This document shows, piece by piece, positions 1 to 29,847 of a stretch of DNA of 29,847 bases. The translations under genes and the position numbers were made by a program. This DNA comes from Candidatus Eremiobacteraceae bacterium (GTDB lineage Bacteria; Vulcanimicrobiota; Vulcanimicrobiia; Eremiobacterales; Eremiobacteraceae). The DNA is taken from the NCBI GenBank assembly GCA_035307865.1, contig DATGHT010000321.1:1-29847 (forward strand), read 5' to 3'. The notes under the pieces are model-generated. The model made no database searches. It was given only the letters and a program-made list of their open reading frames with translations, and had not been told where the DNA came from. Position 1 is the first letter of the stretch. Each line of letters begins with the position of its first letter.

Positions 1-1811
1 GCCATGCCGCGGCTCTTGAAGGTCTCGCCGGACAGCCGCTCCGGGAAGAGACCAGGCATGACGTTGGAGTAGGCCTTTGGGTTTTCCACTTCGCTGATCT
101 TCCAGATGTTGCGCATCGCCGAGACAAGCCGGCGCGGCGAATAGCTCTTGCTCGCATATGCGACCCACGCGGTCAAGTTGGGCCAGATCCCGCCCAGCAA
201 GTTCAAACCGTGATCGGGGTCGTATTCCTGCTGATGTTTGCCGACGGTGCGCACGCCAAAGGGAGTCCAAAACTCGGGCGCATACAGCGTTTCCAAAATT
301 TTTCGCTTGCGCTCTTCGTCTGCGACGGCAAAAATCACCGGAAAGATCTGGTCGCCGGTGATATCGTGATGCGCTTGCCCTTCCGGGTCGACGTTGAGCA
401 CGTAGAGGCCGGTCTTCTCGCTGATGAGCCGGCGGTTGATCGTTTCTTTGAGATCATCGCCCGCTTTGCGGTACCGTTCGGCGTCCTCGGCAAATCCTAG
501 CACGCGCGCCAAGTGCCCGGCGAGGAACAGCGCCCGGGCGCACTCCGCGTTGATCTCCGTGACTGCACCGCTGATCTGGCTCTGCGGGATGATGTTGCGC
601 CAGCCCGAGATGCCCCACACGTTGGCTTCCTGAGAATGGGCGACGATGAGTCCACCGCGCAGTTGCGAGGTGATCCAGTCGCACGCGCCGCGGACCATCG
701 GCCAGAGGCGCTCCAACGACGTGCGGTCGTGCGTCACCGCGTAGTGATGGTAGGCCGCGCACACGATGAGCGGGGTATCGTCGTTGATGTTCAGATCGTA
801 GTCGCTCTTGAACGGCGGATCCGTGCAGGCCATGATGTACTCGGTGACTTTTCCGCCCTGTTCGATACCGTGCGTGGCGATCAAATCGAACAGCGACTGC
901 GAGAACTGCGGGGTGAGGTAATCCGATCCCAACACGTACCAGGCCGCATCTCGTACCACGACGATGTCTTGGGACGGATCGTTAGTGAAGCCGTGACCCG
1001 CGGGGAAACGATGCTGGACCCGGACCGTGTTGACTTTCGACCAATCGATGGCGCGGTTGATCAGCGCATCGGGCGTGCGCAGGAAGCCCGTTTGCAACAG
1101 CGTCTCGTAATATGCTTCGCTGTCGGCAAGCGCCTGTTGTGCGCCCGGCAGGCTACGGTAGGCCGCCAGCGCCTCGTCCACGCCGGCATTGCTGATGCCC
1201 ATCGCAAAGCAGGCGCGCTTCGTCGAATGGGGCGGCACGGCGACCGAGTAGGTGCGCGAGAAACCCCGATCGGATACGTAAGTGGATACGGGGTCCGCAT
1301 CGCCGCCGAAGACGCGCAGCTCGCGATCGCGCCCGATCGTGGCTGAGATGATGTAGCCATTTGTTTCGGTATGACTGACGCGTTTGTTGCGTTGGGCCTG
1401 ATCGGGAACTTTGTAGGTGCCCGGCCAGACGAAGGCGGGATAGTGCACGTCGCACATGATGGCCGCCGTGTGCGGCTCGCTCGTTGCGTTCTCAAGCTCG
1501 ACGATCATGTACACAGCCCGCAAGTGCGGTCCGCGCATAGGCACAAAGGTGCGTTTGCGGGCGCGCAGCGGACCGCACGCATACGTGGTTTCCTGGAACG
1601 CGGCCGCGTGGGTGGTGTCTTCCGGCAGCCCACGTTCTCCGTCGACGTAGATGTGCGTGACCCAGCGCCCGCAGTAGAACTGATTGTCGAGCGCGCTCCA
1701 CACGCTCGCCACGTCGCTTTGCGGCGTTAACTTGAGAAAAGTCGCAAGATTGCCCAGGCTCGCGCCGGTGAGCAGCTTGTCGACAGGATAACGGTAGGCG
1801 TGAGCGGGCAC
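1..1811 (-). CDS. Six-hairpin glycosidase, amylo-alpha-1,6-glucosidase / MGH1-GH63-like (3' end runs off the window)
   Basis: Not in the ORF track. My manual translation from GTG at 1811 (8 nt after the mreB stop) stays open for 603 codons to the edge: MPAHAYRYPVDKLL...VRDAAWY...NDDTPLIV...TEINAEC...LLGGIWPNLTAW...LFPERLSGETF. RD, DxTPL, EIN, GxxWP and PE motifs fit (alpha/alpha)6 inverting glycosidases. Confidence 0.75.
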   Translation of the reverse strand, partial: MPAHAYRYPVDKLLTGASLGNLATFLKLTPQSDVASVWSALDNQFYCGRWVTHIYVDGERGLPEDTTHAAAFQETTYACGPLRARKRTFVPMRGPHLRAVYMIVELENATSEPHTAAIMCDVHYPAFVWPGTYKVPDQAQRNKRVSHTETNGYIISATIGRDRELRVFGGDADPVSTYVSDRGFSRTYSVAVPPHSTKRACFAMGISNAGVDEALAAYRSLPGAQQALADSEAYYETLLQTGFLRTPDALINRAIDWSKVNTVRVQHRFPAGHGFTNDPSQDIVVVRDAAWYVLGSDYLTPQFSQSLFDLIATHGIEQGGKVTEYIMACTDPPFKSDYDLNINDDTPLIVCAAYHHYAVTHDRTSLERLWPMVRGACDWITSQLRGGLIVAHSQEANVWGISGWRNIIPQSQISGAVTEINAECARALFLAGHLARVLGFAEDAERYRKAGDDLKETINRRLISEKTGLYVLNVDPEGQAHHDITGDQIFPVIFAVADEERKRKILETLYAPEFWTPFGVRTVGKHQQEYDPDHGLNLLGGIWPNLTAWVAYASKSYSPRRLVSAMRNIWKISEVENPKAYSNVMPGLFPERLSGETFKSRGM

Positions 1812-1819
1812 GTTGTCAG

Positions 1820-2806
<987 letters not shown>

Positions 2807-4168
2807 CTAGGTAGACTGAGCGCGAAACGGCGTTACGATTCTCGGCAATTTCACCGTATTGCCGATATCGGCTTGGGGCATCACCGGTGCGACGCCGCTG
2901 GCGCGAACAACTGTTGCGCCAAGCGATGCCAAACGTTCTTCAAAAAATTCGTAGCCGCGGTCGATGTACTCGAGGCCGCCGATTTCGGAAGTACCCTCCG
3001 CTGCAAGCGCGGCTAGGACGAGTGCGCCCCCCGCCCGGATATCCGGCGCTTCAACCACGGCATCCTTGAGCTTCGCAACGCCGACTATCTGTGCAGTTCG
3101 CCCGGAAACCGTAATGTCCGCCCCCATGCGCAAGAGCTCGTCGACGTAGACGAAGCGTGCGTCGAAAATCGTTTCCTCGACTTTCGACTCCCCGTGAGCC
3201 AAGCTCAAGTATGCCACAAGCGGCGGCTGGAGATCGGTCGGGAACCCCGGGTACGGAGCGGTCGTGACGTCGGCCCCACGCCAACGCTCGCTGCCGCGAA
3301 CGCGCACGCTTACCCCCTCGGTCTGCACATCGCATCCCGAAGCGAGCAGCTGGTCGCGAAGCGCTGCCAGCATGGCCGGGTCGACGCCGGTAATGGTCAC
3401 GTCGCCGCGCGTGATCGCGCCGGCTAGAAGATAGGTTCCCGCCACCAACCGGTCGGGGATGATCGTGTACTCGCAGGCGTGCAGCTTGGAGACGCCCTCG
3501 ATGGTGATGGTGTCGCTACCCTGTCCGGAGATGCGTGCGCCCATCGCGTTGAGAAAATCCGCCAGATCGACCACTTCCGGTTCGCGCGCGGCGTTCTCGA
3601 GGGTGGTCGTTCCCTTTGCGCGCACGCTCGCCAGCATGATGTTTTTCGTCGCCCCGACGCTGGGCTTACTCAGGCCGATGGTGTTGCCGCGCAGTGCGGA
3701 CGATCGTACCACGACGGACCCGTGCTCCAAGTCGACAGTCGCGCCGAGCAACTCGAACCCGCGCAAATGCATGTCCACCGCGCGCGGACCGAGCACGCAT
3801 CCGCCCGGGCGGGGCACTTCTGCCCTCCCGAATCGCCCCAGGAGCGCGCCGGTGACATCGAACGATGCATTGAGCTTGCTCACGAGCGCATAGGGAGCGA
3901 CAAACGAATTGATGGAGGACGCGTCGATCACGAGCGTGCCGCCGGGCTGCTCGCGCACCCGGGCACCCAGGCTCTCGAGGATGGCCGTCATGACGTCGAC
4001 GTCGGTGATGCGCGGTACGCGGTGCAGCACGATCTCGCTCTCGCACAAGATCGCCGCCGCCATGATCGGCAGCGCCGCATTTTTTGCACCGGGCGGTGCG
4101 ACCACGCCCTCAAGCCGGTGGCCGCCTTCGACGATGAGTTTCGTGCGCAGGCCTTCGAGTGAATCCAT
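2807..4168 (-). CDS. murA: UDP-N-acetylglucosamine 1-carboxyvinyltransferase
   Basis: GAKNAALP, PGGCVLGPR (active-site Cys), NAAREPEVVDLA, PYPGFPTD, DIRAG, IDRGYE. Confidence 0.95.
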   Translation of the reverse strand: MDSLEGLRTKLIVEGGHRLEGVVAPPGAKNAALPIMAAAILCESEIVLHRVPRITDVDVMTAILESLGARVREQPGGTLVIDASSINSFVAPYALVSKLNASFDVTGALLGRFGRAEVPRPGGCVLGPRAVDMHLRGFELLGATVDLEHGSVVVRSSALRGNTIGLSKPSVGATKNIMLASVRAKGTTTLENAAREPEVVDLADFLNAMGARISGQGSDTITIEGVSKLHACEYTIIPDRLVAGTYLLAGAITRGDVTITGVDPAMLAALRDQLLASGCDVQTEGVSVRVRGSERWRGADVTTAPYPGFPTDLQPPLVAYLSLAHGESKVEETIFDARFVYVDELLRMGADITVSGRTAQIVGVAKLKDAVVEAPDIRAGGALVLAALAAEGTSEIGGLEYIDRGYEFFEERLASLGATVVRASGVAPVMPQADIGNTVKLPRIVTPFRAQST

Positions 4169-4209
4169 CCAGCGTTCTCTTCTTTAGAGCAGCGCGACGA
4201 CGGCGATTT

Positions 4210-4650
4210 TTAGACCGTGGGGCGGTGCGCGACCTCGAGACAGGCATGAGCCCATGCGATTGCGCGGCGCTCGGCGGTATCGTCGGATCCCCTCTTCTGC
4301 GCCAGCGCTTCCTCGGCCCGCTTCAGCTCGGCGCGCACTTGCTCAACGTCGATCTCGTCACGCGACAGCGCGACGTCCGTCAAAATGATGACCTTGTCGG
4401 GCAGCACTTCCATGAAGCCGCCGTCGACCGCGAACTCGATGCGTTCGGTTGCCGTCTTGCCGTCGCCGCCCGAACCCGCGTTGACGACCGTCGCCCGCAC
4501 GGCACCGCTGCGCAGCGTCGTCAACAATGGCGCGTGCTGCGGCAACGCGCCCAAGTCACCCGCCGATCCGGGGGCCACCACGATTTCGGCATCGCCCTGA
4601 AACTTGACCGCGCCCGGCGTGACGATCAGAAACTGCGTGCGTGCTGGCAT
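4210..4650 (-). CDS. atpC: ATP synthase F1 epsilon subunit
   Basis: Start trimmed to MPARTQFLIVTP (ATG 4650). GDLGALPQHAPLLT, FAVDGGFMEV, C-terminal helical hairpin. Follows atpD. Confidence 0.93.
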   Translation of the reverse strand: MPARTQFLIVTPGAVKFQGDAEIVVAPGSAGDLGALPQHAPLLTTLRSGAVRATVVNAGSGGDGKTATERIEFAVDGGFMEVLPDKVIILTDVALSRDEIDVEQVRAELKRAEEALAQKRGSDDTAERRAIAWAHACLEVAHRPTV

Positions 4651-4661
4651 GTTTCCGGTCG

Positions 4662-6086
<1,425 letters not shown>

Positions 6087-6953
6087 CTATCCCTTCAGCG
6101 CTTCCGCGCCGCCGACGATCTCTAAGATCTCTTTGGTGATGGCGGCTTGACGCGTCTTGTTCATGACCATCGTCAGGTCATCGATCAGCTTCCCTGCGTT
6201 GTCGGTTGCGTTCGTCATCGCAATCAACTTCGCCGCAAACTCGGACGCCTGCGTTTCCAGGAGTGCCTGAAAAATTGTGAACTCCAAATATTTTGGCAGC
6301 AAGGCGGCCAGCACGCTTGCCCCATCGGGCTCGAACTCGAACGAATTCTTGAGGCCGCCGGCAGCAGCGGCCTTGCGTTCTTCGTTGACCGCCGGCGCTA
6401 CCGGCAACAGCTGCAACGGTGTCGGACGTTGCACGATGGTCGAAACGAAGCGGCTTGAAACCAGCGTCACGTTGTCCACTTTGCCCGAGAGAAAATCATC
6501 GGAAAGGCGCGCTGCCACGTCTCTGGCCAGGTCGGTGAAGGGCTTGCCCACAAGCGGCCACTGCTCCGAAACCTTTGAGGGCGTTGGGCGGATTTGTGCT
6601 TGACCCTTGATGCCGATGATGTACAAGCTCGGGTTCGGTGCCGTGCGAGCGAGCGCCAGGGCAGCCCTCACCAAGTTGGAATTGAAGGCGCCGCACAATC
6701 CCTTGTCTGCGGTCATGAGCAGGATCCCGGCGTTTGCGACCTCGCGCGGCTTGAGGAGCGGATGGCTCGCACCGCCGCCCGCCACGAGTTCGGCGAGCAT
6801 GTCGCCGATGGCGTTCGCGTACGGGCGCGCGGCGCGCATGGCGAGCTCGGCCCGGCGGATGCGGGCACCGGCGATCATCTTCATCGCGCGCGTGATCTGC
6901 TGCGTGTTCTTGAGCGAGCGGACCCGGTCGCGCAGCTGCCTGAGCGTTGCCAC
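6087..6953 (-). CDS. atpG: ATP synthase F1 gamma subunit
   Basis: QITRAMKMI, DKGLCGAFN, MTNATDNA, RQAAITKEILEIVGGAEAL. Confidence 0.97.
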   Translation of the reverse strand: MATLRQLRDRVRSLKNTQQITRAMKMIAGARIRRAELAMRAARPYANAIGDMLAELVAGGGASHPLLKPREVANAGILLMTADKGLCGAFNSNLVRAALALARTAPNPSLYIIGIKGQAQIRPTPSKVSEQWPLVGKPFTDLARDVAARLSDDFLSGKVDNVTLVSSRFVSTIVQRPTPLQLLPVAPAVNEERKAAAAGGLKNSFEFEPDGASVLAALLPKYLEFTIFQALLETQASEFAAKLIAMTNATDNAGKLIDDLTMVMNKTRQAAITKEILEIVGGAEALKG

Positions 6954-6956
6954 AGC

Positions 6957-8472
6957 TTATGCGGCCGCCGTCTTCGCGAAGCGCAACTTGAATTCGCCGA
7001 TCGCCGCATCGAGTTGCGCGCGCAGGTCGTCCGGTAGTTCCTTGCGATCCGCGATCGTCTTGGGAATGTCGGGATGAGCGGTTTGCAAGAATTCGTAAAA
7101 CTCGCGATGGAACTCGCGAATGCGATCGGTGGGGACATCCGCCAAGAAATCTTTGACGGCGACGTAGATCTGGATGACTTCCTGCTCCAAGCTGAGCGGC
7201 TCGAACTGCGGTTGTTTGAGGGTTTCGGTGATTTTTTCACCGCGCGACAGCTGCGCCAGCGTCACTTTGTCTAGGTCCGATGAAAGTTTGGAGAAGGCGG
7301 CCAAGTCGCGATATTGCGACAGCTCCAGCCGCAGCTGTCCGGCGACTGCCTTCATCGCTTTGGTCTGGGCTGCACCGCCGACCCGCGAAACCGAAAGCCC
7401 GACGTCGATCGCCGGCCGGATGCCGCTGTAGAACAGGCCCGTTTCGAGGTAGATCTGGCCGTCGGTGATCGAGATAAGGTTGGTGGGGATGTAGGCGGAC
7501 ACGTCGCCTTGCTGCGTCTCGATGATCGGCAAGGCAGTCATGGAGCCTGCGCCGAGCTCGTCCGAAAGCTTGGCGGCGCGCTCGAGCAAGCGTGAGTGCA
7601 AGTAGAAGATGTCGCCGATAGGCTTCGCGGCCGGGGGGCCGGCGTAAGACGAGCGATATCTCGCGATACGCCTGCGCGTGTTTCGACAGATCGTCGTAGA
7701 CGATAAGCACGTCACGACCGGCATACATGAGCTCCTGACCCATCGCGCAGCCGGCGTAGGGTGCGATGTAGCGCAAGCTCGCCGGATCGGAGGAGTCCGC
7801 GGCGACGATGGTCGTGTATTCCATCGCGCCGGCGTCGGTGAGGATCTTGTAGAGTTGCGCGACCGTGGACGTCTTTTGGCCGATCGCGACATAGATGCAT
7901 ATGACGTTTTTGCCGCGCTGGTTGATGATCGCGTCGATCGCGAGCGCGGTCTTGCCGGTTTGGCGGTCGCCGATGATCAGCTCGCGTTGACCCTTGCCGA
8001 TGGGCACGAGGCCGTCGATAGCCTTGATGCCGGTCTGCAGCGGTTGGCTCACCGCTTGGCGCTGCACGACCGTTGGGGCTTGCGTTTCAATGGGCCGCGT
8101 ACGTGTCGTGGACACCGGTCCTTTGTCGTCTAAGGGTTGACCCAAGGGGTTGACGACGCGCCCGATCACTTCGTCGCCGACCGGCACGGACACGATGTGC
8201 CCGGTGCGGCGCACGGTCGCGCCTTCCTTGATATCTTCATCCGTGCCCAACACGACCACGCCGACGTTGTCTTCTTCTAAGTTGAACGCGATGCCGAACA
8301 AGCCGTTCGGGAATTGCACCAGCTCGCCCATTTCAACAGCGCTCAGGCCGTAGACACGCGCGATCGAGTCGCCGACTTCGATGACGGTTCCAACTTCGTC
8401 TTCGCGCACCTCGGTGCGCGCGCTCTTGATCTGCTGCTTGAGAATGCCGGCGATTTCGTCTGCATTGATCAT
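6957..8472 (-). CDS. atpA: ATP synthase F1 alpha subunit, interrupted by a frameshift at about 7617
   Basis: The N-part from ATG 8472 (MINADEI...GDRQTGKT...RRPPGREAY) and the C-part ([14 protein letters not shown]...FAKTAAA*) lie in different frames. The junction reads TAT C GGC GAC where TAT CCN GGC GAC is expected. Restored length is about 505 aa. Confidence 0.93.
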
Positions 8473-9056
8473 GCTTTGTTTCCTTTTCCGTTCGTTGAGG
8501 CCGGGCCCCATGTATCGGCACTGACGAGCAAGTGCCTGCGCAATTCTTCCAGTTTTCCGGCGACGCTCGCATCCACGTAGCGATCGCCGACTTGCACGAC
8601 CAGTCCGCCGAGCAATTCCGGCTCGACCTTCTCATCCGGGATGATGGTGCGGCCGTAGACGCGCGACAACCGGCGCGCGAGTTCGGCCAGCTGCGGTGGG
8701 GTGAGCGCGATCGGTGACGCGACTTCAGCCTTTTCACGGCCGGCAGCTTCATCCAACAATTCGTGCATCTGGCGTGCGACGATCGCGAGCAGGCCTTCAC
8801 GACGCTTGCGGACGAGCAACAGCAAAAAGTTCAGCGTGAGCTCGTCGACGCGGCCGGCGAGCGTGCGCTCGAGAATCTTCATTTTGAGGCCGCGTTCGAT
8901 CACCGGCGACGCGTAGAAGTCCGCCAAGCCGGTATTATTGTCGAGCGCCGCGGCGAAGCTGTCCAGGCCCGCGGTCACGGCTGTGGCATTACCCTGTTCC
9001 AATGTCAGCGCGTACAAAGCAGCGCTATAACGGCGGGCTATGCTCTCTTTAAGCAC
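8469..9056 (-). CDS. atpH: ATP synthase F1 delta subunit
   Basis: [37 protein letters not shown] start, overlaps the atpA start. Confidence 0.93.
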
Positions 9057-9067
9057 AGCGCAAATCC

Positions 9068-9568
9068 TTACGATGCATGCGCTTGCTCCAAGGTGGCCAT
9101 GAGCTGCTCTACCAGGGCTTGCTGCTTGGCCGGATCGAGCAAGCGGCGCGCTAGTTCGAGCGCTTCATTGTGGGCGCTCTCCACGGTTTGCTCGAGCAGC
9201 TCGCGCCGTACGCGGTAACGTTCGCGGTCCAGCTCTCCGCCGGCGTGCGCGAGGATTCGCTGCGCGTGTTCGCGCGCCGCTATGCGTTCCTCTTCGATCA
9301 GCCGAGCCGCTTGCGCGCGGCCGATTTCGATCATCCGCGAACTGTCGAGTTTGGCTTTCTCGATCGCCTCACGCGCGCGCGTGACCGACTGCTCGGCGGC
9401 ATCCCGCTGGGCGCTCGCCTCCGCGACCGCGCGGTTTTGTGCTTCTTGGTGCGCGACGAGTGCCGATTGCCCATAGCGGTTATACGCCCACACGATCACG
9501 GCGACGAAGATGACGAAGTCGATCAGCTTCGCTATGAACACGGGATCCGTGAAGTTCGGCATCTCCAT
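9068..9568 (-). CDS. atpF: ATP synthase Fo subunit b
   Basis: Start trimmed to ME/MPNFTDP (9568 or 9562). One N-terminal TM helix followed by a long Ala/Glu/Arg coiled coil, located between b' and delta. Confidence 0.88.
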   Translation of the reverse strand: MEMPNFTDPVFIAKLIDFVIFVAVIVWAYNRYGQSALVAHQEAQNRAVAEASAQRDAAEQSVTRAREAIEKAKLDSSRMIEIGRAQAARLIEEERIAAREHAQRILAHAGGELDRERYRVRRELLEQTVESAHNEALELARRLLDPAKQQALVEQLMATLEQAHAS

Positions 9569-9572
9569 CGCT

Positions 9573-10007
9573 TTACGCCACCTGCTCGAATCCGGTCGCT
9601 CGCTGAACCATACTGCGCGCCAGTTCGTGCACAAAAGCCTGCTGCCGTTCCACGGCTTGCGCGCGCTCAGTCGCCACGGTTGCGTGCGCCAGCTGCACAA
9701 CGGCCGCGGCTTCGTTTGCAGCGTCTCGTTCGATTGCGTGAGCCTCGTCCGACGCGCGGGCCGCCGCAGCCCGCATCACTTCGTCGGTTTGGCGGCGCGC
9801 TTCGTTGAGAGTCGCATCCGCCTGTGCTTGCAGCGCTGCCGCCTGCGCGGCGAACTCGTCGGCTGTATGGTACAGACCGGCGATGTAACGCTGGCGCTGT
9901 TCGATCGCCCGGCGGGTCGGAGCGATGAACACATACGTCAACAGCATCCAGAAGATGATGAAGTTCAGGATCTGGAATAGGAACGTGCCGTCGATCGAGA
10001 GCAGCAT
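9573..10007 (-). CDS. atpF2: ATP synthase Fo subunit b' (second peripheral stalk subunit)
   Basis: SIDGTFLFQILNFIIFWMLLTYVFIAP TM helix followed by a coiled coil. Confidence 0.85.
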   Translation of the reverse strand: MLLSIDGTFLFQILNFIIFWMLLTYVFIAPTRRAIEQRQRYIAGLYHTADEFAAQAAALQAQADATLNEARRQTDEVMRAAAARASDEAHAIERDAANEAAAVVQLAHATVATERAQAVERQQAFVHELARSMVQRATGFEQVA

Positions 10008-10020
10008 CGCTTTTTTCTAC

Positions 10021-10305
10021 TTACCGCCCAAGAATCGGCGTGAGCGCTTTCATCACGCCGAGCCCGAAACCGCCGAACAACAGGAAGAACGCGAACACGA
10101 TTGCGATGATCGGGAACGCTTCCAAGATGCCGACGCCAAGCAAATAGAAGAAGAAAATATTCGGTCGCGCTTCGGGTTGGCGCGCGATCGACTCGACTGC
10201 CTTGCTGCCGATGATGCCGTCGCCGATCGCCGACCCAAAGCCCGCAAACCCTACCATGAGCGCGAAGCCCATGATGATCGAGGCGAGTAAAACCACCTTT
10301 TCCAC
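10021..10305 (-). CDS. atpE: ATP synthase Fo subunit c
   Basis: Two TM helices, ARQPEA loop, ion-binding Glu in ILEAFP. Confidence 0.96.
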   Translation of the reverse strand: MEKVVLLASIIMGFALMVGFAGFGSAIGDGIIGSKAVESIARQPEARPNIFFFYLLGVGILEAFPIIAIVFAFFLLFGGFGLGVMKALTPILGR

Positions 10306-10317
10306 TGTGAGCTCTCC

Positions 10318-11049
10318 TTAATGATCCGAAGTTTCTTGGGTGGGAGTGATGAGATACGCGATGGTCAGGAGCGTGAAAACCAGAGCCTGGATGATGCCGA
10401 TGATCATGTTGAAAGCAAAGATTCCGAGCGGAAAAACCTTCGCAATGGTCGAGAGAAAACCCAGATGTGCGAGGATCATTGCGGAAGCGACCACCAACAG
10501 CACCTCGCCCGCAAAAATATTTCCGAACAACCGCATCGCAAGCGTCACCGGGCGAGCGAGTTCGTCGATGATGTTGATGGGGAGCATCGCGACGCCGAGA
10601 TACCACGGTTTTATGAACAGATGCTTGTAATACCCGAGTCCGTGACGGCGAATCCCGACAAGCTGGATCAGGAGAATGGTCGTGACGGCGAGCGCAGCAG
10701 TCGTATTGAGGTCGGCGGTCGGCGACTTGCCGATGAAGGGGAACAGCCCGATCTCGTTCAGGAGCAGAATGAAGACGAAGATGGAGATGACGTAGGGTAC
10801 AAATGGAGCGCCGTTTTTGCCGAGAATGCCGGTTGTCAGCTCGCTCAAGGCGCTCACGCTGAGCTCCATGATGCTATAGCGCTTCGAAACGACGGTGACC
10901 GGGTGCGTCGCCGCCAGCATGCCGACGACGGCCAACGCAAGCCCCATCGTGAGCCACGTGATGATCACCGTATCGGCGTGCACCGTGTCAAACGGCGCAG
11001 GCAGAAACTTCAGGTGCCACAGAGGATGGCTGCCGATGGTTTCCTGCAT
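10318..11049 (-). CDS. atpB: ATP synthase Fo subunit a
   Basis: PTADLNTT, PVTLAMRLFGNIFAGE (essential Arg), IQALVFTLLTIAY. Confidence 0.96.
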   Translation of the reverse strand: MQETIGSHPLWHLKFLPAPFDTVHADTVIITWLTMGLALAVVGMLAATHPVTVVSKRYSIMELSVSALSELTTGILGKNGAPFVPYVISIFVFILLLNEIGLFPFIGKSPTADLNTTAALAVTTILLIQLVGIRRHGLGYYKHLFIKPWYLGVAMLPINIIDELARPVTLAMRLFGNIFAGEVLLVVASAMILAHLGFLSTIAKVFPLGIFAFNMIIGIIQALVFTLLTIAYLITPTQETSDH

Positions 11050-11058
11050 TGTTCCCTT

Positions 11059-11478
11059 TTACGCGCTTGTCTTCGTCGCCGGCGTTGTGACCGCAGTCGC
11101 CGGGGCGTAGCTCGCCTGGATTTGTTTCCGATAGGTGAGAATCGCCACTCCTAGCGGTGCGACAAATCCGGCAAGATATGTGAAGTAGCCGAGCGCCGGT
11201 CCATGCCGAAGAATGAGAAAAGGCAAGGAGCCCGCGAGCAATACTCGCACGAGCGATTCGAGCGTCAAGAACGGCAAGTAGCGTTTACCGCTTTTCGCCA
11301 GCCGGTTGAAGCTTGCAGCGATGTGGAAAAGGTACGCGACTCCCACCACGCCGCCACCGAATAGGGCCAGCGCCGGAACCTTCAGATTGCCGAAAATCGC
11401 AAGTGCTGCGGCCGCGACGACGATCAAGCCAAGGCTGCGCAATGCGACCGCTTGTTGGAACATGCGGACCGTTTCCAT
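11059..11478 (-). CDS. atpI: ATP synthase protein I (membrane accessory protein)
   Basis: Hydrophobic 139-aa protein with about four TM segments, directly upstream of atpB. Confidence 0.7.
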   Translation of the reverse strand: METVRMFQQAVALRSLGLIVVAAAALAIFGNLKVPALALFGGGVVGVAYLFHIAASFNRLAKSGKRYLPFLTLESLVRVLLAGSLPFLILRHGPALGYFTYLAGFVAPLGVAILTYRKQIQASYAPATAVTTPATKTSA

Positions 11479-11533
11479 GGGCCCTTGGCGTTCGAGCCGG
11501 TTGTAGCGACGGACCTTCAGCTCGTTTTGTGAG

Positions 11534-11740
11534 CTACATCCGCGCTGCTAACTGTCGGTACATCGAGTAGATGCCTGCTGCGAAACCCAGCACGACGCCC
11601 ACGGGCACTGCCCAATTCCATTGCAGGTACTTTGCCGCAAGCAAGCCCAGCGCGACCCCGACGATCAGCGTGCCGACCACCGTCATGCCTGCGCCGGCGA
11701 GACTTCCTACATCGAGAGGGGAGGGCGACGGCTGCTTCAC
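11534..11740 (-). CDS. atpZ: AtpZ/AtpR-family small membrane protein
   Basis: 68 aa, two TM helices (IVGVALGLLAAKYL...VGVVLGFAAGIYSMYR). First position in the atp operon. Confidence 0.75.
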   Translation of the reverse strand: MKQPSPSPLDVGSLAGAGMTVVGTLIVGVALGLLAAKYLQWNWAVPVGVVLGFAAGIYSMYRQLAARM

Positions 11741-11752
11741 GCTGAGGCTGTC

Positions 11753-12919
11753 TTACGATGCCGCTTGCGGCAACGTCGGTGCAGTTGTCGGCGCAAACTC
11801 CGGCGGCATCGCACCGCCGCGTTGATACGCCCACAACGCGTCGGCGATGCGTTGCGCTGCGTGTCCGTCGCCGTAGGGATTGGTCGCCTGCGCCATCCTT
11901 TTATACGTGGCGGAGTCATCGAGCAGTTCGCTGAGCTCATGCACGACGTCGTTTTCAGCGACGCCGACCAAGCGAAGCGTGCCGGCCTCCAACCCTTCCG
12001 GGCGCTCGGTAACGCGACGCAGCACGAGCACCGGCTTGCCAAGACAAGGCGCCTCCTCTTGCAATCCGCCGGAATCGGTGACGACGATCGTCGCGCGCGC
12101 GACCGTTGCGACGAGCTGCCGGTAGGTGAGCGGCGCGATGAGATGCACGCGCGGTTTGCCGTCGAGCAGCCGGCGCACCGCTTCCACGATCGGCGGGTTC
12201 GGGTGCACGGGCCACACGAGCGACACATCGGGTCGCTTGGCGAGCACTGTGCCCAATGCTCGGCAGAAGCCCTCGAGCGGAGCGCCCAAGTTCTCGCGCC
12301 GGTGCGCTTCCGCGAAGATCATCCGCGGCGTATCAACCGGCACAGCGTCGCGCGCGGTCACGCGTGCATGGACCCACAAGAAGGCGTCGATCACCGTGTT
12401 GCCGGTGACGACGATGCTCGCTGGATCTTTTCCCTCGCGCAAGAGATTGCGCTTGGCGAGCGGCGTCGGAGCGAAGTGGTAGGTCGCGAGCACGCCGGTG
12501 AGCCGGCGATTGATTTCTTCTGGAAACGGTTCGTAGATCGTCGAGGTGCGCAGCCCGGCTTCCACATGGCCGACCGGAATTTGCTGGTAGTACGCCGCCA
12601 GCGCCGCCGCGGTGGATGTGGTCGTGTCGCCGTGCACCAAGACAACGTCGGGCTTGAGATCTCGTAACGCAGTGCCCACGCGCTCCAGCACGCGGGTCGT
12701 GATGTCGGTCAGAGATTGCCCTTCGGTCATCACGCCTAAATCGTACTCCGGGCGCAAACCGATCAACCGCATCACTTCGTCCAGCATCTCGCGGTGCTGG
12801 GCGGTCGCGATCGGGTAACAGCGAAAACGGGGATCGGCGCTGAGTGCATGGACGACCGGCGCCATTTTGACTGCGTCCGGGCGCGTGCCGAAAACGACGG
12901 CCACGCTCACAGGGCACAT
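11753..12919 (-). CDS. wecB: UDP-N-acetylglucosamine 2-epimerase (non-hydrolysing)
   Basis: Start trimmed to ATG 12919 (TGATG overlap with the upstream stop). FGTRPDAVKMAP, VHGDTTT, GHVEAGLR, HRREN, TDSGGLQEEAP, NPYGDG. Confidence 0.95.
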   Translation of the reverse strand: MCPVSVAVVFGTRPDAVKMAPVVHALSADPRFRCYPIATAQHREMLDEVMRLIGLRPEYDLGVMTEGQSLTDITTRVLERVGTALRDLKPDVVLVHGDTTTSTAAALAAYYQQIPVGHVEAGLRTSTIYEPFPEEINRRLTGVLATYHFAPTPLAKRNLLREGKDPASIVVTGNTVIDAFLWVHARVTARDAVPVDTPRMIFAEAHRRENLGAPLEGFCRALGTVLAKRPDVSLVWPVHPNPPIVEAVRRLLDGKPRVHLIAPLTYRQLVATVARATIVVTDSGGLQEEAPCLGKPVLVLRRVTERPEGLEAGTLRLVGVAENDVVHELSELLDDSATYKRMAQATNPYGDGHAAQRIADALWAYQRGGAMPPEFAPTTAPTLPQAAS

Positions 12920-13950
12920 CAAAAGATGTGCGGCCCGCCGGGTCTGGACAACATGAGCGCGATCGCGCCCAGAATACCGCACACGAAATAGAGCAAAATC
13001 ACCACTTGGCGCTGCGACAGTCCGAACTCCAGCAACTGATAGTGCATGTGACTGCGATCTGCCAAGAAGATAGGCGTCCGTTTGCGCAAACGCTTCAGGA
13101 TGACGCTGGCGGTGTCGAAGATCGGCAAGGCTAAGACGAGCAGCGGCACGAGGAGCGAGATGGCCACCGGCACCTTTTCCGTGCCCATCACCGACGCGCT
13201 CGCAAGCACGAATCCGATGAACAGCGAACCGCCGTCGCCCATGAAGATGCGCGCGGGATTGTAGTTAAAAGGAAGAAACCCGGCGGCAGCGCCGCCCAGC
13301 GCGCACATCGTGATCGCGACCAGGTACTCGTGATGCCAGAGCGAGACGACGATCATCGTCACCGACGCGATCAACGTCACGCCGGTCACCAGGCCGTCCA
13401 AGCCGTCCAGAAAGTTGATCGCGTTGACCATCCCCAGGTACCAAAATAGCGTGAAGGGGACGGCGAACCAGCCTAAACTGACGTAACCGTAATGCGGCAG
13501 CGTGAACCCCACGATCGGAAACTTGTACAACACGATGGCGATCAGCGCGACGCAGAATTGTGCGGCCAGCTTGCGCCGCGGCTGCATCCCCATGATGTCA
13601 TCCCACAGCCCGACGCCCAGCATGAGCGTTCCGCCGAAGAGCAGGCCGATGATATGCGCTAAATCGTCGGTGCCGAGGTAGTGATGGATGACAAAATTGT
13701 TGGACAGCGCCACGTTGAGCATCGCGAACAGCGCCAGCATGAAGCCGACGTAGATCGCGATGCCTCCTAAGCGCGGCGTGGGATGACTGTGGATGCGCCG
13801 TTCGCCGTCCGGTTCGTCGAAAACGCCGACCGCGAAGGCCATGCGGCGCACGAGCGGCGTCACGATCGCGCAGGCGATCAGTGCGAGCACGAACGTCAAT
13901 CCGCACAGCCAGTAGATATTGATGTTGAATGCGGGATGCGCCGTCGTCAC
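12919..13950 (-). CDS. MraY-family (WecA/TagO-like) undecaprenyl-phosphate GlcNAc-1-phosphate transferase
   Basis: PTPRLGGIAI, GLWDD, NAINFLDGLDGL, FNYNPARIFMGDGGS, DRSHMHY. Many TM helices. Confidence 0.9.
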   Translation of the reverse strand: MTTAHPAFNINIYWLCGLTFVLALIACAIVTPLVRRMAFAVGVFDEPDGERRIHSHPTPRLGGIAIYVGFMLALFAMLNVALSNNFVIHHYLGTDDLAHIIGLLFGGTLMLGVGLWDDIMGMQPRRKLAAQFCVALIAIVLYKFPIVGFTLPHYGYVSLGWFAVPFTLFWYLGMVNAINFLDGLDGLVTGVTLIASVTMIVVSLWHHEYLVAITMCALGGAAAGFLPFNYNPARIFMGDGGSLFIGFVLASASVMGTEKVPVAISLLVPLLVLALPIFDTASVILKRLRKRTPIFLADRSHMHYQLLEFGLSQRQVVILLYFVCGILGAIALMLSRPGGPHIF

Positions 13951-14417
13951 GGTTGGCTCTGCAAGCGCTCCGTCACAATGCCCGCCTCGCGCAGCAGCCC
14001 GAAGGCGATGTCATCGGGATACGAGTCCTCGTAGACGATCCGTTTCACGCCCGCGTTGATCAAGAGCTTGGCACATGTCTGACACGGGTTATTGCTGCAG
14101 TAGAGCGTCGCACCCTCGATGGAAATGCCGTGGCGCGCGGCTTGCACGATTGCGTTTTGTTCCGCGTGGGTCGAGCGCACGCAATGGTCGTTGAGCAAGT
14201 CGCCGCCGGCGGTATGGTCGCAGTGACGCAGACCGGCGGGCGCGCCGTTGTAGCCGGTCGCGAGGATGAGCTTGTTCTTCACGAGCAGCGCACCGATCGC
14301 CCGGCGCGAGCAGGTCGCTCTCGTCGCCACCGCGCGGACGATCGCCATGAAATAGGCATCCCAGGATGGGCGGCCGGCGATGTCGTTGGGCAGCAAGGCG
14401 CTCGCCGACTCGCTCAC
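13947..14417 (-). CDS. dCMP deaminase / ComEB-like zinc deaminase
   Basis: RPSWDAYFM, RATCSRR, TGYNGAP, HAEQNAI, PCQTC. Confidence 0.9.
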   Translation of the reverse strand: MSESASALLPNDIAGRPSWDAYFMAIVRAVATRATCSRRAIGALLVKNKLILATGYNGAPAGLRHCDHTAGGDLLNDHCVRSTHAEQNAIVQAARHGISIEGATLYCSNNPCQTCAKLLINAGVKRIVYEDSYPDDIAFGLLREAGIVTERLQSQP

Positions 14418-15160
14418 GAGCGAGTCCCAGGATTCTTCAATGTCACGGTGCCGGCGGAACGGGTGAGCGGCACTCTGCCAGCGCCCGCGCCGTAGAGCCG
14501 GTCGCCGGCGTCTCCCAAGCCCGGGATGATGTACCCGTGTTCGTTGAGATGGCGATCGACGGCGCAGGTGAACGACACCAATCCGGGATGAGCGCTAAAG
14601 AGCGTGCGCAAGCCTTCCGGTGCGGCGATCAGCGAAACGAGGCGGATATCGGCCAGCCGTGCGCCATGGTCGAGGAGCAGCTCGATCGTCGCGATCGCCG
14701 ACGCTGCGGTTGCGAGCATCGGATCCAAGATGAAGACTCGCCAGTCGAGCAGCTTCTCCGGAAGATTGACGTAGTACGGAACGGCGCGCAACGTATCGGG
14801 ATCGCGATAGATGCCGACGTGCGCCACATGCGCCTGCGGCAGGAGCGCGTGAAAGCCCGGCACCAGACCTAACCCTGCTCGCAAGATGGGCACCAGCAGC
14901 GGCACGCGCACGACGGTCTTGGCGGGTGCCCAGCCGAGTGGCGTCGCCACCTGGGTATCGGTTGTTTCCAAATCCGCGGTCGCGGGCCAGGCGAGCAGCG
15001 TTGCGAGCTCAGCGCATAGTTCCCGAAATTCCTTATTCGGAGTGGCGGCGTCGCGCAGCCGACCGAGCTTGTCCGCGACAAGCGGATGCTCGACGACGCA
15101 CAGCCCCGGAAAGTCCGGCGCCGTCGTCACACGGGCCTGCGAAAGTGCTGACGCGTCCAT
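14414..15160 (-). CDS. upp: Uracil phosphoribosyltransferase
   Basis: HPLVADKL, VPILRAGLG, DPMLAT, YIIPGLGDAGDRLYG. Confidence 0.92.
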   Translation of the reverse strand: MDASALSQARVTTAPDFPGLCVVEHPLVADKLGRLRDAATPNKEFRELCAELATLLAWPATADLETTDTQVATPLGWAPAKTVVRVPLLVPILRAGLGLVPGFHALLPQAHVAHVGIYRDPDTLRAVPYYVNLPEKLLDWRVFILDPMLATAASAIATIELLLDHGARLADIRLVSLIAAPEGLRTLFSAHPGLVSFTCAVDRHLNEHGYIIPGLGDAGDRLYGAGAGRVPLTRSAGTVTLKNPGTRS

Positions 15161-15165
15161 AACCG

Positions 15166-16419
15166 TTACGGAACGCCGAACGCGCTTGTGAGCTCGTACA
15201 CGCGCGCACGGAGGGCATCGCTGCGCGAGTTCTTGCCGATGTCGGCCATTGCTTCACCCATGATGTCGCCGATCTCGCGCATCTCGGCCTCCTGCATGCC
15301 GCGGGTCGTGATAGCCGGCGTGCCGATGCGAATGCCGCTGGCGACCGCCGGCGGGTTTTTGTCAAAGGGAATCGTGTTCTTGTTGACCGTGATGCCGATG
15401 CCGTCAAGGTATTCTTCGACGGCCTTACCGGTCAGGCCACGCACGGAAACGTCGACGAGCATGAGGTGATTGTCCGTTCCGCCCGTGACGATGCGTAGGC
15501 CCTTCGCTTCGAGCGAGCGCGCGAGTTCTTGCGCGTTACGGATGATTTGGCGGGAGTAGGTTTTGAATTCGGGCTTGAGCGCTTCGCCGAACGCTACCGC
15601 TTTGGCGGCGATGACGTGCATGAGCGGACCGCCTTGGATACCCGGAAACACGGTTTTGTTGATCGCTTTGCCGCGCTCGGGATCGGTCATCACCACGCCG
15701 CCGCGCGGACCACGCAACGTCTTGTGCGTCGTGGAAGTGACGTACTCGGCGTGGCCGATCGGCGAAGGATGCAGCCCAGCCGCGACGAGGCCGGCGACGT
15801 GCGCGATATCAGCGAACAACAACGCTCCCACCTCACGCGCGATATCGGCAAATGCCTTCCAATCCGGCGTGCGCGCATAAGCGCTCCAGCCTGTGACGAG
15901 CATCTTGGGTTTGTGCGTGCGCGCGATCGCTCTGATCTCATCGTAGTCGAATCGCTCGGTTCCCTTACTGACGCCGTAGCTGACCATGTTGTACATCTTG
16001 CCGCTGAAATTGACTTTGCTGCCGTGCGTGAGATGGCCGCCGTGATCGAGCGAGGTCCCCATGACCGTGTCGCCGGGTTGCAGCGCCGCGAAATATACCG
16101 CCATGTTGGCTTGGGCGCCGGAGTGCGGCTGCACGTTGGCATAGGGGGCGGCGAAGAGTTGTTTCAAGCGTTCGATGGCGAGGTTCTCGGCGATGTCGAC
16201 GTACTCGCAGCCGCCGTAGTAGCGCTTCGCAGGATACCCTTCAGCGTACTTATTCGTGAGCACCGAACCCGCCGCTTCGCGCACGGCGGCGCTCACGTAG
16301 TTCTCCGATGCGATGAGTTCGAGGTTCTTGCGCTGGCGCTCTTCCTCTAACTCGATCGCCCGGTAGACCTCCGGATCGGCGGCCGCGAGTGTGAGCTGCT
16401 CCAAGACTCTCGCGTTCAC
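15166..16419 (-). CDS. glyA: Serine hydroxymethyltransferase
   Basis: [40 protein letters not shown] (PLP Lys). Confidence 0.98.
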
Positions 16420-16907
16420 GTGCGCACGTCCACGGCGTCTTTGGGGAAGGGCTTACCGCTTTCATAGTCGCTGATCTCATCGACGCGGCGCGCGTGCCGG
16501 CCACCCTCGGGCTCGGTCTGCAGCCAGACATCGAGGCACTCGCGAACCATTTCCCAACCCGTTAGGCGCTCGGCGAAGCACGCGACGTTGCAGTGATTGT
16601 GCTGCCGCGAGAGTTTGGCGGAATAGGGTTCGGCGATCGGGGCGGCGCGGACGCCCTTCACTTTGTTTGCCGCGATCGCGATGCCCAAACTCGAGCCGCA
16701 CACGAGCACGCCCCGGTCGCACTCGTCGTTCGCAACCGCTTCACCAACTTTGAATCCTACCAGGGGATAGTCGATCGGTTCGGTCGAGTACGTGCCGAAG
16801 TCGATCACCTCATGACCGAGTTCGCGCAGATGCTGGGCGATCAGCGTCTTGTACGCAAAACCCGCATGATCGGCACCGAGCGCGATCCGAAACGTCGTGC
16901 TAGCCAT
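16416..16907 (-). CDS. rpiB: Ribose-5-phosphate isomerase B
   Basis: [39 protein letters not shown]. Confidence 0.93.
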
Positions 16908-16948
16908 CGTGTGAGTGGTTCCCCCCGTCCCAGTGGGCAGCCTTTGTG

Positions 16949-17419
16949 TTACGCGCCGTCGCCGAACTTCTGTAAGGTTGCGAAAATCTCGGGCATGGCG
17001 CTCAGTAACGTATCGCGCACCGAGCGCACTTCATCCGGGTCGCCGCTGATGGGATCGGGAACGTCGCCTTGGCCTGTGATGTCGTTAAAGCTGAGAATCT
17101 TTTTGGCGTCTTTTTTGAAGGCGCTGCGCAGCATGTCACGCTGTTCGTCCGTCATCGTGACGACGAGCGTCGCGGGGGAGACCAAGTCGCCGCTCGCAGG
17201 CTGAGAGCGGTGCTGGTCGAGGGAGAGACCGATCTCATTCATCGTCGCTTGGGCGATGGTCGCAGCCCGGTAGCCCGGCAGCGCATGCGTCCCTGCGCTC
17301 GCCACCCGCAGCGGCATGCCGCGGCGCTGGGCCTCCGCGGACGCGATGACTTGCGCGATGGCGCTGCGGCACGCGTTGGCCGCACAGATGAACACGAGTT
17401 GGGCGTCGGATTGCGGCAT
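16949..17419 (-). CDS. Low-molecular-weight protein phosphatase (YwlE-like position)
   Basis: Start trimmed to MPQSDAQ (ATG 17419). P-loop CAANACRS, SAGT, DVPDP. Lies upstream of rpiB-glyA like ywlE in Bacillota. Confidence 0.85.
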   Translation of the reverse strand: MPQSDAQLVFICAANACRSAIAQVIASAEAQRRGMPLRVASAGTHALPGYRAATIAQATMNEIGLSLDQHRSQPASGDLVSPATLVVTMTDEQRDMLRSAFKKDAKKILSFNDITGQGDVPDPISGDPDEVRSVRDTLLSAMPEIFATLQKFGDGA

Positions 17420-17424
17420 GTTTG

Positions 17425-18393
17425 CTATTTCTGGGGCTCGTTTGCGGCGCCCTGGGCAACCATCGCCTCGACTTCCGCTGCCGTCGGCAGTGCGGGAATC
17501 GCGCCCTCGCGCAAACAGGCGAGCGCGCCCGCTGCGCAGCCGTACCGTACGGCGTCTTGCGTGCTGGCCGCGTTCAAAGCCAGATCGTGTGTCCACAGCA
17601 GGCGCCACAAAATTGCCGCCATGCAAGCATCACCCGCGCCCGTGGTATCCACGGGCTCGATGCGCGGGCCACGCACCTCGCCGTGCGACCCATCGCGCAA
17701 GAACCACGCGCAGCCGCGCTCGGCGCGGGTCATGATGACCGCCTGCGTAGCGTCGCTGAGCAAGGCGCGCGGGTCATCCGGCGGCAACTGCATGCTCGTC
17801 AGATCCTCGTCAGAAAGTTTCACGAGGTTCGCGCAAGCGCAGCCGGCCAGCAGCAGACGCGTCATCTCCTCACTTGTTTGGAACAGTGATGGCCGAGCGT
17901 TCGGATCAAAGGTCACGAACACGCCGTTGCTGCGCGCAGTTTGGGCGAGCGCCATGCAGGTCGAGCGTGCCGGTTCGCTCGACAGCAAGACCCCGCCGAA
18001 ATGCAGCGCCTTCGCGCGCGTGATCGTGCCTTCCGCAACGTCCCCCAGCTCCAAGAGGCTGTCGGCGCCGGGATGACGCACGAACATGAAATCCCGCTCG
18101 CCGTGCTCGCCGCGCGCAACAAATGCGAAGGTCGTCGTCGCGTCTACCACGCGCACGTCGTCGAGGTTCACGTTTTCGTGCGCCAGCGTGCTTACGAGAT
18201 ACTTTCCGAACGGATCACGACTGACCGTGCCGGCAAAATGCGCTGTGCCGCCGAGCCGCGCGATGCCGACTGCCACGTTCGAAACCGCTCCACCGGCCGC
18301 GCGCGAAAAGAATTCGCTCGCGCCGAGATTTGCGATGCCTGCTTGCGCAATGAAATCGACCAGCGATTCTCCGACGCACACGACGTAACTCAT
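17425..18393 (-). CDS. PfkB-family carbohydrate kinase (fructokinase-like)
   Basis: Start trimmed to MSYVVCVGESLVD (ATG 18393). GGAVSNVA, FDPNAR, VDTTGAGD. Confidence 0.92.
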   Translation of the reverse strand: MSYVVCVGESLVDFIAQAGIANLGASEFFSRAAGGAVSNVAVGIARLGGTAHFAGTVSRDPFGKYLVSTLAHENVNLDDVRVVDATTTFAFVARGEHGERDFMFVRHPGADSLLELGDVAEGTITRAKALHFGGVLLSSEPARSTCMALAQTARSNGVFVTFDPNARPSLFQTSEEMTRLLLAGCACANLVKLSDEDLTSMQLPPDDPRALLSDATQAVIMTRAERGCAWFLRDGSHGEVRGPRIEPVDTTGAGDACMAAILWRLLWTHDLALNAASTQDAVRYGCAAGALACLREGAIPALPTAAEVEAMVAQGAANEPQK

Positions 18394-18527
18394 AGACACA
18401 TTTTCTTTCGGCGCGGTTGCAACCATGCTCTGTGCAAAAGTGGAGGGTTCCCGAAGATGCCGCAGAACAGCGCGTCGTTGAAAGCAACGCGCGCCTCTCG
18501 GCTCTGCGCACGCGCGAGCATTGTCAC

Positions 18528-19328
18528 ATGAAGCTCGGGTGTAACTCGCACTCCTACGCGCGCATGCTGGCGGCCGGCGAGCTGACGCAGCTTGAGTGGG
18601 TCGACGCGTGTGCGCACGACCTCATGCTCGACGGCGTCGAATTTGCCGGCGCGCACTTTCCCCGGTCCGACGAAGACTACCTCGCACAACTCAAAAAGCT
18701 GTGCGTCGATCGTTGTCTGACCGTCGCCGGATTGCATCACGACGTCGCCTTCGATCCGGCTGATGTCGATAGGCATGCGGCCTTACTCGTGGCCGCGATG
18801 AGCAGCGCGCTGGCGTTGGGAGCGCCGGTCGTGCGGTTCACGAGCTCGAGCGCGAGCGGCTCACCGGGCATTGCGTGGCGCGAGCTCATTCGCGGTCTCA
18901 AAGCAGCGTGTCTCGATGCGAAGTTCCACAACATCACGCTGGCGCTGCAACCGAGTGCGGGTTCGCTCGTCGCGACGCCTGCGGAGGCCAAACGGGCGAT
19001 GAAGGAATGCGATTCCGCATGGCTGCGGCTGGCGCTCTCCGCGCGTGAGTTCACGTCGGAACAGCGCGAGGAGTGGGCGGCCGCCCTTGCCGACGTGGTC
19101 ATTATCAGCGCGCCAATGGTGCGCTTGGACACATTCGGTGCGGATGAAACCATCGACTACATCAGCGTGCTCACGCAGCTGTGGCAGCACCGCTACCGGG
19201 GGTTTCTCTCATTGGAATATGGCGGCGACGAAGACGAAGGCGCGGCGGTGAAAAGCTCGGTGTCGTGGCTGCGTGGCATGTTGGCCAAAGATGCGCTCAA
19301 GGCTGCCGCGATACTGCCGGCCACTTGA
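18528..19328 (+). CDS. Xylose-isomerase-like (AP endonuclease 2) TIM-barrel protein, metal ligands degenerate
   Basis: Start trimmed to MKLGCNSHSY (ATG 18528). DGVEF, ALALGAPVVR, IDY...YRGFLSLEY are typical of sugar-phosphate isomerase/epimerase barrels. Confidence 0.75.
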   Translation: MKLGCNSHSYARMLAAGELTQLEWVDACAHDLMLDGVEFAGAHFPRSDEDYLAQLKKLCVDRCLTVAGLHHDVAFDPADVDRHAALLVAAMSSALALGAPVVRFTSSSASGSPGIAWRELIRGLKAACLDAKFHNITLALQPSAGSLVATPAEAKRAMKECDSAWLRLALSAREFTSEQREEWAAALADVVIISAPMVRLDTFGADETIDYISVLTQLWQHRYRGFLSLEYGGDEDEGAAVKSSVSWLRGMLAKDALKAAAILPAT

Positions 19329-19345
19329 ACCGATAACGGTTGCCC

Positions 19346-19369
19346 GAAAAAGCAGAACGACCCGCTGCT
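19346..19369 (-). terminator. Probable intrinsic terminator downstream of 6S RNA
   Basis: Minus strand reads AGCAG-CGGGTCGTT-CTGCT-TTTT. Confidence 0.5.
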
Positions 19370-19389
19370 GTTCACACCGGGCCGTCTAC

Positions 19390-19570
19390 AACCCCAAAGT
19401 GCCGTTACTCGCCGGGAATTGAACCCGCTTTCGCAGGTGGGTGCGTACCCGGCCATCGGAAGGCTTCCCTCAACGAGGAGGGCATGCACAAAAACGGCCT
19501 GGAGTCTTGCTCCCTTTGTGATTGTGTTGGATCAATCACCAAAGGCGAGCTCTCGCACACCCCAGGGACC
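19390..19570 (-). ncRNA. ssrS: 6S RNA
   Basis: About 180 nt. The 5' GGUCCCUGGGGUGU pairs with 3' GCACUUUGGGGUU, GCUCGCC with GGCGAGU, and UUGAUCC with GGGUUCAA. There is an A-rich central bubble and the 3' signature GAAGCCUU...CACCCACCU...GGGUUCAA resembling known 6S RNAs. Confidence 0.85.
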
Positions 19571-19591
19571 GCGCTTTCGCGCGACACCGCT

Positions 19592-19620
19592 AACCTAGCA
19601 CGCTGCCGCGCGAAAAACAA
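19592..19620 (-). promoter_or_regulatory. Sigma70-type promoter for 6S RNA
   Basis: TTGTTT-17 nt-TAGGTT with an extended -10 TG (TGCTAGGTT), about 20 nt upstream of the 6S stem. Confidence 0.55.
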
Positions 19621-19647
19621 GTCTTGACAAAAGAGAAGTGATCGACC

Positions 19648-19679
19648 AAAAAAAGGAGCGGCCCACAACGAGCCGCTCC
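19648..19679 (-). terminator. Rho-independent terminator of the TonB-dependent receptor gene
   Basis: GGAGCGGC-TCGTTGTGG-GCCGCTCC-TTTTTTT, 38 nt after the stop codon. Confidence 0.9.
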
Positions 19680-19717
19680 ACTTCCGCCGGCGCGGTTCGA
19701 TGCCGCGCGACGTCGGC

Positions 19718-22573
19718 TTAGAACCGTCGAATGAAGAAGAACTCGAACAGCCGCGCGTCCTGCGACACCTTTTGGTTGATGAAGCTGCACGAAGGAACTC
19801 CCGGGCTTCCTAGACCGACGCAGCCAGGCGTGGAAGGAGTTGCGTGAACGCCGGACAGGGGGCCGTTAAACGGGAAACACCCGGTACCGTTGTTGTCGAC
19901 TTGACAAGGGGTCGTTCCCTGTAGATTGTTCGTCAGGTTCGTGCCACGAATACCGACGGTGAAGTTGCCGTGATCGAAGTCCTTTGACACCGTCGTGTTG
20001 ACGACGAAATAGCCGCTGCCTTTGCCCTCGTTTTGTGATATCTGCGTTCCTGCCGGGTTCAGCACCGCGATATTGTAGAACGAATCGAAGGAGTAATAGA
20101 CGAGCGGCAACACGCGGAATCCGTTGCTGTGCAAATCCGCCAAGAACGTGCCCGCGAAGAGCGGCACGAGACCTTGGCGCACGTAGACGCCTTGATTCAC
20201 GAGTGTGGATGGCAAGGGGAAGTTGTAGTAACCCGAGTTCCCGCTGGTTGCCGTGGTCCAGTAATTATCGTACGAACCGGAAAGCCAGACCGAGGCTCCG
20301 GTTGGTCGCTGATCGAGATGGCTAAATCCGAGCTCGACGCCCGCCGCGCGTATCTTCAGACCGTTGGTCGGCACGTCTTCTTTTGAAAAGATCGGATTGC
20401 CGCTCGAGTCAAACCCAAGGATCGGATTGTATTCCTCAAAGTAGTTGTCGGTGTGGCGGATCCACGGTCCGATCCGCAACGAGGTGTTGGGCGCGAACTG
20501 ATGCTCCCACATCAAATCGGCATTGTGATTGATCTGCGGCGCGACTGCCGCGCCGGGAGCGAAGGGGTTGTAGAAGGTCGGGACGGTGTGGTTCGAACTC
20601 ATGCGCCAGACATAGGCCGTGCCGACGAACGCAGCAGTGTCTCCCCAGGAGAAGCGCACGACGTTGTTCTCGTTGACGCGATACGTGCCGGCCACCGTCG
20701 GAATCCACGACCCAACCGAGATGGACTTTGCGTTCCTGAAGTCCGTCGAATTCGGGATGGCTGGTATCCCATACCACTCGCGCTGATATCTGAGGCCGGG
20801 CTCGATCGTGAAGTGTCCGCTGTTGACCGAAGCTTGTGCGTACACGTAAGGGATGTGCGTGGGGATGTCCGTCAGCGCGCCGTAAAATGCACGGCCCGGC
20901 CAAGCACCGGTGTTAGGATTGAAGCTTGACAAATTTCGGATATCGCGGAAGTTCTGATCGTATTCCTGTCCGATGCCGGCTTTCAACGTGAGGTTCGCGG
21001 TGGGAGTGTCAGTGTAATCCATCGCGGCGATATACATTCGCGAGTTGCGGTCTTGGTAGTAGTCGCCGGAGTCGTGCGTGCAGGTTGAGCCGCCCGGCGT
21101 GATCGGGAGCGGCGCTCCCGCCTTGTAAGGAAGAGGCGGACAGCCGGCCGGGAGCGGCGGTTCGACGCTGCCCGGATTGTTCGGATCGGTGAGCACTTGA
21201 TCGAAGAGGTACTGATTGAAATTCTCCGCTAAGCGAAACGCGATGCTGGCATGATCGCCGATGACTCGATTCCATTGAATCTTGCCTAGGCCGCCGTAGT
21301 GCCTCGTTGCAACCCCATCACCGTTCGCTAACGATTTGAAATACAGACCACCGGGACACGGTTGCCCGTTGGGCGCGATGCCGCCCATCCCGAAGGTTCC
21401 AAATGTATCGGATGGATCGGGTAAGGCCCCCGGGCAGGGAGCCAATTTTAGCAGCGGCGCTCCGGCCGTACCCGTGTTGAGCAAGTAGCTATTGTTTTGA
21501 TCGTACAGGCTGTTTTCGACCATGATCTGGATGTCGTCTTTGCCGGAGGGCCGGTAGTGAAAGTTGCCGACCAAATCGCGCGTGTTGACCGGTCCTGCAT
21601 TGGTCGAACTGACGCCGCCCGGACCATACACGACGTTCGGGTAGGTGTTTTCGCCGTAGTTGTATTGGTTGTCGGAGAGGACGCCGCCGAATGCCATGTA
21701 GTAGGAGAAGCGATTGTCAGGCGTAGCTCCCCCGTACTCGAGTCCGATCTTGTGATTGAAAGTCGGGCTCGTGAAACCAAATGCGACCGAACCGAATGCC
21801 GGATACCGTCCGGCTTTGACCACAGAATTGATGATACCGGTGCCGTTCGCCGCTGCGCCGGCGTTCAATCCACCGGTGTAGACTTCGAGATTGCCGATGC
21901 CGACATTCGAAAGATTGCTGGTGAAAAAACCGAGGATCCGTTCTGCGATCGGAATGCCGTCGTATTCGTAGCCGTTGTCCGTGTCCTGACCGCCGCGAAT
22001 CGACGGTTCGCTCGGAAAAGCGCCGCCGATGGGAGCGAGCCCTGGAACGGTCGCCGTGTATTCGTACAGCGTTTTATGGAGATCGTCGCCGCCGGACGCT
22101 GCCGCGAGTTGGGTGCCATTGATGTTGTACACGTCCGTGCCGGTGTGCGGCTGAACTAGATTCGAGGAGGCTCGAACCGGTACTCGCCCTAGCGTGCGAA
22201 CCGTCTTGGTCAGTTTGCGATCGACGACGCTCGTTTGGTCTTGGTTGACGTTGACGCCGACGGTCGAGTCAAGCTCGTAGCCCGTAAGGGAGAACGAGAC
22301 CGTATACGTATCGGGATTCAGCGCCTGGACTGAGTAAAATCCCGCCCGGTTCGTATAAGCGGTTTGCGTGCCGCTGCCGGACGTCGCGGTGACTTTTACG
22401 CCCTGCAACGGCGCGCCGGTCTCCGAGTCGGTAACCGTCCCCGTGATCGTTCCGGTCGTCCCCGCCATGACGAGAGACGGCGTGAACGATAGCACGGAAA
22501 GCGCGGCGGCCACAACTGCAACGAATAGCAAACGTTGCCGCTGCACCATCACAGCGCCAAAAAATTGACTCAT
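19718..22573 (-). CDS. TonB-dependent outer-membrane receptor with N-terminal carboxypeptidase-regulatory-like domain
   Basis: Start at ATG 22573 (GAGGAG upstream). Signal peptide, GTITGTVTD...Y.VSFSLTGY domain, plug motifs (VPGL, SIRGG, YEYDGIPI, GIINSVVKAG), aromatic-rich beta strands and a C-terminal Phe. Confidence 0.88.
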   Translation of the reverse strand: MSQFFGAVMVQRQRLLFVAVVAAALSVLSFTPSLVMAGTTGTITGTVTDSETGAPLQGVKVTATSGSGTQTAYTNRAGFYSVQALNPDTYTVSFSLTGYELDSTVGVNVNQDQTSVVDRKLTKTVRTLGRVPVRASSNLVQPHTGTDVYNINGTQLAAASGGDDLHKTLYEYTATVPGLAPIGGAFPSEPSIRGGQDTDNGYEYDGIPIAERILGFFTSNLSNVGIGNLEVYTGGLNAGAAANGTGIINSVVKAGRYPAFGSVAFGFTSPTFNHKIGLEYGGATPDNRFSYYMAFGGVLSDNQYNYGENTYPNVVYGPGGVSSTNAGPVNTRDLVGNFHYRPSGKDDIQIMVENSLYDQNNSYLLNTGTAGAPLLKLAPCPGALPDPSDTFGTFGMGGIAPNGQPCPGGLYFKSLANGDGVATRHYGGLGKIQWNRVIGDHASIAFRLAENFNQYLFDQVLTDPNNPGSVEPPLPAGCPPLPYKAGAPLPITPGGSTCTHDSGDYYQDRNSRMYIAAMDYTDTPTANLTLKAGIGQEYDQNFRDIRNLSSFNPNTGAWPGRAFYGALTDIPTHIPYVYAQASVNSGHFTIEPGLRYQREWYGIPAIPNSTDFRNAKSISVGSWIPTVAGTYRVNENNVVRFSWGDTAAFVGTAYVWRMSSNHTVPTFYNPFAPGAAVAPQINHNADLMWEHQFAPNTSLRIGPWIRHTDNYFEEYNPILGFDSSGNPIFSKEDVPTNGLKIRAAGVELGFSHLDQRPTGASVWLSGSYDNYWTTATSGNSGYYNFPLPSTLVNQGVYVRQGLVPLFAGTFLADLHSNGFRVLPLVYYSFDSFYNIAVLNPAGTQISQNEGKGSGYFVVNTTVSKDFDHGNFTVGIRGTNLTNNLQGTTPCQVDNNGTGCFPFNGPLSGVHATPSTPGCVGLGSPGVPSCSFINQKVSQDARLFEFFFIRRF

Positions 22574-22671
22574 GGTTCTCTCCTCTAACCCAACGAACCG
22601 GACGATACACCCAAATCGGGTTTCCAAGTTGCCCCGCGGTGCGCTAGTCCAACTCATTGGCTCCAGCCCCT

Positions 22672-22700
22672 GTGACGTCCATCATTTACCGTGCTATAGC
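22672..22700 (+). promoter_or_regulatory. Candidate sigma70 promoter for the epimerase operon
   Basis: GTGACG-17 nt-TATAGC with an extended -10 TG (TGCTATAGC). Confidence 0.35.
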
Positions 22701-22737
22701 CGCGCCCTGCGCCACTGCTCCAGAGAGGCCGGCAATA

Positions 22738-22753
22738 CTGCAAAAAGTTGCAG
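22738..22753. promoter_or_regulatory. Perfect inverted repeat, candidate operator
   Basis: CTGCAA-AAAG-TTGCAG in the divergent intergenic region. Confidence 0.35.
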
Positions 22754-22899
22754 AATTGAACGGCCCTCGTTAGGACCGGTTCGTCCGGCTGTTCTGCTCG
22801 CGCGCGCGGAATAGGCAGCTCTTATCACCGCGAGCCGAGGACTTCAGGGGCGGCGACCTAATCGCGTCGGGTATGGTGGGTTCGACCCAAGAGGGCACG

Positions 22900-23907
22900 G
22901 TGGAGTTAACGACCGAGCCGCTTACCTTGCATCTGCGTCATACGTTTAGGATCGCGCGCTCGTCTGAAGACAGTGCACAGACCCTGCTCGTCCGCTTACG
23001 CGTGGACGGTTTTGAAGCGCTCGGTGAATCCTCGCCGATCACGCGCTACGATGAGACGATAGAACGGGTCGCGCAAGAGCTAGGGCGCATCGATGTGTCG
23101 CGCATGGATTTTTGGGCGTTCGATCACGTGCTCGACGCGTTGCCGCAGCGCGAGCCGGGGGCGCGCTGCGGGCTCGATCTTGCATTGCACGACCTCGCCG
23201 GCAAGCGCCTCGGCGTCCCGATCTATCAATTGCTGGGACTCAACCCGCTGGATGCGAAGAAGACGTCGTTCACCATCGGCATCGCGCCGCTCGAGCAAAC
23301 CGTGGAGAAGACACGCGAGGCCCGGCAGCTCCCGATTCTCAAGGTCAAACTTGGCAGGGGAAGTGAGGTGGAAACGCTCGAGGCGGTTCGTTCCGTGTAC
23401 AGCGGCACCATTCGGCTGGACGCGAACGAGGGCTGGACCGCCGAACAGGCGGTGCACATGCTGAAAGAGCTCCGCCGTTTCGATATCGAGTTCTGCGAGC
23501 AGCCGATTCCGGCAGGCCATCCGGAGCAGTTGCGTTTCGTTCGCGAACATTCACCCATTCCTATCATCGTCGATGAGGATTGCCGGCGCTTGGAAGATGT
23601 AGCGCCGCTGCATGGTTGCGTCGACGGCATCAACATCAAATTGGTCAAATGCGGGGGCATGCGTGAGGCGATCCGGATGATCCACGCGGCGCGCGCCTTG
23701 CGCATGAAAGTGATGATCGGTTGCATGATCGAGTCGTCGCTGCTGTGCACTGCGGCGGCTCATTTGACGCCGCTCACCGACTACGCGGATGTCGACGGAC
23801 CGCTGCTCATCACCGACGATCCCTTCGTGGGCGTCGAATACGAGAACGGACGGCTGCGCTTACCACCTGGACCCGGGCTGGGGGTCACACCGCGGCGCAC
23901 GCCGTAG
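22900..23907 (+). CDS. Enolase-superfamily dipeptide epimerase (L-Ala-D/L-Glu epimerase / DgcA-like)
   Basis: Likely GTG start at 22900 (GAGGG upstream; ATG 22873 is an alternative). FRIAR, LKVKLG (KxK), DANEGW, EQP, DED, NIKLVKCGG, GCMIES, DVDG. Confidence 0.9.
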   Translation: MELTTEPLTLHLRHTFRIARSSEDSAQTLLVRLRVDGFEALGESSPITRYDETIERVAQELGRIDVSRMDFWAFDHVLDALPQREPGARCGLDLALHDLAGKRLGVPIYQLLGLNPLDAKKTSFTIGIAPLEQTVEKTREARQLPILKVKLGRGSEVETLEAVRSVYSGTIRLDANEGWTAEQAVHMLKELRRFDIEFCEQPIPAGHPEQLRFVREHSPIPIIVDEDCRRLEDVAPLHGCVDGINIKLVKCGGMREAIRMIHAARALRMKVMIGCMIESSLLCTAAAHLTPLTDYADVDGPLLITDDPFVGVEYENGRLRLPPGPGLGVTPRRTP

Positions 23908-23919
23908 TGTTGCCGCATC

Positions 23920-25011
23920 ATGCAGGAGCGCACGCCCCGCCGCTACGTCATCGTAACGGATGGTTACCTGTTGAATCGCCACGCGAAGACCGCACACGGC
24001 ATGTTGCGTTATACAGAAGATGAGATCGTCGCCGTGATCGACGGCGGCTACGCGGGCAAGGATGTGGCGGACGTGCTGCCGGCGCTCCATCGCAGCGCAC
24101 CGATCGTCGCCTCGGTCAAGGAGGCGCTGCCCTTCGCGCCGACATCCCTCTTAGTGGGAGTGGCTACGGCAGGAGGCATCTTGCCGCCGCAATTTCGTGC
24201 CCACGTGTTGGACGCCATCGATGCGGGCCTGGAGATCGTGAGCGGCTTGCACCAGCTGCTGCGCGACGACCCCGAATTCGTCACGCGCGCACAAAAAAGC
24301 GGCGCACGCTTCTGGGATGTGCGGTTGCCGCCCACATCGATACCGCTTTTTTCCGGTGCAGCATACCGCGTGCCGCAGGTCGTCGCGCTTGCGGTCGGGA
24401 GCGATTGCGCAGTCGGCAAGAAATCCGTCATGATCGAGTTGCAACGGGCGGCGGTTGCAGCGGGCGATCGCGCTGAATTCGTGGCGACCGGCCAGACCGG
24501 CGTCATGATCAGCGGCAAGGGTATCGTCGTCGACCGCGTCATTTCAGATTTTGTTTCCGGCGCCGCCGAACAGCTCGTCCTCGGCGTGAGCGCCGATGCG
24601 CGCTATGCGCTCGTCGAAGGCCAAGGCAGCATTCTGCACCCGGCCTATGGCGCAGTCACTCTCGGCTTGCTCTACGGCAGCGCGCCCGACGTGCTCGTGC
24701 TGTGTCACGAGTGCGGACGCGAGCTCGTCGAAGATTTCGATGTCAAGATCCCCGACCTGAACGCACTGCGCCGCATGCACGAGTCGCTGCTGGCGCCGAT
24801 CAAACCCGCCGCTTGCGTCGCGGTCGCGCTCAACACGCAGCGGCTCAACGAGGCACAGGCTCGGGAAGCCATCGCCGCAGCCCAACGCGATACGGACCTT
24901 CCCGCTGACGACGTCGTGCGCTTTGGCGGCGCGCGTTTGTGGACGGCCGTGCGTGCAGCGGCAACGCAAACAGCGAAAGCGCGGGCGCACGCGCAGCCCT
25001 TGCAAGCATGA
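23920..25011 (+). CDS. DUF1611-family protein (DgcN-like D-glutamate N-acetyltransferase)
   Basis: AKTAHG, IVSGLH, GSDCAVGK, ATGQTG, VEGQGS, LLYGSAPD. Typical partner of dipeptide epimerases. Confidence 0.85.
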   Translation: MQERTPRRYVIVTDGYLLNRHAKTAHGMLRYTEDEIVAVIDGGYAGKDVADVLPALHRSAPIVASVKEALPFAPTSLLVGVATAGGILPPQFRAHVLDAIDAGLEIVSGLHQLLRDDPEFVTRAQKSGARFWDVRLPPTSIPLFSGAAYRVPQVVALAVGSDCAVGKKSVMIELQRAAVAAGDRAEFVATGQTGVMISGKGIVVDRVISDFVSGAAEQLVLGVSADARYALVEGQGSILHPAYGAVTLGLLYGSAPDVLVLCHECGRELVEDFDVKIPDLNALRRMHESLLAPIKPAACVAVALNTQRLNEAQAREAIAAAQRDTDLPADDVVRFGGARLWTAVRAAATQTAKARAHAQPLQA

Positions 25012-26639
25012 ACGCACGTCTCCGAATGCTCGCCTGTTTGCTGTGCGTCGCCGCAGCAAGTTCCGCGTGTACGAAAGTCAGCATGGAATCCTCACATGGA
25101 GGCGTTGCCGCCCGCAACAGCTGGACGATCTCCGGCGTGCTGCGCAGCGCCATCAGCGAGGAGCCCAACACCCTGGTGCGCATATTCTCAAACCAAGCTT
25201 CCGCCGACGACGTGACTGCGCTGCTCTTCGAACCCTTTTTCCGCTACGACGAGCGCGAACGGCCCGTGCCCGCCCTCGCCATGAAATTCCCGACGCCGCA
25301 GAACGGCCTCATCAGCAAAGACGGCCTTCGCATCACCTTCGACTTGCGTCCGAATGCCCGCTGGTCGGACGGCGTTCCCGTGACCGCAAACGATGTGATC
25401 TTCACCTGGCACGCGATCGTCGATGGCAACAACCCCGTCGTCTCGACAGCCGGGTTTGACAAGATCAAGACGATCATCGCCGAAAATCCGCATCGCGTCA
25501 CGCTCGTGTTGAAAGCGCCCTACAGCCCGCTCGTGTACCTGTTCTCAGAAGGATCGTTCCCGCCGCTGCCCGAGCACATTCTGCGCGGCTACAAGACATT
25601 GAACAACATCACGTACGACGCGGCGCCGATCGGGGATGGGCCCTTCAAGCTGAAGCAATGGCTGCATGGCTCCGATCTCATCTTCGTTCCGAACGAACTG
25701 TATTGGCGCGGGCCCGCGCATCTGCGCGAGCTCGACATCAAGATCATCCCCAACGCCAACACGCAGCTCAACGCACTGCGCACGCATGAGATCGACCTCG
25801 TCGACGGCGTTTCGAAACCGCTCGCAGGCGAGTTGCACGCGATTCCCGGGATAAACATCGTGACCCAGCTGCAGGCGAACTATCGGCACCTGGATTTCAA
25901 TCTCAAGAATCCGATCTTGCGCGATGCGCGCGTGCGGCGAGCCATCGCACAGAGCATCGATGTACCCAAGATTCTCCAGGACGTCTACGCGGGCGAGGGC
26001 GTCGTCGCATCGACCGACATTCCGCCGTTTTCCTGGGCCGCGAGCCCGCTGCCGCCCATTCCGTACGACCCCGCGGGCGCGGCCCAGTTGCTCGACGCGG
26101 CGGGTTGGAAGATGGGCCCTGACGGCATCCGCGTCAAAGACGGCCAGCGGCTCGCGCTGGCGATTTCCAGCGCAACCGACAACCGGCCGAATGCAAATGC
26201 GGAAGCGCTGGTCGCACAGGAACTGAAGTCCATCGGCATCGATCTCAGCATAAAGAACTATGCCGGGGCCGTTTTGTTCCTCGAACACGGTCCGCTCTAC
26301 GGCGGCAAATACGACATGTCATGGATCATCAACACCGAAGGCACCGATCCGGACTCGCTCGCCAATTGGGGCTGTCACTACTGGCCCCCCAACGGAGCGA
26401 ATACTGACTTTTACTGCAACCCGAAAGTCGATGCATATATGGAAGACGCGGAGCTGCACTACGATCAAACGCGGCGCCGCGACGACTACGCGCAAGCCTG
26501 GAAGATCATGCTGGCCGAAGTGCCGTCCGTGATCATCTACTGGGATCGTATCATCATCGCCGCCAACTCTGACCTCCGCAACTTGAAACCTTCGCCGGTC
26601 ATCACTGACTACTGGAATGCTTGGGAATGGACAATCTAG
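25008..26639 (+). CDS. Peptide ABC transporter substrate-binding lipoprotein (family 5, OppA/DppA-like)
   Basis: ATGA overlap with the upstream stop. Lipobox SSA-C; ARWSDGVPVTANDVIFTW, PIGDGPFKL, VRRAIAQSID, LLDAAGW. Confidence 0.92.
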   Translation: MNARLRMLACLLCVAAASSACTKVSMESSHGGVAARNSWTISGVLRSAISEEPNTLVRIFSNQASADDVTALLFEPFFRYDERERPVPALAMKFPTPQNGLISKDGLRITFDLRPNARWSDGVPVTANDVIFTWHAIVDGNNPVVSTAGFDKIKTIIAENPHRVTLVLKAPYSPLVYLFSEGSFPPLPEHILRGYKTLNNITYDAAPIGDGPFKLKQWLHGSDLIFVPNELYWRGPAHLRELDIKIIPNANTQLNALRTHEIDLVDGVSKPLAGELHAIPGINIVTQLQANYRHLDFNLKNPILRDARVRRAIAQSIDVPKILQDVYAGEGVVASTDIPPFSWAASPLPPIPYDPAGAAQLLDAAGWKMGPDGIRVKDGQRLALAISSATDNRPNANAEALVAQELKSIGIDLSIKNYAGAVLFLEHGPLYGGKYDMSWIINTEGTDPDSLANWGCHYWPPNGANTDFYCNPKVDAYMEDAELHYDQTRRRDDYAQAWKIMLAEVPSVIIYWDRIIIAANSDLRNLKPSPVITDYWNAWEWTI

Positions 26640-27694
26640 GCCGTGTGCTTTTGTCGGGCGCGCTGTGCGCTCTTGCGTCTATGTCGATAGCGTCCGCCGA
26701 AGCGGATTCGACGAATCCGCGGCTATGGGTGGCGCGCTTTCCGCAGCCCGTCACGAGTGATTACGTCTCGCCGGTACGAGAGGTGCCTGGCGGTTTTGCC
26801 ACCGCGGTCGTCTCGTGGAACGCGCACACGCCGGGCGGTTCGTGGCTCGACGTCCAGCTGCGCGCGCGCATCGCCGGGCGCTGGACAGCATGGTACGACA
26901 TGGGTCGTTGGAGCGCAGACTATACGTCAGGCTTCCGGCGGTCCGTGGCCAAGCAAACCGATGCCGACGGCAATGTCGATACCGACACGCTGCACTTGAA
27001 AAATGTGGCGAACGGATTGCAAGTGCAAGCGCTGTTGCATGCCGGACCCGGAGGTGCGACGCCCCTGTTGTCGCTCGTCGCCGTGACGACCGACACCGCG
27101 CAAGAAAGTCCGGCGGCGGACGTTGCTTGGGGCGAGGACATCGACGTGCCGCAGCGCACCCAGCATGTAGAGGAATCTCCGAATGGCCTCGGCGGCGGCG
27201 GCGAGGCATGGTGCAGTCCGACGAGCGTTTCAATGGTGATGGGATATTGGGCGGCGCTCTTGCATCATCCGGAGTGGGATGCAGACGTGCCGAGCTCTGC
27301 AAAAGGAACGTACGACCCCGTGTACGACGGCTGCGGCAACTGGCCGTTCAACGTCGCGTACGCGTCCGAACACGGTCTCGCCGGCTGGGTCGAGCGTCTC
27401 GCGAGCCTCAGCGATGTCGAGCCTTACATCGCGCGCGGCGTGCCGGTGATCGCCAGCATCAAGGTAGCGCGCGGTGAGATGCAGGGCACGCCCTATGAAA
27501 GCACCGATGGCCACCTGTTGGTCGTGCGCGGTTTCACGCCGCAGGGAGACGTCATCGTCAACGATCCGGCCGGCCGGCCGGGTGCGATTCGCCGCGTCTA
27601 TCGCCGCGACCAATTCACGCATGCCTGGCAACATGGGTCGGGCGGCATCGTCTACATCATCGGTCCGCCGGCGCTGTTGCAGCAACTCCGCTAG
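26627..27694 (+). CDS. Secreted C39-like cysteine peptidase with N-terminal beta-rich domain
   Basis: Sec signal ending ASAEA. WCSPTSVSMV (Cys), DGHLLVVRGF (His), VNDP (Asp). Confidence 0.82.
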   Translation: MDNLGRVLLSGALCALASMSIASAEADSTNPRLWVARFPQPVTSDYVSPVREVPGGFATAVVSWNAHTPGGSWLDVQLRARIAGRWTAWYDMGRWSADYTSGFRRSVAKQTDADGNVDTDTLHLKNVANGLQVQALLHAGPGGATPLLSLVAVTTDTAQESPAADVAWGEDIDVPQRTQHVEESPNGLGGGGEAWCSPTSVSMVMGYWAALLHHPEWDADVPSSAKGTYDPVYDGCGNWPFNVAYASEHGLAGWVERLASLSDVEPYIARGVPVIASIKVARGEMQGTPYESTDGHLLVVRGFTPQGDVIVNDPAGRPGAIRRVYRRDQFTHAWQHGSGGIVYIIGPPALLQQLR

Positions 27695-28560
27695 GCGGGT
27701 TCGGCGCCAAGCCCGCGGCGCGCAACTTCCATGTTGATGATCAGCCGCGGCAAGACATCGATGAACGCGTGGTTTGCGCGGCGCAATTCCTCACGCTTCA
27801 CGCCTTCGATACCGTTTCGCTCGAGCAAGTCATCGCTTAAGATGAACCGATGGGGCAGCGCCCGGGCCTCCTCGAAGGCGGCTGCGCGAATTTCTTCCGC
27901 CGCCGCCGCATAGCGCGGGTCCGCCACCCAGCTCTTACAATCTTTCCACCACACTTCGAGCCAGTCCGGGTAGGCTGCGATCGCGCGGTACTCGCTGCTC
28001 ACAAAGGCCGACCCGAATGTCGCTTTCATCTCTTCGTGGACGGCACGGACGCGCGGCGGCCAGTCGCGTTCTTCGGCTAGCAGCAAGGGGGTCGCGCGAA
28101 ACTCTTTCACGCCGTGGCCGTAGTGGTGATCGTGGGCCGGGCCGGCTGTGCCCGTTCCGTTGATGGCTTCGCCGCGCAATGCCAATTCGACCGCCGCAGC
28201 GATGATGAGCACCTTGGGATTGGCGAGCCGGAAGAGATCGACGATCTCCCGCATGCGCCGCAGCTCCGGTGGCCCGATCGCGCGCGCCCGCAGCAGCGCG
28301 GCGTGATCGCGCACGGTAAAGCTGCTGACCGTCCGTTCGGCGATCGTTCCGATCTCGAGCGCTTGGTGGCCGAATTGCGCGGTCAGCACGCTGGGGCGCA
28401 ACCGGCGCCACGCGATCTCTAAAAACTTCGGCGTGGCAGCGTAAGCTTGGAAGAGCAAACTGACGACGGGCACGCGCAGCGAATTCTTGATCTCGCGGAA
28501 TGCCTCGCGCACACCGTCGTCGGTCGCATCGGCTTCCTTCACCAGCGGAATCATCTGCAT
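27691..28560 (-). CDS. DehI-family (group I alpha-haloacid dehalogenase-like) protein
   Basis: Two-fold internal repeat (IKNSLRVPVVSLLFQAYAATPKFLEIAWRRL / MKATFGSAFVSSEYRAIAAYPDWLEVWWKDC). LRVP, AWRR and NPK motifs match DehI as I recall it; size 289 aa. Confidence 0.78.
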   Translation of the reverse strand: MQMIPLVKEADATDDGVREAFREIKNSLRVPVVSLLFQAYAATPKFLEIAWRRLRPSVLTAQFGHQALEIGTIAERTVSSFTVRDHAALLRARAIGPPELRRMREIVDLFRLANPKVLIIAAAVELALRGEAINGTGTAGPAHDHHYGHGVKEFRATPLLLAEERDWPPRVRAVHEEMKATFGSAFVSSEYRAIAAYPDWLEVWWKDCKSWVADPRYAAAAEEIRAAAFEEARALPHRFILSDDLLERNGIEGVKREELRRANHAFIDVLPRLIINMEVARRGLGAEPA

Positions 28561-28569
28561 ACGGCCCGC

Positions 28570-29847
28570 CTACTGCCGGCGCGGCGGCTCTAACACCGTC
28601 TTGAGATGCAGTTCGCGCAGCATTTGCGGGTCCACCTCATCGGGTGCGTTGACCATGAGATCTTGGAAGCGTTGGTTTTTCGGAAAAGCGATGACCTCGC
28701 GGATGGAATCGGCGCCCACCATGAGCAAAATGATGCGGTCCACTCCGAGCGCCATACCACCGTGCGGCGGCGCTCCGTAACCGAAGGCCTCAAGCAAGAA
28801 CCCGAAGCGGCTCTCCACGTCGTGCGGCGTGTACCCGAGCAAATCGAATATTCTCCGCTGCACCGCCGGATCGTGGATACGAATCGAACCGCTGCCCAGC
28901 TCCATGCCGTTGAGCACGCAGTCATAATGCTGCGCTCGCAGCGCGAGCGGGTCGCCCGCAAGCGACTCCTGACCAGGCGCCGGCGCGGTGAAGGGATGGT
29001 GCGCGGGCGTCAGCGCTCCCGTCTCGACATCGCGCTCGAAGAGCGGAAAATCCAGCACCCAGCAGAACGCAAACTTTTTGGGATCGCGCAAGCCGCGTTC
29101 AGCGCCGATCTGCAAGCGCATTTTTCCGGCCAGCATTTGCGCGCTCGCGCGCTCGTCGGCGACCATGTATATGGCTGAACCCGTTGCCGCTCCGCTCACC
29201 GTTTTCAAGCGTGCAAGCGTGGCATCGTTCAGCGCGGCTTTCGGCAGCGACGACTTCACGCCGTCCGCGCCGAACGCGATCCAAGCCAACCCCTTCGCGC
29301 CCTGCTCGATCGCGCTCGCGACGAGGGCGTCGAACTCGCGGCGCGAGCGTGATGCTCCGCCCTCTTCAGTGAAGCCGACGATCGCCTTGCCCTCGGCGAC
29401 TGCGGACGCGAAGATTTTGAACTCGCTCGCGCGGAACACATCGGAAAAGTCGTGCAGCTGCATGCCGAAGCGCAGGTCTGGTTTGTCGGATCCGTATTCG
29501 CGCAACGCCTGTTCGTGCGTGAGGCGTGGAAACGGAGCGACGACCTCGACGTTTAACGCGGCGCGAAACATATCGACGAGGGTTCCCTCGACGACGGCTA
29601 TGATCTCTGCCTGCGTCGGAAAGGTCATCTCGAGGTCGATCTGGGTGAATTCGGGCTGGCGGTCGGAACGGGTGTCCTCGTCGCGGAAGCATCGGGCTAT
29701 CTGGAAGTAGCGTTGAAAACCTGAAACCATGAGCAATTGCTTGAAGAGCTGCGGCGATTGGGGCAATGCATAGAAGCGGCCGGGATGCAAACGGCTCGGC
29801 ACGACAAAATCGCGCGCGCCTTCCGGCGTCTGCTTGATGAGCATGGG
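28570..29847 (-). CDS. aspS: Aspartate--tRNA ligase (5' part outside the window)
   Basis: TPEGARD, LPQSPQLFKQLLM, QIARCFRDED.R.DRQPEFTQ, HHPFT, GAPPHGG.A.G.DR. Confidence 0.97.
   Translation of the reverse strand, partial: PMLIKQTPEGARDFVVPSRLHPGRFYALPQSPQLFKQLLMVSGFQRYFQIARCFRDEDTRSDRQPEFTQIDLEMTFPTQAEIIAVVEGTLVDMFRAALNVEVVAPFPRLTHEQALREYGSDKPDLRFGMQLHDFSDVFRASEFKIFASAVAEGKAIVGFTEEGGASRSRREFDALVASAIEQGAKGLAWIAFGADGVKSSLPKAALNDATLARLKTVSGAATGSAIYMVADERASAQMLAGKMRLQIGAERGLRDPKKFAFCWVLDFPLFERDVETGALTPAHHPFTAPAPGQESLAGDPLALRAQHYDCVLNGMELGSGSIRIHDPAVQRRIFDLLGYTPHDVESRFGFLLEAFGYGAPPHGGMALGVDRIILLMVGADSIREVIAFPKNQRFQDLMVNAPDEVDPQMLRELHLKTVLEPPRRQ

What the first reader, a model, noticed from the sequence alone, without database searches (positions are those of the whole stretch)
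19718..27694. Candidate undescribed D-amino-acid peptide / muropeptide scavenging system: TBDR + epimerase + DUF1611 + OppA + C39-like peptidase
Seen: a four-gene plus-strand operon with overlapping or near-abutting genes shares a ~300-nt divergent region with a large TonB-dependent receptor. Known: Ala-Glu epimerases act in peptidoglycan-peptide recycling (B. subtilis ykfABC beside dpp; E. coli ycjG-mpaA-mppA), and DUF1611 plus epimerase form the DgcN/DgcA D-glutamate route. Inference: outer-membrane uptake, periplasmic trimming by the C39-like enzyme, capture by the lipoprotein, then cytoplasmic acetylation and racemisation of D-Glu-containing products. I do not know this five-part combination from a characterised locus.
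Basis: partly seen in the sequence, partly recalled or inferred. Interest (0 to 1): 0.72.

Follow-up and report, generated by a model that had tools for sequence, protein, structure and literature searches.

The report
Cell-wall peptide salvage operon, Eremiobacterota
A soil bacterium of the uncultured phylum Eremiobacterota carries a tightly packed four-gene operon, next to an outer-membrane receptor gene, that most likely captures D-glutamate-containing cell-wall peptides, cuts them and converts the D-glutamate to the usable L-form; it is a new, untested variant of known salvage routes.

Summary
All five genes are at the stated coordinates. The plus-strand genes are separated by a 12-nt gap, an ATGA overlap and a 13-nt overlap, and 299 nt separate them from the divergent receptor gene.

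The four genes are epimerase, DUF1611, orphan family-5 binding lipoprotein and C39-like cysteine peptidase. They keep this order across three families and 24 genera of class Eremiobacteria. I did not find the four together outside the phylum. The epimerase-DUF1611 pair alone recurs in many phyla.

The receptor gene is not a constant neighbour. It is recurrent, though, and its clade alternates between this position and a second conserved cluster: DAP-decarboxylase-like, S13 DD-peptidase, SIS, receptor, OppB, OppC, SBP. That ties it independently to peptide and cell-wall metabolism.

The epimerase is nearer to the characterised Bacteroides L-Xaa-D-Glu dipeptide epimerase than to DgcA. Both it and the DUF1611 protein score below the NCBIfam DgcA and DgcN cut-offs.

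The peptidase has a signal peptide here, but not in the sister family.

Annotated but uncharacterised loci in Sphingomonadales and Haloferax combine the same pair with receptors, transporters and D-peptide hydrolases.

Verdict: a new variant of murein-peptide / D-glutamate salvage. Every substrate is inferred. The scan has flagged the same operon type on other DNA.

The parts
19718..22573 (-). TonB-dependent-receptor-like outer-membrane protein, 951 aa. It has a signal peptide, a CarboxypepD_reg domain, a weak Plug, a beta-barrel and a C-terminal Phe. It is an accessory, patchily linked uptake component.
   Evidence: Pfam results are, the start codon and the translation. Full-length homologs form a distinct subfamily. 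Members of that clade lie either divergent to this operon or inside DAPdc-S13-SIS-receptor-OppB-OppC-SBP clusters.
19655..19679 (-). Terminator-like hairpin with an 11-bp stem (8 G-C pairs) followed by a T-run. It lies 39 nt after the receptor gene's stop, which suggests a monocistronic receptor transcript.
   Evidence: Consensus scan. This is a pattern match only.
22574..22872 (.). 299-nt divergent intergenic region between the receptor gene and the operon. It holds an AT-rich 11-nt inverted repeat at 22733-22758.
   Evidence: The repeat is neither conserved in related loci nor enriched in the genome, so no operator is claimed.
22873..23907 (+). Enolase-superfamily epimerase or racemase for an N-acyl-D-glutamate (L-Ala-D/L-Glu-type dipeptide or N-acetyl-D-Glu), 344 aa.
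   Evidence: MR_MLE_N/C. The best solved relative is 3IJI, the Bacteroides thetaiotaomicron dipeptide epimerase, at 248.6 bits. NCBIfam DgcA scores 242 bits, below the 400 cut-off. KxK, the second Lys, the D-E-D metal ligands and DxD are all present.
23920..25011 (+). DUF1611 protein, a DgcN-like putative D-glutamate N-acyltransferase, 363 aa.
   Evidence: PF17396 + PF07755. NCBIfam DgcN scores 249 bits, below the 480 cut-off. PDB relatives are 2obn, 2g0t and 7xrj. It is 31-33% identical to PGAP-annotated DgcN and shares GxDxxxGK and 20 other invariant residues.
25008..26639 (+). Orphan family-5 (peptide/nickel type) substrate-binding lipoprotein, 543 aa.
   Evidence: PF00496 at 263.7 bits. 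The lipobox Cys is conserved in orthologs. The nearest solved relative is B. subtilis AppA, only E = 3.9e-40. No equivalog cut-off is met. No permease or ATPase gene lies in the locus.
26627..27694 (+). Two-domain cysteine peptidase or amidase, 355 aa. It has a Sec-type signal peptide in this family, a beta-jelly-roll domain (about residues 30-165) and a C39-fold catalytic domain (about 170-350).
   Evidence: PF13529 at 82.9 bits. Q179, C196 and H296 are invariant and D313 is kept in at least 90% of 63 homologs. The AF2 model has pLDDT 93.3. Best fold matches are Z 13.4 to 6mpz, 13.1 to 3erv and 12.9 to PeiR 8z4h. The N-domain is a generic jelly roll, Z 9.5. Signal peptides are compared.

Best explanation
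This is a salvage operon for D-glutamate-containing peptides. The most likely substrates are peptidoglycan stem peptides such as L-Ala-gamma-D-Glu-mDAP, coming from the cell's own wall turnover and from bacterial remains in soil.

**Proposed route (every step inferred)**
1. In this genome a receptor-like outer-membrane protein takes the fragments into the periplasm.
2. The lipoprotein SBP binds the peptide and hands it to a shared Opp-type permease and ATPase encoded elsewhere.
3. The C39-like cysteine peptidase cuts the peptide. It probably does the job that MpaA or YkfC does elsewhere, releasing L-Ala-D-Glu or free D-Glu. It is exported in this family and cytoplasmic in the sister family.
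4. In the cytoplasm the DUF1611 protein N-acylates free D-Glu, as DgcN does.
5. The epimerase inverts the glutamate centre of the N-acyl-D-Glu, whether that is a dipeptide or N-acetyl-D-Glu. The products are L-Ala-L-Glu or N-acetyl-L-Glu, which general dipeptidases or the arginine pathway can use.

**Shown here:** gene content, operon conservation, catalytic residues, folds, lipobox and signal peptides, and the genomic associations.

**Inferred:** every substrate and the order of the steps.
For: **1. Operon unit**
- The genes are joined by a 12-nt gap, an ATGA overlap and a 13-nt overlap.
- The same order is found across three families and 24 genera and in about 17 more Eremiobacterota-type contigs.
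- In family f3 the SBP is replaced by an MFS transporter plus a GNAT. The epimerase, DUF1611 and C39 genes stay together.

**2. Chemistry of the pair**
- The epimerase has all the catalytic and DxD residues of dipeptide epimerases.
- It is closest to the characterised B. thetaiotaomicron enzyme, 3IJI.
- DUF1611 shares its invariant residues with annotated DgcN.
- The pair is adjacent in either order in Actinomycetota, Chloroflexota, Obscuribacteraceae and Polarisedimenticolia.

**3. D-peptide context elsewhere**
- Haloferax pHV4: DUF1611, epimerase, D-aminoacylase, SBP5, permeases.
- Three sphingomonad genera: beta-lactamase-fold hydrolase, epimerase, a peptide MFS transporter (in two of the three genera), TonB receptor, DUF1611, hypothetical protein. 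Most continue with a second serine hydrolase, followed by an M19 dipeptidase in Sphingobium and an amidohydrolase in Croceicoccus.
- A second Eremiobacterota DUF1611 paralog lies with a receptor, a beta-lactamase-fold hydrolase, an SBP5 and an M81 peptidase.
- Murein-type analogues: Bacteroides C40 peptidase with epimerase, and Deinococcus SBP, permeases, M20, NlpC/P60, epimerase.

**4. Peptidase**
- The Q-C-H(-D) set is conserved.
- The C39 fold is nearest to the LahT C39 domain (6mpz), a B. anthracis C39-like protein and the pseudomurein endoisopeptidase PeiR.
- PF13529 domains occur in phage endolysins.
- No M14 (MpaA) or S66 (LdcA) match above cut-off in five genomes, four of them 97-98% complete.

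**5. Transport**
- One oppDF pair and 1-3 OppB-type permeases serve 10-17 SBP5 genes per genome.

**6. Receptor**
- It lies divergent to the operon in the window, G028, G030, G015, G019, G004, G007 and L056-L058.
- The same clade lies elsewhere inside DAPdc-S13-SIS-receptor-unknown-OppB-OppC-SBP5.
- The two contexts interleave on the receptor tree, with support 0.99-1.0.

**7. Not a D-Glu synthesis route**
- murI is present in all five genomes searched, so the pair is not needed to make D-Glu.
Against: - No enzyme, binding or expression data exist for any of these proteins.
- The pair scores well below the DgcA and DgcN equivalog cut-offs. Nothing in the sequence separates a dipeptide substrate from an N-acetyl-D-Glu substrate, because DxD is also kept in annotated DgcA.
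- Three distant homologs of the C39-like protein outside the phylum sit in unrelated contexts. Its link to the pathway therefore rests on one phylum, where the whole region is syntenic: the xylose-isomerase-like gene and aspS also stay nearby.
- The peptidase changes compartment between sister families. That is awkward for a fixed step order.
- The SBP has no close characterised relative.
- The receptor is absent beside the operon in most relatives. Its Plug domain is below threshold.
- In Chloroflexota and allied lineages the pair has no recurrent partner gene.
Confidence: 0.5

Rival explanations
1. The substrate is D-glutamate, or another acidic D-amino acid, from sources other than peptidoglycan. 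Examples are poly-gamma-glutamate and other D-amino-acid peptides in soil organic matter. On this reading the C39-like enzyme is a gamma-glutamyl or D-peptide hydrolase, the SBP takes up the oligomers, and the pair performs the DgcN/DgcA 'irreversible racemisation' of free D-Glu.
For: - The best NCBIfam hits of the pair are DgcA and DgcN.
- The pair stands alone in many phyla.
- It sits with general D-peptide hydrolases rather than murein enzymes in sphingomonads, Haloferax and L046, and next to a DAO-family oxidase in L049.
- The papain-fold relatives include the gamma-glutamyl-acting Alr0975.
Against: - The receptor clade's other home contains an S13 DD-peptidase, a DAP-decarboxylase-like gene and a SIS amino-sugar-type isomerase. 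These point to cell-wall fragments.
- The epimerase is nearer to the murein-context Bacteroides enzyme than to DgcA: 41% against 32-34% identity.
- The operon is a core gene set of the class, 60 of 61 genomes. That fits recycling of the cell's own wall.
Confidence: 0.2
2. The functional unit is only the four-gene operon. The receptor gene is an incidental neighbour that landed in a variable, insertion-prone spot between the xylose-isomerase-like gene and the epimerase.
For: - Most relatives have no receptor there.
- Within one genus, the site holds a 71% ortholog (G028), a 33% paralog (G030) or nothing (G002).
- In G010 the 72% ortholog is on a different contig.
- The receptor gene ends in its own terminator-like hairpin.
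- These genomes carry tens of receptor-like genes.
Against: - At least two receptor clades occupy the same divergent position in several genera of the window's own family and in more distant Eremiobacterota contigs. That is far more than expected if only about 1% of genes are of this kind; that estimate is my own and does not correct for shared ancestry.
- The window's clade is otherwise tied to OppBC, SBP5 and S13 genes.
- Sphingomonads place a receptor gene inside an epimerase/DUF1611 operon, and L046 places one divergently beside a DUF1611 locus.
Confidence: 0.25
3. The gene order is inherited synteny without a shared pathway. The C39-like protein would be a cell-wall remodelling or other housekeeping hydrolase, and the SBP one of many general peptide binders. 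Neither would be tied to the epimerase/DUF1611 pair.
For: - The whole neighbourhood (pfkB, xylose-isomerase-like gene, DehI-like gene, aspS) is syntenic across the class.
- C39-like homologs elsewhere sit in unrelated contexts.
- The pair functions without these partners in other phyla.
Against: - Insertions occur between the blocks of the neighbourhood but almost never inside the four-gene block.
- Start and stop codons overlap in this family.
- When the SBP is lost in f3, another transporter takes its place and the C39 gene stays next to DUF1611.
Confidence: 0.1

Closest known systems
E. coli ycjG-mpaA-mppA and B. subtilis dpp/ykfABCD murein-peptide recycling clusters (established knowledge, recalled from memory). 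Annotated analogues were seen here in Bacteroides (C40 peptidase with epimerase) and Deinococcus (SBP, permeases, M20, NlpC/P60, epimerase).
   Same: - A family-5 peptide-binding protein, a peptidase and an L-Ala-D/L-Glu-type enolase-superfamily epimerase are encoded together.
- The SBP can be an orphan that borrows Opp, as MppA does.
- The epimerase has all the defining residues and is closest to the characterised Bacteroides enzyme.
   Different: - The peptidase is a C39_2-fold cysteine enzyme with a jelly-roll domain, not M14 (MpaA) or NlpC/P60 (YkfC).
- A DUF1611 gene is present.
- No LdcA or M14 match was found in five genomes.
- A receptor-like outer-membrane gene lies alongside.
DgcN-DgcA(-DgcH) D-glutamate catabolic pathway. 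Reference: Yu et al. 2023, ISME J 17:537, as listed in the reference lists of PMC13759103 and PMC12363236. The paper itself is not held in the library and I did not read it.
   Same: A DUF1611 protein and an enolase-superfamily racemase are encoded side by side. The invariant DUF1611 residues are shared. DgcA and DgcN are the best-scoring NCBIfam models for the pair.
   Different: - The scores are about half the equivalog cut-offs.
- Identity to annotated DgcA and DgcN is 31-34%.
- The epimerase falls in a different clade from proteobacterial DgcA.
- Annotated dgcN-dgcA loci are followed by a D-amino-acid transaminase, not by an SBP and a peptidase.
Annotated but uncharacterised sphingomonad plasmid operons (Sphingobium, Novosphingobium, Croceicoccus) and the Haloferax volcanii pHV4 locus.
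   Same: They combine an epimerase and DUF1611 with an uptake component (TonB-dependent receptor, peptide MFS transporter or SBP5-ABC) and with peptide hydrolases.
   Different: - The hydrolases differ: beta-lactamase fold, M19 and D-aminoacylase rather than C39-like.
- The epimerase belongs to the DgcA-side clade.
- The receptor gene lies inside the operon rather than divergent to it.
RagAB / SusCD-type TonB-dependent peptide import (recalled from memory, not tested here).
   Same: An outer-membrane receptor with an N-terminal carboxypeptidase-regulatory-like domain is linked to peptide use.
   Different: No SusD- or RagB-like partner was identified beside the window's receptor. Inner-membrane uptake would go through SBP/Opp.

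Membership tests
DgcA, N-acetyl-D-Glu racemase (NCBIfam NF042940) | Score at or above the curated equivalog cut-off of 400 bits | tested here: not met
   242 bits. Identity to PGAP-annotated DgcA of Ruegeria and Vibrio is 32-34%.
DgcA, N-acetyl-D-Glu racemase (NCBIfam NF042940) | Encoded next to a DgcN-type DUF1611 gene | tested here: met
   A 12-nt gap separates it from the DUF1611 gene. The pairing is conserved in many phyla.
DgcN, D-Glu N-acetyltransferase (NCBIfam NF041892) | Score at or above the curated cut-off of 480 bits | tested here: not met
   249 bits.
DgcN / DUF1611 (PF07755 + PF17396) | Both Pfam domains present, with conserved P-loop-like GxDxxxGK and other invariant residues | tested here: met
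   216 and 97 bits. 26 residues are invariant across 12 proteins, including two annotated DgcN.
DgcN / DgcA pathway | Acetyl-CoA-dependent acetylation of D-Glu and racemisation of N-acetyl-D-Glu | not testable with these tools
   This needs enzyme assays.
Dipeptide (L-Ala-D/L-Glu) epimerases, enolase superfamily | KxK motif, second catalytic Lys, D-E-D metal ligands, and the DxD motif at the end of strand 8 | tested here: met
   KVK 157-159, the NIKLVK Lys, D183, E209, D234 and DVD 306-308 align with 3IJI and 1JPD. DxD is also present in annotated DgcA, so it does not discriminate between the two.
Dipeptide (L-Ala-D/L-Glu) epimerases, enolase superfamily | NCBIfam equivalog cut-offs: NF011708 at 343 bits and NF041118 at 500 bits | tested here: not met
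   142.5 and 131.2 bits. The closest solved relative is the Bacteroides enzyme 3IJI at 248.6 bits.
TonB-dependent receptor | Plug domain (PF07715) | tested here: inconclusive
   E = 0.065, 14.2 bits against a cut-off of 23.9, but at the expected position, residues 168-237.
TonB-dependent receptor | Large C-terminal beta-barrel with a terminal aromatic residue, plus an N-terminal signal peptide | tested here: met
   OMP_b-brl_3 at 31.9 bits, above the 27-bit cut-off. The protein is 951 aa and ends in ...RRF. The signal peptide is visible.
TonB-dependent receptor | TonB box, and ExbBD/TonB genes in the genome | not tested
   Not searched.
Family-5 (cluster C) peptide/nickel substrate-binding proteins | PF00496 domain plus an export or lipoprotein signal | tested here: met
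   263.7 bits. The lipobox Cys is conserved in 11 of 11 orthologs.
MppA / OppA / DppA / NikA equivalogs | NCBIfam equivalog cut-offs | tested here: not met
   The best is NikA at 149 bits against a cut-off of 393. OppA scores 62 against 947.
Peptidase_C39_2 (PF13529), papain-fold clan CA | Domain score above cut-off, a conserved Gln-Cys-His(-Asp) set, and a C39 fold | tested here: met
   82.9 bits against a cut-off of 24. Q179, C196 and H296 are invariant and D313 is kept in at least 90% of sequences. Z 13.4, rmsd 2.1 Å over 137 residues, to 6mpz.
True C39 bacteriocin-processing peptidases (PCAT) | An N-terminal domain of an ABC exporter that cleaves double-glycine leader peptides | tested here: not met
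   This is a stand-alone 355-aa protein with a signal peptide and a jelly-roll domain. No ABC exporter gene lies in the locus.
Murein tripeptide amidase function (MpaA / YkfC analogue) | Hydrolysis of the gamma-D-Glu-mDAP bond | not testable with these tools
   The only support is context, plus the lack of M14 and S66 matches in five genomes.

The most novel reading that the evidence does not exclude
The jelly-roll + C39_2 proteins would be a previously unrecognised family of murein-peptide amidases that functionally replace MpaA/YkfC. The linked receptor clade would be a dedicated outer-membrane importer of peptidoglycan fragments. That importer would feed a genomically split Opp system: oppBC next to the receptor gene, oppDF elsewhere, and many orphan SBPs. 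Together these would give Eremiobacterota a specialised route for feeding on bacterial cell-wall remains in soil.
Probability: 0.3. Interest if true: 0.65.

Novelty: new variant of a known kind. Interest (0 to 1): 0.5.

Why it matters
Eremiobacterota are abundant, almost wholly uncultured soil bacteria, and little is known about what they eat. Peptidoglycan is a large pool of carbon and nitrogen in dead microbial biomass, and D-glutamate is its hardest residue to reuse.

If the reading is correct, a class-wide core operon joins several parts that have not been characterised together:
- a DgcN/DgcA-like or AEE-like stereo-inversion pair;
- an orphan binding protein;
- a new type of cysteine peptidase;
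- in some lineages, an outer-membrane receptor.

This would give concrete, testable candidates for a new murein-peptide amidase family and for receptor-mediated uptake of cell-wall fragments. It would also broaden the known range of the DUF1611/epimerase chemistry beyond marine Proteobacteria and haloarchaea. If the substrates prove different, the locus is still a clean entry point to the function of DUF1611 outside the Dgc pathway.

Tried and rejected
- **Expression data.** No RNA holder is listed among public runs. Only soil and mine metagenome DNA runs hold the stretch, so I did not lay any reads.
- **Operator.** An AT-rich 11-nt inverted repeat lies at 22733-22758 in the divergent region. 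It is absent from all related loci. It is not enriched in the genome: 11 hits against 14 for the reversed control. I dropped it.
- **DxD motif as a discriminator.** I tried it to tell dipeptide epimerases from N-acetyl-D-Glu racemases. Annotated DgcA keeps DLD, so it gives no discrimination.
- **Context of distant C39-like homologs.** The three I looked up sit in unrelated neighbourhoods, one of them within a nuo (NADH dehydrogenase) cluster. Cluster names were uninformative.
- **Neighbour tally around the pair in Chloroflexota and allies.** No recurrent partner appeared. The only repeated family was a DNA methylase, which reflects synteny. The corresponding tallies for Actinomycetota and for the groups lacking an adjacent epimerase were prepared but not run.
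- **Literature.**
  - 'DUF1611' gives two irrelevant papers.
  - Searches for DgcN/DgcA and N-acetyl-D-glutamate found only secondary mentions.
  - The primary paper, PMC10030869, is not held.
  - No paper found links Eremiobacterota to this operon.
  - No paper found describes a TonB-dependent muropeptide importer.
- **N-terminal domain of the peptidase.** The best match is Z 9.5 to a phage baseplate protein, then generic lectin, CBM and P-domain jelly rolls. I draw no function from it.
- **D-Glu synthesis.** I considered whether the pair might make D-Glu for the wall. murI is present in all five genomes searched, so I rejected this.
- **Link between oppDF and the receptor cluster.** oppDF lies alone between dxs and topA, near murI. 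The tblastn run found nothing there.
- **Failed script.** One script call returned no answer. I repeated it.

Full report
**What is there**

The window is one contig of a 1.78-Mb, 384-contig, 79%-complete metagenome-assembled genome. Close homologs carry Candidatus Eremiobacterota names, and the DNA is held by soil metagenome runs.

All five genes sit at the stated coordinates:
- A 951-aa receptor-like outer-membrane protein on the minus strand, 19718-22573. Its real start is most likely the ATG at 22573, behind GAGGAGA. A terminator-like hairpin lies just after its stop.
- A 299-nt divergent spacer.
- Four plus-strand genes:
  - an MR/MLE epimerase, 22873-23907;
  - a DUF1611 protein, 23920-25011;
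  - a family-5 binding protein, 25008-26639;
  - a Peptidase_C39_2-like protein, 26627-27694.

The junctions are a 12-nt gap, an ATGA overlap and a 13-nt overlap. One caveat: the receptor's Plug domain is below threshold, at E = 0.065. The regulatory-like N-domain and a barrel family do pass.

**Is the association conserved?**

The C39-like gene has a match in 60 of 61 genomes of the class, 23 of 24 genera. That tally includes three unpublished genomes, G001, G008 and G011. No other claim here rests on them.

In 20 fetched neighbourhoods, 18 show epimerase-DUF1611-SBP-C39 in the same order:
- Family f3 (G045) has epimerase-MFS-GNAT-DUF1611-C39 instead.
- One genome has the C39 gene 5 kb away.

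Five more relatives show the same order. So do about 17 contigs from a species-level genome collection. A few of those carry other bin labels but have the same flanking synteny.

Outside the phylum I found only the pair. The epimerase lies upstream of DUF1611 in Actinomycetota. It lies downstream in Chloroflexota, Limnocylindrales, Obscuribacteraceae and Polarisedimenticolia. There is no adjacent epimerase in Gemmatimonadota, Poribacteria or Armatimonadota. In the Chloroflexota group the pair has no recurrent partner. Three distant homologs of the C39-like protein sit in unrelated contexts.

So the four-gene block is a lineage-specific elaboration of a widespread two-gene module.

**The pair**

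The epimerase has the KxK motif, the second lysine, the three metal ligands and the DxD motif, all aligned with solved dipeptide epimerases. Its best solved relative is 3IJI, the Bacteroides thetaiotaomicron enzyme, at 248.6 bits. From memory, that enzyme is active on L-Xaa-D-Glu dipeptides. I could not check this here.

Its NCBIfam scores all fall below cut-off:

| Model | Score (bits) | Cut-off (bits) |
|---|---|---|
| DgcA | 242 | 400 |
| E. coli-type AEE | 142 | 343 |

To compare it with bona fide sequences I took PGAP-annotated loci from plasmid records. The epimerase is 41% identical to the Bacteroides enzyme, which sits next to a C40 peptidase. It is 32-34% identical to annotated DgcA. 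On a tree it groups with the DUF1611-linked epimerases of Actinomycetota and Chloroflexota and with the Bacteroides enzyme, apart from the proteobacterial DgcA clade.

DxD is kept in DgcA as well, so sequence alone cannot decide between a dipeptide and N-acetyl-D-Glu.

The DUF1611 protein scores 249 bits against a cut-off of 480 for DgcN. It is 31-33% identical to annotated DgcN and shares 26 invariant residues, among them GxDxxxGK.

murI is present in all five genomes searched. The pair is therefore not needed to make D-Glu, which points to salvage or catabolism.

**The binding protein**

Eleven of eleven orthologs checked keep a signal peptide ending in Cys, so it is a lipoprotein. It has no close characterised relative.

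The five genomes searched each have 10-17 SBP_bac_5 genes, but only one oppDF pair and 1-3 OppB-type permeases. An SBP without local permease genes is therefore normal here. It must dock on a shared transporter, as MppA does on Opp in E. coli (recalled from memory).

**The peptidase**

Among 63 homologs, Q179, C196 and H296 are invariant and D313 nearly so. A high-confidence model (pLDDT 93.3) shows two domains:
- An N-terminal beta-sandwich. Modelled alone (pLDDT 92.7), it matches only generic jelly rolls, best Z 9.5.
- A C-terminal C39 fold. The best matches are Z 13.4 to the LahT peptidase domain, 13.1 to a B. anthracis C39-like protein and 12.9 to the pseudomurein endoisopeptidase PeiR.

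PF13529 domains are listed among phage endolysin catalytic domains. This fits a cell-wall peptide substrate but does not prove one.

The window's protein, and orthologs in its family, begin with a Sec-type signal or a hydrophobic segment. Orthologs in the sister family start about 25 residues before the first conserved motif and have no such segment. 'Periplasmic trimming' may hold in this genome, but it is not a conserved property of the system.

I found no S66 (LdcA) match and no M14 (MpaA) match above cut-off in five genomes, four of them 97-98% complete. Each has one or two NlpC/P60 genes, all elsewhere. That leaves room for the C39-like enzyme to be the murein-peptide amidase.

**The receptor**

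Most relatives have none beside the operon. A full-length homolog does lie divergent to the epimerase in the window, G028, G030, G015, G019, G004 and G007, and in three more distant contigs, L056-L058.

Full-length homologs form a small subfamily among the tens of receptor-like genes per genome. When a member is not next to the operon, it lies in a second conserved cluster:
- DAP-decarboxylase-like, S13 DD-peptidase, SIS protein, receptor, unknown protein, OppB, OppC, SBP5 in G035, G039 and G048; G056 shows the same order as far as the unknown protein.
- A partial form of the same cluster in G032.
- DAP-decarboxylase-like gene, receptor, S13 in G010.

On a tree the two contexts interleave within one clade, with support 0.99-1.0. 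A second clade is found only beside the operon.

Three sphingomonad genera have a TonB-dependent receptor gene between an epimerase and a DUF1611 gene. Beta-lactamase-fold hydrolases flank that operon, and an M19 dipeptidase (Sphingobium) or an amidohydrolase (Croceicoccus) follows. A second DUF1611 paralog in another Eremiobacterota genome sits with a receptor, an XRE-cupin regulator, a beta-lactamase-fold hydrolase, an SBP5 and an M81 peptidase.

I read the receptor as an accessory, exchangeable uptake module that is functionally tied to peptide or cell-wall scavenging. I do not read it as a fixed fifth part.

**Best reading and alternatives**

The operon most resembles the murein-peptide clusters of E. 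coli (ycjG-mpaA-mppA) and B. subtilis (dpp/ykf), and the annotated Deinococcus and Bacteroides versions. It differs in two ways. A C39-fold enzyme stands where an M14 or NlpC/P60 enzyme would be. A DgcN-like protein is added, which would deal with free D-Glu.

My confidence in each reading is below. The second and third alternatives concern only part of the system.

| Reading | Confidence |
|---|---|
| Salvage of D-Glu-containing cell-wall peptides | about 0.5 |
| Same enzymes acting on non-murein D-Glu sources such as poly-gamma-glutamate or other D-peptides | about 0.2 |
| The receptor is incidental | about 0.25 |
| The block is synteny without a shared pathway | about 0.1 |

All substrates are inferred, and no expression data could be found.

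**Novelty**

The DgcN/DgcA pair and the AEE-based murein recycling route are known. The four-gene combination, the C39-like partner and the receptor clade's two contexts are not described in the papers I could search. First-stage notes of this scan flagged the same operon type on other DNA.

I class it as a new variant of a known kind, of moderate interest.

Noticed in passing
window 6957-8511 (-): The ATP synthase alpha subunit is split over two overlapping frames: 7237-8511 holds the N-terminal part and 6957-7892 the C-terminal part. This is a frameshift. It may be a real mutation or an assembly error in this MAG.
   Followed up: no
L144 (G035), L146 (G056), L147 (G039), L148 (G048), L149 (G032), L142 (G010): A conserved co-directional cluster: DAP-decarboxylase-like, S13 DD-peptidase, SIS protein, receptor, unknown 466-491-aa protein, OppB, OppC, SBP5. 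It looks like an uncharacterised outer-plus-inner-membrane import system for cell-wall fragments. The unknown protein has no Pfam match.
   Followed up: partly
L152 (G037:C1:1980000-1992000); also G040, G005, G020 by coordinates: The only oppD-oppF ATPase pair of these genomes lies 3-4 kb from murI in all four, by coordinates. In G037, the one case I annotated, it stands without permease genes between dxs and topA. The matching oppBC genes lie elsewhere, next to the receptor in some genomes, so this ABC importer is genomically split.
   Followed up: partly
L127, L128, L129 (Sphingobium, Novosphingobium and Croceicoccus plasmids): A shared operon core, preceded by an XRE regulator gene in two of the three: beta-lactamase-fold hydrolase, dipeptide epimerase, a peptide MFS transporter (in two of the three), TonB-dependent receptor, DUF1611, hypothetical protein (no Pfam match). 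Sphingobium and Croceicoccus continue with a second serine hydrolase, then an M19 dipeptidase and an amidohydrolase respectively. It looks like a D-amino-acid peptide catabolic system, and I know of no characterisation.
   Followed up: partly
L046 6099-15748 (another Eremiobacterota chromosome): A second DUF1611 paralog, 62% identical to the window's, has no adjacent epimerase. It sits between a divergent receptor gene (whose Plug domain passes), an XRE-cupin regulator, and a convergent gene set of beta-lactamase-fold hydrolase, SBP5 and an M81 (MlrC-like) peptidase.
   Followed up: partly
L033 5092-10409 (G045, family f3): Here the SBP gene of the operon is replaced by an MFS transporter and a GNAT acetyltransferase. 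The order is epimerase, MFS, GNAT, DUF1611, C39-like.
   Followed up: partly
window 27691-28560 (-): A DehI-like (haloacid dehalogenase family PF10778) gene converges on the C39-like gene, and their 3' ends overlap by 4 nt. It is kept next to the operon in the window's family but was not found at this position in the sister family.
   Followed up: no
window 9965-11154: A stretch of lower G+C (0.565) and strong AT skew lies just upstream of the atp operon. Its ORFs have no Pfam match. It is where atpB and atpE would be expected.
   Followed up: no
L049 8838-11059: In another Eremiobacterota genome a DUF1611 gene lies directly after a DAO-family FAD oxidoreductase gene. This is another D-amino-acid-type context.
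   Followed up: no
L130 (Burkholderia sp. FERM BP-3421 plasmid p1): Here DUF1611 sits between two ATP-grasp genes and next to a phytanoyl-CoA dioxygenase-family gene. That looks biosynthetic rather than catabolic, so the DUF1611 family is probably not limited to D-Glu catabolism.
   Followed up: no
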